IMG/VR virus record: IMGVR_UViG_3300027628_000003
Location: 1-64,000 of that record
Strand: one strand, 5' to 3'
Source of the DNA: a virus
Length of the DNA stretch: 64,000 nt
Below are positions 1 through 64,000 of this stretch, in pieces; positions within the stretch are counted from its first letter, which is position 1, and every line of letters starts with the position of its first letter. The notes beneath the pieces were generated by a model. The model worked only from the letters and a program-made list of their open reading frames with translations. It was not told where the DNA came from and ran no database searches. Position numbers and translations under genes: made by a program.

Positions 1-7993: not shown

Positions 7994-8708
7994 CTAATTC
8001 CCTCCTAATTTGTCTAGCATACTTATTTATTTCAGTCACAGTCTTATTGACTGTAGACTTACTCACACCAATAACTTCAGCCATTTGTCTCTGTGTAAGC
8101 ATATCCCCTGCATCTCTCTTTACTTCTGACAGGAAAATATCTAACACCTTGGCTTCATTCTTACGTCTGAAACGTCTTTTTAGGTAAGGCAGAATTATAT
8201 CAAATTCCTCTAGGTCTGCTATAGAGTTATATCGTGTGTCTTCAGCAGATAGATATACTTCCTCTAATGTACGTTCCTTACCACTATTATTGTTAGACGC
8301 TTTTTCATCATCCCTTTTACCTGCATCATCCTGTAGGCTGGCTGCTTCAATCTCTCTGTACTTATAGTATCTGTATACCTCTCTTATCTTGTTGTCCATA
8401 CAGAAACTAGCATAGGAGGTAAACTTACCACCCTTGAATGTTTCTATAGCTCTGTACATAGCAAAGCTGACATCACTAAACAGGTCTTCTGGAGTAATTC
8501 TGTTCCTATTACAGAATTTGATTATTCCTCCACTAGGAAACCATTTATCCATACATTTAATCACGATACCAACATTGTTAAGGTAGATTGTCTCCTTTAT
8601 ATCCTTACGTTCCTCTTCTGTCTTGGCACTCTCTAATTGTGCGAATAACTCAGCGTTGTCATACTGATACTTAGGGGTAATCCCTCCAACAGCAAAGTAT
8701 GTAGCCAT
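7962..8708 (-). CDS. sigma-70-family (region 2 / region 4) RNA polymerase sigma-like factor
   Basis: 248 aa. Region-2-like EDLFSDVSFAMYRAIETF...FTSYASFCMDNKIREVYR and a C-terminal HTH LTQRQMAEVIGVSKSTVNKTV. Confidence 0.7.
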   Translation of the reverse strand: MATYFAVGGITPKYQYDNAELFAQLESAKTEEERKDIKETIYLNNVGIVIKCMDKWFPSGGIIKFCNRNRITPEDLFSDVSFAMYRAIETFKGGKFTSYASFCMDNKIREVYRYYKYREIEAASLQDDAGKRDDEKASNNNSGKERTLEEVYLSAEDTRYNSIADLEEFDIILPYLKRRFRRKNEAKVLDIFLSEVKRDAGDMLTQRQMAEVIGVSKSTVNKTVTEINKYARQIRRELDESELQRQTN

Positions 8709-8771
8709 TTCTATACACTTCCTTTTCTAAGGTTATTAGAGAGTGCCAATTGGGGAACTCCCTTTCACCCA

Positions 8772-8804
8772 TAAAAAAAGGAGGGGTTTGAAAATCAACC
8801 CCTC
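8772..8804 (-). terminator. intrinsic terminator
   Basis: GAGGGGTT-N8-AACCCCTC followed by CTTTTTTTAT. Confidence 0.7.
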
Positions 8805-9082
8805 GGAAGTACCGACCCTGCATATTTGGCTATATAGCCTTTAGCAGGCTCGAATCTATCAATATTCGCCTGTATATCTTCTGCATTAGCAAACTCCGCT
8901 ACACCTTCTACCTTTCTAAAACCCCACTTAGTAAAGTAAGAGGATACGTGTTGTCTAATAGCCTCACCTTTAGTAAAGCCATCTGATGCCTTTCGAATGT
9001 AGTATTTACCATTCTTGTGATATAGTATCTTATCATCTTTGTGGTCTTTAGTGAGTTTAATACCTTCTACTACCATTTTCAT
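8795..9082 (-). CDS. hypothetical protein
   Basis: 95 aa, lying 10 nt downstream of the 932-aa gene. A terminator overlaps its stop. Confidence 0.6.
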   Translation of the reverse strand: MKMVVEGIKLTKDHKDDKILYHKNGKYYIRKASDGFTKGEAIRQHVSSYFTKWGFRKVEGVAEFANAEDIQANIDRFEPAKGYIAKYAGSVLPRG

Positions 9083-9092
9083 TTAGTCCACC

Positions 9093-11891
9093 TCATTCAT
9101 ATCTTAATCCTATACCTTGTGACTCTGCAAACATTTTCATTAGCTCATGGTGGTCTTGCCATGCTGGGTCACTCTGCCAGTGTTCAGGTACTAGAACATG
9201 GTCTACGTCCTTAGCCAAATCCACTCCCCCAAGTACCTGTGCTTCAAAGTACTCTTTATCGTCATTGAATGTTGTACCCTCAATAACGGAGTTCATAGCA
9301 CGTCTACGCTTACCATCAGCATTCTTAGGCTCTTTCCAACGCCCAAACCAACGGTGTATTACTAGGTGATGTGGGTCTGTAGCAGAGTGTACTAGTTTAC
9401 CTTCTTTACCATAAGGTATTGAGTTAGAGTCGTGTGGCGTACCAGAAGCACGTTTCTTAACATCTTCCTTCATTACTAGGGCTGCACCACCATGTTGTCC
9501 TAGGCTCAAGCCCTGGTTAAAGATATCTAGCACACCATATACTGGGCGCTCATGGTCTTCTGCACCATCAAAGTCATCACCATAGATATCACGTTCAATG
9601 ACCTCTCTATGCTCTCTGTCATACCCTCTGTCTAATTGGAAATCGTTCTTTAGCTTACCTGAAGACATCATTTCCTCTAGCATAGATGTACCACTGTCTA
9701 GCATTTCTGTAGGATCAAAGTGTATCATTAACTTAGCATTACGGGCACCTTCAACAAAGGCATCATATACTTCATCTACCATTGCTGTATTGGTAGGGTC
9801 AATACCGTGGTCAAGAGCTAACGACTTAGTAGCCCACTTCTTAGCACGATGTTCAAATTTCTTACTGTTAAGTTTGGCTCTATCAATACCTACTCTCTCA
9901 TGGAGAGTCAGAGTAACGTTGTCACCATAATCAAACTCTTCAGCTTGAATTCTTCCCTCTGTATTGAAATCGTCGTTAGTCATCTTAAACTTATTACCTT
10001 TGGCAATGTGCTTCTGAATAGCAGTCGCTACCCTCATCCATCTGATAGCTGGGTGTTCCACTACATTACCCTTCTTATCTAATAGGTCTACTTCAATACC
10101 TTGCTTCAGTGCTTGGTCTTCTAAAGCCTTCTTACCATACTTCTTACCAAGAGCTTTAACCTGTTCACGAACTGCATCTGTTACAATAGTATTGGCTTCC
10201 TCCATAAGATGTTTACGTCTTGTACGTACTCCATTCAACATCTTACCTTTAGATAATTCTTTCTTGATAGCCATAGCACAGTTTTTCCAATCAATGTCAG
10301 GGTCTTTATGGTTCTCTTTCCATAGTAGGTCATGGTCTCTACACCAGTCCTTAATCTTTTCCCTGTCAAAGTCAAACTTGTTACAGAACATAAGGAAGAA
10401 CTTGTGGTCATCATCTTTCTTAATCTGTTTCATCTTTTCACTAGAGTCCTTATCGCTATGTGGCACTTCAAACTTGTTACCAGCAGCTATGTGTTCAGAT
10501 ATAGCATTGAAAACCCTAGTCCATAGAATCTTCTCATCTGTTAGTAATGTTCCATCTGCCTTCTTATCGTTCCACTTAATGCCAGCCTTTTCTGCACAAT
10601 CCATGATGTAGGATTTAGTATACATCTTATTAACATAACGCTTGAAGTGTTCCATATCATCTACATATTCTACAGGAACATCCACAACCATATGCTGACC
10701 ACGTTGAGTACCATCTGCTGATACACCCTTGCCAGAGGCAGATACTTCCTTCTTATTACCTTCTTCATCGGTAACTTCAGTCATTACGTCCTCTTTTAGT
10801 GCATCCTCATATTCTTTCTTCAGTTTAGGATTACCTAGTACAATTGCAGGAGCATGAGTCAGTCCTAATTCTCTAGCTAGGTCTACAAGGTGGTGCCCCT
10901 CAAGTATCTCCCCTTTATGGTTGACCTTAACAGGCTGTAACTTCTCACCTCTGTGGTATTTCTCCTTGGCTTCATTGTAGGCTTCCTTGTCAGTAGAGTA
11001 ATTGTGTTCCTTATTCTTGAAGTCCTTTACCTCATGCTGGACTACTGGGAAACGGTTATGCTGACGTCTCTCTATTTCCTTTACCGACTTGTCATCATGC
11101 TTGTATGTTGTATGATTCTCTTGGTCAGGTACTTTTTGATGTACTTCAGCCTTCTCATCATTGGGGTCAATCCACTGCATACGATAGAAGACTTTTCCAT
11201 CCTTACCCTTAACCATTACACGTCTCTTAACTAGCTTTCCTCTGTTAAGAGTGGCTTTATTGATGTCAAGTACTAGAGCTACTTTGTTGTATTCTGGTCT
11301 GCCCTCAATCACCAAGTCTACAGACTTCCATACAGCACGATACTTCCCTTTTGCGTCTCTTAACTTGTCTGGGTCATCTCCCACTACCTTACAAGGAACG
11401 TGTGTATATCCTAGCTCTTTGGAAGCTTCCCATCTATGGTGCCCATCGTGGACATCATAGTTATATCCGATTTCAACGGGTTGAAGTGGCTTACCCATTC
11501 GCATCGAAACTTTGTTTTGAGCGATTTTTCTCCTATTAAGTGCTAGGCGAGTTTGGTAGACTTGCTTCAAACGGTTGACTGGAATGTAAATTACACCGTG
11601 GTCAGAATGCACCTTGTACGCATGACGTCTAGCACCCCTAGGAAGATGAACACGTCCTGCCTTTGCTACCTCTTCTTCGTGGATTATTTTCTCTAACTCA
11701 AAGTACTCTTCTATGTACTCCTCATCAGATTTAATAATTAGTTCTGGCTCTGTGCTCTTCCATACCTCTGGGCGTAGGTCATTCTTGAAGTTCTCTAAAC
11801 CTAGCTCATGTACTAACTTATCCTTTTTCTTATCTTTTTTGGAATCTTTAGGCTTAGCATCTATTCTAATGTAGCATTTTCTTCTACTCAC
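9093..11891 (-). CDS. large polyvalent-type protein with two ParB/Srx-fold (nuclease-like) domains, three internal repeats and an unassigned C-terminal domain
   Basis: 932 aa with a GTG start after aagaaggagg. ParB-type boxes are IPVNRL...QPVEIGYNYDVHDGHHRWEASKELGYTHVPCKVV (aa ~100-170) and QPVKVNHKGEILEGHHLVDLARELGLTHAPAIVL (aa ~318-352). There are three repeats of type GI.W...I.W.RV..AI..HIA.GNKF (aa ~430-650). Confidence 0.75.
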   Translation of the reverse strand: MSRRKCYIRIDAKPKDSKKDKKKDKLVHELGLENFKNDLRPEVWKSTEPELIIKSDEEYIEEYFELEKIIHEEEVAKAGRVHLPRGARRHAYKVHSDHGVIYIPVNRLKQVYQTRLALNRRKIAQNKVSMRMGKPLQPVEIGYNYDVHDGHHRWEASKELGYTHVPCKVVGDDPDKLRDAKGKYRAVWKSVDLVIEGRPEYNKVALVLDINKATLNRGKLVKRRVMVKGKDGKVFYRMQWIDPNDEKAEVHQKVPDQENHTTYKHDDKSVKEIERRQHNRFPVVQHEVKDFKNKEHNYSTDKEAYNEAKEKYHRGEKLQPVKVNHKGEILEGHHLVDLARELGLTHAPAIVLGNPKLKKEYEDALKEDVMTEVTDEEGNKKEVSASGKGVSADGTQRGQHMVVDVPVEYVDDMEHFKRYVNKMYTKSYIMDCAEKAGIKWNDKKADGTLLTDEKILWTRVFNAISEHIAAGNKFEVPHSDKDSSEKMKQIKKDDDHKFFLMFCNKFDFDREKIKDWCRDHDLLWKENHKDPDIDWKNCAMAIKKELSKGKMLNGVRTRRKHLMEEANTIVTDAVREQVKALGKKYGKKALEDQALKQGIEVDLLDKKGNVVEHPAIRWMRVATAIQKHIAKGNKFKMTNDDFNTEGRIQAEEFDYGDNVTLTLHERVGIDRAKLNSKKFEHRAKKWATKSLALDHGIDPTNTAMVDEVYDAFVEGARNAKLMIHFDPTEMLDSGTSMLEEMMSSGKLKNDFQLDRGYDREHREVIERDIYGDDFDGAEDHERPVYGVLDIFNQGLSLGQHGGAALVMKEDVKKRASGTPHDSNSIPYGKEGKLVHSATDPHHLVIHRWFGRWKEPKNADGKRRRAMNSVIEGTTFNDDKEYFEAQVLGGVDLAKDVDHVLVPEHWQSDPAWQDHHELMKMFAESQGIGLRYE

Positions 11892-11971
11892 CTGAAAGAC
11901 CTCCTTCTTTTATTATTCATGAGGAACTTGTCTCATTACTACGTCTAACTATAAAATATTGGAGGATAAGT

Positions 11972-12004
11972 GAAAATAAAAAAGGAGGGGATAATCCCCT
12001 CCTT
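11972..12004 (-). terminator. intrinsic terminator
   Basis: AAGGAGGGG-N5-CCCCTCCTT followed by TTTTATTTTC. Confidence 0.75.
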
Positions 12005-12009
12005 TAATA

Positions 12010-12087
12010 CTACTTATTCTTCTTTTCCTTAGCCTCAGCTATAGCCTTAGTGATCTCATATACACCATTCTCAGTATGTGCGTTCAT
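12010..12087 (-). CDS. small ORF (25 aa), possible
   Basis: GGAGGTGAAATAA-ATG directly abuts the stop of 12088..12408. Reads MNAHTENGVYEITKAIAEAKEKKNK and is followed by a strong terminator. Below the 60-aa track cutoff. Confidence 0.35.
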   Translation of the reverse strand: MNAHTENGVYEITKAIAEAKEKKNK

Positions 12088-12408
12088 TTATTTCACCTCC
12101 TTCCATTGGTAAGAGATAACTTGCTCCTGCACTACCTCAGTACACTTGACACGCCCAGCAGAGTCAGTAGTGTCCATGTAGTCTACTGATTCCCATCCCT
12201 TGAAGTCATTGCCCTCTCTATAAGCAGTATACAAGTAGTACCTGCCTGTTTCATCATGCTTAAAGACAATATCCTTACTCTGCATCTTGTGTTCAACCTG
12301 CCACCCTAAATCCTCTATACATGTTAGTTCAGTTGTACTGTCTCCATCCCCAATAATGCAAAGTAACTCTGGGTGTACCCATGCACACTTGTCACCTAAT
12401 ACTATCAT
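12088..12408 (-). CDS. hypothetical protein
   Basis: 106 aa, overlaps the upstream lipoprotein gene by 1 nt. Confidence 0.6.
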   Translation of the reverse strand: MIVLGDKCAWVHPELLCIIGDGDSTTELTCIEDLGWQVEHKMQSKDIVFKHDETGRYYLYTAYREGNDFKGWESVDYMDTTDSAGRVKCTEVVQEQVISYQWKEVK

Positions 12409-12665
12409 TAATATCCTCCTCTTGGGCAGAAAGGCTTTCCATCTGCACCTAAAATTTGAGTAACGCCTTCATCAGTGACAGCGAATCTACATCCTGTAGG
12501 TTTATACTCTATATCATAGATGTCTAATCCATTATCCCTGTCACGATAGTTGCTGATAACCTTAAAATTTTCATAATCATTTTTATTAGACCCAGTATTC
12601 TCACAGGCTACTAATGACACTAGGGACAATCCGATTACCCCAAGGATAGCTAATTTCTTCTTCAT
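12408..12665 (-). CDS. small lipoprotein
   Basis: 85 aa. Signal peptide MKKKLAILGVIGLSLVSLVA-C with lipobox LVAC. ATGA overlap with the upstream gene. Confidence 0.7.
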   Translation of the reverse strand: MKKKLAILGVIGLSLVSLVACENTGSNKNDYENFKVISNYRDRDNGLDIYDIEYKPTGCRFAVTDEGVTQILGADGKPFCPRGGY

Positions 12666-12925
12666 TTAGCTTCCTCCCCATCCAGTTCATACATAGTAAT
12701 ACCGCTACCCTCATACTTTACTACTGTGTACCGTTTCTTGGTTTTCTTATGCATTACCTCAAAGATAGTAGTCATAGAGTCAATCTTGTCAGAACTCATT
12801 ACTGCATACCCAGAAGGCAGTACAGTGTTATCATCTACTAAGTTAGACCTTCCATGAGTTCCACTAGGAGCACAACCCACCAATAATAATGCTGATATAC
12901 CCACCGCTGCTAGTACCTTCTTCAT
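12662..12925 (-). CDS. small lipoprotein (paralogue of 12922..13191)
   Basis: 87 aa. MKKVLAAVGISALLLVG-C with lipobox LVGC. Shares PSGY..(M/L)S..K(I/L)D...E(V/I).HK.T..R(Y/F)T(V/I)V with the next gene. Confidence 0.7.
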   Translation of the reverse strand: MKKVLAAVGISALLLVGCAPSGTHGRSNLVDDNTVLPSGYAVMSSDKIDSMTTIFEVMHKKTKKRYTVVKYEGSGITMYELDGEEAK

Positions 12926-13191
12926 TTAGACCCCTCCATCTTTGTAACAGATGTAGCTACCCCACCATAAACTCCTGACTCAACTATGGTAAAGCGTTCA
13001 CCAGTATCTTTGTGCTTTATTTCTACTACAGATACATTGTCGTCCAGTTTAGTAACACTTAGAATATCATACCCAGAAGGATAAGATTTCTTGTTGTCTT
13101 TAGTAACTATCTGCTCTGCACCAGCATCCATACTAGTACAGCCTGCAAGTAATAGTGCTGATAAGCCAATTGCTGCTATTACTTTCCTCAT
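12922..13191 (-). CDS. small lipoprotein (paralogue of 12662..12925)
   Basis: Start moved to the ATG at 13191 (ATGA overlap with 13188..13532). MRKVIAAIGLSALLLAG-C with lipobox LAGC. Confidence 0.65.
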   Translation of the reverse strand: MRKVIAAIGLSALLLAGCTSMDAGAEQIVTKDNKKSYPSGYDILSVTKLDDNVSVVEIKHKDTGERFTIVESGVYGGVATSVTKMEGSK

Positions 13192-13532
13192 GCGTCTAAC
13201 CATCCCTTCGGGCTTTTAATCTCCAACAATCTTTCAAGTATGGCTTCATGTGTCATATGGCTGTGTAAGAAGGGTCTGAACGCATCTATCAAGTTATTGA
13301 ATGAGCCAGCGTTTAAATTACCAAAGTCATTGTATAGATTAAGCATTAATATTAGAATGTCAGCTACTTCAGATATTTTATATCCAAGCTCTCTGTTTGG
13401 TTTAGTGAATCCTGCTCTGCGTATTTCATCATACTCATGTTGTAGTTTTATAACAGGGAAGTCCCCAAAGTTAGTACTAACCTCAACAGTATGGTTATTA
13501 CCTCTTATAAATCTAACATCAATTTTTGCCAT
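13188..13532 (-). CDS. hypothetical protein (weak MazG-like helical signature)
   Basis: 114 aa. ELGYKISEVADILILMLNLY loosely resembles the MazG/dCTPase E..E..D helix. Not a firm call. Confidence 0.55.
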   Translation of the reverse strand: MAKIDVRFIRGNNHTVEVSTNFGDFPVIKLQHEYDEIRRAGFTKPNRELGYKISEVADILILMLNLYNDFGNLNAGSFNNLIDAFRPFLHSHMTHEAILERLLEIKSPKGWLDA

Positions 13533-13797
13533 TTGCGATAGCCCCCTCTAAAGTTTCATTTAGCTCCTCTAGGGTGAATGATACCTCATGTTTCTCTCTG
13601 TCATCATCGTGGTATACAGTGATAACGTCACCCTCTTGATCATACCCACCATGTGGGAAAGTACCGCTTTCTGGGTTTCTGATTAGAGCCTTTAATTGCA
13701 TTGCCATAAGCTCCACATTCTTGTTAGTTTCAGTATCTGTGATGATAACCCCACTTAAAAATCCTGCACCAAATTTACTCAATTTCAGTCTGCTCAC
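13519..13797 (-). CDS. hypothetical protein
   Basis: 92 aa, GTG start, 14-nt overlap with the next gene. Confidence 0.55.
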   Translation of the reverse strand: MSRLKLSKFGAGFLSGVIITDTETNKNVELMAMQLKALIRNPESGTFPHGGYDQEGDVITVYHDDDREKHEVSFTLEELNETLEGAIANGKN

Positions 13798-13825
13798 TAC
13801 TGATTCCTCCCTCTCAACGTCTTCA

Positions 13826-13858
13826 CAAAAATAAAAGAGGAAGAGTCGAAACTCTTCC
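13826..13858 (-). terminator. intrinsic terminator
   Basis: GGAAGAGT-TTCG-ACTCTTCC followed by TCTTTTATTTTTG. Confidence 0.75.
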
Positions 13859-13867
13859 CCTTGGTGT

Positions 13868-14257
13868 CTATTTCTCTAAATCAGGTAACTCACAACCGCA
13901 CTTCTTCATAGAACGCAGCCACTTATCCTCGGTTGTATGCCCATCCCAGTTAGGCTCAATCTGTGGGAGGTTTCCTAGGTCAAAGTCGTCTGGTACATGG
14001 AAGGTCATCCGTCCATCAAATAAGCTGATGGCTCTAGACCATCCCTCCCCGATAGTATGGTTATACCAACCACATACGGGAGCATCTTTGGTCTCAGCTT
14101 TACTCCCTACCATCTTTAGATAATTGGCAAACTCCCTGTAAGCCTCATTTGCATAGGTTGCAAAATGTAGGGCTAACATGTTTCTTTCCCAATAAGCACC
14201 ATCCTGTGCCTCCTTAGGACTCATTCCCTCTTTCCATACATACGGTGTCATTGCCAT
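13868..14257 (-). CDS. hypothetical protein with a literal WDGH motif
   Basis: 129 aa. Contains ...YWERNMLA... and ...EPNWDGHTTEDKW.... A terminator follows the stop. Confidence 0.6.
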   Translation of the reverse strand: MAMTPYVWKEGMSPKEAQDGAYWERNMLALHFATYANEAYREFANYLKMVGSKAETKDAPVCGWYNHTIGEGWSRAISLFDGRMTFHVPDDFDLGNLPQIEPNWDGHTTEDKWLRSMKKCGCELPDLEK

Positions 14258-14457
14258 TGTCCATTCCCCTTTCTCATGCTACAAGTAGCACCATTGAATC
14301 TAGTTACATAATGTTCCTGCATTCCGTATCCTTCTAGTTGCTTGTCTACATTAAAGTCTATACCCTTGACAGCCATACCAGGGTATTCTTCCTTTAGATG
14401 TTTTATCAGAATCTCCTGAATCTCAGCAGGTGTAAGTGTTACAGTAAGTCCAGCCAT
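14248..14457 (-). CDS. hypothetical protein
   Basis: 69 aa, 10-nt overlap downstream and 2-nt gap upstream. Confidence 0.55.
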   Translation of the reverse strand: MAGLTVTLTPAEIQEILIKHLKEEYPGMAVKGIDFNVDKQLEGYGMQEHYVTRFNGATCSMRKGNGQWQ

Positions 14458-14459
14458 TA

Positions 14460-14690
14460 TTATTCCTCCCTCTTTATTACAATTCTTAGGGGCTGTGTGA
14501 GTAAGTACATTAAGATTTGTTTATCCAGTTCCTGTAGTTGCTTTGACGCTTTCTCCTTACTTCCAATAGGTTGTGTTTCATCCCACACAACATCCAGTAG
14601 GTGCTTTTTAAGAGATAGGTAAGGTTCTGGTATGTCTTGTTGGAGTATCTCGATGTCAGTCCACTTTAGTGTACCAAATGTCTCCATCAT
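14460..14690 (-). CDS. hypothetical protein
   Basis: 76 aa, ATGA overlap with the upstream gene. Confidence 0.55.
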   Translation of the reverse strand: MMETFGTLKWTDIEILQQDIPEPYLSLKKHLLDVVWDETQPIGSKEKASKQLQELDKQILMYLLTQPLRIVIKREE

Positions 14691-15331
14691 TTACCCTCCT
14701 TGTGCTTGAAGTGTACTCTACGGTTAATTAACTTAGTCTCGCACCAATTCGATTCAAACTCCCTAAGAGCCTTTGCTAGGGAGTTCTTAGGGTTAGAGTA
14801 GTGCGTTTCGCAATGGTCTAGTATTTCGTTCATGGAAACCCAGCCACCCTTCAACTTTAGATACTTCTTCACCCTATCTATAGTCAGCTTGTAGTTGGTT
14901 ACGTACCCCCCACCACTTGAGCCACCCTCTAGCCACGTTTGGTGTTCAGGCTTTAGAACATCATCCCATTTAGTATTCTTATAAGGTCGATTAAACTTAG
15001 CCTTCAGTATTATGTCGGCTTTCCTCCAGCCACGGTCACTTACCTCTATAATGCCAATTCCCATACCAGACAGCAGGTTCCACACAAATGTAGGTATTGC
15101 TTTCTTACGTCTAGGTATGGCAATATAGATATAATGACCAAATCGCTTCCACTTATACGCTTGCTCAATAAGTTCCATTGACAGTGAAGTCTTCATCTCC
15201 ACTATGGCTACGGCAGGCTTGTTGTAACCAATTACGTCAGCCCTACCACTACCACCCCAAGAATTAACTTCTACCTCGGCATAGACCTCGTAGCCAATGC
15301 CTTCAAGTAGCTCTTTAACATACTTATACAT
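14687..15331 (-). CDS. PD-(D/E)XK-fold nuclease-like protein
   Basis: Start moved to the ATG at 15331 (MYKYVKELLEG...), 1 nt after the stop of the small membrane ORF. GRADVIGYNKPAVAIVEMKTS fits D-X13-E-X-K. Confidence 0.6.
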   Translation of the reverse strand: MYKYVKELLEGIGYEVYAEVEVNSWGGSGRADVIGYNKPAVAIVEMKTSLSMELIEQAYKWKRFGHYIYIAIPRRKKAIPTFVWNLLSGMGIGIIEVSDRGWRKADIILKAKFNRPYKNTKWDDVLKPEHQTWLEGGSSGGGYVTNYKLTIDRVKKYLKLKGGWVSMNEILDHCETHYSNPKNSLAKALREFESNWCETKLINRRVHFKHKEGK

Positions 15332-15332
15332 T

Positions 15333-15509
15333 TCATTTTCTTTCACGTTTACCCCACCCATACAGTATGGTGATTGCAAAAAGACACAGGCAGCAAGCTA
15401 CAATCAGTATGCCGACTGCTCTTGCTAAACCTGTATCAAAGTAACTCATTATTGTTCCTGTGATTAAAACCACTAGTCCGATTACTAGTACAATTAATTT
15501 GTCTATCAT
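15333..15509 (-). CDS. small membrane protein (58 aa)
   Basis: RBS aggagagacagaaaa before the ATG. MIDKLIVLVIGLVVLITGTIMSYFDTGLARAVGILIVACCLCLFAITILYGW gives two hydrophobic helices. Below the track cutoff. Confidence 0.45.
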   Translation of the reverse strand: MIDKLIVLVIGLVVLITGTIMSYFDTGLARAVGILIVACCLCLFAITILYGWGKRERK

Positions 15510-15528
15510 TTTTCTGTCTCTCCTGTTA

Positions 15529-15897
15529 TTAGTCGTTCTTGTTAGGGTTTCTTGGTGCTGTAGGTCTTACTGTAGTAGTCGCACAAGACAATCTAGTTGT
15601 CTCTAGTAAGCCAAATGTGTTTGTTTCAGCATCAATAGTAAGTGCATAACGGAAGATAGCACCATTGTTCTGGATATGAACAATACTTGTTATAGTTGCA
15701 GGACTTTCAACTGGTACAGATAAGCTAGCAATATAGTTAATTGCTTCTGCTTTAGTTCCTAGAGTTACTGTGTTACGATTTCCCTTTGATTCGTCTAAAT
15801 CTTTGTACTCAGTAGTAATTACCCATACACCATCGGAGTAATTCTTGTAGTTCATATAACCCCATGTGCCTTCAGCTTTCTTATCAAATGGATACAT
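15529..15897 (-). CDS. hypothetical protein
   Basis: 122 aa, first gene after the 16.0-kb terminator/AT-rich gap. Confidence 0.6.
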   Translation of the reverse strand: MYPFDKKAEGTWGYMNYKNYSDGVWVITTEYKDLDESKGNRNTVTLGTKAEAINYIASLSVPVESPATITSIVHIQNNGAIFRYALTIDAETNTFGLLETTRLSCATTTVRPTAPRNPNKND

Positions 15898-16029
15898 GTA
15901 AATCCCTCCCTTGAGTTTTCAAAATGAAAAAACCAAACTATAAAAACTCTTCTCCTTTGTATACTAAAGTGCACTCTTTAAATTAAAAATAATAAAAAAT
16001 TAACCTTTTAAAACTTTTCTCTTTAATAC

Positions 16030-16067
16030 TAAAAATAAAAAAGACTACTCTATGAGTAGTCTTTTTT
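16030..16067. terminator. bidirectional terminator
   Basis: AGACTACTC-TAT-GAGTAGTCT flanked by an A-run and a T-run. Confidence 0.75.
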
Positions 16068-16074
16068 AAATGGA

Positions 16075-16272
16075 CTATGCCTTACGTGCGTAAGTCTTGT
16101 CCAGTTCAGCTATCAGCTTAGTCATGTCAATGTCAGTAGGAACGATTTTAGCAGGTGTGCCACCTAAACCTAAAGCGGTTTTCACACTCGGTACATCAAT
16201 CTCGTTACCCATGATTTTGACTTGCTTTCCTAAACCAGGAATATACTTAGAACCAGGATATGGTTTTGGCAT
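16075..16272 (-). CDS. hypothetical protein (65 aa)
   Basis: RBS aaaaaggaggtattccc before the ATG. A bidirectional terminator follows the stop. Confidence 0.5.
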   Translation of the reverse strand: MPKPYPGSKYIPGLGKQVKIMGNEIDVPSVKTALGLGGTPAKIVPTDIDMTKLIAELDKTYARKA

Positions 16273-16336
16273 GGGAATACCTCCTTTTTCGTAATCAAGT
16301 ATAAAATTCGTATCCTCAATGCACAGGTCATATCAT

Positions 16337-16359
16337 AGAAAAAGACCCACTAGGGGTCT
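16337..16359 (-). terminator. intrinsic terminator
   Basis: AGACCC-N5-GGGTCT followed by TTTTTC. Confidence 0.55.
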
Positions 16360-16669
16360 ATTTCTTAACTAACTGTAGGAAGTACTCTTCAGCAGTGAAG
16401 ACGTCAAAAGTACTACCCAAAGCCTGTTCAACATCATGTACAGCTATAGGAGGAATGTTGTTCTTAATCAGGTGACCACTAGTACCATTAAAACTAGTTA
16501 ACAGGGTTCCATCTATTTGCATGCTTCCTCCAGTACTATTGTTGTAGTTCACATGCTCAGTAACTAAATACGTAGCACCAAACCCACCGTTCTCAACTAT
16601 AATACTGCCAGCCTCAATCCTTACATCAGATGGTGCAACTTCAGGTTTAACTACTTGCATATCATCCAC
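16358..16669 (-). CDS. hypothetical protein (paralogue of 16748..17056)
   Basis: 103 aa. Shares ...G(S/T)I(I/V)V...AYL(V/L)...LG(S/T)T...(T/Y)(A/T)EEY(F/M)L.L(V/I).KK with its neighbour. Has its own terminator. Confidence 0.6.
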   Translation of the reverse strand: MDDMQVVKPEVAPSDVRIEAGSIIVENGGFGATYLVTEHVNYNNSTGGSMQIDGTLLTSFNGTSGHLIKNNIPPIAVHDVEQALGSTFDVFTAEEYFLQLVKK

Positions 16670-16731
16670 TCCCTTAATTAAGTATCGTCCAGCAATTATT
16701 AATTTCCTTTATATGGAAAAAGTCTCATACC

Positions 16732-16760
16732 AAAAGAAAAAGCACTCCTAAGAGCGCTTT
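16732..16760 (-). terminator. intrinsic terminator
   Basis: AAAGCGCTC-TTAG-GAGTGCTTT followed by TTCTTTTG. Confidence 0.6.
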
Positions 16761-17056
16761 TGTCTTTTCTTTGCTATTAAGTCTAGCATGTATTCTTCTG
16801 TTGTGTACAAGACAAAATTAGTAGTGCCTAAGGTGTTCTCAATGTCCCCATAACACACAGCCTCACATGGTTCAGAGTCAACCCTACATATAGTCCAGTA
16901 TTTGTCTCCATGTAGACTAGCTAAATATGGAGTGTCTGGGTCAGCGGGGTTCACCGCTAGCAAGTATGCTTGGTCAGTGTCTGCATCTACTACAATAGTT
17001 CCAACCCTCTCAGGTAATCGTATACTTTTATCTTTAGTTGGGATTCTTATTTCCAT
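16748..17056 (-). CDS. hypothetical protein (paralogue of 16358..16669)
   Basis: 102 aa. See its paralogue. Has its own terminator. Confidence 0.6.
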   Translation of the reverse strand: MEIRIPTKDKSIRLPERVGTIVVDADTDQAYLLAVNPADPDTPYLASLHGDKYWTICRVDSEPCEAVCYGDIENTLGTTNFVLYTTEEYMLDLIAKKRQKRS

Positions 17057-17292
17057 TTCGTGTCATCTCCTTTTATAGGTTTCCAATCCTTTACAGGTGT
17101 AACTCTTCCTTCTTCAGTTATTACATACATGTCTCTCTTGCGTTCACTATTATAGAACTGGGCAGCAGCATACAGAGCTATAAGAACAAATATAAAGGTA
17201 GATATATAATCTTGGGAATGAAGAAGGGAGTATATCCCTGTCCCCAAGCACGTCAATATTACCGAGAAGATAGATAGTCTAGCTATTAGCAT
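17047..17292 (-). CDS. small membrane protein
   Basis: 81 aa with two hydrophobic segments (LSIFSVILTCLGTGIYSLL, ISTFIFVLIALYAAAQF). Confidence 0.55.
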   Translation of the reverse strand: MLIARLSIFSVILTCLGTGIYSLLHSQDYISTFIFVLIALYAAAQFYNSERKRDMYVITEEGRVTPVKDWKPIKGDDTKWK

Positions 17293-17645
17293 TAATCTTC
17301 CTCCTTCTTAGTTTTATCTTTTAGGTACTTCTCCACCTCAGCCCAAGTGTTTACTAGCTTTTCTTGTAGTTCCCAAGGAAGCTCACGGATGGATATATCA
17401 TGTACATCTAGATGAGAGCGTCTACGTGGGGCAACCCCAAACATTCTGCATATATCCTCGTTACCCTTACTGCGTTGTTGCACCTTTATATAACCATCAA
17501 GACTGTCAACCTGTCTAGGGGGTTCAGCATTGATGCCATTAGTGTACACAGGTTGCATACGTGATGAAAACCTTAGGCTAATTCCAAGCATCGTGATAGC
17601 TGTATTCTTATCTAGATGAAACTCCTCACCTAGGAATGGCTTCAT
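17292..17645 (-). CDS. hypothetical protein
   Basis: 117 aa, 1-nt and 4-nt overlaps with its neighbours. Confidence 0.6.
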   Translation of the reverse strand: MKPFLGEEFHLDKNTAITMLGISLRFSSRMQPVYTNGINAEPPRQVDSLDGYIKVQQRSKGNEDICRMFGVAPRRRSHLDVHDISIRELPWELQEKLVNTWAEVEKYLKDKTKKEED

Positions 17646-17926
17646 ATTAACACCCCTTCCAGCTTTACAACACGAACCTCAACCCAACCCTTATAAGAAT
17701 GGTTAACATCTTCCTCACAATGATGTACAATGCGAACGACTCTGTAATACTTTACCTCACCTTTTCCTTCTCGGTCAAATTGCTTATAAGCTATTATGTC
17801 TCCTTCTTTAGGTATCTGAGATACTGGGTCGCTCCATCCATAGTGGCGTCCTCCGTCACTATGCTTGTTAATCCATTCACCCATGTCATCAAGTATCTTA
17901 ATCTTACTATTCTTTCTCATCCTCAT
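17642..17926 (-). CDS. hypothetical protein
   Basis: 94 aa, ATGA overlap downstream. Confidence 0.6.
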   Translation of the reverse strand: MRMRKNSKIKILDDMGEWINKHSDGGRHYGWSDPVSQIPKEGDIIAYKQFDREGKGEVKYYRVVRIVHHCEEDVNHSYKGWVEVRVVKLEGVLI

Positions 17927-17932
17927 CCACTC

Positions 17933-18232
17933 CTATCTTTTTAGTGCTAATATAAACCCAACCACCATCATACCGCTCCAAGGTAGTGCAAGAACTACGA
18001 GGTAATAGTTGCCTAATATAACTGCTAGACACATTCCCAGCAACCCAACCAGTACACCTACTGTTGTTAGGAACGCAGAAGGATAGGCTAAATCCTCATT
18101 TTTCAGCACATATAGAGCAAAGCAACTGTTGATAATAATAACTAAGGTTATAACTGCCATATCATCTGTGAAGTACGTCATTCCTATGCAGACAGTTAAC
18201 ATTAATGCAAATATTACTTGTCCAATCTTCAT
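17933..18232 (-). CDS. membrane protein (3 predicted helices)
   Basis: Start moved to the ATG at 18232 (AAAGGAGAATAAC-ATG, immediately after the upstream stop). MKIGQVIFALMLTVCIG... is hydrophobic throughout. Confidence 0.6.
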   Translation of the reverse strand: MKIGQVIFALMLTVCIGMTYFTDDMAVITLVIIINSCFALYVLKNEDLAYPSAFLTTVGVLVGLLGMCLAVILGNYYLVVLALPWSGMMVVGFILALKR

Positions 18233-18233
18233 G

Positions 18234-18440
18234 TTATTCTCCTTTCTTCTTAACACACATATCGTAGCTAAGTTCGATGTCTTTCATAGTCTGTTTCTTG
18301 CCCTGTTCTATGCCTGCCTTAACGCCTTTCTCATAACCTTTATCATAGATAGAGTCCAGAAGTGACCACGTTCCCAAGCTTACACTTACACAAAAGAAAG
18401 CACCTAAAAAGCCAGACCAGAAAGCAGTTTTACCCTTCAT
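18234..18440 (-). CDS. small membrane protein
   Basis: 68 aa with N-terminal helix AFWSGFLGAFFCVSVSLGTWSLL. Confidence 0.55.
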   Translation of the reverse strand: MKGKTAFWSGFLGAFFCVSVSLGTWSLLDSIYDKGYEKGVKAGIEQGKKQTMKDIELSYDMCVKKKGE

Positions 18441-18571
18441 TCCTTAATCAATCCTTCCTCTACTAGTTTATGATACATTTCCATGTTACCATCTGACCTT
18501 CCTAGGAAGTAGAAGCAGGCACAAACCAGAATAGCAACTACCACAAAGTAGGCAATAGTTACCTTATTCAT
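18437..18571 (-). CDS. small membrane protein (44 aa)
   Basis: MNKVTIAYFVVVAILVCACFYFLG.... The start overlaps the upstream gene by 8 nt and the stop overlaps the next start (ATGA). Below the track cutoff. Confidence 0.45.
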   Translation of the reverse strand: MNKVTIAYFVVVAILVCACFYFLGRSDGNMEMYHKLVEEGLIKE

Positions 18572-18869
18572 TCCCTACACCCCTTCTCTTCTTATGAACT
18601 TGCTTAGTCAGTGCTAAACTACCACAGATGCCCAATATCTCATGGTCAGGCATCTCTTCACACTTACGAATGAAGTAGTTAAGGTCAAAGTCGGCATTTA
18701 GTAGCACTGGAGTACCTTTCCCTTGCTCTACTGGTTGTCCATGCTCGAACTTCTCACCCTTAATGAATACCCCTTCATGCTCCCTAGAGTAAACAAGTTC
18801 ATGACCATCCATCTTCACAGTGATATTATCATACATTAGAGCTTCTAGTACTTTAACTGCCTTGTTCAT
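18564..18869 (-). CDS. hypothetical protein
   Basis: 101 aa, 1-nt overlap with the upstream gene. Confidence 0.6.
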   Translation of the reverse strand: MNKAVKVLEALMYDNITVKMDGHELVYSREHEGVFIKGEKFEHGQPVEQGKGTPVLLNADFDLNYFIRKCEEMPDHEILGICGSLALTKQVHKKRRGVGNE

Positions 18870-19159
18870 TAGATACCCTCCTTAATTGGCTCGTCATACT
18901 CACATAGAAAGGCTGTCACTCTTGTGTTGCCATCACGGTGTAGTATAGTTTGTTTACCATTTTCTACATTCTCTACGTGAACCTGTACAACCGCCCCAAA
19001 TTTGTTCTTTACATCTAAGACCTTATGCATTGCCCATTTCTCACTTTTGAATAGGGGAATGCCAAATATCTTCACCCATTCCTTCTCACCAGTAGGTAAG
19101 TGAAGGGCATGACCCTCTTTTAGATTCCAGTAGGCAATATATCCATCAGCTATTTTCAT
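18869..19159 (-). CDS. hypothetical protein
   Basis: 96 aa, tightly packed. Confidence 0.6.
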   Translation of the reverse strand: MKIADGYIAYWNLKEGHALHLPTGEKEWVKIFGIPLFKSEKWAMHKVLDVKNKFGAVVQVHVENVENGKQTILHRDGNTRVTAFLCEYDEPIKEGI

Positions 19160-19160
19160 A

Positions 19161-19571
19161 TCAATCCCCCTTTCTCATTAAAGGCAGTAATTTGTTATGA
19201 TTCTCAATCAGTCTTAGTAAAGCCTTATAGTCATACTCAGTTCCTGACCAGTAATAATTATTCAAGGCACCAAGGATATTCCTATCATCTTTCTTCCTAG
19301 TCACTCTTATATGGAATGGCTCCCATTCATCAGAGAATAGGTGATATTCTGGAGTGTGATAATTCTCATCGAATGTACCTCCAGCACCACAGCCTCTCCA
19401 TATTACTATATTTTGTAGTTTGATTGCTAAATCTCTTAGCTCATCCTTGCTGATATTGAATCTGCGTTCCTCATGTTTAGGTTTATCTGCCTTATCCTCA
19501 TGACTTAGTGGACTTAATTTAGCCCCTTGTTGGGCTAAACCATGCAACACCTTCAGTTCTAATTGGTTCAT
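19161..19571 (-). CDS. hypothetical protein
   Basis: 136 aa. A hairpin at about 19590-19625 lies upstream. Confidence 0.6.
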   Translation of the reverse strand: MNQLELKVLHGLAQQGAKLSPLSHEDKADKPKHEERRFNISKDELRDLAIKLQNIVIWRGCGAGGTFDENYHTPEYHLFSDEWEPFHIRVTRKKDDRNILGALNNYYWSGTEYDYKALLRLIENHNKLLPLMRKGD

Positions 19572-19627
19572 TCTCTCGCCCCCTTCACATTAAAAGAAGG
19601 AGAAGACCAAAAGTCCTCTCCCTCGTA

Positions 19628-19978
19628 TCATTTGGGTCTGATTGTTAGTACTACGTTCTCTAACGCTCTAAAGTGATCGCCACTGCCACCTTCCACACAG
19701 GTGTCTAAGCAACAATCCCCCTCTAGAACGTGCTTGCCATGAGCACTAACCAGCTTAAAGCTGACTGTCTCAGCTTGCATAAAGCAGTCCATTACTGGAG
19801 TAGGGACGACCATTCTCTTAATCTTTAGGTTGCAAGTACCTCTGTATAGTGATGTTATCTGTGTCTCTATTTGGTGAGGGACTGATACACCTGCTATCCA
19901 TAAGTGAGTCTCTGGTGTTATCTCCGTGTCTACCCTGAATTCTGTCATGAATGATAAGTCTACTTCTTGATTAGCCAT
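19628..19978 (-). CDS. hypothetical protein, member 4 of a tandem four-gene set
   Basis: Start moved to the ATG at 19978 (TAATG overlap with the upstream stop; RBS ggagatgaatatata). 116 aa. Confidence 0.55.
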   Translation of the reverse strand: MANQEVDLSFMTEFRVDTEITPETHLWIAGVSVPHQIETQITSLYRGTCNLKIKRMVVPTPVMDCFMQAETVSFKLVSAHGKHVLEGDCCLDTCVEGGSGDHFRALENVVLTIRPK

Positions 19979-20346
19979 TATATATTCATCTCCAAATAAG
20001 TTTTTTGCCAAGGTCTTAGATAAGGCACAATACGGAATCGTGCTTGTCGTAGATGAACCTTATCACCATCACGTTTTACAGATGTCGCAGCACAGTACTC
20101 TGTAAAGCCTTGGTGTAGAGTATAAGTCTGACTACCCTCATGTGTTTGGTGTATAAGGGCAAGATGTAATTTGTCCTTTAGCCTATCATAAATATCAGCA
20201 GGCAAGGTAATATAATGGGTAAAGATATCCCAGCTATCTCCATTGACTCTTTCCAGATAGAAAGGCTTGCCCAGTACTATATCCTTCTTTTGTGCATGTG
20301 GTATATCCACTCCATCAATGGTTAGGGTAGTTACTTCCATCTCCAT
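19978..20346 (-). CDS. hypothetical protein, member 3 of a tandem four-gene set
   Basis: Start moved to the ATG at 20346 (TAATG overlap). Reads MEMEVTTLTIDGVDIPH.... Confidence 0.55.
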   Translation of the reverse strand: MEMEVTTLTIDGVDIPHAQKKDIVLGKPFYLERVNGDSWDIFTHYITLPADIYDRLKDKLHLALIHQTHEGSQTYTLHQGFTEYCAATSVKRDGDKVHLRQARFRIVPYLRPWQKTYLEMNI

Positions 20347-20696
20347 TACTCCACCACCCAACTAGGGTTTACTCGAAGAGTAACGCCACCAATAGTCTCC
20401 ATGTGGTCAAGTGTATGTCGTGAGTAGTAGCTAACAGAGGATAATTTACCTGTGAATGCTCTGTTTGCTATGGACGTACTCCCTTTTCTACCATCAGTTA
20501 TCACAGTCTTACAATGTGTAGCAGCTATCTTTGACCTACTGTTTGGTAGCTGTTTCCAGTCTTCTTCAGGTAATGTCATGGAATTGAGGTGAATGACAGC
20601 CCCTCCATTTGGTGACCTTTCTATACGTAACCCTTCGTGGTCTATCTCCACACCATTAATGTGAAGTGTACTCTTATTAGTAACAGTGATTCCCAT
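20346..20696 (-). CDS. hypothetical protein, member 2 of a tandem four-gene set
   Basis: 116 aa, MGITVTNKSTLHINGVEIDH.... RBS agggaggaattaaa. Confidence 0.6.
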   Translation of the reverse strand: MGITVTNKSTLHINGVEIDHEGLRIERSPNGGAVIHLNSMTLPEEDWKQLPNSRSKIAATHCKTVITDGRKGSTSIANRAFTGKLSSVSYYSRHTLDHMETIGGVTLRVNPSWVVE

Positions 20697-20708
20697 TTTA
20701 ATTCCTCC

Positions 20709-21059
20709 CTATTTTAAATGTAATACAAAGTGGACATGATTTAGAACCAACATATCCAGTTCTACCCACTTCTCTTCGTAGCTATTAATGCCTATATGAC
20801 CCTCAAACCTAGTAGCATAACGGGTAGGCTCAGCTCCAGCCATGATAGGTTGGGCATAACCTTTATCATAATCTAGACATCCTTCAGCCCACACATGATT
20901 GGTTAGAACTCCCATAAGCTCCTTTGGAAATAGTATCCTACGTAATTGGAAGTATAGTGTTCTATTACGTATTTGCATTTCCATATCTCCAGGTATGATG
21001 ATGGGAATGTCCTTACCGTTGATGTAAAGGGTGTGGTCTTGTGGTTGAACTATATGCAT
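20709..21059 (-). CDS. hypothetical protein, member 1 of a tandem four-gene set
   Basis: 116 aa, MHIVQPQDHTLYINGKDIPI.... RBS aaggaggggagagagc. Confidence 0.6.
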   Translation of the reverse strand: MHIVQPQDHTLYINGKDIPIIIPGDMEMQIRNRTLYFQLRRILFPKELMGVLTNHVWAEGCLDYDKGYAQPIMAGAEPTRYATRFEGHIGINSYEEKWVELDMLVLNHVHFVLHLK

Positions 21060-21153
21060 GCTCTCTCCCCTCCTTACAAAAAAGAATGCAAAAGAAAAAA
21101 GTTTTCTTTTATAGGAAAAAGGAGGTGACGTACTTTTTTATAGGGTGAAAATA

Positions 21154-21360
21154 AGGGGGTGGGGGTTGTAGAAAAGGGGTAGGGGGTGTATTTGGGGGGG
21201 TGTCGGGGGAGGTAGGGGGTGATGATGGGTTAGAAAAGTGGGGAGTGGTGCGTTGTGGTAGTGGGTTGGGGCGTGTGTGAGACTCCAAAGGAAACATGAT
21301 TCCTTACGTAGGCGAAAAAAGAAAACTTTAGGGGGTGGGGGTTAGAGATAGGGGGTGGTG
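21154..21360 (+). repeat. G-tract repeat region (TAGGGGGTG x4-5; many G4-G7 runs)
   Basis: aaGGGGGTGGGGGttg (21154), aaGGGGTAGGGGGTGta (21176), ttGGGGGGGtgtcGGGGGaggTAGGGGGTGat (21194-21222), then tTAGGGGGTGGGGGtta (21330) and aTAGGGGGTGgtg (21350). Confidence 0.8.
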
Positions 21361-21361
21361 C

Positions 21362-21526
21362 CTACCCACCCCGTACCTCTGGGTTCACTCGCTTCACTCC
21401 TGTACTTGTGTGTAGCCAGCTGTCATCCCTTATTGTCTTGCCATCCTTAGTCTTGATTAATCCCTCTGTGCCCTCACGCTTATGCACAGGCTTAACACTC
21501 TTGAACTGTCTCAGCTTATCACTCAT
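21362..21526 (-). CDS. small ORF (54 aa) carrying a KDGKT...W motif
   Basis: AAGGAGAAGATATAG-ATG, so the start abuts the stop of 21527..23398. Reads MSDKLRQFKSVKPVHKREGTEGLIKTKDGKTIRDDSWLHTSTGVKRVNPEVRGG. Below the track cutoff. Confidence 0.4.
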   Translation of the reverse strand: MSDKLRQFKSVKPVHKREGTEGLIKTKDGKTIRDDSWLHTSTGVKRVNPEVRGG

Positions 21527-23398
21527 CTATATCTTCTCCTTGTCCATTAGTCTTGAATATTGCTCTAGTTCTTCATCACTGATATCATCTAAGTCATCTA
21601 AGTCCTCTAGGTCTTCATAGTCTAAGTCCTCTTGCCCTGTGTCAGCTAGGTAGCTGTCAACCTTACTGTCACGTAGTTGCTCTTGGTATGCTTCACCATC
21701 AGTGTTGATATGCTTCTCAGCTTCCCATGATGACTTACTAGTAAGCATGAATGCCTTACCCAAGTGAGCATCACCTTTGATATCCTCAAAGTCATGTGCT
21801 GTCAGGTCATACCTGTAGCCATCATCTAGTTCAGCGAACTCCCAAGCATGCTCTAGGTCATCAACACTGTCATACCCACAGGCGTTCATGACTTCCTCTT
21901 CATCCCAACCGTTCTTATCTATGAACTCCCTAAGCTCTGACTTAGCAGTCTTTAGCTCATAACTGTCAGCAAAGTCAAAGCCCTTGCTCTTGTCAGCCCA
22001 TGCATAACAGCCTACTGTGATGTTAGCATTTATGCTTATCTTAACCTTGTTGCCCTTTGCCATGTGCTTCCACATCTGTTCACTTCTGTTATACACATTG
22101 CTTGCAATGCCTATATTCTGATAGTCCTCATCTATCTCTAATGCATCGTTATGCACTACTAGGGAGCCATCGTGGTCACGACCAATTGTACGGTTGATAA
22201 TACCAGCATGGAATCCATCCTTTGATTTAAGCTTGATAGCCATAGACCAGTTGATATCATATTTACCCATGCCTAAGTCAAACACATCAGGATGGATGAG
22301 AGCTATATGGGCAGTGTACTTGCCTTCAGGTGAGCTAAACACATGCTCTATAGCACTAGGTGACAGTTCACCAAATATATCCTTAGCTGAAGCCTTAGCA
22401 GCATCCAATGGGCTGTTAAGCATATGCTTCATTGCTCTCTCATGTTGTTCATGTAGCTCATCATACTTGTCTTGGTCTCCTAGCAGGTCAGCTACTGTAT
22501 CCTCATCCATGTTCTCCAACTCATCAAAGTCTATACTTTGAGTGATTGCTTCCTTTTTGTTCTTCCCTTGCATCTCTTTCTCAGTGGCTTCCCTACGCCA
22601 CTTAGCCATGTTATTAATCTTGTCATCGTGTGACTCTAGGCTAGGGTCATAGTCCTCTGGTGTGCCATATGCAGGCTTCTCATCAGCCTTAGGCTTATCC
22701 TCAACCACTAGCTTTGGCTCTTCCTTAGGTTGTTCTGGCTCTTGCTTATCAGGGTCTGGCTCCATAGCCTTGACAGCATTATACTGTGGACTATCCTCAC
22801 CATATGTCATCTTGGTTAGCTCCTTGGCTCTCTCCATATCAGCACCATTCATGCCCATAGTAGCCCAACCAATGTCCATTGTAGAGCCTTCATCAAGAGT
22901 CTGTAGGAATGAGTGAGGTAGTTGCTCACTTAACTCACCCATACGCTCAGCTTCTAACTTTGTATGACCAGCATCATTAATCATAGCAGTATGCTGGAAG
23001 AAGTCACCATCATGAATAGCTAAGTACTTGTTAGCACCATGCCTGATGTGGTTATCTGTGAACTGTCCACCCATAGCTGACTCCTTGGTCTCAGGTAGAT
23101 ACACAGGACTCTTAGTGTGTAGCTTGTTCTTCAGTGCTCTCTCACTATGAATCCCTTGTGCAGCTAGCGCTTGCTTATACTGTGGATGTTCGTTGATACC
23201 ATGTCTCATTGCCTCTTTCAAGTGGTCTTCATTATGGATTGCCCTCATACCATGACCAGTACTGGCATCCCATGGATTCACCCATTGCATACGGAAGAAC
23301 GTCTTACCGTCCTTCCCTTTAACCATTACACGCTTACGTGTCAGCTTACCAGTGTTGAGTGTGTGCATTCCCTTGCTTATGTTTATATACAGTTCCAT
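21527..23398 (-). CDS. large acidic protein sharing an N-terminal module with the ParB polyvalent protein (probable virion/ejected protein)
   Basis: Start moved to the ATG at 23398 (MELYINISKG...), 2 nt after the terminase stop. LNTGKLTRKRVMVKGKDGKTFFRMQWVNPWD matches LNRGKLVKRRVMVKGKDGKVFYRMQWIDPND of 9093..11891. It has D/E-rich linkers. YQNIGIASNVY weakly resembles a GNAT acetyl-CoA loop. Confidence 0.7.
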   Translation of the reverse strand: MELYINISKGMHTLNTGKLTRKRVMVKGKDGKTFFRMQWVNPWDASTGHGMRAIHNEDHLKEAMRHGINEHPQYKQALAAQGIHSERALKNKLHTKSPVYLPETKESAMGGQFTDNHIRHGANKYLAIHDGDFFQHTAMINDAGHTKLEAERMGELSEQLPHSFLQTLDEGSTMDIGWATMGMNGADMERAKELTKMTYGEDSPQYNAVKAMEPDPDKQEPEQPKEEPKLVVEDKPKADEKPAYGTPEDYDPSLESHDDKINNMAKWRREATEKEMQGKNKKEAITQSIDFDELENMDEDTVADLLGDQDKYDELHEQHERAMKHMLNSPLDAAKASAKDIFGELSPSAIEHVFSSPEGKYTAHIALIHPDVFDLGMGKYDINWSMAIKLKSKDGFHAGIINRTIGRDHDGSLVVHNDALEIDEDYQNIGIASNVYNRSEQMWKHMAKGNKVKISINANITVGCYAWADKSKGFDFADSYELKTAKSELREFIDKNGWDEEEVMNACGYDSVDDLEHAWEFAELDDGYRYDLTAHDFEDIKGDAHLGKAFMLTSKSSWEAEKHINTDGEAYQEQLRDSKVDSYLADTGQEDLDYEDLEDLDDLDDISDEELEQYSRLMDKEKI

Positions 23399-23402
23399 AT
23401 CC

Positions 23403-25079
23403 TCACATCCTATCGTATCCAAATGTTCCACCACCAGAAGGCATGAAGTCATAATCAAGGTTAGTGCTAGGCTCATGCAACGCAAGTATCCTGTCAAGAG
23501 CTATATACGCATATGTTAATGAACAGGCTAAGTGGTCATCCCCTACACGTGTTACCCTTTCATACACTTCTCCATCTTCCTCTTCCATTATGGTTCTCAC
23601 GTTCTTTAAGTGCTTGGTTAACATATCCAGCTTCTCACACTGACCAAACATCCCTATTGCTCTTGCTTTCAGGTTGTATAGAGTACGCTTCATCTTAGTA
23701 GTCTTGTCAACCCTTACACGTCTACCTTTGTCATTCCATGCATCCACAAGAGGTATTGATGTTCTAGGTGTATCCCAGTCACATGCATATACTCTACCTG
23801 GGAACTGTTGCATCAAGTAACTGTTTCGGTCAGCCCCAAAACCATTATCGGCAACAATCACATCAGGGTCAAATGGCTTCAATAGAGCTGTGAAGATGTT
23901 AACGCTCTCTAATGGCTTGTTAGGGTTGTCAGCTACCCAATGCAGGTCTAGCAGGTCTACACGGTTGTCATGAGTAAGACCTAACACTACCATCCAGTTG
24001 AAGTAACCCCAGTCTACTCCAGCTACAATCTTCTGATACTTTGAATAATCCCTGTAACCTATTGGCTCTTCATACTTCTTACACGCAAGTATGTCTTGGT
24101 CAGTGATAAGCAAGCCTTCAGATGCATAAGGTATACCAATAACGTAGTTATAGAACAATTGCTTAATCTTATACTGGAATTGGTTACGCATTATCTCATC
24201 AGCATTAATCCATACAGCGTCTAGCTGACTGATGTGATAGCCACGTATCTCATGCACATCTGGGTGCTTTGCTACGTACTCACCTTGGTGCCAACGGTTA
24301 AGCTCTTGCTTACACTTGCTACAGATGAACATGAACGTTCCGTTCTGTATTTGCTCCCTAACTATATCAATACCATCATCCTTGACCTGTAGGATGTTAT
24401 CCTCAACAGTAAGGAATTGCCAATGGTTACACTTCTCACACTTGTGATGGTAGAAGCGTTGGTCACTCTTCTGGAATAGTAAATCCACTCCACGACCAGG
24501 TATAGTAGGAGTACTCCAACGTCTCATTAGACCATATGCAGATGACTTCATAGACTCACGGAAGGCTAGCTCCACTCCATCTTTCATACGGTCATACTCA
24601 TCCAGTCCTAGCATATCAATATCGGTACCCTCACCCAGTGCACTACCCCACGCTGAACGTAGGAACAACACTGATTGATTAGTAAGCTTTTTAAGACGAA
24701 CGTTGTTCATCTTAGGGTCAAGACGACTGTTCAAGTATGCTGACTCAGTAAAGATAGGAGTTATACGAGTGTTACTAAAATCCTCCATTTGCTCTTTACG
24801 TGGGAACGTATACATGGCTTTAGTATTTGGATGAGTGTCCAAGAACCATGTAAACTCTGTGATAGCCATCTCTGACAGACCTAACTGACGTGACTTACGT
24901 ACTACCTTATCAGGGTGCTGGTCATTAAGGATGTCTATTTGCCAAGGTCTATGTTTGATTGCATTCTTCGTACTATGGAATGTAAGGGGGTTTCCCTTGA
25001 TGAATCTATGTCTCAACGCATATAGAGATGGTGTCTTGTTTATTAGCATCTCTTGCAGTTGTGCTTTGGATATTTGCAT
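23403..25079 (-). CDS. terminase large subunit
   Basis: 558 aa with RBS aaggagggagaaag. ATPase motifs are KSRQLGLSEM (Walker-A-like) and DMLGLDEYDRM (Walker B). The C-terminal nuclease-type acidic motifs are VAGVDWG and VGDDHLACSLTYA. Confidence 0.75.
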   Translation of the reverse strand: MQISKAQLQEMLINKTPSLYALRHRFIKGNPLTFHSTKNAIKHRPWQIDILNDQHPDKVVRKSRQLGLSEMAITEFTWFLDTHPNTKAMYTFPRKEQMEDFSNTRITPIFTESAYLNSRLDPKMNNVRLKKLTNQSVLFLRSAWGSALGEGTDIDMLGLDEYDRMKDGVELAFRESMKSSAYGLMRRWSTPTIPGRGVDLLFQKSDQRFYHHKCEKCNHWQFLTVEDNILQVKDDGIDIVREQIQNGTFMFICSKCKQELNRWHQGEYVAKHPDVHEIRGYHISQLDAVWINADEIMRNQFQYKIKQLFYNYVIGIPYASEGLLITDQDILACKKYEEPIGYRDYSKYQKIVAGVDWGYFNWMVVLGLTHDNRVDLLDLHWVADNPNKPLESVNIFTALLKPFDPDVIVADNGFGADRNSYLMQQFPGRVYACDWDTPRTSIPLVDAWNDKGRRVRVDKTTKMKRTLYNLKARAIGMFGQCEKLDMLTKHLKNVRTIMEEEDGEVYERVTRVGDDHLACSLTYAYIALDRILALHEPSTNLDYDFMPSGGGTFGYDRM

Positions 25080-25109
25080 CTTTCTCCCTCCTTAATAGAT
25101 AAAGGGGGT

Positions 25110-25499
25110 CTACACCCCCTTCTTAGCCACCGACATATCAGCATCATCGTTAGCCTTGTTCAACTCCTTAGTCATATCCGCAAGCAACTTGCTAATGTTA
25201 GGGTCATCAAGGTCGATAAGCTCAGCCACTTTATTAATCTTAACTTCATCCAGTTCACTAAGCTGTTCAGTACGCTCAGTCACATCACCCATAAGAAGTA
25301 AGTCTAGCTTAATAATCTCCGCTAACTCTTTAGCATTCCTAATGCCCTCTACCTTGCCCTGTGCTAGGTCATCAAAGTAACTGTCTATTAAGTTCCTGAC
25401 AGTTGCTCTATGCTCTTGCTTGGCTTCATCTACACTCTCAGGTAGAGTAGCTTTTCGGAATGAAGCAGATAAACTTGATACCAGTGTTGGACGTTTCAT
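25110..25499 (-). CDS. hypothetical protein immediately upstream of the large terminase (small-terminase position)
   Basis: Start moved to the ATG at 25499 (aaaggagggatacc-ATG). 129 aa, helical and charged. The function is suggested by position only. Confidence 0.5.
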   Translation of the reverse strand: MKRPTLVSSLSASFRKATLPESVDEAKQEHRATVRNLIDSYFDDLAQGKVEGIRNAKELAEIIKLDLLLMGDVTERTEQLSELDEVKINKVAELIDLDDPNISKLLADMTKELNKANDDADMSVAKKGV

Positions 25500-25575
25500 G
25501 GTATCCCTCCTTTCTTTGAAAAAATACAAAAAAGACGTGTATCAATGATACACGCCTGTTCTACCAGCTATTCTA

Positions 25576-26127
25576 TTATTCTTCCTCTGGCATATCGTCT
25601 TCCTCATCATCAGCAGTATGACCTAACCAGAACATGCCTAGTTCCATATCATCCTCATACTCAACGTCTATGTCACCAAAGCCTGGTACGGAGTAAATGC
25701 CTGTTGGCTCAAGCCCTACCATCGTTAGGGTCTCTGGGTTGAACTTAATCATATCAGGGTCTACGCCTTCCTTTACCTGATAATCACGTATAGCGCTTAG
25801 TATTTGTTCATTCATCTGTTTGATAGCAGCATCTGGGTCAGTCTTACTAAGATGGTTACGAATTATCTTATCATTAGCTTCCTTAGTATACTGATCCATA
25901 GTCATGAACTGTACATTAGGGCTGGACTTCAACAACCCACTAATGAAGCTATCAACCCCAGCATCACTCCCTATGTCTGGTTCGAATGCAGTACATAAGG
26001 ATGGGTCATCATAGTCCACTGGTACACCATTACTCTTCATATCATGGAATATATTTATGAACTTGCACACCTTTTCATGTCTACATTCCTTACAAGTCTC
26101 TATGGGATATCCTTGAAATCCTTTCAT
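25576..26127 (-). CDS. hypothetical acidic protein
   Basis: 183 aa with an N-terminal Cys cluster (CKECRHEKVC) and a C-terminal DDEEDDMPEEE tail. Confidence 0.6.
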   Translation of the reverse strand: MKGFQGYPIETCKECRHEKVCKFINIFHDMKSNGVPVDYDDPSLCTAFEPDIGSDAGVDSFISGLLKSSPNVQFMTMDQYTKEANDKIIRNHLSKTDPDAAIKQMNEQILSAIRDYQVKEGVDPDMIKFNPETLTMVGLEPTGIYSVPGFGDIDVEYEDDMELGMFWLGHTADDEEDDMPEEE

Positions 26128-26138
26128 CCTATCTCCTC

Positions 26139-27269
26139 CTAGTTCGTTTTAGATTTACGGAATAGCTTATTACGTTCAGCTTCATACTCCTTCTTATGAC
26201 TAGCAAGAGTCTTGTCTGATAGCTCAAGAGATGCAGTAATCTCTGTCTTATGTGCTCTTAAAGCTTCTAGTTTAGCTAGTAGCAACGCTTCCTCATCCTC
26301 TAGCAAGGCTAAGGACTCTTTAGATTCCTCATGTGCTTTGGCATTCTCTACTTGAAGCTGGCAGAAGTACTCATAAGCGTTCTTCAACTCTTCTACCTGT
26401 TGCATTACGATGCTACGGTTGATATGCTTTGCAAAGCCAAAGTCCTCTTCATAGTAGGTAATGATTCTACCATCAGTCTTACCCCAAAGGTATACGAAGT
26501 TATCCTTATCGAAGTAGTACGCTATACCTTCCTCATCCTCGAACAGTAGCTCTGTATCAGGACTATGGAAGCCTTCTAGAATCTTTGGCTTGATTTCAGC
26601 TATGTTACGTAGGAAGTGCTTTTGAGCCTTATCTAAAGAGTTAACATGTAGCAACAACTGACGTTGTACGAACCTACCACCAGCATGCACTGATACACTG
26701 TTATCCTTAGGCTCTACTATCTCTAATACTGGCTCTCCTTGGTTGTCTTCTACTACCAGCTTAGGTAAAGGATTAATCACCACTTGGTCTACCATTTCAG
26801 CTTTAGGCTTCTCTATAGCATAGATCGGATATAGTTTACTAACTTCAAGCTTTACCTCATCTTGCCACATATGCTTACTATAGGTATGCTCCATTGCTGG
26901 TAATAATAGGTCTAACTCAGCTCTAGTTAGCTCTCTATCATTCCTACCATCTCTACGAAGTCTTGGAATTTCTGAAGGTATCAGACACTTTAGCTCTAAA
27001 GCAGTCTCACCACCAGGTCTAACATGACGTATTACAACCCAGTCATCCCACAGTCTTTCTACATTACTAGCTAACTTCATAGTCTTCAAAGCCTTATCCA
27101 TCAAGACACCCATATCTTCCTTGGCTTTAGTTAGCTCCCATCTAATAGCTTTCTCAGACTCTTTGAATTCTGATACACCACTTATCTCTTTCAACAACTC
27201 CTTATGGCTACAGATTTCTAAGTATTTGTTTCTTAATTTCTGTACTAATTCATTACTGAACACTCCCAT
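26139..27269 (-). CDS. hypothetical protein with C-terminal coiled coil
   Basis: Start moved to the ATG at 27269 (agggaggttgtgagc-ATG). 376 aa. First gene of the leftward operon that leaves the 27.4-kb divergent region. Confidence 0.6.
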   Translation of the reverse strand: MGVFSNELVQKLRNKYLEICSHKELLKEISGVSEFKESEKAIRWELTKAKEDMGVLMDKALKTMKLASNVERLWDDWVVIRHVRPGGETALELKCLIPSEIPRLRRDGRNDRELTRAELDLLLPAMEHTYSKHMWQDEVKLEVSKLYPIYAIEKPKAEMVDQVVINPLPKLVVEDNQGEPVLEIVEPKDNSVSVHAGGRFVQRQLLLHVNSLDKAQKHFLRNIAEIKPKILEGFHSPDTELLFEDEEGIAYYFDKDNFVYLWGKTDGRIITYYEEDFGFAKHINRSIVMQQVEELKNAYEYFCQLQVENAKAHEESKESLALLEDEEALLLAKLEALRAHKTEITASLELSDKTLASHKKEYEAERNKLFRKSKTN

Positions 27270-27437
27270 GCTCACAACCTCCCTTTGCACTAAAAGAAGG
27301 GAAGAAGTCCCAAATCTTCTCCTTCCTACGAAACTGGTAGAGGATGACCCCATCGTCCTATAATCTGTCTCTTGCAGGTGAGGGTTTCCTATGGCTCGCT
27401 AGCTTTTTTCTTTACGTACTTCGTACGTAATTTAAAG

Positions 27438-27500
27438 CTTTTAAGTATTTATTTTTTAATTTAAAAAAGAGTATATTTAAAGACTCTTTTAAGTATTTAT
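27438..27500. repeat. AT-rich region with a perfect 15-bp direct repeat
   Basis: CTTTTAAGTATTTAT occurs at 27438-27452 and 27486-27500. Nearby are the inverted repeat TACGTAC-ttc-GTACGTA (about 27414-27430) and a hairpin AAAGAGT...ACTCTTT between the repeats. Confidence 0.7.
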
Positions 27501-27719
27501 ATCTTTAAGCTTTAATAAAAAATTTAAGTGCGGAGGCATCTACCACGTACAGTCAGAACGAGACCATAGACGGAGAAGAGAGAAAACATACAGTAACAAA
27601 ATGTGTACAGTTGATATTTGTAGGAGTTGAAGACACAAAAAGAAAAAGAGGAAGGAAGATGAACATACCTAACAGATGAAATCTATAAGAGAGCAGAGTT
27701 TATAATATCTTTTTAGTAA

Positions 27720-27785
27720 CGAAAGGTTGGTGGTGGGGTAATTGGTGGTGAAGAGAGTTAGTGATAACGAACGTCGATTACTATC
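27720..27785 (+). repeat. dispersed early-region repeat, copy 1 (GGTGG box)
   Basis: cgaaaGGTTGGTGGTGGGGtaaTTGGTGGTGaagagagttagtgataacgaacgtcgattact. Upstream similarity (cagtcagaac...gagaagagagaaa) extends to about 27550. Confidence 0.7.
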
Positions 27786-27901
27786 TAAGACTGCCCCAAG
27801 GCTTCAGGGGACGCTAGGCGTCCTAGTGCTGCCTCTGCTGTATCAGGTAGTGCATAAGCCCTGTCCTGCGCCACGCAAATGCTCGATATTAATAGCCCGT
27901 G

Positions 27902-28079
27902 TATATCGTATTATTCGTATATTAAGAGTATGCTGCTCCAAGGATATCGTGTTATTGTGATATAGTCCGTATATATCGTATTATTCTTATATTAAGAGTA
28001 TGTGTTTTAGTATATTGTGTTTTGTGTATATATTAAGTGTGTAATATGCGTATATCGTATTATTAGTATGTTAAAAGGG
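27902..28079. repeat. three ~30-bp direct repeats
   Basis: TATATCGTATTATTCGTATATTAAGAGTATG at 27902, TATATCGTATTATTCTTATATTAAGAGTATG at 27972, and TATATCGTATTATTAGTATGTTAAAAG at 28051. Confidence 0.75.
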
Positions 28080-28129
28080 ATTTATATAGTGAAAAGAGAA
28101 TATTAGAACATTATTATATATTTATATTA

Positions 28130-28220
28130 GCGATAAGGGTTGTGGTGGGGGAACTGGTGGTGAGGCGATACCTCGCTCTTCTTTATATGAAGCAAGTTTC
28201 TACCTAACCCCCATAGAAAC
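28130..28220 (+). repeat. dispersed early-region repeat, copy 2 (GGTGG box + palindrome)
   Basis: gcgataaGGGTTGTGGTGGGGGaaCTGGTGGTGagg ... GTTTCTA-cctaaccccca-TAGAAAC (28196-28220), about 45 bp upstream of P1. Confidence 0.7.
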
Positions 28221-28265
28221 GCCTAGGGCTAGGCGTATAGCCCCACTCTACCTACCGAAACGTCC

Positions 28266-28294
28266 TTGACTTTCAGCCCCACTCGTGGTAAAAT
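28266..28294 (+). promoter_or_regulatory. strong sigma-A-type early promoter P1
   Basis: aaaCGTCC-TTGACT, 17 nt ending TGg, then TAAAAT. Followed by the leader aagTTCAAGaggaggaGGGcac. Confidence 0.7.
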
Positions 28295-28378
28295 AAGTTC
28301 AAGAGGAGGAGGGCACTACACCAGAGAGGGTAGCACCCACCACCAACAAAATCATAAGATAAAAGGAGATTGATTAAT

Positions 28379-28780
28379 ATGGCTAAAACTAAAAAGGTAG
28401 ACGCAGTGAAATTCGTAGAGGAAAAAGGCTTCCCAGAGGTAGGACACTTTGAGGAGAAAAAAGACCTACAAAAATTCTACAAACAACTGGATGACGTAGC
28501 ACTACTAGAATGGATTGAAGTAGAAGGATTAGAGTTCAAACCTTGTGAGGATAGCGAGGCTATCAACAGAATGAGAATGTGTATGGCTATCCTATACAAA
28601 CACTTCCCTAAGGCACCAACAGCTAAGAAGAAAGCTAAGTACGCAGACTACACTATGGAACAGCTTATGCAGATGTGCTTAGACAACGATGTAGCAGTAG
28701 AGTACACTGAGAGCGAACAAATCATGCGTATGAGAACTATCATGGCTCTACGTGCAGCAGGTCATATCGAGAAAGCTTAA
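28379..28780 (+). CDS. early-cassette protein, family A (paralogue of 29942..30349 and of the C-terminus of 34988..35791)
   Basis: ATG at 28379. Carries the shared ~125-aa core PEVGHFE.KK.LQKFYKQL...W.EVEGLE(F/Y)KP...INRMR.CMAILY.HFPK...KKKAKYADYTME.LM..CLDND.AVEYT.SEQIMRMRTIMALRAAG. Lies downstream of a consensus promoter. Confidence 0.75.
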   Translation: MAKTKKVDAVKFVEEKGFPEVGHFEEKKDLQKFYKQLDDVALLEWIEVEGLEFKPCEDSEAINRMRMCMAILYKHFPKAPTAKKKAKYADYTMEQLMQMCLDNDVAVEYTESEQIMRMRTIMALRAAGHIEKA

Positions 28781-28792
28781 TGGTTGCTAGGC

Positions 28793-28810
28793 TACCCCCT
28801 ACGGGGGGTA
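28793..28810 (+). other. intercistronic stem-loop with UACG tetraloop
   Basis: TACCCCC-TACG-GGGGGTA, flanked by the conserved TTGCTAG ... CCATGGAGCT..AGCTACCTAGTTAAAAGGAGTGGT. Confidence 0.7.
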
Positions 28811-28854
28811 TCCCATGGAGCTTGTAAGCTACCTAGTTAAAAGGAGTGGTTAGT

Positions 28855-29172
28855 ATGAAGACTAAAACGTATATCCCTGAGTGGATTGTACTAGAGGAAA
28901 ACTCACCTAGTGAGATGCACTATATCCGTATGGTGGGCAGTGACGCTCGTGAGTACGATGGCACTGAGAGTATCTGGGTAATTATCTTTGACCATATCCG
29001 TGAGGATGAGTTCTGTGTATCTATCGTGGCTGTGAATGACTCGTTGGTGGGTAGCATAGTACCGTTTATGAGTACTGGAGTAGTGAGTGAGCTGAGTGCT
29101 AGAAACAACATGGAGTACCTGATGCAGTACGCTCGTAAAGGTATCGTGACTGTGGGAGGTGGTCTATTATGA
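28855..29172 (+). CDS. early-cassette protein, second cistron
   Basis: ATG at 28855 after the conserved CTAGTTAAAAGGAGTGGTTAGT. 105 aa. Confidence 0.65.
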   Translation: MKTKTYIPEWIVLEENSPSEMHYIRMVGSDAREYDGTESIWVIIFDHIREDEFCVSIVAVNDSLVGSIVPFMSTGVVSELSARNNMEYLMQYARKGIVTVGGGLL

Positions 29173-29321
29173 CTGAGTACTTCCCAGGCACTACTACCTG
29201 CGATATCTGTGATAAACCTTTCACTCAGATGTACCCTAATGACCCTGCCTATGATGCTCCTATGGACATCTGTGACGAGTGTAATGGAGGTGAGTGTATT
29301 GAAGACCGCAAGAACGATTAA
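29169..29321 (+). CDS. small C4 zinc-ribbon protein (50 aa)
   Basis: ATGA overlap with the upstream stop. Reads MTEYFPGTTTCDICDKPFTQMYPNDPAYDAPMDICDECNGGECIEDRKND (CxxC...CxxC). Below the track cutoff. Confidence 0.5.
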   Translation: MTEYFPGTTTCDICDKPFTQMYPNDPAYDAPMDICDECNGGECIEDRKND

Positions 29322-29435
29322 GCGTGTACTAGTGGTAACAGGAGCGTGTACGCTCCTTTACCTAGCTTGTAACCTAGTGTATACTGCATGCACATGGACG
29401 TATCCAGGAGTAGAAAAGCAATTAGAAGCATATCA

Positions 29436-29467
29436 AGACACCTACAGTAAGTAGGTGTCTATTTTTG
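29436..29467 (+). terminator. intrinsic terminator closing early cassette 1
   Basis: AGACACCTAC-agtaa-GTAGGTGTCT followed by ATTTTTG. Confidence 0.8.
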
Positions 29468-29691
29468 TGCGTTTGTGGGTGTAGGGCATCTTTTAGCCCG
29501 TTTTGGGGCTTTTGTGAGCGCAAAGGCTTTCGGGTTCAAAACGGTTTGAACGAGAAATTTGGGTAGGAAAATAGTAGCTCAAAAATCGTGTTTGGTGTGT
29601 TGTTCTGTGTCAGTTTTCTGCTTCAAAATCAGTCAGAACCATTTGTATATGAAAGAGAGAGAAGAGAGAAATTTGAGTATAAAAGATATAT

Positions 29692-29796
29692 GAGCGAAGG
29701 GTTGTTGTTGGGTGACTTTGGTGGTTGAAAGAGTATCTGATAAGCGAACTTCAATTGCTTTATTTGAAAGGAATTTCTAGGTAACCCCCATAGAAA
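29692..29796 (+). repeat. dispersed early-region repeat, copy 3 (GGTGG box + palindrome)
   Basis: gagcgaaGGGTTGTTGTTGGGTgacTTTGGTGGTTGaaagagtatctgataagcgaacttcaattgctttat ... TTTCTA-ggtaaccccca-TAGAAA (29774-29796), about 48 bp upstream of P2. Confidence 0.7.
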
Positions 29797-29843
29797 GCCC
29801 AACAGGGCTAGCGCTACCGTCCATCCTATATGAGTAAACGTCC

Positions 29844-29872
29844 TTGAGTATTCCACCCACCCGTGATATAAT
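29844..29872 (+). promoter_or_regulatory. strong sigma-A-type early promoter P2
   Basis: aaaCGTCC-TTGAGT, 17 nt ending TGa, then TATAAT. Leader ttaTTCAAGgggaGCGGGtcac. Confidence 0.7.
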
Positions 29873-29941
29873 TTATTCAAGGGGAGCGGGTCACACCGAC
29901 TCCTACTAGACCAGCCCACCGAGGCTTAGGAGGAATATGAT

Positions 29942-30349
29942 ATGAGTAAAAAAGAGAATATCAACGGTAAAGTAGACGCTATGGAATGGATTACTGCGAA
30001 TAATGGGTATCCTGAGGTAGGTATATTCGAGGATAAGAAATGGTTACAGAAGTTCTATAAGCAGTTACCTATCGAGGTTCTGGAGGACTGGTGTAGTGTA
30101 GAAGGATTGGAGTATAAGCCTAACGATAACGAACAGATCCATAGAATGAGAGTATGTATGGCTATCCTATACTTCCACTTCCCTAAAGAGCCTAGTACTA
30201 AGAAGAAAGCTAAATATGCAGACTATACTATGGAGGCACTTATGACACTCTGCCTAGATAATGATATAGCTGTAGAATATACAGATAGTGAGCAGATTAT
30301 GAGAATGCGTACTATTATGGCACTACGTGCAGCTGGTAAGATTCAGTAA
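29942..30349 (+). CDS. early-cassette protein, family A (paralogue of 28379..28780)
   Basis: 135 aa with RBS aggagg. About 60-70% identical by eye to 28379..28780. Lies downstream of a consensus promoter. Confidence 0.75.
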   Translation: MSKKENINGKVDAMEWITANNGYPEVGIFEDKKWLQKFYKQLPIEVLEDWCSVEGLEYKPNDNEQIHRMRVCMAILYFHFPKEPSTKKKAKYADYTMEALMTLCLDNDIAVEYTDSEQIMRMRTIMALRAAGKIQ

Positions 30350-30357
30350 GTTGCTAG

Positions 30358-30379
30358 TACTCCCTCTACGGAGGGGGTA
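30358..30379 (+). other. intercistronic stem-loop with UACG tetraloop
   Basis: TACTCCCTC-TACG-GAGGGGGTA with the same flanks. Confidence 0.7.
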
Positions 30380-30421
30380 TCATGGAACCTATTGGTTACC
30401 TAGACTAAAGGAGTGGTAAGT

Positions 30422-30697
30422 ATGTATGATGTAGTTAGTGAGTTAATACCTATGAGTGAGTCTGATATGGAGTGGGTACGTGAGCACCTGCGTGAGGTAG
30501 AGCCTAGTATACACAACGCTAGGTATTGGCGAGTAGTATACTGGTCTAATGAGAACGGTAGTGCTACTGAGATTCAGCCTATGGGTGTGAATATAGACGA
30601 GGACGTAGAGGGCTTCGGTGTAGGTGATTTAAATGGTGTAGCCTACTGGAGTAAGTACCTGCGTGAGCGTGGCTTCCCTAGATATATGTTTGAGTGA
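30422..30697 (+). CDS. early-cassette protein, second cistron
   Basis: ATG at 30422 after the conserved CTAGACTAAAGGAGTGGTAAGT. 91 aa. A strong terminator follows. Confidence 0.65.
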   Translation: MYDVVSELIPMSESDMEWVREHLREVEPSIHNARYWRVVYWSNENGSATEIQPMGVNIDEDVEGFGVGDLNGVAYWSKYLRERGFPRYMFE

Positions 30698-30703
30698 GTG
30701 TGT

Positions 30704-30735
30704 AACCCTAGTACTGTGTGTACTAGGGTTTTTCT
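30704..30735 (+). terminator. intrinsic terminator closing early cassette 2
   Basis: AACCCTAGTA-N7-TACTAGGGTT followed by TTTCT. Confidence 0.8.
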
Positions 30736-30858
30736 ATGTCCTTTTCTGCTCCTATGTGAGTTGTATAGCAACTCTGTAAGTCGATTTCTCTCAAAGGTGA
30801 AAGGGTTCAAAGATTGAAGCAGGAGAAATTCGAGTAAGTGAGTGGTAGAATGTTAAAT

Positions 30859-30960
30859 AGGCGAAAGGTTGGTGGGGGGATTGAATGGTGGGAAGAGTTT
30901 CTGATGAGCGAACCGAATTGCTTTATAGGAAGTGAGTTTGTAGGTACTCCTCATAGAAAC
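30859..30960 (+). repeat. dispersed early-region repeat, copy 4 (orphan, no promoter follows)
   Basis: aggcgaaaGGTTGGTGGGGGGattgaATGGTGGGaagagtttctgatgagcgaaccgaattgctttat ... GTTTGTA-ggtactcctca-TAGAAAC (30936-30960). Confidence 0.65.
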
Positions 30961-30967
30961 GAGCATA

Positions 30968-30999
30968 AGAAAACCCTATATACGTTTGTGTATATAGGG
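30968..30999 (-). terminator. intrinsic terminator closing the leftward early genes (convergent with 30704-30735)
   Basis: CCCTATATAC-N6-GTATATAGGG followed by TTTTCTT on the minus strand. Confidence 0.7.
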
Positions 31000-31011
31000 T
31001 GTATATGGGTA

Positions 31012-31230
31012 CTAGAAGCCTGCTGGTTCTACATCTAGGTCTAGTACATCTCGTATCATATTGAATACATCTGCCCCTAGTAAGTTCTCATGTAGCCTAC
31101 TAGCTATAAGTTGTATATCATCCTCGTTAACCTCAGGTACGTCTATACCCTGCTCCTTACTATTCTGTATCTCTTCCCTTACCTTCTGTCTTAGCCATGC
31201 CACAGCCATTTCATCTGTAATAGTATTCAT
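31012..31230 (-). CDS. hypothetical early protein (probable paralogue of 31230..31460)
   Basis: 72 aa. Shares the W-L-R-x-(K/E)-V-R and D-(D/E)-D-I pattern with its neighbour. A terminator follows. Confidence 0.55.
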   Translation of the reverse strand: MNTITDEMAVAWLRQKVREEIQNSKEQGIDVPEVNEDDIQLIASRLHENLLGADVFNMIRDVLDLDVEPAGF

Positions 31231-31460
31231 TATAGTAAGTCCTCCTCTATCTCGAATCTACTAGCTATATCAATAGTAATCTGTTCATTAACCCCAGTTA
31301 GGAAGTTTTGTACTAGGCATTCAATATCCTCATCATCCCAATGTATAGGTGGGTTACCCTTCTTTATCCGGTATGCACTAATAGCACTAAGGTTACTACG
31401 AACCTCTCCTCGTAGCCATTCTAGTACCTCTGGGCTAGGGGCATTATATAAGTCTATCAT
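31230..31460 (-). CDS. hypothetical early protein
   Basis: 76 aa with RBS aaaaggagagagttaat. Confidence 0.55.
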   Translation of the reverse strand: MIDLYNAPSPEVLEWLRGEVRSNLSAISAYRIKKGNPPIHWDDEDIECLVQNFLTGVNEQITIDIASRFEIEEDLL

Positions 31461-31502
31461 ATTAACTCTCTCCTTTTATCTGTGAGTATAGGTATTCCAT
31501 GA

Positions 31503-31524
31503 GTAGCCCTGCGTACAAGGCTAC
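31503..31524 (-). other. intercistronic stem-loop with UACG tetraloop
   Basis: Minus strand reads GTAGCCTTG-TACG-CAGGGCTAC, preceded by TTGCTAG. Confidence 0.6.
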
Positions 31525-31534
31525 CTAGCAATCC

Positions 31535-31831
31535 CTATTTGTGAGTAGTGCACCCTATGAATGCCTTAGTAGGCAGGTAGTAGGTGAACTGTGGACTATC
31601 AGTATAGTTATAGCGAATCCATACACTATCTCTTTCGTTAGTGAATGCTATATCAGTGAATAGTTGTTGGAACTGCTCCGGTACCTCTCTGTATCTAGAG
31701 ATACCCTGTACAAATACCTCACCTTCTTCTAGTACATGTAACCCATAAGCAAAGGTAGGGTGCATATTCCACAGACTACCTGGGCTTACCTCTATAGTGA
31801 TGTGTGCATCTGCGTTACCTAATTCGTGCAT
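31535..31831 (-). CDS. hypothetical early protein
   Basis: Start placed at the ATG at 31831 (aagggagaggttaat-ATG). The track start at 31867 sits in the loop of an 8-bp intercistronic hairpin. Confidence 0.55.
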   Translation of the reverse strand: MHELGNADAHITIEVSPGSLWNMHPTFAYGLHVLEEGEVFVQGISRYREVPEQFQQLFTDIAFTNERDSVWIRYNYTDSPQFTYYLPTKAFIGCTTHK

Positions 31832-31857
31832 ATTAACCTCTCCCTTATATGTAAGTA

Positions 31858-31876
31858 CTAGGGGCATAGCCCCTAG
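31858..31876 (-). other. intercistronic stem-loop
   Basis: CTAGGGGC-ATA-GCCCCTAG, 8 bp. Confidence 0.55.
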
Positions 31877-31877
31877 C

Positions 31878-32270
31878 TTAGTACTCGCTGAAGTAGTATA
31901 CGTGTACCTCTACTCCATTAGCTAGAGTAACGTCATACTCCCCTGTATCTATACAGATACAATCTTGTAGCCCACTACAGCACTCTATACCTTCGTCTAC
32001 GTGCTTCCTATTTACACAACCTGACATAGAGTTACCAGCTATGTTACCTTCTGCGCTATGGTCTAGACCCTTAGCATAATGGTGTAGGTAGTGCACTGTA
32101 GCTAGCATATCATCCTCAGGTAGGTTATTAATATTGAATACGTAGTACTCTCTGTCATACTGTATACGTATAGGCTCCTCCTTAATACCGTGGTGGTCTT
32201 GGTTGGTACTGTATACTGCCTCATCTATTAAGCCCATAGGCATTGTGTCTGAACCGTACATAATTATCAT
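31878..32270 (-). CDS. hypothetical early protein (Cys/His-rich)
   Basis: 130 aa with RBS aggaggagatagta. First cistron behind the promoter at 32320-32348. Confidence 0.6.
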   Translation of the reverse strand: MIIMYGSDTMPMGLIDEAVYSTNQDHHGIKEEPIRIQYDREYYVFNINNLPEDDMLATVHYLHHYAKGLDHSAEGNIAGNSMSGCVNRKHVDEGIECCSGLQDCICIDTGEYDVTLANGVEVHVYYFSEY

Positions 32271-32319
32271 TACTATCTCCTCCTAATCTCTAGTAGAAGC
32301 ACCCCTGCTCCTTGAAGAA

Positions 32320-32348
32320 ATTATACCACGGAGCAGGGAAAATCCCAA
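32320..32348 (-). promoter_or_regulatory. strong sigma-A-type early promoter P3
   Basis: Minus strand reads gaaCGTCC-TTGGGA, 17 nt ending TGg, then TATAAT. Leader ttcTTCAAGgaGCaGGGgtgc. Confidence 0.65.
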
Positions 32349-32368
32349 GGACGTTCCCTACTGCTAGG

Positions 32369-32767
32369 CTATCTAGGATTTCTCACATAAGGGTTATCTA
32401 TAAACAATAGGTAGATATCCTTATCATTCTGCTTACGTATGATAGCTCTATTATCCTCTCCCATACGCTCTACCTTATTAACCTCCCACACACTATACTC
32501 TTCATATAGGCGCTTACCAGAGATATCCTTACCCTGCCATACATCCTCTTGTAGCATAGCTCCTGTAGGTATCACTACGTTTATAAGGTCTTCTACCCAG
32601 TCGTCTGGATACTCTTCAGGTAGGGCTAATAGGTTAAAGCGTTCCCCATCCTCTACAAACTTAGTTAGACCTGCACCTATAGCACGCTTTACAAACTCTG
32701 CTACCTCTGTAGCTGTAGCACGCTCACTATATAGGTAGGCTACTGGTGTCATTTTCTTACTTAACAT
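32369..32767 (-). CDS. hypothetical early protein
   Basis: ATG at 32767 after the conserved CTAGATAAAAGGAGTGGTATAT. Confidence 0.6.
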   Translation of the reverse strand: MLSKKMTPVAYLYSERATATEVAEFVKRAIGAGLTKFVEDGERFNLLALPEEYPDDWVEDLINVVIPTGAMLQEDVWQGKDISGKRLYEEYSVWEVNKVERMGEDNRAIIRKQNDKDIYLLFIDNPYVRNPR

Positions 32768-32814
32768 ATATACCACTCCTTTTATCTAGGTAGCTATGGT
32801 TAGCTCCATAATAC

Positions 32815-32830
32815 CTGCTCCTTAGAGCAG
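32815..32830 (-). other. intercistronic stem-loop (UAAG loop)
   Basis: Minus strand reads CTGCTC-TAAG-GAGCAG with the same conserved flanks. Confidence 0.6.
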
Positions 32831-32841
32831 ATACTAGCAAC

Positions 32842-33147
32842 CTACCATTGGCTAATATGATGTGCAAACTCATGTACTGGGAAGTAGTCTAGTGCACCCT
32901 CCTCATAGCTATCATATGCATATACTACCCACTGCCATGTATCCACTACGCTAGGGTCTTCCTCGAACTCACGATACACATCTAGGTCTACACAGCTAGG
33001 TACTTCTTCTGTAGGGATAATAGCTGACACCTTAACTAGACCGTTCTCTATTCCTAGATACTCCTCACTAGGGTGTATGTAATAGCTACGTCCTACCTCA
33101 ATAGTTCTCTCTACCTGTACTGTAATAGCATTTATCTTAATACCCAT
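32842..33147 (-). CDS. hypothetical early protein (paralogue of 33223..33549)
   Basis: ATG at 33147 after the conserved CTAGATAAAAGGAGTGGTACAA. Shares IHPSE.Y.GIE.G...V with its neighbour. Confidence 0.6.
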   Translation of the reverse strand: MGIKINAITVQVERTIEVGRSYYIHPSEEYLGIENGLVKVSAIIPTEEVPSCVDLDVYREFEEDPSVVDTWQWVVYAYDSYEEGALDYFPVHEFAHHISQW

Positions 33148-33196
33148 TTGTACCACTCCTTTTATCTAGGTAGCTCATACTAAGCTCCATAGTACC

Positions 33197-33210
33197 TGCC
33201 CCGTAGGGCA
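33197..33210 (-). other. intercistronic stem-loop with UACG tetraloop
   Basis: Minus strand reads TGCCC-TACG-GGGCA with the same conserved flanks. Confidence 0.6.
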
Positions 33211-33222
33211 AGCACTAGCATA

Positions 33223-33549
33223 TTAGTATGTTGTAGTGTGGTCTAGGAACTCCTCTAGCTCTAGCACCTGTACCTCACCGTTATCATATTTGTATACTAC
33301 GAATGTATAGTTCTCTACTGGTTCAATATCTAGTAGCAGTTCCTGTAGCATACCATAGTGGTTATACGCTAACTCTGTGGACTCTGTAGTTAGCTCTCCT
33401 ACCTTACCTGCTTCTAGCACTCGGATAGCACCAGACTCGATACCTTGATACGCTTCACTAGGGTGGATATTCATACGGTGCCCTACAGATACAGTACCTG
33501 TAAGCGTATACGTTACTCCAGTTTTATTCGGTTGTGTAGTATTAATCAT
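33223..33549 (-). CDS. hypothetical early protein (paralogue of 32842..33147)
   Basis: 108 aa with RBS aggaggaatatatt. First cistron behind the promoter at 33609-33637. Confidence 0.6.
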   Translation of the reverse strand: MINTTQPNKTGVTYTLTGTVSVGHRMNIHPSEAYQGIESGAIRVLEAGKVGELTTESTELAYNHYGMLQELLLDIEPVENYTFVVYKYDNGEVQVLELEEFLDHTTTY

Positions 33550-33608
33550 AATATATTCCTCCTATGTGGTTGTAGTCGGTTGCTGGTGTTCCCCGCCCCC
33601 GTAACAAA

Positions 33609-33637
33609 ATTATCGCACGGAGGGGAGAAAATCTCAA
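33609..33637 (-). promoter_or_regulatory. strong sigma-A-type early promoter P4
   Basis: Minus strand reads caaCGTCC-TTGAGA, 17 nt ending TGc, then GATAAT. Leader ...acggggGCGGGgaac. Confidence 0.65.
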
Positions 33638-33680
33638 GGACGTTGCCTACTGGTAGCCTAGTTACGGGCTGACCCTATAG

Positions 33681-33730
33681 CGTGGGAGTGTTTTATTTGA
33701 AGCGATTTTCTACCTACCCTCCATAGAGAC
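33681..33730 (+). repeat. partial copy of the early-region repeat (palindrome part) inside the minus-strand gene block
   Basis: ttttatttgaagcgaTTTTCTAcctaccctccaTAGAGAC, in the same (plus) orientation as copies 1-4. Confidence 0.55.
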
Positions 33731-33738
33731 GTCTAGGC

Positions 33739-33762
33739 ATAAAAATAGCCCCTATTAGGGGC
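33739..33762 (-). terminator. probable terminator
   Basis: GCCCC-taata-GGGGC followed by TATTTTTAT. Confidence 0.5.
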
Positions 33763-33766
33763 GGTA

Positions 33767-34108
33767 TTAGTCTAGGTTATAGGTACCAGGTCTACAGAAG
33801 TAGTACCATGCTTCATAGTAATAGGATAGGCTATCATGGGTACGAGTCATTAGACCTAAGCCTTTATAGTGAGTTAGGTAGAACTCTACCCATGCCGTAT
33901 GGTAGTGCTCTAGGCACTGTTGTAGGAGTTTAGCACTATCCTTAGTTAGCATACCCTGTACATTAAACTCATCTACAATATTGTTAAGTTCCTCTAGGGG
34001 TATGGGGCAGCTACCCTCTTCACGCTTAACCTCTGCTATACGCTCCCATACAAAGTCTAATACCCAACGCATTACTTCTTCTCTAGTATACATCTCTTTT
34101 TTAGCCAT
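33767..34108 (-). CDS. hypothetical early protein
   Basis: 113 aa with RBS aagggagcggatatag. Confidence 0.6.
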   Translation of the reverse strand: MAKKEMYTREEVMRWVLDFVWERIAEVKREEGSCPIPLEELNNIVDEFNVQGMLTKDSAKLLQQCLEHYHTAWVEFYLTHYKGLGLMTRTHDSLSYYYEAWYYFCRPGTYNLD

Positions 34109-34128
34109 CTATATCCGCTCCCTTAGTA

Positions 34129-34332
34129 TTAATATTCACTGCTATGCTTATAGCCATTACCACGCTGTAGAACAGTGTAGGCACTCTTATCATAAGGGTT
34201 ACTCCCTGTATACCTAGCTAATGCGTAATCAGTGAGTGCCATACGTCTCATAAACCGTCTCATAGCTGACATAGACTCATAGGTCTTATGTCCCTCTATT
34301 TCATCTTGTGAGTACTCTATATTAAGAGGCAT
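34129..34332 (-). CDS. hypothetical early protein
   Basis: 67 aa, 1-nt overlap with the upstream gene. Confidence 0.5.
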   Translation of the reverse strand: MPLNIEYSQDEIEGHKTYESMSAMRRFMRRMALTDYALARYTGSNPYDKSAYTVLQRGNGYKHSSEY

Positions 34333-34643
34333 TAGTTACTCACCACCAGTACATGGTAGAATGTAACGTCTATATAACGTTCTCTAGATACTGACACTGT
34401 GATACCGTGTGTGATAATATCCTGCTCATGAGTGAGTGGTAGGTCATCTAAGGCAGGTATCTCATTCATATGATCAGCATGTGCCCACATAGTAGTAGCA
34501 TGCTCATCTGATATTGAAGCAGGTGCTAGGTACATATCACCCTCTATATTATGCCACTCTGCTTCCTGTATAGTTAGCCTTAGGGCTATTTCTTCCATTA
34601 CCTCAGCAGGTATAAGTGTGTTATTAACAAGTACCTTAGTCAT
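34332..34643 (-). CDS. hypothetical early protein
   Basis: Start moved to the ATG at 34643 (ggggtgcgtaat-ATG, just after the upstream TAA). Confidence 0.55.
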   Translation of the reverse strand: MTKVLVNNTLIPAEVMEEIALRLTIQEAEWHNIEGDMYLAPASISDEHATTMWAHADHMNEIPALDDLPLTHEQDIITHGITVSVSRERYIDVTFYHVLVVSN

Positions 34644-34644
34644 A

Positions 34645-34911
34645 TTACGCACCCCACTTTATGATATGTTTGATAGTACCTGTAGTCTGATTATCTATCT
34701 CAGCTGCATAAACTCCAGTACCAAAGTCTAAGCCTTGGTCTACCTGCTCCTTAACAGTGCTCCAGCCTGTAGCAGTCTTGGTAACCTTATTCCACACCCC
34801 ATCGAAAGTATTAGGGCACTTAGGGTCATCACTATCTACTAGTCTACCCTCTTTATCTACAATCACACTATCACCATCAGTGAATAGTATACAGTAATCT
34901 TGGCTATACAT
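34645..34911 (-). CDS. hypothetical early protein
   Basis: ATG at 34911 after the conserved CTAGATAAAAGGAGTGGTTAAT. Confidence 0.6.
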   Translation of the reverse strand: MYSQDYCILFTDGDSVIVDKEGRLVDSDDPKCPNTFDGVWNKVTKTATGWSTVKEQVDQGLDFGTGVYAAEIDNQTTGTIKHIIKWGA

Positions 34912-34956
34912 ATTAACCACTCCTTTTATCTAGGTAACATACAATGTTCCAGTGCT

Positions 34957-34976
34957 ATAGCCCCCGTAGGGGCTAT
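34957..34976 (-). other. intercistronic stem-loop with UACG tetraloop
   Basis: Minus strand reads ATAGCCCC-TACG-GGGGCTAT with the same conserved flanks. Confidence 0.7.
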
Positions 34977-34987
34977 GCTAGCAACAC

Positions 34988-35791
34988 CTATGCTAATAGT
35001 CCTGCTTCACGTAAAGCCATGATAGTGTACATGCGTAGGATATTTTCGTTATCCCCTTTAGGCTCTCTTACCTCTACATCATTCTCAATAGCCATTGCTA
35101 GTAAGTCCTCTGTAGATAGGTGACCATATTTAGCTTTCTTCTTACCACTAGTCTTCTTAGGGAAGTGGTGGTTACTGATAGCCATGCATGCTCTCATACG
35201 ATTGATACCAGGGTTATCATTAGGCTTCCACTCTAAGCCCTCTATCTCAGCCCACTCACTAATCTGCTCCATAGATAGGCGTTTGTAGAACTTCTTAATA
35301 TCGTCGATAGATTCGAAGTGTCCTACTTCAGGGTACTCAATCTCCTGACCTGCTAGGTCTTCCTTAACCTTAGGAGCTTTAGCCTTAGGCTCTGGCTGTT
35401 TTAGTTTCTTAGCCATAGCTCTCCAGTCAGCTACCTCTTCTTTAGGCTCTTCTTCTACAGGAGCAGGTACTTCCTCTTCAGTATGTACCTCTTCCTCTAC
35501 AGGCTCTTCAATAGGCTCCTCTTCTAGAGCTAATTCCTCCTGCTCTTCCTCTACTACTTCTAGCTTACCGCTCTCTGGAGCGTCTCCTACCATTACTACT
35601 TCTATCTTACCTTCTTCTACTGCTGCTTCTACTAGAGTGTCGTTACCTGCTTCTTCTACTACATCCTCGATAACCTCTACGCCTTCGTACTCACCAGCTA
35701 AGATACCTTTCTTAGTAACTTTTACTCCTAAGATTGCTCCTACTTCCTTAACTGTTGCTACTGTTTCCTCACCGTTTACTAGATATGCCAT
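34988..35791 (-). CDS. early-cassette protein, family A with extra N-terminal domain and poly-acidic linker
   Basis: Start moved to the ATG at 35791 (aaaggagacgataatt-ATG). The C-terminal ~120 aa match 28379..28780 and 29942..30349. The middle is EEEQEELALEEEPIEEPVEEEVHTEEEVPAPVEEEPKEE. Confidence 0.7.
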   Translation of the reverse strand: MAYLVNGEETVATVKEVGAILGVKVTKKGILAGEYEGVEVIEDVVEEAGNDTLVEAAVEEGKIEVVMVGDAPESGKLEVVEEEQEELALEEEPIEEPVEEEVHTEEEVPAPVEEEPKEEVADWRAMAKKLKQPEPKAKAPKVKEDLAGQEIEYPEVGHFESIDDIKKFYKRLSMEQISEWAEIEGLEWKPNDNPGINRMRACMAISNHHFPKKTSGKKKAKYGHLSTEDLLAMAIENDVEVREPKGDNENILRMYTIMALREAGLLA

Positions 35792-35867
35792 AATTATCGT
35801 CTCCTTTATTCTCGAATATTTGTTGAGTGGGACTCCTCTGTGAGGAGTGCCCCGCTCGCTTGAACCA

Positions 35868-35896
35868 ATTATTGCATGGTGAGGTGAGGAAGTCAA
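35868..35896 (-). promoter_or_regulatory. strong sigma-A-type early promoter P5
   Basis: Minus strand reads aaaCGTCC-TTGACT, 17 nt ending TGc, then AATAAT. Leader tggTTCAAGcgaGCGGGGcac. Confidence 0.65.
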
Positions 35897-36035
35897 GGAC
35901 GTTTTGTTACTCTAGCCTACTCTACTTGCTGTCCCTATAAGCTTTTGATGTGCTACCAATGTAACCTACCTAGGACACAAAGAAAAAATAAAAAAGGAAG
36001 AGATGCGGTTTCGCTATCTCTTCCCTAGTTCTTTT

Positions 36036-36076
36036 CCCTTATTGGAAACGATTTTCTACCTAACCCTCATAGAAAC
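36036..36076 (+). repeat. partial copy of the early-region repeat (palindrome part)
   Basis: cttattggaaacgaTTTTCTAcctaaccctcaTAGAAAC, in plus orientation. It abuts the stop of 36078..36332. Confidence 0.55.
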
Positions 36077-36077
36077 C

Positions 36078-36332
36078 CTACTCGTGGGGGTTATGAGGTG
36101 GGGCTACCATGTCTCTAAGGTCAATATAATGTTCTACCTCTGTAGCAGTAGTACCTTCCCCTGTACCAGTCTGTACACACAGAGGACATACAGGATTCTC
36201 TGCCTTATAGTGGGATAGGAACATACCATGTAGGTCACATGGGTGGAGTTTCATACCCTTTGGTAGATACCTTACTACACCTTCCATACCAATCTGGTTA
36301 ATAGACTTCTGTATATCATTAACTGCACTCAT
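36078..36332 (-). CDS. hypothetical protein (Cys-rich)
   Basis: 84 aa with RBS aaggagggataacg. Contains a HPCDLHG...CPLC pattern. Confidence 0.55.
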   Translation of the reverse strand: MSAVNDIQKSINQIGMEGVVRYLPKGMKLHPCDLHGMFLSHYKAENPVCPLCVQTGTGEGTTATEVEHYIDLRDMVAPPHNPHE

Positions 36333-36359
36333 CGTTATCCCTCCTTAATATACTAACAG

Positions 36360-36402
36360 AAATAAAAATAGAGTATGGCTTGTCATTCTTGTACCATACT
36401 CT
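36360..36402 (-). terminator. intrinsic terminator
   Basis: AGAGTATGG-N15-CCATACTCT followed by ATTTTTATTT. Confidence 0.65.
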
Positions 36403-36409
36403 AGTCATA

Positions 36410-36580
36410 CTACTTATATAGATCCATATCCATCTTCTTACCTAGTGGTTGAGGTCTGTCTATCTTAGGGAATATGTCGCCTCTACGTACAGTAGCTACT
36501 ACCTTATCTCCCTGTTTTAGCTGTACCATTTCGTCATCTTTATCATTACCTTCATAGTTCATATACTCTTCATTAGTCAT
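36410..36580 (-). CDS. small ORF (56 aa)
   Basis: AAGGAGGTACTCACAG-ATG. Reads MTNEEYMNYEGNDKDDEMVQLKQGDKVVATVRRGDIFPKIDRPQPLGKKMDMDLYK. A 9-bp terminator hairpin follows. Below the track cutoff. Confidence 0.5.
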   Translation of the reverse strand: MTNEEYMNYEGNDKDDEMVQLKQGDKVVATVRRGDIFPKIDRPQPLGKKMDMDLYK

Positions 36581-36594
36581 CTGTGAGTACCTCC

Positions 36595-37308
36595 TTAGAA
36601 TTGGCTATCTGATACTACTATTGTATCCTTGTCATCTCCATACTGTTCATCTACAGTCTTCTCATATTCCTCTAGCAGTTCTGGTGCATAGTTCTCATAG
36701 TAGCTACGCTCTGCATCTAGTATTGCCTGCTCTAGTTCAGAGTGTTTATCCTCTGGTAAGTATTTCATAACCACTTCTATAATAGCCTGGAACTTAGCTT
36801 GCTCTACTGCTCTCAGCTGGTCTAGACCGTAGCTAGTGAGTGCCCCATGATTACCACCAGTTAATTTATGCTTTAGCTCTATAGCCTTCATAGCATCTTG
36901 TAGTTTAACTGTGGGAGAAGTATATAAACTGTTCATACCGATCTGTATGATACCGTCTAGTACTTCTAGCTCACTCTTAACCATGTGCTTGGTGTTTTGC
37001 AGTGCTATGGTATTAAGTACTATGGGTTTACGCTTTGGCATCCCTATACCGAGCATACGCTCGACTGTAATCTGTTTTGTGATAGCTTCCTGTAGCATCT
37101 CTTTATATTCATATAGCTTTGGGTGAGATATGTTGAAGCCACGTTCCTTACACCAGTCGGATACCTTATGAGGAGATACCCCTGTAAGCAGCATCTCATT
37201 AACCTCTTCCCCATGTTCCCACTTAACTAGTCGCTCTAGCTTATGGTGTCTAGTCTCTAGCATTTCTGTGGATAGCTCTTCAATAGTTAGCTTCTTTCTA
37301 TTCGTCAT
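36595..37308 (-). CDS. hypothetical protein with probable N-terminal helix-turn-helix
   Basis: 237 aa. ...LLTGVSPHKVSDWCKERGFNISHPKLYEY... looks HTH-like. No further assignment. Confidence 0.6.
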   Translation of the reverse strand: MTNRKKLTIEELSTEMLETRHHKLERLVKWEHGEEVNEMLLTGVSPHKVSDWCKERGFNISHPKLYEYKEMLQEAITKQITVERMLGIGMPKRKPIVLNTIALQNTKHMVKSELEVLDGIIQIGMNSLYTSPTVKLQDAMKAIELKHKLTGGNHGALTSYGLDQLRAVEQAKFQAIIEVVMKYLPEDKHSELEQAILDAERSYYENYAPELLEEYEKTVDEQYGDDKDTIVVSDSQF

Positions 37309-37658
37309 AGTAGACTACCTCCAATGTTGTTGGGTGTAGGTATTGGTCTTATACCATACTCTTCTGGTTTAAAATACTGTTGCTTAAGACAGTGTTCACA
37401 CACATATCCTCTATCCTGTATCTCCGCTGTATTGTTGTGTGAGTGTTTGGGTATTAATTTATAACCTGCCGTATTCGTGCATACAATGCACGTAGGGGCA
37501 GTGCCCTGTTGTATACTACTGAATTGTTTATCTATATAATCTCTGTCTGCTCCGTATGATGAGTCAGTACCTATCAGAGGTTTACTGATACTAAAGTTAT
37601 CCTGTGACATAGGGATGTGGCACTCTCCTTTAGTAGTTTTATTGGTGTGCAATGCCAT
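37305..37658 (-). CDS. hypothetical zinc-ribbon protein
   Basis: 117 aa with CIVC...CEHC. The start codon is uncertain because no good RBS precedes 37658. Confidence 0.5.
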   Translation of the reverse strand: MALHTNKTTKGECHIPMSQDNFSISKPLIGTDSSYGADRDYIDKQFSSIQQGTAPTCIVCTNTAGYKLIPKHSHNNTAEIQDRGYVCEHCLKQQYFKPEEYGIRPIPTPNNIGGSLL

Positions 37659-37975
37659 ATCTTGGCTGTGTGTAGGTAGGAATTTGTAAGATAAGAGAAG
37701 TGAGTTGAAGTAGAAAAATTAGGTATAGTGCGCCTATAGGGGGCGGTACAGGTCACCCAAACGGGTGTTTGTGTACTGTATCCCCAGTCATTCATACTAC
37801 TGCTCTTCCCATACCTTAATAGAACTGGGTTCCTATAAATCCTCCCCTATTTCTATGTTCATGTGTCTGTGAGTGAGTATCCTGCTACTCTCAGTAACTC
37901 TTCCTATGCTTTTGTGCATAGTTTCCCACCCACACTATCCTGTCCCAAGTGTCAACTAGGGTACGCTACAGGTAT

Positions 37976-38043
37976 TCCGCTGGATACCTCCATACTCCGC
38001 TAAGCATCCGTATGGCTCCGCTGACACCTCCGCTATGCTCCGT
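37976..38043 (+). repeat. iteron-like array of six (C)TCCG(C)T motifs
   Basis: Motif starts at 37976, 37996, 38007, 38017, 38029 and 38039, giving spacings of 20, 11, 10, 12 and 10 bp. Confidence 0.65.
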
Positions 38044-38150
38044 GTGCATGCTCGGTAGCCCCTGTTGCCAGTTGTGTTGGCTACGTTGTAACCAAGCACC
38101 CCTTTGGGGCACATGCCCTAAATATCGTTGTTACTCAAATGATTCTCATA

Positions 38151-38164
38151 AATCCTATAGGATT
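38151..38164. repeat. perfect 14-bp palindrome
   Basis: AATCCTATAGGATT, in an AT-rich stretch about 110 bp from the iteron-like array. Confidence 0.7.
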
Positions 38165-38234
38165 CATCTCCTTAGTTTATTGATTTAGAAATAGGAGATT
38201 GAGAATTGTAATGAGTCTAACGATATAAAGGCAT

Positions 38235-38269
38235 ACAAAAAAGAGAGTCCTTATATAAAGGAACTCTCT
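38235..38269 (-). terminator. intrinsic terminator ~350 nt downstream of the LamG gene
   Basis: About 11-bp bulged stem AGAGAGT(T)CCTT/AAGGACTCTCT followed by TTTTTTG. Confidence 0.6.
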
Positions 38270-38617
38270 TAGTCGTGTACTAACTATAAAGGAGATGTAC
38301 GCTTGATAGCAAGCTCTCCATTTGTGAAAACCCTAGTAAAACTAAGGTTTTCTAGCTCCGTTCTGGATGCTTGCTATCACAGTAAAGTGTGTGTCAGTGA
38401 GTACTGAACTAAACTTTACTTTTAATAACTGCTTCCTAACTGACGGTTACAGTTATAAACTATAGGCATTTCGATACATAATTCAAATGGTTCAAAGTCA
38501 TACCAAATAAAACGATTCTGGACACCATAACTTTTACACCGAAACACATCTGTGTATGGTTGTCATTTCTATACATAAAGAAAGAGCAAGAATGCTCTAT
38601 GAAGAGTATCCTTGCTC

Positions 38618-39553
38618 TTAGGATTCGTAAGGTGTCCAGTTGCCTGCCATATCTTGACCATAGATATTTATCTTGTTCAAGCCTTCTAATAGTTGGTCAG
38701 AATAGTATAGGTCTGTTGTAATGAGTGTGTTAGCAGACTTGTTAGTACCACTAGCTAACAGTACACCTTGTCCCTGACTCATACCACCAGCTCTAAACTC
38801 ATACTTCTGTACATCCTTATCGAACTTGAATGTAACAGTAGCCTTGTCTACTCCTAGCTTCTTACTAACAGTAGTCCTTGTTATGCTAGTGATAGTCACT
38901 AGTGGTGCAGGGTTAGTGAGTCCTATATCTGATGAAGCATTGTAGTTCTCCGTTACCTGTGTGGGAGTGAGTGCTTTGTTATACATCCTAGCTAGATGTA
39001 TCTTACCATCGAACTGTTGTCCAGCACTTCCACTAAGGAATGAAGCACCGATATACAAATTGTAACTGGTTCTAACAAAGTTACCTACTCCAGATAGAGT
39101 AGTAATCTTGTTACCATTCATGTATACATCTACTACCCCACCACTACTAACTGCTACTAACTGTGTCTTACCTTCAATAAGTATCTCCCCATTATATTGA
39201 ACAGGTCTGGTAATAGCTGCTAAGGCACTAAATGTAGTACCTTGCTTCACCATAGCTAGCATCTCAAACCCAGTACCGAACATAATAGCAGTCATCTTAG
39301 TGATATCCTCTGGTCTCCTAGGACTAATCCATATCTCCATAGTAGATTGACCACTAGATAGGTTGACACCTGTGACTGTTATATACTTTGGTGCTATATT
39401 GACCACGCCATCCCCCTCGACAACTAGGTCACCACCTGTAGGAATCCCATCCATTGTTCCTATTGTAGCAGGAGCGATGTTCTTCCATAAGGTGGGTGTA
39501 CAATCCTTCTGTGCATTCCAGTATCCAATTAACCCATCTGTTATTATGCCCAT
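38618..39553 (-). CDS. structural protein with LamG-like (concanavalin-type) domain and Ig-like C-terminus
   Basis: 311 aa. MGIITDGLIGYWNAQ... through ...HLARMYNKALTPTQVTENYN is the usual phage LamG-jellyroll signature. Sits in a block of Ig-like proteins. Confidence 0.7.
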   Translation of the reverse strand: MGIITDGLIGYWNAQKDCTPTLWKNIAPATIGTMDGIPTGGDLVVEGDGVVNIAPKYITVTGVNLSSGQSTMEIWISPRRPEDITKMTAIMFGTGFEMLAMVKQGTTFSALAAITRPVQYNGEILIEGKTQLVAVSSGGVVDVYMNGNKITTLSGVGNFVRTSYNLYIGASFLSGSAGQQFDGKIHLARMYNKALTPTQVTENYNASSDIGLTNPAPLVTITSITRTTVSKKLGVDKATVTFKFDKDVQKYEFRAGGMSQGQGVLLASGTNKSANTLITTDLYYSDQLLEGLNKINIYGQDMAGNWTPYES

Positions 39554-39560
39554 ATGCTAA

Positions 39561-39875
39561 TCACCAACGTCCTAAGAACTTAGTGTCGAACTGCTTACGC
39601 TTTAAGTTTGGATACCCTCCTGTTTCGCTATACCATTCGTATGTGATCATTTGAGCCTTCTCTGGTAATATAAAGTCGTAATAATATGCACCATCTATTC
39701 TCTGTGTCTTAGGTACATCGAACTCTTCTATTACCTTCTCTGTCTTTATATCCATGATACGGAACTTCACCATATCAGGTTCTATAATCTTGTTATTGTG
39801 GTCTCTAAAGATACACCAGAAACGTTGAGTATTACCTGTCTGATATACCATAGCTCCTTGGTTCTTCTGTAACAT
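39561..39875 (-). CDS. hypothetical protein (structural block)
   Basis: 104 aa, 1-nt gap to the upstream gene and 7-nt gap to the downstream gene. Confidence 0.6.
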   Translation of the reverse strand: MLQKNQGAMVYQTGNTQRFWCIFRDHNNKIIEPDMVKFRIMDIKTEKVIEEFDVPKTQRIDGAYYYDFILPEKAQMITYEWYSETGGYPNLKRKQFDTKFLGRW

Positions 39876-39876
39876 A

Positions 39877-40329
39877 CTACCACTCTCCTTCCTCTATGAT
39901 GACCTTAGGCATCACACCTACTTCCATATCTGCAATTGGTGTCTCCCATATCTCCATTGTGATTAGTGAGAAGTTACCCACTTCTAAGTCTTGTTTATTA
40001 GCTAATGCTGATGTTCTAAGATTGATTACTGATACATATTCCTCTGACATATTGTCCACAACATCCTTTACCGTACAATAGATTCTGCAAGTACCTAGAG
40101 CCATACCGATGAAGTTAGTTCTGTAAGTAATAGTGTCATAGTCTAACGTACCTATAAGAGAATGACGAGTACCAAGACTGTCAACTATGTACAGATCTTG
40201 GTACTCAGACAATTCCTCGTTAGCTTTCACTATAATCTCTGTATTAGCTCCATAGATAGGTTGTCTTGGATGGAAGATTTCAATAGTCGGTGGTGTTGTA
40301 TCTACGGTTATAGTGAAAAAGTTACTCAT
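39877..40329 (-). CDS. Ig-like-domain structural protein (paralogue of 40332..41012)
   Basis: 150 aa. The N-terminus MSNFFTITVDTTPPTIEI parallels MANFFYITVDTVGPANPT of its neighbour. Confidence 0.6.
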   Translation of the reverse strand: MSNFFTITVDTTPPTIEIFHPRQPIYGANTEIIVKANEELSEYQDLYIVDSLGTRHSLIGTLDYDTITYRTNFIGMALGTCRIYCTVKDVVDNMSEEYVSVINLRTSALANKQDLEVGNFSLITMEIWETPIADMEVGVMPKVIIEEGEW

Positions 40330-40331
40330 GA

Positions 40332-41012
40332 CTATGCACTCCAGTTCCCAGCAGCATCCTTAACGAATACTCTGATACCCTTCTGTCCATCCCCAGTGCT
40401 AGCTAATAACAAGTCAAGTGTCTTGATAGTAACGTTGATAGGGTTTGTAGATGTGTCATAGTTACCTGCTGTACCTGACGTATTAACTGAACCGTTAGTT
40501 GTAGGTATTACAGTACCAGTGTTCTGTGCTGATGATGCATTAGCTACTACCTTAACTGCGTACTCAACAAATGGCTTATCAGCAGAGAATGTAAACGTGT
40601 AACCATCCTTAGTAGCTTTCTTAGACACACGTACATCAGAAGCAACAGACGTAACGTTAGGTAACGTTGCACTAAGCTTGATACTATCAGATGCTACTGC
40701 TGATTCGTTCAATACATCATCTCGAATCTTAATATTGACAGTCTTATCTGCGTCACCTGCTGTTAGCTTAATCTGTTTTGTAGGTGTATAAGAAATCCAG
40801 TTAGATGCTACCTCTGTATCCTGAATATCAGAATCATAAGCCTTGTCTACATCTCCCCAAACCTTCATTTGGTATCCAACCGTACTAGCATCAGTTGTTC
40901 CTATAGCAACGTTTACAAGTTGTTTAGTAGTATATTGTGCTCCACTCTCTATGCTTGCTGTAGGGTTAGCTGGACCAACAGTATCGACAGTAATATAGAA
41001 AAAGTTAGCCAT
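40332..41012 (-). CDS. Ig-like-domain structural protein
   Basis: 226 aa with T/S/V-rich beta-type composition. Shares its N-terminus with 39877..40329. Confidence 0.6.
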   Translation of the reverse strand: MANFFYITVDTVGPANPTASIESGAQYTTKQLVNVAIGTTDASTVGYQMKVWGDVDKAYDSDIQDTEVASNWISYTPTKQIKLTAGDADKTVNIKIRDDVLNESAVASDSIKLSATLPNVTSVASDVRVSKKATKDGYTFTFSADKPFVEYAVKVVANASSAQNTGTVIPTTNGSVNTSGTAGNYDTSTNPINVTIKTLDLLLASTGDGQKGIRVFVKDAAGNWSA

Positions 41013-41013
41013 T

Positions 41014-41160
41014 CTATTCTACCTCCTTGATATTATCAGACACTACCTTACTTCCATCTTCAAGCTGTATTACATACTTGCCATTCTCACTGGCAACTAG
41101 GACACCTGTGACTCTTTCTCCGTTTACTGTAGCTTCCACTGTTTTCTTTAGTCCTTCCAT
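41014..41160 (-). CDS. small ORF (48 aa) heading the structural block
   Basis: GGAGGTGCATG-ATG. Reads MEGLKKTVEATVNGERVTGVLVASENGKYVIQLEDGSKVVSDNIKEVE. Its last codons form the RBS of 40332..41012. Below the track cutoff. Confidence 0.45.
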   Translation of the reverse strand: MEGLKKTVEATVNGERVTGVLVASENGKYVIQLEDGSKVVSDNIKEVE

Positions 41161-41351
41161 CATGCACCTCCTAATGTTACCAACTACAAAGAAATATATG
41201 TCTTAATGGGTACAATTTCAAACAGAAGAAACCCTTATCAAGTCTGATAGGGAAGTTCTCGGAGATGCAAACGGATTCGGGGGAAGTTTCCAATAGGAGA
41301 ATGATTGGGAAGTTCATTAGAAAGTTTTGTAAAAAGGGGAAGGGGACGGAG

Positions 41352-41383
41352 GACAAAAAGAAAAGGACTCCCGTAGGAGTCCT
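41352..41383 (-). terminator. intrinsic terminator with UACG tetraloop
   Basis: AGGACTCC-TACG-GGAGTCCT followed by TTTCTTTTTG. Confidence 0.8.
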
Positions 41384-41384
41384 A

Positions 41385-41798
41385 TCACATCATATTAAAA
41401 TCCTTAAACTTGCGTTCCTCCTCTGGTATTCCAGTTATGTAGAATGTATGGTCAGAGTTATAGAACCTCTCTAGTGGGTTATCCATTAGTTTCTGAACCC
41501 ATTCTAGTATCTTATCTTCCTTAAAGCCAAAGTTGTTCATATGACCCTCTAGCTCTTCTTGGAAGAATACTGCTGCTCTATAGTCCCTACTAACACCACT
41601 TCTAGAACTTCTAGATACCTTCATTAACTGGAATTCAGGACGTAGGAAAGTGGTATTACCATTCTCCATACGGAGTACGAAGGCTTTCCCTACCTTTTCT
41701 ATGCATAATTCCCTTACCTGACCATTCTTGAATCTAGCGTGGTGGATACTACAGCTACTTAGGAAATCGCTTAGTATTTCATCATCGACCTTTAACAT
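41385..41798 (-). CDS. hypothetical protein
   Basis: 137 aa. A strong UACG-loop terminator follows directly. Confidence 0.6.
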   Translation of the reverse strand: MLKVDDEILSDFLSSCSIHHARFKNGQVRELCIEKVGKAFVLRMENGNTTFLRPEFQLMKVSRSSRSGVSRDYRAAVFFQEELEGHMNNFGFKEDKILEWVQKLMDNPLERFYNSDHTFYITGIPEEERKFKDFNMM

Positions 41799-42057
41799 CC
41801 TTAGGCACCCCTCTCAGCATAGATTCTTCATACCCACACTCAGTACATTTGTATTTGGCTGACATGTAGTTATCATTACCAGACACCATGACCCACTCAG
41901 TCTTCCTATTCATTGTATCATGCCCGCACTCTATGAATAATTCCTTCTCTAGAGACATTAATTCTCTATTCATATCTATCATGTTCTTGGAAGTCTCTTC
42001 CATAGTGTGTCGTAACGTTAATACCCTCTTCAGTTTCTCATCTCTTATAGCTGACAT
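41782..42057 (-). CDS. hypothetical zinc-ribbon protein
   Basis: 91 aa with ECGHD...CTECG. Confidence 0.55.
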   Translation of the reverse strand: MSAIRDEKLKRVLTLRHTMEETSKNMIDMNRELMSLEKELFIECGHDTMNRKTEWVMVSGNDNYMSAKYKCTECGYEESMLRGVPKDVKGR

Positions 42058-42072
42058 AAAGCTTGTCCCCCT

Positions 42073-42336
42073 TTATTTTATAAGTGCTGTGTTAATTGTC
42101 TCTGATACTACTACATCCACCTTGGTGTCTATGATATCTCTATCAGACTTCCTATGATCCCAGTTAGAAGTAAATGTAACATCCTTGGTATCCCCATGCT
42201 CATTTTTGAAGGATAATACTATTTCCTCATAGTCTCCGCTCATGTCACCATGCATTATTACATCTGCATGGGCTAACTCCCATCCCTTTACCTTAGCTAG
42301 TAGACTGTTAAATGCTTTATTAGTTACTACTACCAT
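42073..42336 (-). CDS. hypothetical protein
   Basis: 87 aa, 1-nt overlap upstream. Confidence 0.55.
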   Translation of the reverse strand: MVVVTNKAFNSLLAKVKGWELAHADVIMHGDMSGDYEEIVLSFKNEHGDTKDVTFTSNWDHRKSDRDIIDTKVDVVVSETINTALIK

Positions 42337-42758
42337 TAGTTAATCACCTCTTCCACGTCTACTACTTGTACTCCTGGTGCAAACTCACTATTGGCTTGTA
42401 CCACCATATAAATCTCTGCTCTCAATACTGGCTCTAGATTCATAATAGCCAATACTAACTCTCTAGAGAATGTCTCAGCATGTACGATGATAACAGAAGG
42501 AGTAGCACCAAATACTGGAATTAGACATTTCACTACTGCTAACTCAGGATTATCTGAATCTTGTGGCTTAACGGATGATACCATGAAGTTACTTTTATGA
42601 ACCCCTAACTCCTGTTTAGCTTCACCAAAGCGCTTACCTAGTTCAGTTGCTAGGCTTGTTATAATTAATGTTTCCTTACCCTCACTAGCATGCTTTTTAG
42701 CTATTTCGATTACTTTCTGGCTCTTACCTGACGCTACCTTACCAATAATTAGTTTCAT
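42336..42758 (-). CDS. small P-loop protein
   Basis: 140 aa with an N-terminal Walker A, GKVASGKS. Confidence 0.55.
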   Translation of the reverse strand: MKLIIGKVASGKSQKVIEIAKKHASEGKETLIITSLATELGKRFGEAKQELGVHKSNFMVSSVKPQDSDNPELAVVKCLIPVFGATPSVIIVHAETFSRELVLAIMNLEPVLRAEIYMVVQANSEFAPGVQVVDVEEVIN

Positions 42759-42759
42759 A

Positions 42760-43053
42760 TTATTTCTCTCCCTCTTGTAGTTTTTTCATATATAATTTGT
42801 AAATCTTAGATACCTTAGCTACGCTAGATCCACTAGAGAATCCTACGATTCTCACTGCTGGGTTATGTGCATGTTCTAACTCATCGTTGTATGTATTGCG
42901 TAGAAAGTTAAGTCTTGCAGTAAAGTTTTCCTTAGGGTCAATAATAAGTTGCGGTGCTGGGTGCTCTGGCATTACTACTAATAGTGACATCCACTCTGCT
43001 CCTTCTAACATTGCTGAACGGATACACACAATTAAGTCTTCTTTACTGTTCAT
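42760..43053 (-). CDS. hypothetical protein
   Basis: 97 aa, 1-nt gap downstream. Confidence 0.55.
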   Translation of the reverse strand: MNSKEDLIVCIRSAMLEGAEWMSLLVVMPEHPAPQLIIDPKENFTARLNFLRNTYNDELEHAHNPAVRIVGFSSGSSVAKVSKIYKLYMKKLQEGEK

Positions 43054-43132
43054 CTAATCCTCTCCCCTTTTGAACTAGAGCCTTAGACTCTCTATAATAC
43101 TCACCCCCTAAGGGGCAAGCATGTAACAAAGT

Positions 43133-43393
43133 CTACTTCTTCTCTAGATTACGTAGCACATTAATCTCAAGTGCTATCCACAACAAACCAAAAGTTACCA
43201 CTACTGCTACATGTCTTATCATTTGCATTATGGACTCGCCTGACAACTGGGTAGCCTGCATAGCAGATTGTGCATCCCCCACTCTAGTGTTGTAAATGTC
43301 AATCATATCCTTAACATTACCCAAGTATATAAACAACATTAGAAGCGATGCCACCCTTACTGCCCACGGAATATACTTGATGACGCCCTTCAT
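43133..43393 (-). CDS. membrane protein (2 helices)
   Basis: 86 aa with IPWAVRVASLLMLFIYL and VAVVVTFGLLWIALEI. Confidence 0.55.
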   Translation of the reverse strand: MKGVIKYIPWAVRVASLLMLFIYLGNVKDMIDIYNTRVGDAQSAMQATQLSGESIMQMIRHVAVVVTFGLLWIALEINVLRNLEKK

Positions 43394-43395
43394 AA

Positions 43396-43575
43396 CTATA
43401 CCCCCATTAGTTTGTGGTTATTCAACTGGTTGCGAAGGGTATAGAGTTTAGCCTTAGCTTGTTGTTTAGCTTGGTCATCATTAGATTGCATAGCATCGAA
43501 TAAAGTTTGTAACTGGTAATCAATATCCATCTTAATCACATTCAACTTTACTACAGCTTCTCTTTTCCCTTTCAT
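43396..43575 (-). CDS. hypothetical protein
   Basis: Start moved to the ATG at 43575 (aaaaggagtgtgtcca-ATG). 59 aa. Confidence 0.5.
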   Translation of the reverse strand: MKGKREAVVKLNVIKMDIDYQLQTLFDAMQSNDDQAKQQAKAKLYTLRNQLNNHKLMGV

Positions 43576-43652
43576 TGGACACACTCCTTTTATATTAGTC
43601 TATGTGCTATCCCTTGATGTTAGAACCAAATATTGTGTACAATCCCCAGTTG

Positions 43653-43853
43653 TCATACATCCCTACTGTTCCACTTCTTGACTACTAAACTCTCCAACGT
43701 ACTCTCATGCTCTGACCTATCAATGTTACGAAACACTTTGTTCTGTACTCGCTTCAGCAGAGTCTTATAGCCATGCTTATTCTTCCTCATGGCTTCACTT
43801 ACCTCTAGCTGAAAGGCTCGTAAAGTGTCCTTACGCTTCCCCACAGGTCTCAC
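43653..43853 (-). CDS. hypothetical basic protein
   Basis: 66 aa. GTG start, possibly the second GTG at 43844. Confidence 0.45.
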   Translation of the reverse strand: MRPVGKRKDTLRAFQLEVSEAMRKNKHGYKTLLKRVQNKVFRNIDRSEHESTLESLVVKKWNSRDV

Positions 43854-43866
43854 CCCCTTTAGGGGA

Positions 43867-43989
43867 TTAGCCGATGAATAGTCTACGAATTAGTGAGAAA
43901 GGAGACAGGACAGGGTTACGTCCTGACTTCTCATAGTAATGTAAGTTGCGTAATGCTCTAGCTAATCCACCCATAGTATTCTTATCCAT
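43867..43989 (-). CDS. small ORF (40 aa), possible
   Basis: TAGGAGGAAATTATA-ATG straight after the upstream stop. Reads MDKNTMGGLARALRNLHYYEKSGRNPVLSPFSLIRRLFIG. Confidence 0.35.
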   Translation of the reverse strand: MDKNTMGGLARALRNLHYYEKSGRNPVLSPFSLIRRLFIG

Positions 43990-44001
43990 TATAATTTCCT
44001 C

Positions 44002-44262
44002 CTACTCCAACGTATCCTTACGTTTATCTATACAACTGTTGCAGGCAACTCCACCTGCATTATCTACTTCTTTGCCACAATACTTACACTCTTCAGGTAA
44101 GTCATCATGCATCCACTTATCTGAACCATTCTCATCTGTACCCTCTTTAGGAGAGAAGGTAACGGTACCCTTCTCATAATCCATGCACATTATCAAAGAA
44201 CTACTACCCTGCATAGCAGAGTTCCTTGCCTTAGCATAATACATAATCATTTGGTCAGCCAT
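44002..44262 (-). CDS. hypothetical zinc-binding protein
   Basis: 86 aa with CKYCGKE...CNSC. Confidence 0.55.
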   Translation of the reverse strand: MADQMIMYYAKARNSAMQGSSSLIMCMDYEKGTVTFSPKEGTDENGSDKWMHDDLPEECKYCGKEVDNAGGVACNSCIDKRKDTLE

Positions 44263-44267
44263 AGCAA

Positions 44268-44498
44268 TTACCTCCTTAGTAAGTTCTCTTGGCTACGAGC
44301 AAGCTCCACTAATGCTGGATACTTTCTATAGAAGTCACTAATGAACTTCATTGCTGACTGCTCATCTGGAAGACCTGTAGCCTTTAGTACTTGGTCAACC
44401 TCTTTAGCTAACATCTGGTCGAATAGGTCACCTTGCACTGGAACTGATGTGACACCCTTACGATTACTCTTAGCTGTAAACTCAATCACGTTTGTCAT
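44268..44498 (-). CDS. hypothetical protein
   Basis: 76 aa, 5-nt gap downstream. Confidence 0.55.
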   Translation of the reverse strand: MTNVIEFTAKSNRKGVTSVPVQGDLFDQMLAKEVDQVLKATGLPDEQSAMKFISDFYRKYPALVELARSQENLLRR

Positions 44499-44534
44499 AT
44501 GGACACTCTCCTTTGATTAATAAAACGAGGACGA

Positions 44535-44921
44535 TTAAATTGTTCTCTTCTCGGTATTAACGTCAACTATTACATCACCTAGACACTCATAATAACTTTT
44601 CAATAGCTCTACGCCAATTTCTACATCCCTTACACATCCACATTTGACAACCTCTTCTGTATTAGGAAGTGCCTCATCAGTTAGTTTTATAAGGTAATGA
44701 CCCTCAGGCATCTCTATAACGTTAAGCCACTTAGGGGCTTTATATTTTCCAGGTTTAAGGTCTACCCATTCCCAGTTATCATGTACAGGGGTACCGATGT
44801 TCTTCCAGTACCCATGCTCTGTCCACTTACGCCTACGAGGATCATATTGCTTACGTAAATCTCGCTCATAAGCTTTCCCACCCAACCGTCTAAATAAATC
44901 TCCAAAGAGACCCATAGACAC
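44535..44921 (-). CDS. hypothetical protein
   Basis: 128 aa, GTG start. Confidence 0.55.
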   Translation of the reverse strand: MSMGLFGDLFRRLGGKAYERDLRKQYDPRRRKWTEHGYWKNIGTPVHDNWEWVDLKPGKYKAPKWLNVIEMPEGHYLIKLTDEALPNTEEVVKCGCVRDVEIGVELLKSYYECLGDVIVDVNTEKRTI

Positions 44922-44936
44922 CCACCTCCTATAAGA

Positions 44937-45071
44937 TTAACTTCTTCCGTATTGCAGGTACAACTCACCCAGAGTATTTAGGATAAGCTCTACTGCTTCA
45001 TCATGGTCACGCTCACCCTCTTCTATGTCTGCATAGAACCCTACCAATTTCTTTAACTGCTCCTCATTCAT
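44937..45071 (-). CDS. small acidic ORF (44 aa)
   Basis: GGAGGTAACTAAT-ATG. Reads MNEEQLKKLVGFYADIEEGERDHDEAVELILNTLGELYLQYGRS. Below the track cutoff. Confidence 0.4.
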   Translation of the reverse strand: MNEEQLKKLVGFYADIEEGERDHDEAVELILNTLGELYLQYGRS

Positions 45072-45086
45072 ATTAGTTACCTCCTA

Positions 45087-45488
45087 TTATATTGTTGTCT
45101 TGAATGTAGTACTTGGTTGCTTCATTTTAAACTCATCGCACATCGTTCTAGATAGCTTTTTCTCCTTGATAAAGCCCTCTACCATATCCTTGTTGACTAC
45201 TATTTCCTTACACTTGCGAGCAAGGTGGGCAGGTATAGCAGTTAATAGGGAAGGGTCATAAGTAGTATACAGGGCATTCTGCACTACTCTTTCACCCTCT
45301 CTAAGTTCTACTCCACCCCCATTAGTACCTGAAACAGCATACACACTACGTACTATCATCTCATCTTCAATAAGACCACGTAGTCTCTTTAGCTCTTTCT
45401 CTAACTTCTTAGATTCTTCATACACCTTTAAGTATTCATCCACATTTGCCTGCATTTGTTTAGTGATAACACGTTGTTTTACTGCCAT
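45087..45488 (-). CDS. hypothetical protein
   Basis: 133 aa with RBS aaaaggagctggttata. Confidence 0.6.
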   Translation of the reverse strand: MAVKQRVITKQMQANVDEYLKVYEESKKLEKELKRLRGLIEDEMIVRSVYAVSGTNGGGVELREGERVVQNALYTTYDPSLLTAIPAHLARKCKEIVVNKDMVEGFIKEKKLSRTMCDEFKMKQPSTTFKTTI

Positions 45489-45646
45489 TATAACCAGCTC
45501 CTTTTATCTTTGGTATCTTTTGAAGTTAGTTTGCCCGAAGAACGGAATCTCCATCCTTAGCTACTCCGTAGAGTGAACCAACCAACTCAACTTGATGAGT
45601 TCATTTTGAAGGAAACCACACCAGAAGTCAAACAAATGAAAAGGAA

Positions 45647-46399
45647 CTAGGCTGAAGTACCTAGCTCCTTATTGATTTCCGCTATTGTTCTCCCAAGAGG
45701 GGCGTTTATAACTACATCAGCTATATGGTCTAACTGTGTCTCGTCATTATTAATGATTACTAGGCTTCCACCATTCTTCTTAGTGTAGGCAGGTAGAATG
45801 GCTGCTGGAGTTACTTGTAGGGAAGACCCCATTACAATAGTAAGGTCTGCTGATTGCACCGCAGACAAGGACAATGCTAAAGTGTTCTGGGATAACTGCT
45901 CGTTAAATAGAACGATGTTAGGTCTAAGAAGTCCACCACAATGAGGACATCTGATGTTATGCAGGTAATAAGAACTAGGAGTACTCTTTTTACATGCAGA
46001 GCAGAAGCAACTAGCTAAATCACCATGCAACATATGCACAGGAATCTTAGCGGTGTTAACCTGGCTATGATATCCATCAACATTCTGGGTAATAATGTGA
46101 TGTATTAGCCCTTGCTCAGCCCAGTCATTAATACACATATAAGACTCATCAGGCTCATTACTTAACACTTGACCAATTCTCTCTCTATAGTACTCAGTAA
46201 ATTCAAAGGTGCTATCCCACAACCCTCTAGTAGTAGCTAATTCTTGAATACGTCTGTTTTTGTAGAGACCGCTAGAGCTTCTAAAATCTTGTAGCCCGCA
46301 TTCGGTTGAAAGTCCAGCACCAGACAGAACCACCGTCTTTTTGCTCCCCTTTAGCAACTCACTAACCTTCTTGATAGTCTCATTGTATACTGTGTTCAT
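45647..46399 (-). CDS. Sir2-family NAD-dependent deacylase/ADP-ribosyltransferase (sirtuin, CobB-like)
   Basis: 250 aa. Rossmann motif GAGLSTECGLQDFRSSSGLY, catalytic QNVDGYH, and a four-Cys zinc module CFCSAC...CPHCGG. Confidence 0.85.
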   Translation of the reverse strand: MNTVYNETIKKVSELLKGSKKTVVLSGAGLSTECGLQDFRSSSGLYKNRRIQELATTRGLWDSTFEFTEYYRERIGQVLSNEPDESYMCINDWAEQGLIHHIITQNVDGYHSQVNTAKIPVHMLHGDLASCFCSACKKSTPSSYYLHNIRCPHCGGLLRPNIVLFNEQLSQNTLALSLSAVQSADLTIVMGSSLQVTPAAILPAYTKKNGGSLVIINNDETQLDHIADVVINAPLGRTIAEINKELGTSA

Positions 46400-46600
46400 C
46401 TGAACCTCTCCTTTTTCTCGGTTGTCTTTTCTACCAGACTACACCTAATTCTGTTTCTAGCTTCTCACAAGTAGGACACAAGCCATCCTCTACCTCATCA
46501 GGCTGGGTATCACTAAACTTTGGTGAGGTACTATATGGGTGATAACAATTACTACATCTAATTACTGTACACCCCTCTTCTAAAGAAGCAAGAGGGGAGA

Positions 46601-48634
46601 TTACTCCCCCACTGCACCTCTCATAATCTCTTGCTGTTCTTTAAGGATAGGGTCTAACACTCGGCTCTGGTACTCCTCACTTACTTTCTTAGCATTAAAG
46701 GCACCAATACCCAGCTCTCTAGCAAAACGACTTACCTTACAACGTCTACCATTGAAGCCTTGTAGACAAGATACATATACTTCACTTTCGGCTCTTGTAA
46801 TGCCAACATATAATAATCTACGCTCTTCCTCAATAGCTAAAGGCTTACCATCCTCTGCTGCTTCTACTGCTCTAAAGTGAGGTAACACTCCTTCAGACAC
46901 ACCCACACAGAATGCTACAGGGAACTCAAGACCCTTACTCTTATGGATAGTCATTAACTGAACCCCATCAATACTATGTTTAGCTTGGGAAGTCATTAAG
47001 TCAATGTAGTCTAAGAAATCCCCAAGGTCATCATAGCGGTCTAGAACATATTGAAGAGTTGCAATGTTCTCCATACGGCTACTCTCTTCTTCCTCTTCTT
47101 CACCTAAGATATAGTCCTTATATCCAACGTTATCTAGAAGATGATTAACTAAGTCTGTAGGGGTTGCACCCTCTTCTAACATCTCTTGTAGGTCTTTAAT
47201 GATGCCTGCAAACTCTAGAGAGCCTTTAACCTGATAGTTTTGTAGCTTCAGCTTACCAGACAGAATAGCTTCCCAGTGTGAGCCATCAAAAGCACTTACC
47301 TTGTTGTAGAACTCCTTACCTAAGTATCGGCTAGGAACGTTGTATACACGCTTGAATGCCTGGTTATTATCTGGGTTGACTGCTAGTTGCAGGTAAGATA
47401 CAAGGTCTTTAACCTCTTTACGTTCATAGAAAGAGATACCTCCATGAATAACGTATGGTAGACCTGCCATGATTAACTCATCTTCAATAGCACGAGATTG
47501 AGCATTGGTACGGTAAAGTATTGCAATATCCTTGTGGTTTCTGCCCTTCTTCTCTATCTGAATCTTGATATCCTCTACTACTTGTTTAGCTTCCTCTGTC
47601 TCATCCTTGAATACAGATAGAGCTACGCAATCGCTATCATCCTTCTTATGTGCTTTAAGCGTCTTCTTGATACGCTTAGTGTTATGTTTGATAAGGTTGT
47701 TAGCAATCTCTAGAATTGCTGGGTTACTACGATAGTTATCCTCTAATGCAATAGACTGTACTCCACTGAATGAAGAACTAAACTCAATAAATTGTTCTGG
47801 TCTTGCACCACGGAAACCGTACATAGACTGGTCATCGTCACCTACGATAAATAAGTTATTCTCTGGATAAGCAAGCATAGACATTAGTTCATATTGTAAT
47901 GAGTTGCTATCTTGTGCCTCATCCACTAGTATGTATTTGTAGATAGCTTGGTATTTCTGAAGGATATCTGGATGCTCTTTAAATAGCTTCCATGTAAGGT
48001 AAAGCATGTCGTCCCCATCAATCTTATTCTGACTAGTCTTAGCAAGCTCATAGCGTCTGAAGAACTCAATATAGCAGTCCATTCTAGTACCCTTACCTGC
48101 ATTCTCCTCTTCAAAGTCTCGGTAGTCTTTACCTTCATTCTTAGTTAAACCAACTACCTTTAGTAGACCTGGAACTGGCATGTCTCTTAGCTCTTCCTTA
48201 ATACTGAACTCAACAGTTCTATCCATCATGATAGCTTTAATGATACTCTCAGCAAAGTACTTTTGAGAGTTACCCATTAGTACTCCATCCTTCTTCTTAA
48301 ACGCTTGGAATAGGGGATTGCCTAAAGCCTCATATTCCTTCTTTAGAATACGGTAACCAATAGAATGTGTAGTACCAATTGTTAACTGCATAAGCTTCAT
48401 CTGTGGGATTAACTTACTAAGACGCTCTGTCATCTCCTCACTAGCCTTCTTAGTAAATGTTGTTAACATGATATTCTTAGGCTTGATTTTAAGGTCAGTA
48501 ATCATGTGTGCTGTACGGTGTGTTAGGACACGAGTCTTACCTGAACCTGCTACTGCATTTATTTGAATACGACCATCTATTGCTAATACTGCCTGCTCTT
48601 GGCTTGGATTTAACCCATCAATAAATTTACTCAC
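46601..48634 (-). CDS. UvrD/PcrA/Rep-type superfamily-1 DNA helicase
   Basis: 677 aa with a GTG start after aaaaggagagggtatta. Motif I AVAGSGKTRV, motif II LVDEAQDS, plus FIVGDDDQSMYGFRGA, TIHKSKGLEF and LLYVGITRA. Confidence 0.85.
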   Translation of the reverse strand: MSKFIDGLNPSQEQAVLAIDGRIQINAVAGSGKTRVLTHRTAHMITDLKIKPKNIMLTTFTKKASEEMTERLSKLIPQMKLMQLTIGTTHSIGYRILKKEYEALGNPLFQAFKKKDGVLMGNSQKYFAESIIKAIMMDRTVEFSIKEELRDMPVPGLLKVVGLTKNEGKDYRDFEEENAGKGTRMDCYIEFFRRYELAKTSQNKIDGDDMLYLTWKLFKEHPDILQKYQAIYKYILVDEAQDSNSLQYELMSMLAYPENNLFIVGDDDQSMYGFRGARPEQFIEFSSSFSGVQSIALEDNYRSNPAILEIANNLIKHNTKRIKKTLKAHKKDDSDCVALSVFKDETEEAKQVVEDIKIQIEKKGRNHKDIAILYRTNAQSRAIEDELIMAGLPYVIHGGISFYERKEVKDLVSYLQLAVNPDNNQAFKRVYNVPSRYLGKEFYNKVSAFDGSHWEAILSGKLKLQNYQVKGSLEFAGIIKDLQEMLEEGATPTDLVNHLLDNVGYKDYILGEEEEEESSRMENIATLQYVLDRYDDLGDFLDYIDLMTSQAKHSIDGVQLMTIHKSKGLEFPVAFCVGVSEGVLPHFRAVEAAEDGKPLAIEEERRLLYVGITRAESEVYVSCLQGFNGRRCKVSRFARELGIGAFNAKKVSEEYQSRVLDPILKEQQEIMRGAVGE

Positions 48635-48693
48635 TAATACCCTCTCCTTTTAGCTCTGGTCTAGAGGGAGGAAGTTCTCCCTCTCACAAGACC

Positions 48694-48722
48694 ATTTTCT
48701 CACGACTGGAAACAGAAATCAA
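48694..48722 (-). promoter_or_regulatory. early-type promoter P6 in front of the UvrD-Sir2 genes
   Basis: Minus strand reads gaaCGTCC-TTGATT, 17 nt ending TGa, then GAAAAT. The leader contains the hairpin GAGGGAG-N6-CTCCCTC. Confidence 0.5.
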
Positions 48723-49306
48723 GGACGTTCGCTATTGTTACGCTTTATTTTGCATGTTCTAACCCACTCCCTAATGAGATTACGAGGTACTAACACTCTT
48801 GTATTATTGAAGTCCCTACGCATATCACTGTCTAATAAAGCCAGCTCAACCACGTCATGTCTCTTCTCTACTATGTCCCAATTGCTTTGAGGTACCATAG
48901 GTATCACGTTCTCCCCACTAGGAACTTCTACTAGGCACACAACTATTAAGATTTCTCCCTCAAATAACCTCACCCTAGCCATGCTGTCCTGTATGTCTTC
49001 CTCATCCTTACGTATGCGATTTGACAAGCAGTTATTCTTTACACAGTAGTAGCCAATGGGTGCTCCATGTTTTTCCCAGTCCCCATTACCTATTAGACCA
49101 CCTCCACCCCCTACATGGAGATTTCCTAATAGTTCTAGGTACCCTTCAGAGTCAGCAACGTGGTTAGCTCCACATTCAGAGCAGGTAATAAAATCTACTA
49201 CTTCACCCTCTGGTATTTCCTGAATCATCCCACTAGATTTAAGTACCCCTTTTCTAACCTTATTCTGCACCTTCATCCCAACTACTTCCTCTAATGTCTC
49301 TGCCAT
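48719..49306 (-). CDS. hypothetical CxxC/Gly-run protein (paralogue of 49308..49910)
   Basis: 195 aa. Shares E(E/V)V.G...QN..RK.VLKS.G...C.EC......E.Y.EL.GNLHVGG.GG.L.GNGDW...G.P..Y.C.NN.CLS with its neighbour. Confidence 0.6.
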   Translation of the reverse strand: MAETLEEVVGMKVQNKVRKGVLKSSGMIQEIPEGEVVDFITCSECGANHVADSEGYLELLGNLHVGGGGGLIGNGDWEKHGAPIGYYCVKNNCLSNRIRKDEEDIQDSMARVRLFEGEILIVVCLVEVPSGENVIPMVPQSNWDIVEKRHDVVELALLDSDMRRDFNNTRVLVPRNLIREWVRTCKIKRNNSERP

Positions 49307-49307
49307 A

Positions 49308-49910
49308 TTATTCTTCCTCCTTAATCACAGTGTCTGCTATAACCTCTAACTTACCTTGGAACAACCATGTTTGCAGTACTTCTTTCTGAATACCTAACTC
49401 TCTAGGCTTCCTGCCTTCACCCTCCATGTACACATCGGTTCTAATTCTAACCTCATCTTCAACTATGGCTACTACTTCAAGAGCATTATGACTCGTTATA
49501 TAAGTGTCAGAGCCTGTTGCCAGAGGTACTGTTGTATAGAACCTTGACCGCTCATGTATCTCAGGTATCTGGGTTTGTTCCGTTAGTTCCTTTAGCTCTA
49601 TTCTACGGATGTAATCAGAGAGACATTGATTATTTATACAGAAGTAGTATACAGGGACACCAATGTTCCTCCAGTCACCGTTACCTAGAAGACCACCTCC
49701 ACCTTTTCCACCCACATGAAGGTTACCTACCAGCTCTATGTAACTCTCCTGATGGGTAAGGTGTTGACAATTACACTCATTACAATTAACAAACTCCACT
49801 ATCTCATCGTTGTACTGGATAACCTCTAACTCTCCTGTAGATTTAAGTACAGCCTTTCTAGGTTGGTTCTGAAGCCTAATGCCTGTTACCTCTTCTATTG
49901 TGCTCTTCAT
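49308..49910 (-). CDS. hypothetical CxxC/Gly-run protein (paralogue of 48719..49306)
   Basis: 200 aa. See its paralogue. Confidence 0.6.
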   Translation of the reverse strand: MKSTIEEVTGIRLQNQPRKAVLKSTGELEVIQYNDEIVEFVNCNECNCQHLTHQESYIELVGNLHVGGKGGGGLLGNGDWRNIGVPVYYFCINNQCLSDYIRRIELKELTEQTQIPEIHERSRFYTTVPLATGSDTYITSHNALEVVAIVEDEVRIRTDVYMEGEGRKPRELGIQKEVLQTWLFQGKLEVIADTVIKEEE

Positions 49911-50281
49911 TTTACTTCTCTCCCCTCTACTTTAATACCTAATTCATCCATCTTTTCTACAGTGAACCATAATGAACTAGGCTCTACACTACCGTACACT
50001 CCACCCATGTCTTCAAATACCCAGTATATTTCTTCAAACAGGATAGAATACATTATCTTATCCTCAGTTACCCTAACCTCTTTGATAACTCCTTTAGTAC
50101 CTTCTCTTAGCTCAGAACCTTGGTCATCTATGTAGTGGCTCTTGGAGACAGTAACCTCAGTACCTAGTATGATAATTGTGATACATCTGTAGATAGGCTT
50201 AGTCTCTGGCTCTATAGGTATGTTCCATGGTCTTCTGCCCACTTCTACTATTTCTTCCTTCTTAGCTTTATCGAATGCCAT
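49907..50281 (-). CDS. hypothetical protein (paralogue of 51250..51510)
   Basis: 124 aa. Shares GTKGV(I/V).E and (D/K)ELGI(K/R)(V/I) with 51250..51510. Confidence 0.55.
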   Translation of the reverse strand: MAFDKAKKEEIVEVGRRPWNIPIEPETKPIYRCITIIILGTEVTVSKSHYIDDQGSELREGTKGVIKEVRVTEDKIMYSILFEEIYWVFEDMGGVYGSVEPSSLWFTVEKMDELGIKVEGREVK

Positions 50282-50293
50282 TATTATAACCTC

Positions 50294-50461
50294 CTATAGT
50301 GATTTTAATTTCTGTGCTAATAACTTCCACCCATCAGGTAACTGTCTCTTGGCTATGAAGGAAGCCCCTTTACAGTTGAAACATGCAGACACCTTACAGG
50401 CTCTTACATGTGAAGAGGTCTCCCTCATACCACACTTACGACAAGTATATACTATGAGCAT
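50294..50461 (-). CDS. small Cys-rich zinc-binding protein (55 aa)
   Basis: TGATG overlap with the upstream stop. Reads MLIVYTCRKCGMRETSSHVRACKVSACFNCKGASFIAKRQLPDGWKLLAQKLKSL. Its end carries the RBS of the next gene. Below the track cutoff. Confidence 0.5.
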   Translation of the reverse strand: MLIVYTCRKCGMRETSSHVRACKVSACFNCKGASFIAKRQLPDGWKLLAQKLKSL

Positions 50462-50892
50462 CAGTAACCTCTCCAGTACCAGACTTGGACTTGTGTAAAG
50501 TAACCTAGTTGAGTATTAGACTTCTTATAAGAACGTCCACCAGAGAATGGGTGATTAGTGAACTCCCATAGTTCTCTTTCAGCTTTCCTAAATTCTTCAC
50601 TATCCTCTTTCCATCTCAGTTCTAAACCTAACCATCGCTTATCTTTAATCACTTCTCTTGGTAGATTATCTGTTAGTTGTGAACCGCACTCACTACAGTA
50701 GTTACCTTTTCTTTCCTTATCACATCTCCTACACCCTTTAACATGGTCATAGGTAACGGTTTGGAATCTAGCAAAGATTTGCTTACCCTCCATTAGCTTC
50801 TGAAATGCCTTCTCTGTTGTTAGCTTAATTAACTTCTCTCCTCTATCTAAATCCCCATTACTTACTGACACATTTCTATGCTCTAGTCCCAT
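50461..50892 (-). CDS. hypothetical zinc-ribbon protein
   Basis: 143 aa with CRRCDKERKGNYCSECG. Confidence 0.6.
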   Translation of the reverse strand: MGLEHRNVSVSNGDLDRGEKLIKLTTEKAFQKLMEGKQIFARFQTVTYDHVKGCRRCDKERKGNYCSECGSQLTDNLPREVIKDKRWLGLELRWKEDSEEFRKAERELWEFTNHPFSGGRSYKKSNTQLGYFTQVQVWYWRGY

Positions 50893-50905
50893 TTTAGTAT
50901 CCTCC

Positions 50906-51253
50906 CTAGAAATCGTTATAAATTTTATGTGGTATACCTGCCTGCCCCATCTTCATAAGCATGTCATTAGTCCCCTTACTGTTCAGCTTGCTTCTGAACC
51001 CTAGACCATATTCAGGCTTACCTTCATGTAACATCTGGCTGTTACGGTATAAGCCCTCACGCTTATCCCCTTTCCAGTCAGCCTTATATTCTTCTACTTC
51101 AAAGCCTAATTGTTTGGCTATGATGTCTACTATCTTATCTAAGCCCTTAGCACCACCATGTATGATAACAGAGTCTGCTGGTAGTTCCAGCAGAGCATCT
51201 ATTACCATATCAACGTTCTTGAAATCTCTACTTCCCGTACATAAGACCCTCAT
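50906..51253 (-). CDS. SLOG-superfamily protein (DUF2493/YspA-like)
   Basis: 115 aa. MRVLCTGSRDF...VIIHGGAKGLDKIV...YKADW...GLYRNSQML... matches the DUF2493 pattern (G-x-R-D, HGGA-G-D, RN--M) as I remember it. Confidence 0.75.
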   Translation of the reverse strand: MRVLCTGSRDFKNVDMVIDALLELPADSVIIHGGAKGLDKIVDIIAKQLGFEVEEYKADWKGDKREGLYRNSQMLHEGKPEYGLGFRSKLNSKGTNDMLMKMGQAGIPHKIYNDF

Positions 51254-51510
51254 GGTGACTGAATAATCCTAATACCTAATTCCTTAATTCTCTCTTCCGT
51301 AAGGATATAAGGTACATCTTCCTCTGCTTTCCACCCGTCCATCAGAACTATATCAAAATAGATTGTGTAGTGTCTACCTTCTTTACGGTCTATACTAATA
51401 GTCTCTACTACTCCTTTAGTACCTTTTGGTATAACACTGATACCAAAATCTACTTGCTTGTTGCATAGCATTACAGAACCTGGTCTAAAAGCTATATACA
51501 TATTAGGCAT
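51250..51510 (-). CDS. hypothetical protein (paralogue of 49907..50281)
   Basis: 86 aa, ATGA overlap downstream. Confidence 0.55.
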   Translation of the reverse strand: MPNMYIAFRPGSVMLCNKQVDFGISVIPKGTKGVVETISIDRKEGRHYTIYFDIVLMDGWKAEEDVPYILTEERIKELGIRIIQSP

Positions 51511-52180
51511 TGTTTGCTACCTCCTTACGCTTACGTGATTCACGTATTCTGATTGCCATATTCTTTAAAGCATCAAACTGCTTATCAGATAGAGCGTTAC
51601 CCTCGTTCCACTGTTTTTGTAGGCTTTGGAAGAAACTATTCTCCCCATGCCCAGCACTATGTATAATACTTGCTGCATATCGGATAGCGTCTATCTGATG
51701 ATTACGCTTGTGCTCTACCTCTTGTGGGTCTGGTGTGTAAGGCTTGTTCTTAAGACTATCTAAGCCTTCCACGAATTTCTTACTAAACTCTTTATCCTTC
51801 ATCTTAGCTTCACCATGTATGATGTAACCTACACACACGCTTCCAAGTTCCAGATAGACACCAGTTTTAGTATTCTTGCATAAGTATCTGTATCTAATCT
51901 GCTGATGTTGGCAGTATTCACATGTTGTTTTATTACCTCTACCATTGTCTTTCACCTTACCAGTGAATATCCACTCTTTTCTAAGCTGTTCTCTGAAGTA
52001 CTCATCTTGTTCCTTACTAGTGTACTCATTCAGAACCTTAGCATCTTCTCTAGTAATTGATAGGACTGCTCTCTTACCCTCCCTGCGTAATGCATCTGTG
52101 TACATGTACAGGTCAGCGTCCTCTTCTATACATTTGCTAAGGATTAATATTCTCCACTCACCAACTGTTAAGTTAGACAT
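51503..52180 (-). CDS. hypothetical protein with central CxxC...C motif
   Basis: 225 aa with TCEYCQHQQIRYRYLC...LGSVCVG. Confidence 0.6.
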   Translation of the reverse strand: MSNLTVGEWRILILSKCIEEDADLYMYTDALRREGKRAVLSITREDAKVLNEYTSKEQDEYFREQLRKEWIFTGKVKDNGRGNKTTCEYCQHQQIRYRYLCKNTKTGVYLELGSVCVGYIIHGEAKMKDKEFSKKFVEGLDSLKNKPYTPDPQEVEHKRNHQIDAIRYAASIIHSAGHGENSFFQSLQKQWNEGNALSDKQFDALKNMAIRIRESRKRKEVANNA

Positions 52181-52274
52181 CCTCTACACCTCTCCTTTTA
52201 GACTCAATGTACTTCTGACTTCCATGAGTCAATTTTCACACGAAACAGAGAGAAAAGCAAATCAATCCTCTTAC

Positions 52275-52313
52275 AATAAATAAAAAAGGAGACAACATCA
52301 AAGTTGTCTCCTT
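52275..52313 (-). terminator. intrinsic terminator
   Basis: 11-bp stem AAGGAGACAAC/GTTGTCTCCTT followed by TTTTTATTTAT. Confidence 0.8.
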
Positions 52314-52320
52314 ACAGTGC

Positions 52321-52662
52321 CTATGCCTTATATTGTTCCTTGCTCTTGTAGTAGTTTTCCATGTCTTCCTTAGCCTTGTTTAACATGTGTCGTTTGAAGT
52401 CTACCTTACGTTTAATACGCTTCTTCTGACTACCTTTGTTAGTAGCTTTATACTTACCTTCCCAAAAGGCTAGTTCCTTCTCCCTTACAGCCACCTCACT
52501 CTCAGGAGTGATACCCATTAGGTCATAGATACTAAAGGTCGGCATGAAGTCACTAACCTCTACTTCCCCTACCCAGCTTACTTTAGGTACTTCTACTTCA
52601 TTTTCTGCTCTTGTGGTAAAACGACCTGTTCTAACACCTTTGGTATTAATGTACTGTTCCAT
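52321..52662 (-). CDS. hypothetical protein
   Basis: Start moved to the ATG at 52662 (GGAGGATGTTAAAG-ATG). A terminator follows the stop. Confidence 0.55.
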   Translation of the reverse strand: MEQYINTKGVRTGRFTTRAENEVEVPKVSWVGEVEVSDFMPTFSIYDLMGITPESEVAVREKELAFWEGKYKATNKGSQKKRIKRKVDFKRHMLNKAKEDMENYYKSKEQYKA

Positions 52663-52984
52663 CTTTAACATCCTCCCCACTAGCTATTGCCATCATCATT
52701 TGTAACACCTGCTTAGTCAGTCTTTCCTCACCCTCAGGTATAGGTGCGGCACCACAACCTACCTCATCAAACAGTGCCATTGTGATACCCTTCTCTTCAT
52801 GGTCTACTAAGAAAATGTGACTAACTCCATCCTTGTAAACCAATAGGTGAGATAGAATTACTGTGCCCTCTGGCTTACCTGCATTGGCAGACACATCTAT
52901 GTTAAGGCTACCAACCTTTACTCCTGGTAATAAAAACTTGTCGATAGCTAAAAACAACTCAATATCCATGTGAAATTCATTCAT
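52646..52984 (-). CDS. hypothetical protein
   Basis: 112 aa. Confidence 0.55.
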   Translation of the reverse strand: MNEFHMDIELFLAIDKFLLPGVKVGSLNIDVSANAGKPEGTVILSHLLVYKDGVSHIFLVDHEEKGITMALFDEVGCGAAPIPEGEERLTKQVLQMMMAIASGEDVKDGTVH

Positions 52985-52996
52985 TTTCTATTCCCC

Positions 52997-53308
52997 CTAC
53001 ATAAAATCTGATTGTCTGTGACCTACTTCAGACACCTTACTAAACTTACCTTGTTCCTCTGCTAGGTACTCCTCAACATACCCTCTTGCGGTTGCTAGGT
53101 GACTGTAGTGTAAGAAACCATCAATCTGTTCGATATCATCCATGTACTCAGTAAGGTCATTATCCTCTAGCACCTTTTTGATAGCTGAGTGTCTCATTTC
53201 CCAACAGAAACTAGGCTCTCCACCAGATACAAACATCTCTGGCTTCTCTTGTGCCCACTCTTCCAATACCTTTACTGCTTCATCCCTTACTTCACCATTC
53301 GTCATCAT
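52997..53308 (-). CDS. hypothetical protein
   Basis: 103 aa. Confidence 0.55.
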   Translation of the reverse strand: MMTNGEVRDEAVKVLEEWAQEKPEMFVSGGEPSFCWEMRHSAIKKVLEDNDLTEYMDDIEQIDGFLHYSHLATARGYVEEYLAEEQGKFSKVSEVGHRQSDFM

Positions 53309-53310
53309 TA

Positions 53311-53532
53311 CTATCCCTCCATATGGTCAATTATATTAAGTGCCAACTTGTGGTCAGCCTTTAGTTCTTTACACTGGATAGTTCCGTACATGAAATCCAG
53401 TATCAGTTGTGCTTCCTCTGGATGAAGTACTAACATCATGTCTCCTTCAGTAAGGGCTGAAGCCCCCTTAGGGGCTTTATTCAACCGTGCTAACTTTGCC
53501 CTACGCTTCAGTTCCTCTAACTCTGCCGACAT
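53311..53532 (-). CDS. hypothetical protein
   Basis: 73 aa with a strong RBS, aaaggaggctacac. Confidence 0.55.
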   Translation of the reverse strand: MSAELEELKRRAKLARLNKAPKGASALTEGDMMLVLHPEEAQLILDFMYGTIQCKELKADHKLALNIIDHMEG

Positions 53533-53728
53533 GTGTAGCCTCCTTTCTAAGGCTTATGTAGAGGTTACTACCTATTACCAGAGTTCCTCTACGACCTTCT
53601 ATAGATTCTATATCTGCTTCTGTTATTCTCTGGAAGTGTTCTACATCTACTAGGAACACGGTAGTTCCTGTTCTGACCTCTACCTGTCGTAGTCTAAGGT
53701 CAGCAATGTAGTTAACCTTTATATTCAT
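53501..53728 (-). CDS. hypothetical protein
   Basis: 75 aa, overlaps the next gene by 32 nt. Confidence 0.5.
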   Translation of the reverse strand: MNIKVNYIADLRLRQVEVRTGTTVFLVDVEHFQRITEADIESIEGRRGTLVIGSNLYISLRKEATHVGRVRGTEA

Positions 53729-54008
53729 TAGACCTGTCCACCTTACCCTCTACAGACATTGATACTCGTCGTACAGTTCTTTTTACTTTTAGGATACCTG
53801 CTGAATGGTCTATCAGGGCATTTAAATTAAGTAAGCAATCCCCACATAGAACCATTGTAGTAGTTGTGTTAGAGCCATTACCAAAGTACAACTTATAAGC
53901 TGACTCAGGGCTTCTAGCCAAACAGTTATTGCAACTACACTCTTCCTCCATTCGCGCTAACCTCACGAATATCACCTCTCCTTTATGCTTGGTGTGTCCC
54001 TCGACCAC
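53712..54008 (-). CDS. hypothetical zinc-finger protein
   Basis: 98 aa with CSCNNC...CGDC. Confidence 0.55.
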   Translation of the reverse strand: MVEGHTKHKGEVIFVRLARMEEECSCNNCLARSPESAYKLYFGNGSNTTTTMVLCGDCLLNLNALIDHSAGILKVKRTVRRVSMSVEGKVDRSNEYKG

Positions 54009-54073
54009 ATCCTTATTTTTTCCGAATCCCCGAAAAAAGTCAAACCAGTAGACCTATACAAGAAAAGACTACC

Positions 54074-54700
54074 CTAAAGGGTAGCCTTGACGTGTTCTTT
54101 CATAATAGTCTCCATTACATAGTGAGCTGATTCCTTGCTATCAACTATATTGATATTAGTAACATCAATCTCAACTTTAGGGCTGTAGTGGTACGTTCTA
54201 TACCAGACTTCATATGCTTGGTTTAGCTTCTCCCAGTACGAACGCTCTACGTTCAACTCCGACTTCCTATTTCTTTTTTGAATTCGGTTGATACACTCAT
54301 CAGTGGAGCATTTTAGGTAAACCATAAGTGCTGGTGGTTCAGTTAGGGCACGGAATGTATGGAATATGTTGATGTAGTCATTCATATTACGTTCCGTCAT
54401 GATACCATCTTGAGTCATCATAGAAGCAAATATCAAGTTCCCATACATGCTCATATCCATAATGTGCTCATCTAAACGTTGTGCATGTAGAGCCTGTTTG
54501 AAGCGTTCATGTAACAGGAATACCTGCATTGCGTAGCCATGCTTATGCGGATCTTTGTAGTAGTCCTCTAGATAAGGATTACTCTTGACTGGTTCTTTGA
54601 ACAGTGTAATACCTGTATGAGCTGCTAACATCTCAGCTAATGTACTCTTACCTGCTCCAACACTACCTTGGATTACTATACCAGTACCTTTACTCTTCAT
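54074..54700 (-). CDS. deoxynucleoside kinase
   Basis: 208 aa. P-loop GSVGAGKSTLAE, EPV..NPYLEDYY, and a FLLHERF (dNK ERS-like) region. Confidence 0.85.
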   Translation of the reverse strand: MKSKGTGIVIQGSVGAGKSTLAEMLAAHTGITLFKEPVKSNPYLEDYYKDPHKHGYAMQVFLLHERFKQALHAQRLDEHIMDMSMYGNLIFASMMTQDGIMTERNMNDYINIFHTFRALTEPPALMVYLKCSTDECINRIQKRNRKSELNVERSYWEKLNQAYEVWYRTYHYSPKVEIDVTNINIVDSKESAHYVMETIMKEHVKATL

Positions 54701-54983
54701 CAGATGTCTCCCCTTTGATAGTTACAGTAATAGTAGCATCATTGTTCACTTTTACTTCTACTGGAATCTTCATGCGTTTGGCAACAGTATTGATAGCCCT
54801 ACTCATCCTGATAGCTGTTATAGATACACTCCTAGACTTAGTGACAGGCTTCTTAGCACCTCTGTTCATCTTAGTACACAGTTTACACTTAGCAGCCTTG
54901 CCATCAGGTCTATTCCTGTTATTATGAAACTCATCCACAGACAATTCTAAATCACAAGCTATGCATACTTTTGTGCCTCCCAT
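54690..54983 (-). CDS. hypothetical zinc-ribbon protein
   Basis: 97 aa with CIACDLELSVDEF...CKLC. Confidence 0.55.
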   Translation of the reverse strand: MGGTKVCIACDLELSVDEFHNNRNRPDGKAAKCKLCTKMNRGAKKPVTKSRSVSITAIRMSRAINTVAKRMKIPVEVKVNNDATITVTIKGETSDEE

Positions 54984-55329
54984 ACTGCACCGCCCCTTCC
55001 AGTAGTTCTTTTAAATATTCATCACTGCAATACTCCACACCATATTTCACTCTGAACATACGTTCCTGCTTTGCCTTATCAGGGTCTACTTTAATCCTGG
55101 AAACCTTACTAAAGTTGCTCTTCACCATACCAGCAAGCTCATCCCCAGCCTTATCAGGGTCAGATAATATGAAAGTAGGAAGCCCCATGTCTAAGGCTTC
55201 CTGAATCTGCTCCCTGATACGTCCATTCATCTTCGTACCATTCGTTACTATGGTTTGGATGTCTTTAGGGCTGTAGACTCTGCGAATTGCTTCATGGTCA
55301 CTCCAACCTTCAACAACTACTGCTATCAT
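54952..55329 (-). CDS. Toprim-domain protein (RNase M5-like)
   Basis: 125 aa. IAVVVEGWSDHEAI supplies the Toprim Glu and FILSDPDKAGDELA supplies the DxD. Confidence 0.75.
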   Translation of the reverse strand: MIAVVVEGWSDHEAIRRVYSPKDIQTIVTNGTKMNGRIREQIQEALDMGLPTFILSDPDKAGDELAGMVKSNFSKVSRIKVDPDKAKQERMFRVKYGVEYCSDEYLKELLEGAVQYGRHKSMHSL

Positions 55330-55726
55330 CTTGTACCCTCCTTGTCACCAAAAGAATTGAGCCATTCTCTTTGGGTAGCCATCTAACAGAATCCACCCAG
55401 CCCATTCCAAGCAACGTCTGTGTTACAACCTTATGGAATCTATCGTTTTTAGGGTGTTCATCTGAATAAAATGGATAGATATTGGCATTCATCTTAACAA
55501 GAGTATATATCTGTAGGAAGTTGTTACTAACTTCTAGAAAGTGTGGCTTAGGTTCTGAACCACAAGTAACCAGACACTTCTCCACCATATTCATAAAACT
55601 GATAGAGTCTTTGACTTGTTCGGGGTTACAATGCCTCATTCCAAACATGGCTATCTCTTTCTCAATTTTACTAGCCTGTGCTGCCATAGCTTCTTCATGC
55701 TTCTTTCTTTGATACTCATTAGTCAT
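55310..55726 (-). CDS. hypothetical protein
   Basis: Start moved to the ATG at 55726 (ggggagaggacttat-ATG). Confidence 0.55.
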   Translation of the reverse strand: MTNEYQRKKHEEAMAAQASKIEKEIAMFGMRHCNPEQVKDSISFMNMVEKCLVTCGSEPKPHFLEVSNNFLQIYTLVKMNANIYPFYSDEHPKNDRFHKVVTQTLLGMGWVDSVRWLPKENGSILLVTRRVQDDSSSC

Positions 55727-56282
55727 ATAAGTCCTCTCCCCACCACTCAATTAGTCTTGCATACTCTTTGTCAAACTTTTGTATTAGGAAGTATAATCTA
55801 GCATGAAGCCTATTAGCAGGTACCCCTTCTTCCTCCGCTAACTGCTGAATAGTCTTCTGCTCTACTAGAAGTCCAATCATAAGATTTCGGTGTTTCTCTC
55901 CTAGCTGAATGTCTGGGTCAATACTATGAAGGTCAACTATACGTTGAAGCAACTCTGCATATTGAGTATCCTCTACCACAATACCGTTGTCATCATTGCT
56001 GTATGTCTCACGGTTTATGTTCTTGTGATACTTATTAACCCAGTGGAAGATACGTAAATCAAGCATCTTCTTAATATAGTACGGAAAGTCAACCCCACGG
56101 TGGGGGTTGTATTCCGTTACTAAACTTAGGAATGTACGGTCTATTTCAGCAGACAACTCTTCCTTATCTGTGTAGTTAGCCATCTGGTCTTTGAACTTGT
56201 TGTATATCTTTCTTCTAAGTGGCTCGTACTTATTGAATAGATACACAGGTTCAAAATGAGTAGGAGGTGTCATATCGTTCAT
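55719..56282 (-). CDS. sigma-70-family-like transcription factor (region 2 / region 4)
   Basis: 187 aa. FLSLVTEYNPHRGVDFPYYIKKMLDLRIFHWVNKY is region-2-like. KTIQQLAEEEGVPANRLHARLYFLIQKF is a region-4-like HTH. Confidence 0.6.
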   Translation of the reverse strand: MNDMTPPTHFEPVYLFNKYEPLRRKIYNKFKDQMANYTDKEELSAEIDRTFLSLVTEYNPHRGVDFPYYIKKMLDLRIFHWVNKYHKNINRETYSNDDNGIVVEDTQYAELLQRIVDLHSIDPDIQLGEKHRNLMIGLLVEQKTIQQLAEEEGVPANRLHARLYFLIQKFDKEYARLIEWWGEDLYD

Positions 56283-56581
56283 TCTACGTCACTAATCCTT
56301 TCTTCCCCACTGAAGATACCATTCCAGCATATGCAGGTAAAGACTTCAACTGTATAGTCCATCCCAAAGCACTCATAACTAACTCGTAGGTATCTCTCGT
56401 GAGCTTCCACTATTCGGATAACACGAACTTCTTTGGTAGAGCCACTAGTGTATAGTGCACGCCTACCTTCAAGAGCCTTGTACTCTTCTCTTAACTTTTT
56501 GTGTTGCTCGTCTACAGCACCAGCTACAGGAGAGCTATCTATCATAGATCGATATTGTAGTGCTTTGAGAAATTCCTTCAT
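56279..56581 (-). CDS. hypothetical protein
   Basis: 100 aa, ATGA overlap downstream. Confidence 0.55.
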   Translation of the reverse strand: MKEFLKALQYRSMIDSSPVAGAVDEQHKKLREEYKALEGRRALYTSGSTKEVRVIRIVEAHERYLRVSYECFGMDYTVEVFTCICWNGIFSGEERISDVE

Positions 56582-56594
56582 ACATTAACCACTC

Positions 56595-57875
56595 CTATTC
56601 TTTGTCAGGACGGAATCTTACGAACTCAGGGAAGCGTAGAGACTTCTTACCAGTCTTACTATTAGTAGACTCTTCTCGGTATTCAATCTCTATTACCTTG
56701 TTGATAAGCTCATTACGTCTAGCCCAAAGGTCTACTCGCATCTCATCAGTATATCCTCCACCAATGGATACCTCATTGCCTTTGTACTCAACAACTAAAG
56801 CTCCAAGTACTCCTTCATTCTTAGTTCCCTCTTTACCTTCTTCAAACCCCACTACTGTAAGGTCAACTCTGTTTACATCGACAATCTTTTGTATATCAAA
56901 GCTACGCTTACATTTATAGGTAGCATCTAAATCCTTAATCATAGTACCCTCATACCCTGTTGCTCTGTTATGACGGTGTAGGCGGAATACTTTTTGTTGT
57001 GATTCCTCACTGTCCTCAAATATTCCATCAGGCTGTACCCATTCTAGATTCCATAGAGGAAACTCTTGGATGTATTGTTGATCTACATACTCTAAGAAGT
57101 CAATACGCTCTTCAAGGATTTTGGTACTCTCACCTGCTTCAAACTCATGTATAGGTACTGCATCAAAGATATGCAGGATTCCTATTTTGTCATCAGATTT
57201 CTTAAATGCAGATTTTTGTACATCAGCGAATTTACCAGATGGTGCCATAATCTCACCATCATACATATACCCAACAGGTAGTTGAGCAATGTCTTGCTCG
57301 ATACCAGTATATCCAGTGATGATTTTACCATTTCTAGATTTCAATACTACTTTGCCACCACCATAGTTGAATGCATTACAGCGATATCCATCCAATTTTC
57401 TGTCTGCTGAATAACGTTTAGGATATTTCTTTAGTGGTTTGGCTAAAGCACAAGAGTATTCAGCTATTAAGCCTGGGAATACTTTGTTGATACTCTTAGC
57501 AGTAATACCAATTTTAAAGTCTTTTTGGATAGACTTCATGTACCACTCAGCTTCCTTCTGCCCACAGTTTAGTAGGAAGGTAGCTAGTGCATCTAGTGCA
57601 GCATTGCCAGTTAGCTCCCTGTTGTAGAGTTTAGATGTCAGGTCTAAATAACTGATATAGTTGTCATTCAAATTACCATAATCTGTAGGTAAGCTCTTAA
57701 TCTTTACTTTCTTCTTAACCCCATATATTAAATCTGGGTTATAAGTTCTTACTAGAATTTCTTTAAAGATGTTATTGTCCTCACCTGCTTTTAGGAAATC
57801 TTCTTTAGCTGTCCTTGATGTAGTTCCACCTATTGCTTCCAACAATTCGAATGCCTGTACAATCTGCTTAGTCAT
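56595..57875 (-). CDS. ATP-dependent DNA ligase
   Basis: 426 aa. Adenylation motif I is RKLDGYRC (KxDG), followed by the nucleotidyltransferase and OB-fold layout (…YDGEIM…, …EGTMIKD…, …LRFPEFVRFRPDKE). Confidence 0.85.
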   Translation of the reverse strand: MTKQIVQAFELLEAIGGTTSRTAKEDFLKAGEDNNIFKEILVRTYNPDLIYGVKKKVKIKSLPTDYGNLNDNYISYLDLTSKLYNRELTGNAALDALATFLLNCGQKEAEWYMKSIQKDFKIGITAKSINKVFPGLIAEYSCALAKPLKKYPKRYSADRKLDGYRCNAFNYGGGKVVLKSRNGKIITGYTGIEQDIAQLPVGYMYDGEIMAPSGKFADVQKSAFKKSDDKIGILHIFDAVPIHEFEAGESTKILEERIDFLEYVDQQYIQEFPLWNLEWVQPDGIFEDSEESQQKVFRLHRHNRATGYEGTMIKDLDATYKCKRSFDIQKIVDVNRVDLTVVGFEEGKEGTKNEGVLGALVVEYKGNEVSIGGGYTDEMRVDLWARRNELINKVIEIEYREESTNSKTGKKSLRFPEFVRFRPDKE

Positions 57876-57910
57876 TTAGATAAATCTCTCCTTTCAAGGT
57901 CTCTGAAATA

Positions 57911-57990
57911 AAAGAAGGGAAGTTCTCAGAGTTTTCCCTTTATTTGTCATACGGCATAAAATAAGAGGTCTCTCTACAGAGACCCCTCTT
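57911..57990 (-). terminator. tandem terminator hairpins upstream of the ligase gene
   Basis: AGAGGGGTCTCT-gtag-AGAGACCTCT followed by TATTTTAT, then AAGGGAA-N12-TTCCCTT followed by CTTTTATTT. Confidence 0.65.
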
Positions 57991-58210
57991 TTTTCTCTAG
58001 TCGATATACCATAATGAAACTGGTTACCCAACCTAGTACCCTTATACTCCAAATAGTTATGTCTGGAGGATGTGAGACGTAGTACTCATCTAGGTCTAGA
58101 ATACCCCACCATACCACTCCTACTAGGATTATTCCTGCTAATTGGAACACATAGCTGAATAGCCAGCACATCCACACTTGCCTTACAGTGTTCTGTATCC
58201 TCATGCCCAC
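57974..58210 (-). CDS. small membrane protein
   Basis: 78 aa with two or three hydrophobic helices. Confidence 0.5.
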   Translation of the reverse strand: MGMRIQNTVRQVWMCWLFSYVFQLAGIILVGVVWWGILDLDEYYVSHPPDITIWSIRVLGWVTSFIMVYRLEKKEGSL

Positions 58211-58632
58211 TTATTATCCTCCACATGCACTTGGATATGAGGATTATGTCCAGGTATAATATGGTCATATAAAGCCTTAAACCCAATAGTCTCAGCTAGA
58301 GTTGTGTACTTAACTGGAAATTTCTTTAGCGCCCATGCAGGGAAATGAGACTGCTTAAAGTGTTGCCACCATGTAGCAGGTACTTGGAAGGTAACTGTCT
58401 TCTCGAATTCCTTAGCAGGGACTCTTCTAGATATCCCCATCACGTAGCCACTAGCTAAATCATTGATTGCTCGTTCCATAAAGACATCAAAACCACCCAT
58501 ACAAGGCTCATAGTTCACATGTTGAGTAATAGTTTCCCTAATGCAGTTTAAAGTGACAGTCTTAAACTGTTCCGCCTCTAACTTTCTCCACATATCACCA
58601 TTGGCTCTATCATGCCACATATTACTCATCAT
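58201..58632 (-). CDS. hypothetical protein
   Basis: 143 aa. Confidence 0.55.
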   Translation of the reverse strand: MMSNMWHDRANGDMWRKLEAEQFKTVTLNCIRETITQHVNYEPCMGGFDVFMERAINDLASGYVMGISRRVPAKEFEKTVTFQVPATWWQHFKQSHFPAWALKKFPVKYTTLAETIGFKALYDHIIPGHNPHIQVHVEDNKWA

Positions 58633-59554
58633 CCTCCTCTAGTGCCAAGAATACCATAGAGAACGACAGATACTCTGCTAGGATAGCAGCAAATTGGTTA
58701 CGCATCAGCCAGTTCTTGAAGTAGCTGCTATCAAACTCTATAGGGTCATTTAGAGTCTTCTCTAGCTGATGACGGATTTCTGTATAGTCAAAGAATTTAA
58801 GGTTCATAATCTTGTTATTGATACCTAAACGCTTTAAATTATCTGGTTCGAAGATACGTGCATTAACCTTAGACTTCATTAACGCTTTCTTCACATCACC
58901 AGTGGCACCTAAGATGTGGTCAATGTGACCATATTTGTCCATCAGTGCTTTAGCTTTCTTCTCACCTATACCATGGATACCAATGATGTTATCTGAAGTA
59001 TCTCCCACTAATGCTCGATAACCAAGGTATGCTTCTCGTGTTACTCCAGTTTCATCATAGAAATCACTGATACCAATTACTCGGTCTTTATAAGGAGTAT
59101 ACACTGACACACGCTCATTGATGAGCTGTAGCATATCCTTATCACTTGAAACAATCATAACATCCTCTTGACTAAGCTCACAGAATGCATAGATTAAATC
59201 GTCTGCCTCATGCCCATCTAGTTTAATACTACGGACATTAACTTTGGGCAAAATCTCATTAAGCTCATTTAACTGATTGAATAGCCCTTCAAATCTTTCC
59301 TTTTCCTCAGGGTCATCCCCATAGCTACGGTTAGCTTTATACTCTGGATATAAATCTTTACGCCATTGGGCTTTACCACCGTCGAAACACACTAAACACT
59401 TAGTAGTCTCTGGAAATCTCTCTAAATATACCTTAAGAGATTTAAGAACTCCCATCATAACTCCAGTAGGTTTACCATCTTTCCTAGATAAACTACCTGC
59501 TGGTGTGTGAAATGCACGATATCCTATATTATTCCCATCAATTAATAGTAGCAT
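58622..59554 (-). CDS. 5'-3' exonuclease / flap endonuclease (Pol I N-terminal-domain type)
   Basis: 310 aa. MLLLIDGNNIGYRAFH, ...EADDLIY..., and H3TH GDTSDNIIGIHGIGEKKA. Confidence 0.85.
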   Translation of the reverse strand: MLLLIDGNNIGYRAFHTPAGSLSRKDGKPTGVMMGVLKSLKVYLERFPETTKCLVCFDGGKAQWRKDLYPEYKANRSYGDDPEEKERFEGLFNQLNELNEILPKVNVRSIKLDGHEADDLIYAFCELSQEDVMIVSSDKDMLQLINERVSVYTPYKDRVIGISDFYDETGVTREAYLGYRALVGDTSDNIIGIHGIGEKKAKALMDKYGHIDHILGATGDVKKALMKSKVNARIFEPDNLKRLGINNKIMNLKFFDYTEIRHQLEKTLNDPIEFDSSYFKNWLMRNQFAAILAEYLSFSMVFLALEEDDE

Positions 59555-60090
59555 TATAATTCCTCCTGTTTTATAGAATAAGGATGGTGCTCAATCCTAG
59601 CCTTTTCTATGGCTTCCTTGGCATCTTTTTCATATAGGAAATATCCTATGTGCTTCTGAACCCCATTCACCTCTAGTTGAGCTTTCCATTTTTGTTTTTC
59701 CTTATTAAAGCTAACCCCACGTATTCCACTAGTATTATTAGAATTTCTACCTTTTCTGTTTTGCATGTTTTGTGCATTAGTTACAATTCTAAGGTTATCA
59801 TCTGTATTGTTTAATGTGTTGTTATCCCAGTGGTCTACCTTCAGCTTGTCTGGAAAATTCTTGATAACTCTGTGTAAATAAGCATAGGTAGTTTTGTCTT
59901 CACGCCTAACTCTACCAGCAGCATAGTGACTACCTACTTCAGCCTTATACTGGGCAATGATGGTGTATCCCCTATAGAATTCCTTAACCTTGTTCAGTTG
60001 AGAAGTATTTATAAGAGTCTCTAACACCTCCCCTTTGTATTTGAGGAATATTGCTGTTATGTCCCCTCTAACCTCATACTCATTCTTCAC
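59554..60090 (-). mobile_element. free-standing HNH homing endonuclease with AP2 DNA-binding domain
   Basis: 178 aa. HNH_3-type LHRVI...VDHWDNNTLNNTDDNLRIVTNAQNMQN. AP2-type SGIRGVSFNKEKQKWKAQLEVNGVQKHIGYFLYEKDAKEA. 1-nt overlap with the FEN gene. Confidence 0.8.
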
Positions 60091-60102
60091 TTCTGCACCT
60101 CC

Positions 60103-60585
60103 TTAAAGTGCTCTTCTATACTTCTTACGATACTCTTTTGCAGGCAGTAGGTCTACAATCTCATCTACCTTGTAGTTCTCTTCTAAGTCCATTCTAGCAT
60201 GTTGTTCAGTAACAGCATACAAGTTAATAGGATATTCCTCCCCATCCTTCTTGCATAGAGCAATAAACTTATCTCTGTTACTTCTGATAGCCTTAGCCTG
60301 TTCTGCATATTTCTCAATTGCAGGTGTGCCTTTAGGTATAGCGGGTTTAGGTCTAACATAAGCCTTACGTATATAAACAACATGAGCGTTCTTATCCCAT
60401 CTAAGGGATACACTACCGTCATGAGCCTGCTTACACAGTGCTCTGATTTTATCTCTTACCCATACTAGACGCAAACCCTTCTCAATTATGTGGGTATAAT
60501 CGTATTCCCCTGTTGTCTCAAGGGCTTTAAGGATTTCATCATTCCAATGGGTTTGCCATAATCTCTTTCTTCCTGCTTCTGCCAT
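60103..60585 (-). CDS. hypothetical protein
   Basis: Start moved to the ATG at 60585 (gaggtgattgag-ATG). Confidence 0.55.
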   Translation of the reverse strand: MAEAGRKRLWQTHWNDEILKALETTGEYDYTHIIEKGLRLVWVRDKIRALCKQAHDGSVSLRWDKNAHVVYIRKAYVRPKPAIPKGTPAIEKYAEQAKAIRSNRDKFIALCKKDGEEYPINLYAVTEQHARMDLEENYKVDEIVDLLPAKEYRKKYRRAL

Positions 60586-60599
60586 CTCAATCACCTCAC

Positions 60600-60635
60600 A
60601 AAAAATAAAAGAAAGGAGTCGAAAATCGACTCCTT
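60600..60635 (-). terminator. intrinsic terminator
   Basis: AAGGAGTCGA-ttt-TCGACTCCTT followed by TCTTTTATTTTTT. Confidence 0.8.
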
Positions 60636-60640
60636 AGGTC

Positions 60641-61462
60641 TTACTGACCTGTCAAGCGTTGTAAGGTCTGAATAATCTCACTCGCCTTACCTTTCGTAAT
60701 AACAATCTCACCATTCTCTACTAAAGTTAATCCATCGTAGGTGTGAGAAACTCCTTTATTCATAGCTGTAACTAACAGCTTCTTAATAAAGCCAATCTGA
60801 CCTTGGGTAGCCTTATCGCTTAACCATGCAGGAGCATCAGACTTTTTATAGTTAGACTGTGATTCTCTTGGTGTTACGTCTACTTCAATATACTTTCTAC
60901 TAGCTAAGTAGTCACACATGTGAACATGTAGTTGGGCTTTAGTTTTAGGAATGTCCATGATTTCCTTACCTTCTTTATCTGTATTCCAAATACCCATGTG
61001 TGTCTCAATCATATCACAAACAAGACTCCATGTCTCCTCAATAGCTTTCACACTACCAATACTGTCAACCTCACTTTTAAGAGGATTTAGGGCTTCACGT
61101 ACTAATAGAGGATGTTCAGCTACAGTGTGTGTACCAGCTGTCCCCTGCTTTAAGCAGTCATGCAGAAGTATCGCTACACGTATCATGTCCTTCTCTTTAT
61201 CACTGAATGGGGAGTATAACTTATGTTCCAGTAATTCTTCAGAAATACGGAATACTGCTTTTACGTGCCTAACAAGTCCTGCTAGACCTAAGCTACTTTT
61301 TGGGTGATACTTTCCACTAGAAGATGCAGGCACATACCAGAAGTAGTCAGGGGCATTTTGTAATCCGTGCAGTGCTAGGAATTTACATACACTATCACTA
61401 ATGCATCCTAGTTCATACGCAAACTCATGGTCTACATCTACAAATTGTTTAATCTCGTTCAT
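60641..61462 (-). CDS. HD-domain metal-dependent phosphohydrolase
   Basis: 273 aa with the H...HD signature (LVRHVKAVF ... VAILLHDCLK). Confidence 0.75.
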   Translation of the reverse strand: MNEIKQFVDVDHEFAYELGCISDSVCKFLALHGLQNAPDYFWYVPASSSGKYHPKSSLGLAGLVRHVKAVFRISEELLEHKLYSPFSDKEKDMIRVAILLHDCLKQGTAGTHTVAEHPLLVREALNPLKSEVDSIGSVKAIEETWSLVCDMIETHMGIWNTDKEGKEIMDIPKTKAQLHVHMCDYLASRKYIEVDVTPRESQSNYKKSDAPAWLSDKATQGQIGFIKKLLVTAMNKGVSHTYDGLTLVENGEIVITKGKASEIIQTLQRLTGQ

Positions 61463-61527
61463 ATAAATATCTCTCCCTTTTCAAAAGTATTAGCAGGTGG
61501 TTGCCCACCTGCTTGTAGTCCTAGGTA

Positions 61528-62463
61528 TTACTTTCTGCGGTTCTTACGTGCTGCTAGTTTTGCTGCAATCTCAGCTGATAGGTCATCCCCATCACCGTCA
61601 CTAGAGCCTTCAGATTCAGAGTTTTCCTCTTCCTCTTCCTTCTCTTCTTTTTCCACCTTAACTTTCTTAGAGTCTTTCTTAGGCTTGTCGTCTTCCTCTT
61701 CCTCTTCTTCCTTCTCACCCTCTTCAGGCTCTTCACCATTAAGGATAGCTTCAATCTCATCATAAGACTTAGCTTTAGCTAGAGGGTTAAGGTCGTGAGA
61801 CTCTTCTTCCCAGTTATCGAAACCGATAGGAGACTCTTTACGTACAGACTTAACTTCGTACTTAGTGTTGAAGCCTGTACCAGATTTAGTGATAATGATA
61901 TCTAGACCTTCATCCTCATCAGTGATATCACCATACTCTGGATCAACGATAAGTGCTAGCAACGCCTTGTAGATTCCGATACCAGAACCAAACACTTTGA
62001 TAGGTGTTTCCTCTTCATCATCAGCGTTAAACCATTTTTCCTTACCATCTACTTCTTTCTTCTCAAATGTAGATAAATCGTCAGCACGGTCAATAACGTT
62101 GTAGTATACACGTGTCTTCTTGTTAAGCTCTCTAGCTAGTTTATCGAACTTGTCGTCCTTCTTCTTAGATAGCTTACGCATTTCAGCAACCACGTCACAT
62201 ACTGGACAAGGCTTGTTATCCCCATGAGTTTTAGGGCAGACTACCATTGTACCCTTCTTATTTTCCTCATTCTTATTCACACCAAAGTGTACGAATACCT
62301 CTTTAGCGAATACTCCATCACCTTTAGGTGGTAAGATACGGATAACATTACGTCCATCTTTAAGGTTAAGCCAGCTAATTCCACCGCCAGAACCACTACC
62401 TCCGCTATTGCTGTTTAACTCTGTTAATCTTGCTGCTAGTGCTGATACGTCTAATTTACCCAT
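61528..62463 (-). CDS. gp32-type single-stranded-DNA-binding protein
   Basis: 311 aa. CPKTHGDNKPCPVC fits the T4 gp32 zinc motif C-X3-H-X5-C-X2-C exactly. N-terminal basic segment and a long D/E tail (EEGEKEEEEEEDD...). Confidence 0.8.
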   Translation of the reverse strand: MGKLDVSALAARLTELNSNSGGSGSGGGISWLNLKDGRNVIRILPPKGDGVFAKEVFVHFGVNKNEENKKGTMVVCPKTHGDNKPCPVCDVVAEMRKLSKKKDDKFDKLARELNKKTRVYYNVIDRADDLSTFEKKEVDGKEKWFNADDEEETPIKVFGSGIGIYKALLALIVDPEYGDITDEDEGLDIIITKSGTGFNTKYEVKSVRKESPIGFDNWEEESHDLNPLAKAKSYDEIEAILNGEEPEEGEKEEEEEEDDKPKKDSKKVKVEKEEKEEEEENSESEGSSDGDGDDLSAEIAAKLAARKNRRK

Positions 62464-62499
62464 TAATAATTCCTCCTTGGGGCTAGTACGGTCAATGAC

Positions 62500-62871
62500 C
62501 TAGATTACGCCCATTAAATGTGTGATATTTTTGTTGTAACTCTTCAACACTTTACGCTTATTATCACTACGTAACAATAGCTTCAATGTTGATTCTCTAT
62601 GATTAAACGCTTCAAGAGTGGACTGTAAAGTATCTCTGTGCTCTACAGCTCTCTCATAACGTTCACCACCAATATTAAGGTCTTCAAGGTACTGCACATG
62701 ATTCTCAGCTACGTCATACAGGGTCTTCCACCACGCATACTTACTAGAGTGGTTTAGGACTTCCTGAAGGACATTAGAGCCATCTATAGATAACTCCTTC
62801 TGTAAATCCGCTTGGTACATCTTACCTTTTGGTAAGGCGATTCTTATAATCTTACGTGACATACTCATCAT
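62500..62871 (-). CDS. hypothetical protein
   Basis: 123 aa. Confidence 0.55.
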   Translation of the reverse strand: MMSMSRKIIRIALPKGKMYQADLQKELSIDGSNVLQEVLNHSSKYAWWKTLYDVAENHVQYLEDLNIGGERYERAVEHRDTLQSTLEAFNHRESTLKLLLRSDNKRKVLKSYNKNITHLMGVI

Positions 62872-62970
62872 ACCTTTCTGTCCTGAACGCCTTCACAATT
62901 ATTAAAGCAAGGCACACAATTTTTTCTCCACCATCTCTTAGTATCGTGGGGTTCAACAACCTGTTCGACA

Positions 62971-63008
62971 TAAAAAAAGGTCGGGAAACGTGAATCGTCT
63001 CCTGACCT
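62971..63008 (-). terminator. intrinsic terminator
   Basis: AGGTCAGGAG...CCCGACCT followed by TTTTTTTA. Confidence 0.65.
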
Positions 63009-63031
63009 ATAAACAAATGAAAAGCCCCCTA

Positions 63032-63334
63032 TCAATGAGGGAGCTTCTCTTCTTCTACTATTCTATTTAAATACAACTTGATACACGCCTTGTCAAAGGA
63101 GGTAACCTGTCGTTCATCAATCATTTTATCTAGTTCATCATTTATCTGCTCTAGTCTAAGGTTACAGTCAACCATCCTAGATGCCATTGTGACTGCTGCT
63201 AAGTACTGTCGATAGGGAGTGCCAAGTCTGGTAATTTCTATAGGCTCGTCAGATAATTTTAGTCCTAGTTGCCTAGCTAAGGCAACCCAGTCAACCTTAT
63301 CAAAATCTACATTATTAGGTATGTGTTCTAGCAT
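63032..63334 (-). CDS. hypothetical protein
   Basis: 100 aa. A terminator follows. Confidence 0.55.
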   Translation of the reverse strand: MLEHIPNNVDFDKVDWVALARQLGLKLSDEPIEITRLGTPYRQYLAAVTMASRMVDCNLRLEQINDELDKMIDERQVTSFDKACIKLYLNRIVEEEKLPH

Positions 63335-63471
63335 GTCTTTTTCTCTCCTTTTAGTACTATTTTGTCTACTACAAAACCCCTGCTAATCCAGTCTAGAACG
63401 TATTTCTCCGTACATGTGATTGTTGCCCCATTAGATTTATTAACCATTTCGTAAGTTTTGTCCTTGGTCAT
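63328..63471 (-). CDS. small ORF (47 aa)
   Basis: GAGGAGGAGAAACTAT-ATG. Reads MTKDKTYEMVNKSNGATITCTEKYVLDWISRGFVVDKIVLKGEKKTC. Its stop overlaps the next start (ATGCTAG). Below the track cutoff. Confidence 0.45.
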   Translation of the reverse strand: MTKDKTYEMVNKSNGATITCTEKYVLDWISRGFVVDKIVLKGEKKTC

Positions 63472-63562
63472 ATAGTTTCTCCTCCTCAAATTGAGTTTTG
63501 CCAAATTTTATCCTTTTTTCCACAGGAAAATTCCTCCGTGAGTTAGAGAACTACGTTCTGTA

Positions 63563-63596
63563 TACAAAAAAGAAGAAGGCTCTAACAAGCCTTCTC
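63563..63596 (-). terminator. intrinsic terminator overlapping the polymerase stop
   Basis: AGAAGGC-N8-GCCTTCT followed by TCTTTTTTG. Confidence 0.65.
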
Positions 63597-64000
63597 CCAG
63601 TAATCTAATGCAAATTTTGGTATTGGTGCACCGTTTTCTTCAGCTTTCTTATACTCTTTCTCTGCCTTAGCCTTTTTATCAGCTAACTCTTTCTGTAGGA
63701 AGCCATCCACTCCCTGCTCCTTAATATCCTCTATTGTACATTCAAATGAATGACCGTAGTTATATCCAATCTCCATCTCTGATAGGATTGGTACATCTCC
63801 CAAGAAGTTATAGAATTCATTGTATTCTGCTAGATTTTCCATAATATGTTTAACCTTAGTAGCTACTTCAACAACTTCATCTTTAGGACAATCAAGTACA
63901 ATACTATCATGTACTGTGATAACAATTCTGCTACGGTAGTCAGAGTTTTGCAACCAATCATTTAGTAGTATCAAGGACATCAATGTACAATCTGAACCTG
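63582..64000 (-). CDS. family-A DNA polymerase, C-terminal part (gene continues past the right edge)
   Basis: ITVHDSIVLDCP is the PolA motif C (HD). The frame stays open upstream to base 64000. A terminator overlaps the stop. Confidence 0.75.
   Translation of the reverse strand, partial: GSDCTLMSLILLNDWLQNSDYRSRIVITVHDSIVLDCPKDEVVEVATKVKHIMENLAEYNEFYNFLGDVPILSEMEIGYNYGHSFECTIEDIKEQGVDGFLQKELADKKAKAEKEYKKAEENGAPIPKFALDYWEKAC

Follow-up and report, generated by a model that had tools for sequence, protein, structure and literature searches.

Probable early promoters of a Bacillus cereus phage: six copies of one host-type design

The window, i.e. the whole analysed stretch of 64,000 nt, is from a Siminovitchvirus whose kin are the phages CP-51, Shanette and JL. 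It carries six copies of a strong host-type promoter, from which expression of the earliest genes of this Bacillus cereus phage probably begins. Very likely they represent the early-promoter class of a CP-51-like myovirus of the Bacillus cereus group, the genus version of the SPO1-like host-takeover early-promoter cassette. This kind of promoter is known: its template recurs in SPO1 and in an Exiguobacterium phage. The early-promoter design has been known from SPO1, and for some details of the local version no published description was found. We infer the early timing of the six units from homology alone. The six promoters, each with its leader hairpin, are:

28259..28344 (+), P1: AACGTCC 28259-65, -35 TTGACT 28266-71, -10 TAAAAT 28289-94, predicted start A28301 (CA in TTCAAG), leader hairpin ~28305-28344
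29837..29904 (+), P2: AACGTCC 29837-43, -35 TTGAGT 29844-49, -10 TATAAT 29867-72, predicted start A29879, leader hairpin 29882-29904
32295..32355 (-), P3: AACGTCC 32355-49, -35 TTGGGA 32348-43, -10 TATAAT 32325-20, predicted start 32313, leader hairpin 32312-32295
33577..33644 (-), P4: AACGTCC 33644-38, -35 TTGAGA 33637-32, -10 GATAAT 33614-09, predicted start 33602, leader hairpin 33601-33577
35825..35903 (-), P5: AACGTCC 35903-897, -35 TTGACT 35896-91, -10 AATAAT 35873-68, predicted start 35861, leader hairpin 35857-35825
48663..48729 (-), P6, the weakest member of the family: AACGTCC 48729-23, -35 TTGATT 48722-17, -10 GAAAAT 48699-94, predicted start 48687, leader hairpin 48684-48663 with arms AGAGGGAG/CTCCCTCT

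All six sites listed by the initial annotation were found at their positions and on their strands, and the window holds exactly six. Each has a TTGnnn -35, a 17-nt spacer, the Gram-positive '-16' motif (C/A)RTGn and an nAnAAT -10, so that the spacer described as ending in TGn was confirmed for 6/6 sites, in the form (C/A)(G/A)TGn. AACGTCC abuts the -35 on its 5' side in every case. The 9-mer ACGTCCTTG occurs exactly six times, always at these sites; AACGTCC itself was counted 9 times against 2.4 expected, a number reached in 0/100 shuffles. With the proposed weight matrix, 45 nt wide, the six sites scored 44-59 bits in the window, compared with 10.3 for the next best in 128 kb of strand; leave-one-out scores were 17.6-47 bits. 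In a generic sigma-70 scan of 27-37 kb the five top-listed matches were P1-P5, each with 10/12 and an extended -10. The description of the sites as near-identical holds for AACGTCC (pairwise identity 1.00), but less so for the -35 and -10 (mean 0.73 and 0.79) and not for the spacer (0.47), the leader from +4 to +18 (0.44) and the upstream region (0.30). Likewise, the TTCAAG leader is present at 4/6 sites; its place is taken by GTTACG in P4 and by TCTTGT in P6, the family's outlier.

P1-P5 head short operons of small genes and P6 heads a UvrD-like helicase gene:

28379..29460 (+), operon behind P1: gp51-like gene 28379-28780, genes 28855-29172 and 29209-29454, terminator-like site 29436-29460
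29942..30730 (+), operon behind P2: gp51-like gene 29942-30349, gene 30422-30697, terminator-like site 30704-30730
30973..32270 (-), operon behind P3: genes 32270-31878, 31867-31535, 31460-31230 and 31230-31012, terminator-like site 31000-30973
32369..33549 (-), operon behind P4: genes 33549-33223 (no PHROG family, and unmatched in the DNA of CP-51 and Shanette), 33156-32842 and 32776-32369; no terminator-like site ahead of P3
33748..35791 (-), operon behind P5: gp44 orthologue 35791-34988, genes 34920-34645, 34652-34332, 34332-34129 and 34108-33767, terminator-like site 33762-33748
46601..48634 (-), gene behind P6: UvrD/REP-type helicase, 677 aa

The analogy to SPO1 drawn by the initial annotation turned out to be true homology, beyond resemblance. 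P5 is followed by the orthologue of SPO1 gp44, with 57% identity over the C-terminal domain and an N-terminal domain matching PDB 6L6V, and P1 and P2 are each followed by a homologue of SPO1 gp51. The host-takeover module, or terminal-redundancy module, of SPO1 has its counterpart in the 28-36 kb block, which maps onto the Shanette region annotated as terminal repeat. The six promoters were compared with 12 strong sites (17-bp spacer, extended -10) scanned in the SPO1 terminal redundancy, and these promoter-like sites follow the same template: -35 TTGAC(A/T), 17 bp, (T/C)RTGn and an AATAAT-like -10. The leaders are also alike, with an A start after TTCA/GTCA, a G-rich and mostly hairpin-forming 5' end and a strong Shine-Dalgarno sequence. 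Genome position, the convergent operon layout of the SPO1 gene map and the homologous gp44/gp51 downstream agree as well. In contrast, SPO1 has an A-tract plus GT (AAAAAGTnn) before the -35, in a looser register and with an A/T-rich upstream region, whereas the window phage has the invariant AACGTCC and its upstream region is not A/T-rich. Hexamers, spacing and TG motif, homologous genes and the shared template thus support the overall interpretation of the initial annotation.

The exact motif could not be placed when it was first described. Judged by sequence comparison, AACGTCC has two parts: GT(C/A)C, from -39 to -36, is the old core, and AAC, from -42 to -40, is specific to the genus. Among 36 promoter-like sites of diverged metagenomic relatives, picked without use of the extension, G at -39 was found in 33/36, T at -38 in 29/36, C/A at -37 in 33/36 and C at -36 in 34/36, and -42 to -40 were variable. 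The core is thus subfamily-wide and not unique to this phage; AAC is fixed only in the genus. CP-51, Shanette and a 139-kb IMG/VR genome have six sites each. As an unbiased check on the extension, a generic promoter scan was run on CP-51 and Shanette DNA fetched by homology, and its five top matches with 17-nt spacers all carried AACGTCC. The -35 would extend upstream to -42, and the most likely role of the core GT(C/A)C is to strengthen promoter binding by the host holoenzyme, through sigma region 4 or the alpha C-terminal domain. We know of no base-specific contact of host RNA polymerase at -39 to -36. The UP-like contact suggested earlier was not borne out in its classical form: an A/T-rich UP element is absent, and the extension is not one, because it contains G and C. 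The composite motif was absent from the representative genomes of the B. cereus group that were searched, which counts against a plain optimum for the host enzyme, since some host use might then be expected.

Recognition by host sigma-A, as assumed at the outset, agrees with the hexamers, the spacing and the TG motif, all of which match sigma-A promoters. Promoters for a phage-encoded sigma factor, of a middle or late class, are disfavoured and extremely improbable; the unusual extension is the sole point for them, and besides the sigma-A match, the sites do not resemble the SPO1 middle consensus AGGAGA/TTTNTTT. They are also unlike the SPO1 late consensus CGTTAGA-N17-19-GATATT (PMC3601020), and the SPO1 counterparts, gp44 and gp51, belong to the early genes listed in PMC13401047. 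Unlikely, in our view, is an operator function, in which AACGTCC or its core GTCC would be bound by a phage protein that selectively shuts off or boosts the phage early promoters, instead of by RNA polymerase. The higher conservation of the heptamer (1.00) than of the core hexamers (0.73 and 0.79), its asymmetric, G/C-containing form resembling a monomer site and its absence from host-type genomes would fit such an operator. The gp44-like protein is one candidate reader, with a DNA-binding N-terminal domain and an acidic middle region that binds RNA polymerase; right after P5 lies the gene of this orthologue, whose DNA-binding N-terminus is of the 6L6V type. According to a passage in PMC8208478, citing Sampath and Stewart 2004, the early-to-middle transition of SPO1 needs gp44, gp50 and gp51. 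However, SPO1 Gp44(1-55) showed no preference between two bound promoter DNAs (PMC8208478), and early shut-off in SPO1 is now ascribed to Gp33, a sigma-A holoenzyme blocker without promoter specificity (PMC13401047). Moreover, GT(C/A)C persists across phages whose hosts differ, in spite of the divergence of the candidate proteins, and immediate-early promoters have to fire before any phage protein exists.

In the preferred reading, host sigma-A RNA polymerase would fire the six promoters directly after DNA entry, with transcription starting at the A of CA in TTCAAG, 7 nt past the -10. Host sigma-A holoenzyme reads the SPO1 early promoters (PMC13401047), and the host-takeover genes of SPO1 are early genes with promoters and ribosome-binding sites like those of highly expressed genes (PMC6873191). 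Another good sigma-A-like promoter at 7064-7036 (-) is without the extension; therefore, the six sites need not be the complete set of host-read promoters.

The leader RNA structure proposed as an additional layer was supported. At 6/6 sites the G-rich leader supplies the 5' arm of a hairpin, which begins 1-8 nt from the predicted start of the RNA; the first bases of the leader would find their partner in a C-rich stretch 10-25 nt further on. Free energies in the window were -8.5 to -19 kcal/mol, with z of -1.1 to -4.5 against shuffles; 3/6 leaders were individually non-significant (p 0.07-0.15). For 25 non-redundant relatives the hairpin started at nt 1-8 in 22/25, with a mean z of -1.9 (t-test p 4e-7; Fisher p 2e-12). 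In orthologous leaders the hairpin is kept despite changes in both arms, and a crude test of own against foreign arms was weakly significant (p 0.03). B. subtilis mRNA is stabilised against RNase J1 by 5' roadblocks (PMC3997798). Against 5'-end-dependent degradation by this enzyme, the early mRNAs are probably protected by the stem-loop together with the strong Shine-Dalgarno sequence.

The operons also hold a covarying hairpin of ~60 nt between genes (R1), which is common to SPO1:

28773..28832 (+), R1, with the conserved ribosome-binding block CTACCTAGTTAAAAGGAGTGG behind it
30339..30399 (+), R1 copy
33173..33232 (-), R1 copy
32792..32853 (-), R1 copy
34934..34997 (-), R1 copy
31486..31539 (-), weaker R1 copy, 31.7 bits

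In 20 distinct copies 89% of cells were paired, compared with 36-50% when slid, and changes on both sides were found in 18/23 pairs. No Rfam family matched in 27-37 kb. R1, with its internal loop, and AAAAGGAG would form a second cassette between operon genes, probably an RNase III processing site plus 5' stabiliser of the downstream cistron. By analogy, R1 is probably an RNase III site of the SP82 type. Passages in PMC1935012 describe the SP82 RNase III targets as stems with internal loops and a single cut on the downstream side; for the Bs-RNase III sites and the polypurine 5' stabiliser of SP82 early mRNA, PMC4838370, PMC1935012 and PMC3997798 cite Panganiban and Whiteley 1983, Mitra and Bechhofer 1994 and Hue et al. 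1995. R1 resembles these, compared by description only, in its extended stem of ~20 bp, the internal loop, its place in early transcripts of the SPO1 group and the polypurine AAAAGGAG that follows.

For the leader hairpin, a signal other than a stabiliser (processing site, RNA polymerase pause or antitermination, or site of a phage RNA-binding protein) is unlikely. Two R1-type (RNase III-like) hairpins of SPO1 do lie within promoter leaders (L075 5798-5851 and 12430-12487), an ACCA(G/A)A or CTAGACCAG motif recurs past the hairpin in both genera, and the title of PMC10531801 reports the SPO1 host-takeover protein Gp49 as RNA-binding. However, R1 does not match the short leader hairpins of the window (6-12 bp), and the sole trait these have in common is their 5'-end location, the very feature needed for protection of that end. 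Pairing of a C-rich spacer with the G-rich leader across the -10, in the form of a DNA hairpin, a cruciform or an RNA hairpin in read-through transcripts, is disfavoured as a general feature and very improbable. At P3 the spacer CCCTGCTCC perfectly complements the leader GGAGCAGGG, a 9-10 bp inverted repeat present in all relatives; P4 and CP-51 P2 also pair well, and no terminator separates the P4 operon from P3. Over 38 distinct sites, though, own leaders (-13.6 kcal/mol) paired no better than foreign ones (-12.5, sd 3.9), pairing is poor at P1, P5 and P6, and the downstream partner of the leader G-run is better supported. Instances of such pairing would be a structure-dependent promoter or attenuator.

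Cassette edges coincide with apparent gene-swap breakpoints: leaders, start codons and intercistronic cassettes are the places where homology to CP-51 and Shanette is interrupted. The cassettes would double as homology patches for gene swaps between related phages. It is quite improbable that the shared sequence is otherwise functionless, i.e. recent duplicates or gene conversion and mainly recombination patches like the T4-type PeSL cassettes, even though these breakpoints and the paralogous genes behind P1, P2 and P5 would fit. The conservation has sharp edges (heptamer 1.00, upstream 0.30, spacer 0.47), which argues against gene conversion, since conversion tracts would not yield them, and conservation of the four core positions extends to much more diverged relatives.

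Among known systems besides SPO1, Exiguobacterium phage vB_EalM-132 shares the promoter template. The early promoters of the Staphylococcus Kayvirus vB_SauM-515A1 (Herelleviridae), mapped by RNA-seq, read TTGACW, 17 bp, TRTGN, TATANT with a start ~6 bp past the -10; they too have a sigma-70-type consensus serving host-dependent early transcription, including the host-takeover module, but number 58 genome-wide against six in the window, and no conserved extension 5' of the -35 was reported (PMC7698491). Bacillus phage Bc431v3, another large B. cereus-group myovirus, has in its promoters a conserved, lineage-specific extension that abuts the -35 on the 5' side (TTGTTGAC), with TTG where the window phage has GTCC (PMC3601020). 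The 5' stabilisers of B. subtilis (aprE leader and others) likewise combine, in a short leader, a stem-loop at most a few nt from the 5' end with a strong ribosome-binding site (PMC3997798, PMC7509114), whereas in the window the leader function is putative and the start site predicted. T4-type PeSL are short repeated early-promoter/stem-loop cassettes around small variable genes, and they coincide with indel or replacement boundaries of close relatives (PMC2839356, PMC4122927); phage family, host and sequence are unrelated. The PeSL stem-loop is a terminator ahead of the promoter, whereas the stem-loops of the window lie downstream of it, in the leader or between genes.

The initial annotation had proposed six promoters of one template, and all six were read and confirmed at the following positions (first base of the -35 hexamer).

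28266, plus strand, early promoter P1
29844, plus strand, early promoter P2
32348, minus strand, early promoter P3
33637, minus strand, early promoter P4
35896, minus strand, early promoter P5
48722, minus strand, early promoter P6

The common template, AACGTCC followed by TTGnnn as -35 hexamer, a 17-nt spacer ending in (C/A)(G/A)TGn and nAnAAT as -10 hexamer, was present in 6/6 sites. The proposed conservation past the hexamers into AACGTCC (the extension, positions -42 to -36) is complete; the description of the sites as near-identical had to be given up in view of the spacer, leader and upstream values. The shared TTCAAG leader was found for four of the six sites and is absent from the other two.

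Mean pairwise identity of the six promoter sites
AACGTCC: 1.00
-35 hexamer: 0.73
-10 hexamer: 0.79
Spacer: 0.47
Leader, +4 to +18: 0.44
Upstream 30 nt: 0.30

The position weight matrix (PWM) suggested as a check (45 nt, scanned over the window) gave 44-59 bits for the six sites and 10.3 bits for the next best. Leave-one-out scores were 17.6-47 bits, with P6 lowest. The 9-mer ACGTCCTTG has six occurrences in the window, all at these sites, and AACGTCC was counted nine times (2.4 expected). When 27-37 kb was scanned with a generic sigma-70-type search, P1 to P5 were the five top-listed sites, each with 10/12 and an extended -10.

All six sites have the -35, 17-bp spacer, -10 and TG -16 motif of sigma-A-type promoters. 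With TTGnnn and nAnAAT as hexamers, they do not fit SPO1 late-class promoters read by a phage sigma factor, for which the consensus is CGTTAGA-N17-19-GATATT (PMC3601020). Another sigma-A-like promoter was seen at 7064-7036 (minus strand; TTGACA, 17 nt with TG, CAAAAT). It is strong, carries no GTCC extension and lies in the intergenic region ahead of a function-unassigned gene for 307 aa (6989-6066); it is a predicted member of a second host-type promoter class.

The block at 28-36 kb, which carries P1 to P5, shows 88-90% identity to the Bacillus phages CP-51, Shanette and JL (Herelleviridae, Spounavirinae, Siminovitchvirus). The terminal repeat annotated in the records of Shanette and JL aligns with it; the window contains one copy and no repeat boundary. 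The earlier comparison with SPO1 was borne out by homologues of its host-takeover genes gp44 and gp51 behind P5, P1 and P2. The first P5 gene (35791-34988) is an orthologue of SPO1 gp44 with a 57% identical C-terminal domain, and its N-terminus matches the solved structure of Gp44(1-55) (PDB 6L6V). The first genes behind P1 and P2 form a paralogous pair, both homologous to SPO1 gp51. The gp44 side and the gp51 side are convergent, the same layout as in SPO1. P6 precedes a gene for a UvrD-type helicase outside the host-takeover module. The remaining genes of the block are small and have no assigned function. Terminator-like sites were found at the ends of the P1, P2, P3 and P5 units, and none between the P4 unit and P3 in the scan of 27-37 kb. 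With an approximate HBsu sequence as query, no TF1/HU-like gene was found in the window.

The SPO1 host-takeover genes are early genes with promoters and ribosome-binding sites typical of high expression (PMC6873191), and the early promoters of SPO1 are read by the host sigma-A holoenzyme (PMC13401047). The early-to-middle transition requires gp44, gp50 and gp51 (PMC8208478). Judged by sequence, P1 to P6 are SPO1-type early promoters for the host-takeover module, as a genus-specific variant, and of a kind already known. The initial reading of the six sites is supported. The window represents an ordinary but clean case of an SPO1-like launch of infection, and the general picture of phage early transcription is unchanged by these results.

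Six AACGTCC sites each were detected in CP-51, Shanette and a 139-kb IMG/VR genome, and the motif does not vary within the CP-51 group. A generic scan of CP-51 and Shanette DNA fetched by homology revealed AACGTCC in 5/5 top matches with 17-nt spacer. The A at -42 was invariant in 58/58 motif instances, though it lay outside the search pattern. The Exiguobacterium phage vB_EalM-132, which also has homologues of gp44 and gp51, carries GGT(A/G)C-TTGACA and the start TTCAA(G/C). Furthermore, searching metagenomes with the family of gp51-like proteins yielded 31 loci (34-100% protein identity), from which 36 distinct strong promoter-like sites were picked without use of the extension.

Base counts at the 36 metagenomic sites
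-42 to -40: variable (AAC, TTC, ATC, AAA, ACT, others)
-39: G 33
-38: T 29
-37: C 25, A 8
-36: C 34

Positions -39 to -36 are kept at these sites, whereas -42 to -40 are variable. Hence AACGTCC falls into an old core, GT(C/A)C, joined directly to the -35 hexamer, and an AAC that is constant in the CP-51 group only. The terminal redundancy of SPO1 was scanned with a plain sigma-A rule and 12 strong sites were compared. They show an AAAAAGTnn extension, a T/C-rich spacer start, (C/G)GTGn before AATAAT and a start at the A after TCA. A G-rich run that pairs with a C-rich run just downstream is present in seven or eight of the 12. Start context and hairpin leader are as in the window, but the extension differs from AACGTCC.

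The initial annotation had also discussed an UP-like contact. A classical UP element, i.e. A/T-rich sequence at about -40 to -60, is not present, since G and C occur in the extension and the 30 nt upstream are neither A/T-rich nor conserved. A host promoter class was rejected as well: the composite motif gave 56 scattered matches in 185,579 species genomes (one per species), about chance level by estimate for 17 specified bases, and none of them in the B. cereus group. In the literature collection searched, the motif string matched nothing but primer sequences of no relevance. The core is kept across phages of different hosts, and immediate-early promoters act before any phage protein is made. 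Both points favour a contact between the GT(C/A)C core and the conserved host holoenzyme, a reading to which we give a roughly even chance. As the main rival, core and AAC could form a dedicated element for a phage-encoded reader that silences or boosts only this promoter class. Candidate readers are the N-terminal domain of the gp44 family or another early or middle phage product. The extension would then distinguish phage early promoters from host promoters, and the AAC particular to this genus would stem from co-evolution with that protein. However, Gp44(1-55) of SPO1 binds promoter DNA without preference (PMC8208478), and early shut-off in SPO1 is now put down to Gp33 through its action on the holoenzyme (PMC13401047). 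A phage reader is considered unlikely.

One point of mechanistic interest is a base-specific -35 extension better conserved than the hexamers themselves. For annotation, the template provides a rule by which this early-promoter class can be located in phages like CP-51; with the GT(C/A)C core the rule stretches to wider Spounavirinae relatives. Almost all early genes of both groups are without known function. We found no description of a GT(C/A)C-extended -35 with genus-invariant AAC, of the near-universal 5'-terminal hairpin or of the covarying intercistronic motif, the last two being further points of mechanistic interest that are treated below.

A leader RNA structure had been proposed earlier and is supported by a stem-loop in 6/6 window leaders and in 22/25 leaders of relatives. 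The A seven nt past the -10 hexamer was assumed as start, in agreement with both the CA of TTCAAG and the mapped start of Kayvirus early promoters (PMC7698491). This puts the predicted starts of P1 to P6 at 28301, 29879, 32313, 33602, 35861 and 48687. Given this predicted start, all six window leaders fold with free energies of -8.5 to -19 kcal/mol (z -1.1 to -4.5 compared with dinucleotide shuffles), and the stem-loop begins at nt 2-8. In orthologous leaders of nine related genomes the hairpin is kept while both arms change. The P6 arms AGAGGGAG/CTCCCTCT are replaced by GGGAGG/CCTCCC, the P2 arms GGAGCGG/CCGaCTCC by GGGCGG/CCGCCC, and in P3 a G-U pair becomes G-C. For 25 non-redundant leaders of diverged metagenomic relatives the mean z was -1.9 (t-test p 4e-7, Fisher p 2e-12), with pairing starting within nt 1-8 in 22. 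A fixed-split test of own against foreign arms was weak in the window (p 0.03) and reached no significance in SPO1 or in the Exiguobacterium phage; the significance of the folds rests on the shuffle z-scores. Folding and arm changes that stay paired indicate that the leader bases noted as conserved form the 5' arm of a stem-loop at the RNA 5' end, a predicted structure more conserved than the leader sequence.

In B. subtilis, 5' stem-loops and bound ribosomes are roadblocks to the 5' exonuclease RNase J1 (PMC3997798, PMC7509114). From this analogy we infer that the window stem-loop may likewise block RNase J1. Between hairpin and Shine-Dalgarno sequence a C/A-rich motif, CTAGACCAGAG or ACACCAG, recurs in the leaders of P1, P2, P3, P4 and P6. 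The same position is taken by (C)TAGACCAAGA or GTACCAAGA in SPO1 leaders (record L075, the terminal redundancy) and by CAACCACA in the Exiguobacterium phage.

A two-half-site operator made up of CCTTGA (-35) and TCAAGG (start) was considered and rejected, being found in only 4/6 sites. TTCAA at the start is seen with other extensions in other phages. It is probably start-site context. A general pairing of C-rich spacer with G-rich leader was rejected, too, as own leaders paired no better than those of other sites. Good pairing in P3 and P4 is an oddity of these two. In P3, the spacer CCCTGCTCC and the leader GGAGCAGGG make up a perfect 9-10 bp inverted repeat across the -10 (32302-32340, minus strand), retained in all relatives. 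As no terminator lies between the P4 operon and P3, read-through RNA would fold there.

Between the early genes an extended hairpin of about 60 nt, R1, was identified. Its loop is UACG or UAAG, and its internal loop has the conserved strands TTGCTAG (5' side) and CATGGAGC (3' side). Downstream of every copy come CTACCTAGATAAAAGGAGTGG and the start codon of the next gene. Both stems covary, with 12/23 pairs changed on both sides among five window copies. The covariance model built from window copies matched six times in the window, further in CP-51 and Shanette, and six times in the SPO1 terminal redundancy (E-values 2e-11 to 4e-5).

Copies of the intercistronic hairpin R1
28773-28832, plus strand, window
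30339-30399, plus strand, window
33232-33173, minus strand, window
32853-32792, minus strand, window
34997-34934, minus strand, window
31539-31486, minus strand, window
12282-12223, L075 (SPO1)
11862-11801, L075 (SPO1)
12783-12724, L075 (SPO1)
12487-12430, L075 (SPO1)
7103-7165, L075 (SPO1)
5798-5851, L075 (SPO1)

In 20 distinct copies 89% of cells were paired, compared to 36-50% with partners slid, and 18/23 pairs were changed on both sides. R1 is common to Okubovirus (SPO1) and Siminovitchvirus; no Rfam family matched in 27-37 kb at E-values up to 1. Early mRNAs of phage SP82 contain targets of Bacillus RNase III, described in PMC1935012 as internal-loop stems with a single cut on the downstream side, and a polypurine 5' stabiliser (Hue et al. 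1995, as cited in PMC3997798). Compared by these published descriptions, R1 fits both elements and is probably an SP82-type RNase III site with polypurine 5' stabiliser.

The homology of the window to CP-51 or Shanette breaks at cassette edges.

Homology breakpoints
28861 and 34896/34909, directly after R1 and ribosome-binding blocks
32264 and 33547/33573, start codons behind the P3 and P4 leaders
30699/30730 and 31005, terminators

The first gene of the P4 operon (33549-33223, minus strand, 108 aa) belongs to no PHROG family and has no DNA match in CP-51 or Shanette, whereas its promoter and leader do match both. It looks like a cassette-flanked gene replacement. Repeated promoter/stem-loop units at gene-swap boundaries are likewise found in the PeSL cassettes of T4-type phages (PMC2839356, PMC4122927). 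These are composite terminator/promoter cassettes of T4-like myoviruses of Gram-negative hosts, whereas the parts are arranged differently in the window, a Bacillus Herelleviridae sequence; the resemblance is by analogy only. The promoter cassettes might find use in Bacillus as compact, strong parts for expression.

Further repeats were observed. A 46-nt motif (D2 repeat) is present in five copies.

28182-28227, plus strand, 46-nt motif
29759-29804, plus strand, 46-nt motif
30922-30967, plus strand, 46-nt motif
33692-33737, plus strand, 46-nt motif
36038-36083, plus strand, 46-nt motif

Its core TTTCTACCTAACCCCCATAGAAAC is a TTTCTA-N11-TAGAAA inverted repeat. The motif lies on the plus strand whatever the direction of the neighbouring operon, occurs only in the 28-36 kb block (0.01 copies expected) and is missing from the terminal redundancy of SPO1. 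Its reading as a gene end or as an RNA was rejected, as neither a consistent reading frame nor covariation was found. Possibly, it is a protein site at the DNA level or has to do with replication, packaging or the polarity of injection. A repeat of about 41 nt (ATAGCCCGTGTATATCGTATTATTCGTATATTAAGAGTATG) occurs in three direct copies at 27892-28081, in a non-coding stretch of about 900 nt upstream of P1, possibly near a terminal-repeat boundary or an origin. G-rich direct repeats AGGGGGTGGGGGTTGTAGAAAAGGGGT occur in three copies at 21154-21356. On the minus strand, 4674-5788 contains tRNA-Trp (4869-4942) and tRNA-Met (5715-5788), together with an unusual tRNA-like gene at 5323-5397. The Rfam family RF02924 (skipping-rope RNA) matches there at 4674-4761 with 65 bits.

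Follow-up and report, generated by a model that had tools for sequence, protein, structure and literature searches.

A UvrD-like helicase gene and a predicted sirtuin deacylase gene in a putative read-through transcription unit of a CP-51-like Bacillus phage

The window, i.e. the whole stretch of 64,000 nucleotides analysed here, belongs to a lytic CP-51-like Bacillus phage (Herelleviridae, Siminovitchvirus). On its minus strand, a gene encoding a UvrD-type helicase is followed by a gene encoding a sirtuin, and both open reading frames, proposed in a preliminary description of this DNA, are real (Table 1). The pairing is not new: public phage genomes carry its annotation. The RefSeq records of CP-51, JL and Shanette name a “DNA helicase” and a “Sir2 (NAD-dependent deacetylase)” (gp140 and gp142 in CP-51), and the record of Exiguobacterium phage vB_EalM-132 also annotates the pair. 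Phage sirtuins are themselves a catalogued family, PHROG 2162 (PMC9503650; PMC5107563). In the literature, we found no measured activity, substrate or timing for any phage sirtuin.

Table 1. Positions of the genes and signals at the helicase-sirtuin locus
Feature	Position	Strand	Details and basis
Sigma-A-type promoter	48694..48729	(-)	AACGTCC 48729-48723; -35 TTGATT 48722-48717; TG 48702-48701; -10 GAAAAT 48699-48694; motif copies and conservation
5' leader hairpin in purine-rich box	48663..48684	(-)	GAGAGGGAG, loop, CTCCCTCT; 8 bp, -14.4 kcal/mol fold
UvrD/PcrA/Rep-like SF1A DNA helicase	46601..48634	(-)	677 aa; GTG start, no intein; Pfam
Terminator-like hairpin 1, helicase stop inside	46588..46615	(-)	-17.9 kcal/mol, z = -3.1
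Hairpin 2	46572..46597	(-)	CCCCUCUU / AAGAGGGG; -14.1 kcal/mol
Small zinc-ribbon ORF	46431..46562	(-)	CxxC-X22-CxxC; 43 aa if the start is ATT 46562
Canonical sirtuin	45647..46399	(-)	250 aa; Pfam SIR2 (PF02146) 1.4e-34, PDB, AlphaFold
Intrinsic terminator with sirtuin stop codon	45641..45670	(-)	12-bp stem, tail UUUCAUUUGUUUG; -18.2 kcal/mol, z = -5.9
Promoter-like site	45603..45631	(-)	TTGACT-17-CAAAAT; scan, conserved in four phages

The helicase matches both UvrD Pfam domains (UvrD-helicase PF00580, 5e-70; UvrD_C PF13361, 2e-60). Its translation contains the motifs AGSGKT, VDEAQD, GDDDQSMY, YRSN, HKSKGLEF and GITRA, which are invariant in six out of six phage helicases, and the gene is under purifying selection (dN/dS 0.05-0.15). 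Cellular PcrA, UvrD and Rep were rejected as orthologues because the NCBIfam equivalog cut-offs were missed (506 vs. 911 bits for PcrA and 437 vs. 951 bits for Rep). The profile comparisons place the protein in a phage-specific branch, PHROG 1967 (7.6e-174). GajB profiles also match it (2e-100), as is expected for a generic UvrD-like helicase; a Gabija system (GajA-GajB) was rejected since no GajA-type OLD-family nuclease partner is adjacent to the helicase.

Upstream of the helicase gene, we recovered the promoter with the AACGTCC-TTGA / TGn signature that had been described. Its spacer of 17 nt ends in TGa (extended -10), and the stop codon of the upstream gene overlaps its -35 element. The 11-mer AACGTCCTTGA occurs in five exact copies in the window, and a sixth site at 32355 (minus strand) differs by one mismatch with an unchanged TGn -10 layout. 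When up to two mismatches were allowed, 24 matches were found in the window, a number reached by none of 100 shuffles. In the whole CP-51 genome, six copies of the 11-mer were detected, five of them in a cluster of convergent small genes and one before the helicase-sirtuin operon. From these motif counts, the class is common to the small-gene cassettes, and the helicase-sirtuin promoter is its sole member outside this putative host-takeover cluster. The promoter and the leader are identical in the window, CP-51 and Shanette. The leader hairpin lies directly downstream of the -10 element, with a sequence 100% conserved in the three phages, and all six promoters of the class are followed by a similar G-rich box. 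The “early” timing attributed to this promoter was overstated, as it was deduced from the sigma-A-like consensus. Later read-through into the helicase-sirtuin unit may also occur, because no terminator lies between the promoter and the upstream genes.

The two genes had been thought to be simply co-transcribed, with no terminator evident between them. This is wrong: a conserved terminator-like hairpin (hairpin 1) sits on the helicase stop codon, and the gap of 200 bp holds a conserved, previously overlooked ORF homologous to CP-51 gp141. The core of hairpin 1 reads GGGGGAG-UAAU-CUCCCC and is followed by CUUCUUU; it equals the terminator downstream of the sirtuin gene in stem stability and has a poorer U-tract. 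It is kept in all the CP-51-like sequences examined, including those without the small ORF, and L013 has an analogous hairpin. Hairpin 1 could end most transcripts at the helicase stop. Hairpin 2, which starts 6 nt past this stop and carries one compensatory change (C-G to U-A) in L010, would be mutually exclusive with hairpin 1, since one C-run serves both.

Upstream, the frame of the small ORF (-1 relative to the helicase) is open to about 46640, and the dN/dS of this ORF is 0.06-0.32. No canonical start codon was found for it in the window, Shanette, L010 and L181, and most lineages lack one. The ORF is absent from S4-1, L011 and L016, in which the helicase-sirtuin gap is 49 nt. A scan for sigma-70-like promoters on the minus strand detected none between the helicase and the sirtuin. 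Downstream, the post-sirtuin terminator is kept in CP-51, Shanette and L010, and the promoter-like site beyond it opens the next transcription unit (gene 45087..45488).

We then considered the sirtuin itself. Its NAD loop comprises GAGLS (27-31) and QDFRS (37-41, with DFRS at 38-41), QNVDGYH is found at 105-111 (Q105, N106, D108), and Cys133, Cys136, Cys151 and Cys154 form the zinc module. All these motifs had been correctly recognised in the preliminary description, but the catalytic histidine is not that of QNVDGYH: the general base is H125, in LHG, which aligns with H116 of Sir2Tm. Among 55 homologues, G27, A28, G29, S31, R40, Q105, N106, H125, the four zinc cysteines, F165, V196 and P198 do not vary, and at least 90% retain F39. 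Judging from these alignments, the sirtuin retains all the residues required for NAD-dependent lysine deacylation. In addition, Y71-x-x-R74 aligns with the Tyr and Arg of Sir2Af1, and the Bacillales relatives and the Exiguobacterium phage sirtuin have retained this YxxR. The Y-x-x-R pair binds acidic acyl groups in class III sirtuins (SIRT5, CobB and Sir2Af1, the latter a desuccinylase), Sir2Tm being of class U; its role in the acyl pocket was reportedly described by Ringel et al. in 2014, a paper cited in PMC5107563. Given the match to Sir2Af1 and SIRT5, the phage enzyme is predicted to remove probably not only acetyl but also acidic acyl groups (succinyl, malonyl) from lysines. The FGE substrate loop reads FNE (N166) in the CP-51 clade only, with F165, V196 and P198 kept, and FDE in one cellular homologue and L013. 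The FNE motif is also found in Vibrio phage sirtuins (PMC5107563).

The Pfam, NCBIfam and PDB matches of this protein are all canonical sirtuins, its score for NF001753 being slightly under the cut-off (235 vs. 243 bits). By sequence and by fold, its best PDB relatives are Sir2Tm (6.7e-38), Sir2Af1 (2.7e-36) and Sir2Af2, and SIRT5 (1.4e-19) and E. coli CobB (4.7e-17) were matched far less well. The AlphaFold (AF2) model has a pLDDT of 94.7, with block means of 96-98 in the zinc module. It reaches TM values of 0.85-0.88 to Sir2Tm and Sir2Af in Foldseek, where its top matches are among peptide- and NAD-bound structures of both. The sirtuin matched none of the PADLOC families, and no defence SIR2 appeared among the top 50 Foldseek matches. 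The view that it is of the deacylase type rather than a defence NADase thus holds, and defence SIR2 membership was rejected, with no SLOG, HerA, pAgo or TIR adjacent or fused. Its dN/dS (0.09-0.17) is low, like that of the helicase, and indicates purifying selection.

These results bear on the idea that the sirtuin is a counter-defence or NAD tool, which would consume NAD+, break down NAD-derived immune signals or divert NAD-based immunity as a decoy. We regard this as very unlikely. Although phages and hosts are known to fight over NAD (PMC13464706; PMC9503650) and the promoter is of the early type, the protein does not resemble defence NADases and is most closely related to housekeeping enzymes whose genes have ordinary chromosomal surroundings. 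Furthermore, the CP-51 annotation contains no NAD-salvage, Nudix or macro genes, and the anti-NAD-immunity role suggested in the preliminary description finds no support in the sequence.

Our best explanation, to which we give slightly more credence than doubt, is that a single helicase-sirtuin unit produces a deacylase of DNA-metabolism or nucleoid proteins by read-through. The sigma-A-type extended -10 promoter would drive the unit, which would encode in order the UvrD-like helicase, the 43-aa zinc-ribbon peptide (in most strains) and the 250-aa sirtuin, and the strong terminator in which the sirtuin stop codon lies would close it. Since no separate sirtuin promoter was found, the sirtuin would probably be reached only via read-through of the stable hairpin at the helicase stop, and less sirtuin than helicase would consequently be made. 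The sirtuin is most likely an NAD-dependent protein deacylase, as predicted from its residues and fold. The gene context suggests that its substrates would most likely be DNA-metabolism or nucleoid proteins, of the host or of the phage. In E. coli, the host CobB restricts T4 and lambda (PMC4271551), so that a pro-phage role of a CobB-like enzyme is not self-evident.

The closest non-phage relatives of the sirtuin are found in Bacillales (Marinococcus, Paenibacillus, Salirhabdus and Brevibacillus; about 40-43% identity), and sequence comparison indicates that it is derived from these housekeeping enzymes. In the NJ tree, which is unresolved, the phage clade is on a long branch. The immediate neighbours of the gene are the helicase, the zinc-ribbon ORF and a DUF7376 protein. 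A helicase neighbour is indeed unusual for the family, as had been proposed, being found at none of the 80 closest cellular loci. In three lineages, the sirtuin gene immediately follows that of the helicase, with helicases 42-67% identical to that of the window. Two Spounavirinae lineages at a greater distance have a helicase followed by a sirtuin, in both cases with the zinc module deleted. Canonical sirtuins are thought to require this module, so these zinc-less syntenic sirtuins may work differently. In the vB_EalM-132 record, annotated terminators enclose exactly the helicase and cobB, with a gap of 25 nt, and further large Bacillus phages have their sirtuin beside RecA, SSB and Nrd genes.

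The adjacency could also be inherited synteny, the sirtuin being a captured host housekeeping (“moron”-like) gene that is functionally unrelated to the helicase. We consider this possible, if on the doubtful side. From discordant dS values, the helicase and sirtuin alleles recombine independently among close relatives and were thus exchanged independently, which speaks against a tight protein-protein co-adaptation. Moreover, SPO1-like phages keep the helicase with an unrelated 181-aa gene in the sirtuin slot, the intervening small ORF was gained or lost between relatives, the terminator-like hairpin parts the two genes, and gene order is generally conserved in Spounavirinae, as noted from the vB_EalM-132 record. 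However, the adjacency outlasts the divergence of the syntenic sirtuins, which share 29-38% identity, and the scan did not find an independent sirtuin promoter. The L013 sirtuin, with 52% identity to cellular sequences vs. 38% to the CP-51 type, would fit a repeated capture at the same site, on which the NJ tree is unresolved.

As regards the reaction catalysed, the sirtuin might act mainly as an ADP-ribosyltransferase on a host or phage protein or on DNA (cf. SIRT4, SIRT6 and SirTM), which we judge unlikely. Sirtuin chemistry allows ADP-ribosyl transfer (PMC9503650), a DNA-directed activity was predicted by Iyer et al. for HerA-linked phage sirtuins, the gene context is one of DNA metabolism, and zinc-less derivatives occur at the same locus. 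Yet the nearest structures are robust deacylases, YxxR and the acyl-lysine tunnel (VxP) are retained, and the adjoining genes encode no macrodomain or other partner that would remove ADP-ribose. Membership of the SirTM group was rejected: neither the scanned flanking ORFs nor the CP-51 annotation showed a macro domain. An RNA-repair enzyme that removes 2'-phosphates from RNA in the manner of KptA is scarcely credible here. Such an activity was predicted by Iyer et al. for the main phage-sirtuin clade (PMC9503650), and the Streptomyces phage Comrade has its sirtuin in the vicinity of RNA ligase, PNK and tRNA genes. This main clade is, however, proteobacterial and ~25% identical to the window sirtuin, and the nearest CP-51 “putative ligase” is ~8 kb from the helicase. 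Membership of the RNA-repair clade of Iyer et al. 2022 was rejected, as the neighbours include no RNA ligase, PNK, 2H, cREC, Nudix or HAD genes and the identity to the rV5 type is ~25%.

A dedicated module can also be imagined, which seems to us improbable. A ribosomal -1 frameshift at the invariant GUG GGG GAG UAA, with hairpin 2 as stimulator, would give some helicase molecules a zinc ribbon, and translation of the helicase stop region (within hairpin 1) would set the transcriptional read-through to the sirtuin. The sirtuin would then deacylate the helicase or host PcrA, RNAP, HBsu, SSB or RecA-type proteins, and DNA repair or replication would be turned to the benefit of the phage. If so, the refilling of one slot by divergent sirtuins, some of them zinc-less, would mean that the pairing is under selection.

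Finally, we compared the components of the proposed read-through unit with known systems. The helicase is orthologous to SPO1 gp34.33 (57% identity) and lies in the same syntenic block. SPO1 gp34.33 differs in that it contains an intein and is followed not by a sirtuin but by gp34.34 (181 aa, without a Pfam match). The defence SIR2 NADases (ThsA, DSR1/2, SIR2-HerA and SPARSA) share the SIR2 superfamily fold and the use of NAD with the window sirtuin, which, in contrast, possesses both a zinc module and an acyl-lysine tunnel and lacks any sensor or partner domain. The PHROG 2162 phage sirtuins (T5-like, rV5-like, KVP40-like and others), which have been called “enigmatic” (PMC5107563), belong to the same PHROG (1.1e-61) but are only ~25% identical to it and do not follow a helicase, their surroundings being those of RNA repair or NAD salvage (PMC9503650); in the KVP40 type, the zinc site retained by the window sirtuin is missing. 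The Bacillales housekeeping sirtuins (SrtN/CobB-like) have its motifs, including YxxR, but unrelated metabolic gene neighbours, with no adjoining UvrD helicase. Sir2Tm, Sir2Af1 and Sir2Af2 (sequence E-values of 1e-36 to 1e-38) have the same size of ~250 aa without extra domains, the same NAD pocket, catalytic His, Cys4 zinc ribbon and VxP tunnel, and Sir2Af1 also has the Y-x-x-R pair. Unlike them, the window sirtuin shows FNE instead of FGE, shares just 32-35% identity with them, and is encoded by a lytic phage at the distal position of a helicase operon.

Seven phage records matched positions 45500-48900 of the window by megablast, all of them Bacillus cereus-group myoviruses of the genus Siminovitchvirus (Herelleviridae, Spounavirinae), with a nucleotide identity of 93% for CP-51, 86% for Shanette and JL, and 82% for S4-1. 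The sirtuin and helicase genes are both present exactly where the preliminary description had placed them. In the RefSeq record of CP-51, gp140 is annotated as 'DNA helicase' and gp142 as 'Sir2 (NAD-dependent deacetylase)'; between them lies gp141, a hypothetical protein of 44 aa, and the Shanette record carries the same two products. The pair is therefore real but already has a public annotation, and the object is a phage-borne housekeeping-type sirtuin that had been annotated before. Our literature search found no discussion of the helicase–sirtuin unit, nor any phage sirtuin that had been put to a biochemical or genetic test; searches for functional work and for the CP-51 Sir2 returned surveys and in-silico work only. 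Overall, the observations of the preliminary description were largely right, and its interpretation was right in part only.

Positions of the features discussed, in the window and in related loci
Feature	Sequence	Position	Strand
Sirtuin, 250 aa	window	45647-46399	-
Helicase, 677 aa	window	46601-48634	-
Small zinc-ribbon ORF, 43 aa	window	46431-46562	-
Zinc-ribbon reading frame, open from upstream of the helicase stop	window	46431-46640	-
Hairpin 1, on the helicase stop codon	window	46615-46588	
Hairpin 2	window	46597-46572	
Terminator on the sirtuin stop codon	window	45670-45641	
Helicase promoter	window	48729-48694	-
AACGTCC-TTGA promoters	window	28259, 29837, 32355, 33644, 35903, 48729	+, +, -, -, -, -
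Upstream paralogue, 195 aa	window	48719-49306	-
Upstream paralogue, 200 aa	window	49308-49910	-
Skipping-rope RNA with adjoining tRNA-Trp and tRNA-Met	window	4674-4761 (-), 4869-4942, 5715-5788	
tRNA with two-base anticodon	window	5323-5397	
gp139, 73 aa	L001 (CP-51)	9136-9357	
Intein-sized insertion in helicase	L003 (SPO1)	4284-5108	
Helicase ORF with intein-sized insertion, 1076 aa	L013 (IMG/VR)	3630-6860	
Zinc-less sirtuin	L013 (IMG/VR)	6927-7574	
Zinc-less sirtuin	L005 (vB_EalM-132)	4944-5636	
Loci of the divergent sirtuins of WH1, Edson, KLEB27-3	L004, L009, L178	1052-2886, 4886-6720, 3959-8669	

The sirtuin matches Pfam SIR2 (1.4e-34) and PHROG 2162 'Sir2 (NAD-dependent deacetylase)' (1e-61), and its top NCBIfam model is NF001753 'NAD-dependent protein deacylase' (235 bits, for a cut-off of 243). 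The closest solved structures in a sequence search of the PDB are Sir2Tm (6.7e-38), Sir2Af1 (2.7e-36) and Sir2Af2 (6e-34); the matches to SIRT5 and E. coli CobB are weaker, at 1e-17 to 1e-19. The positions that do not vary among 55 aligned homologues include G27, A28, G29, S31, G35, R40, Q105, N106, H125, G126, F165, V196 and P198, along with the four cysteines, and the sole oddity is the CP-51-clade-specific replacement of FGE by FNE. Y71 and R74 align by HMMER with the Tyr and Arg of the Y-x-x-R of Sir2Af1, a pair that is also found in the Bacillales relatives and that reportedly marks the pocket for acidic acyl groups in class III sirtuins (Ringel et al. 2014, cited in PMC5107563). An AlphaFold2 model (pLDDT 94.7, pTM 0.91) retrieved complexes of Sir2Tm, Sir2Af1 and Sir2Af2 as its top 27 Foldseek matches (TM 0.81-0.88), followed by SIRT6, PfSir2A and SIRT5. 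A defence-type SIR2 was also considered and dropped: a PADLOC scan of the sirtuin gave no match and no defence SIR2 appears among the top 50 Foldseek matches, in agreement with the earlier view of a canonical enzyme. The dN/dS of the sirtuin (0.09-0.17) is in the same range as that of the helicase (0.05-0.15). NAD-dependent protein lysine deacylation, including that of acidic acyl groups, would be the most likely activity.

In similarity to this sirtuin, the CP-51 group (84-98% identity) is followed by cellular sirtuins of Bacillales (Marinococcus, Paenibacillus, Salirhabdus and Brevibacillus; 40-43% identity), and the three of these genes that we checked have unremarkable chromosomal surroundings. 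That the gene was captured recently from the host would be unlikely, since the scan of cellular contigs found no B. cereus-group sirtuin among the best 80 of at least 600 matched stretches. In the neighbour-joining tree the CP-51 clade has 100% support and the deeper nodes 22-49%, so that the tree cannot separate one shared capture from repeated capture for the three phage sirtuin lineages.

The helicase matches Pfam UvrD-helicase (5e-70) and UvrD_C (2e-60) and is orthologous to SPO1 gp34.33 (57% identity), whose gene carries an intein. Unlike its orthologues in SPO1, where the intein-sized insertion is annotated, and in L013, where it was deduced from the length of the ORF, the helicase of the window has no such insertion. 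PADLOC matches to GajB were judged to be generic UvrD similarity, since no GajA is present. The sirtuin lies directly downstream of the helicase throughout the CP-51 group and in two other Spounavirinae lineages, represented by L013 (helicase 67% and sirtuin 38% identical to those of the window) and by the Exiguobacterium phage vB_EalM-132 (42% and 29%). In the latter phage 25 nt separate the helicase from the sirtuin, and the annotated terminators enclose exactly these two genes. The sirtuins of both these lineages have lost the entire Cys4 zinc module (LHGNLTMYEDEKGILRPN and LHGALEFVSDNGKIRPN) and have kept the NAD-binding and catalytic residues and the YxxR pair. SPO1-like phages differ in that an unrelated 181-aa gene occupies the sirtuin slot after the helicase. 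SPO1 gp34.34 and gp34.35 and phage G gp300 were rejected as degenerate sirtuins or zinc ribbons, as none gave a SIR2 match and gp34.35 is devoid of CxxC pairs.

Such a pairing had been called unusual for a sirtuin. The nearest cellular sirtuin loci bear this out: a UvrD-like helicase occurs within 4 kb at none of the 80 examined (best 80 of at least 600 matches). Divergent sirtuins (about 30% identity) of unrelated large Bacillus phages are located beside RecA, SSB, ThyA, DHFR and PcrA in WH1 and Edson, and beside NrdEF, SSB and RecA in KLEB27-3; the association of sirtuins with DNA-metabolism modules thus appears recurrent. We also compared the dS of the two genes between the window (45647-48634) and loci L001, L002, L010 and L094. 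For the helicase, dS is 0.27 with CP-51, 0.36 with the relative L010 and 0.75 with Shanette; for the sirtuin, it is 0.19-0.20 with CP-51 and Shanette and 0.85 with L010. This discordance implies that recombination has shuffled the two genes independently, with breakpoints that must lie in or near the intergenic region, and it counts against a tight partnership.

The helicase promoter reads AACGTCC-TTGATT-N17 (ending TGa)-GAAAAT. Its 11-mer AACGTCCTTGA is found five times without mismatch in the window, and a sixth site (32355) has one mismatch and an identical layout; all six are followed, 14 nt further along, by (G/A)TGn and a TAtAAT-like hexamer. The CP-51 genome (138.7 kb, assembled from four loci) contains six copies, of which one precedes the helicase–sirtuin operon and the other five lie between 107.8 and 115.4 kb, in a convergent small-gene cluster. 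The promoter therefore shares its class with the small-gene cassettes, as first proposed. Promoter and leader are unchanged in the window, CP-51 and Shanette, where the adjoining coding sequence diverges. From the sigma-A-like consensus we infer that this promoter would act early. Read-through from upstream at later times is possible as well, given that the -35 box extends over the stop codon of the preceding gene and has no terminator ahead of it. That upstream gene (195 aa) and the next one are tandem paralogues (PHROG 17533), both with a CxxC and a glycine-rich GNLHVGG(G/K)GG..GNGDW. About 8-20 nt past the -10 box, all six promoters show a purine-rich box, (A/G)GGAG(C/G)(A/G)GGG, presumably akin to the polypurine 5' mRNA stabiliser of early RNA in SP82, a relative of SPO1. 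CP-51 has an additional gene, gp139, between the conserved leader and the helicase, which is absent from the window and Shanette.

The preliminary description had seen no terminator between the two genes. However, hairpin 1 (-17.9 kcal/mol) carries the helicase stop codon in its loop, is followed by CUUCUUU and is kept in every relative examined, including S4-1 and the IMG/VR contigs L011 and L016, in which the gap is just 49 nt and a T-rich stretch follows the hairpin. In the more distant L013, a hairpin and a T-tract also separate the genes. By comparison with hairpin 1, the sirtuin stop codon lies on an undisputed terminator (-18.2 kcal/mol) with a better U-tract. No sigma-70-like site was found between the genes (minus strand, 46400-46800), and the Rfam scan of the whole window gave no match within 45-49 kb. 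Elsewhere in the window, a skipping-rope RNA (RF02924, 65 bits) adjoins two tRNA genes, and ARAGORN reports an unusual tRNA whose anticodon has two bases. Given the conserved hairpin and the lack of a promoter between the genes, the sirtuin is most simply the distal gene of the helicase unit, reached by read-through of an attenuating hairpin rather than by co-transcription without hindrance. The early-type promoter would serve the helicase first, and partial read-through of hairpin 1 would yield the sirtuin at a reduced level.

The same gap encodes a conserved CxxC-X22-CxxC zinc ribbon, homologous to CP-51 gp141, that had been overlooked. In five lineages, a dN/dS of 0.06-0.32 and runs of synonymous changes indicate purifying selection. 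A canonical start codon is found in CP-51 only (TTG) and in none of the other four lineages, where Shanette has CTG at the aligned position, L010 and L181 have TTA and the window has GTA. These Leu or Val codons vary as expected of sense codons. The small ORF lies in the -1 frame of the helicase, which in each of these sequences stays open over the last 12 codons before the helicase stop, and GTG GGG GAG TAA at the end of the helicase is invariant. Hairpin 2 (-14.1 kcal/mol) starts 6 nt past this stop, with one compensatory C-G to U-A change in L010. The open -1 frame, the absent starts, the invariant end and the downstream hairpin point to a candidate -1 frameshift. There is a serious possibility that such a frameshift may append the zinc ribbon to some helicase molecules, the predicted junction peptide being AVGGVISPLASLEEGCTVIR. 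The alternative is that translation of the small ORF begins at a non-canonical codon. The small ORF is missing as a clean indel of about 150 nt in S4-1, L011 and L016, and is therefore dispensable. Its allele in the window matches that of L010, not that of CP-51.

Most worth following up are the conserved gene order that is specific to phages, the sirtuins that have lost the zinc module, and the zinc-ribbon ORF that lies without a start codon in the helicase -1 frame. The locus is a clean system, with a minimal 250-aa enzyme, intact active-site residues, strong purifying selection and a defined promoter; natural variants with or without the zinc module and the small ORF are at hand, and the growth of CP-51, JL and Shanette on laboratory B. 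cereus strains eases study of the role of a phage sirtuin. A functional link to the helicase would connect lysine acylation with the DNA metabolism of the phage; otherwise, the sirtuin would be one more auxiliary metabolic gene.

Housekeeping-type sirtuins occur in lytic phages of several families. In a survey of NAD/ADP-ribose proteins across 21,191 viral proteomes, sirtuins were far rarer than ARTs, and most belonged to a proteobacterial-phage clade with a predicted role in RNA repair (PMC9503650). In a paper on Vibrio phages, the sirtuins of phages are termed 'enigmatic', and an enzyme that lacks the zinc site and has an FNE motif is modelled (PMC5107563). Since the sirtuin of E. coli itself, CobB, restricts T4 and lambda (PMC4271551), a phage-borne sirtuin represents a small paradox.
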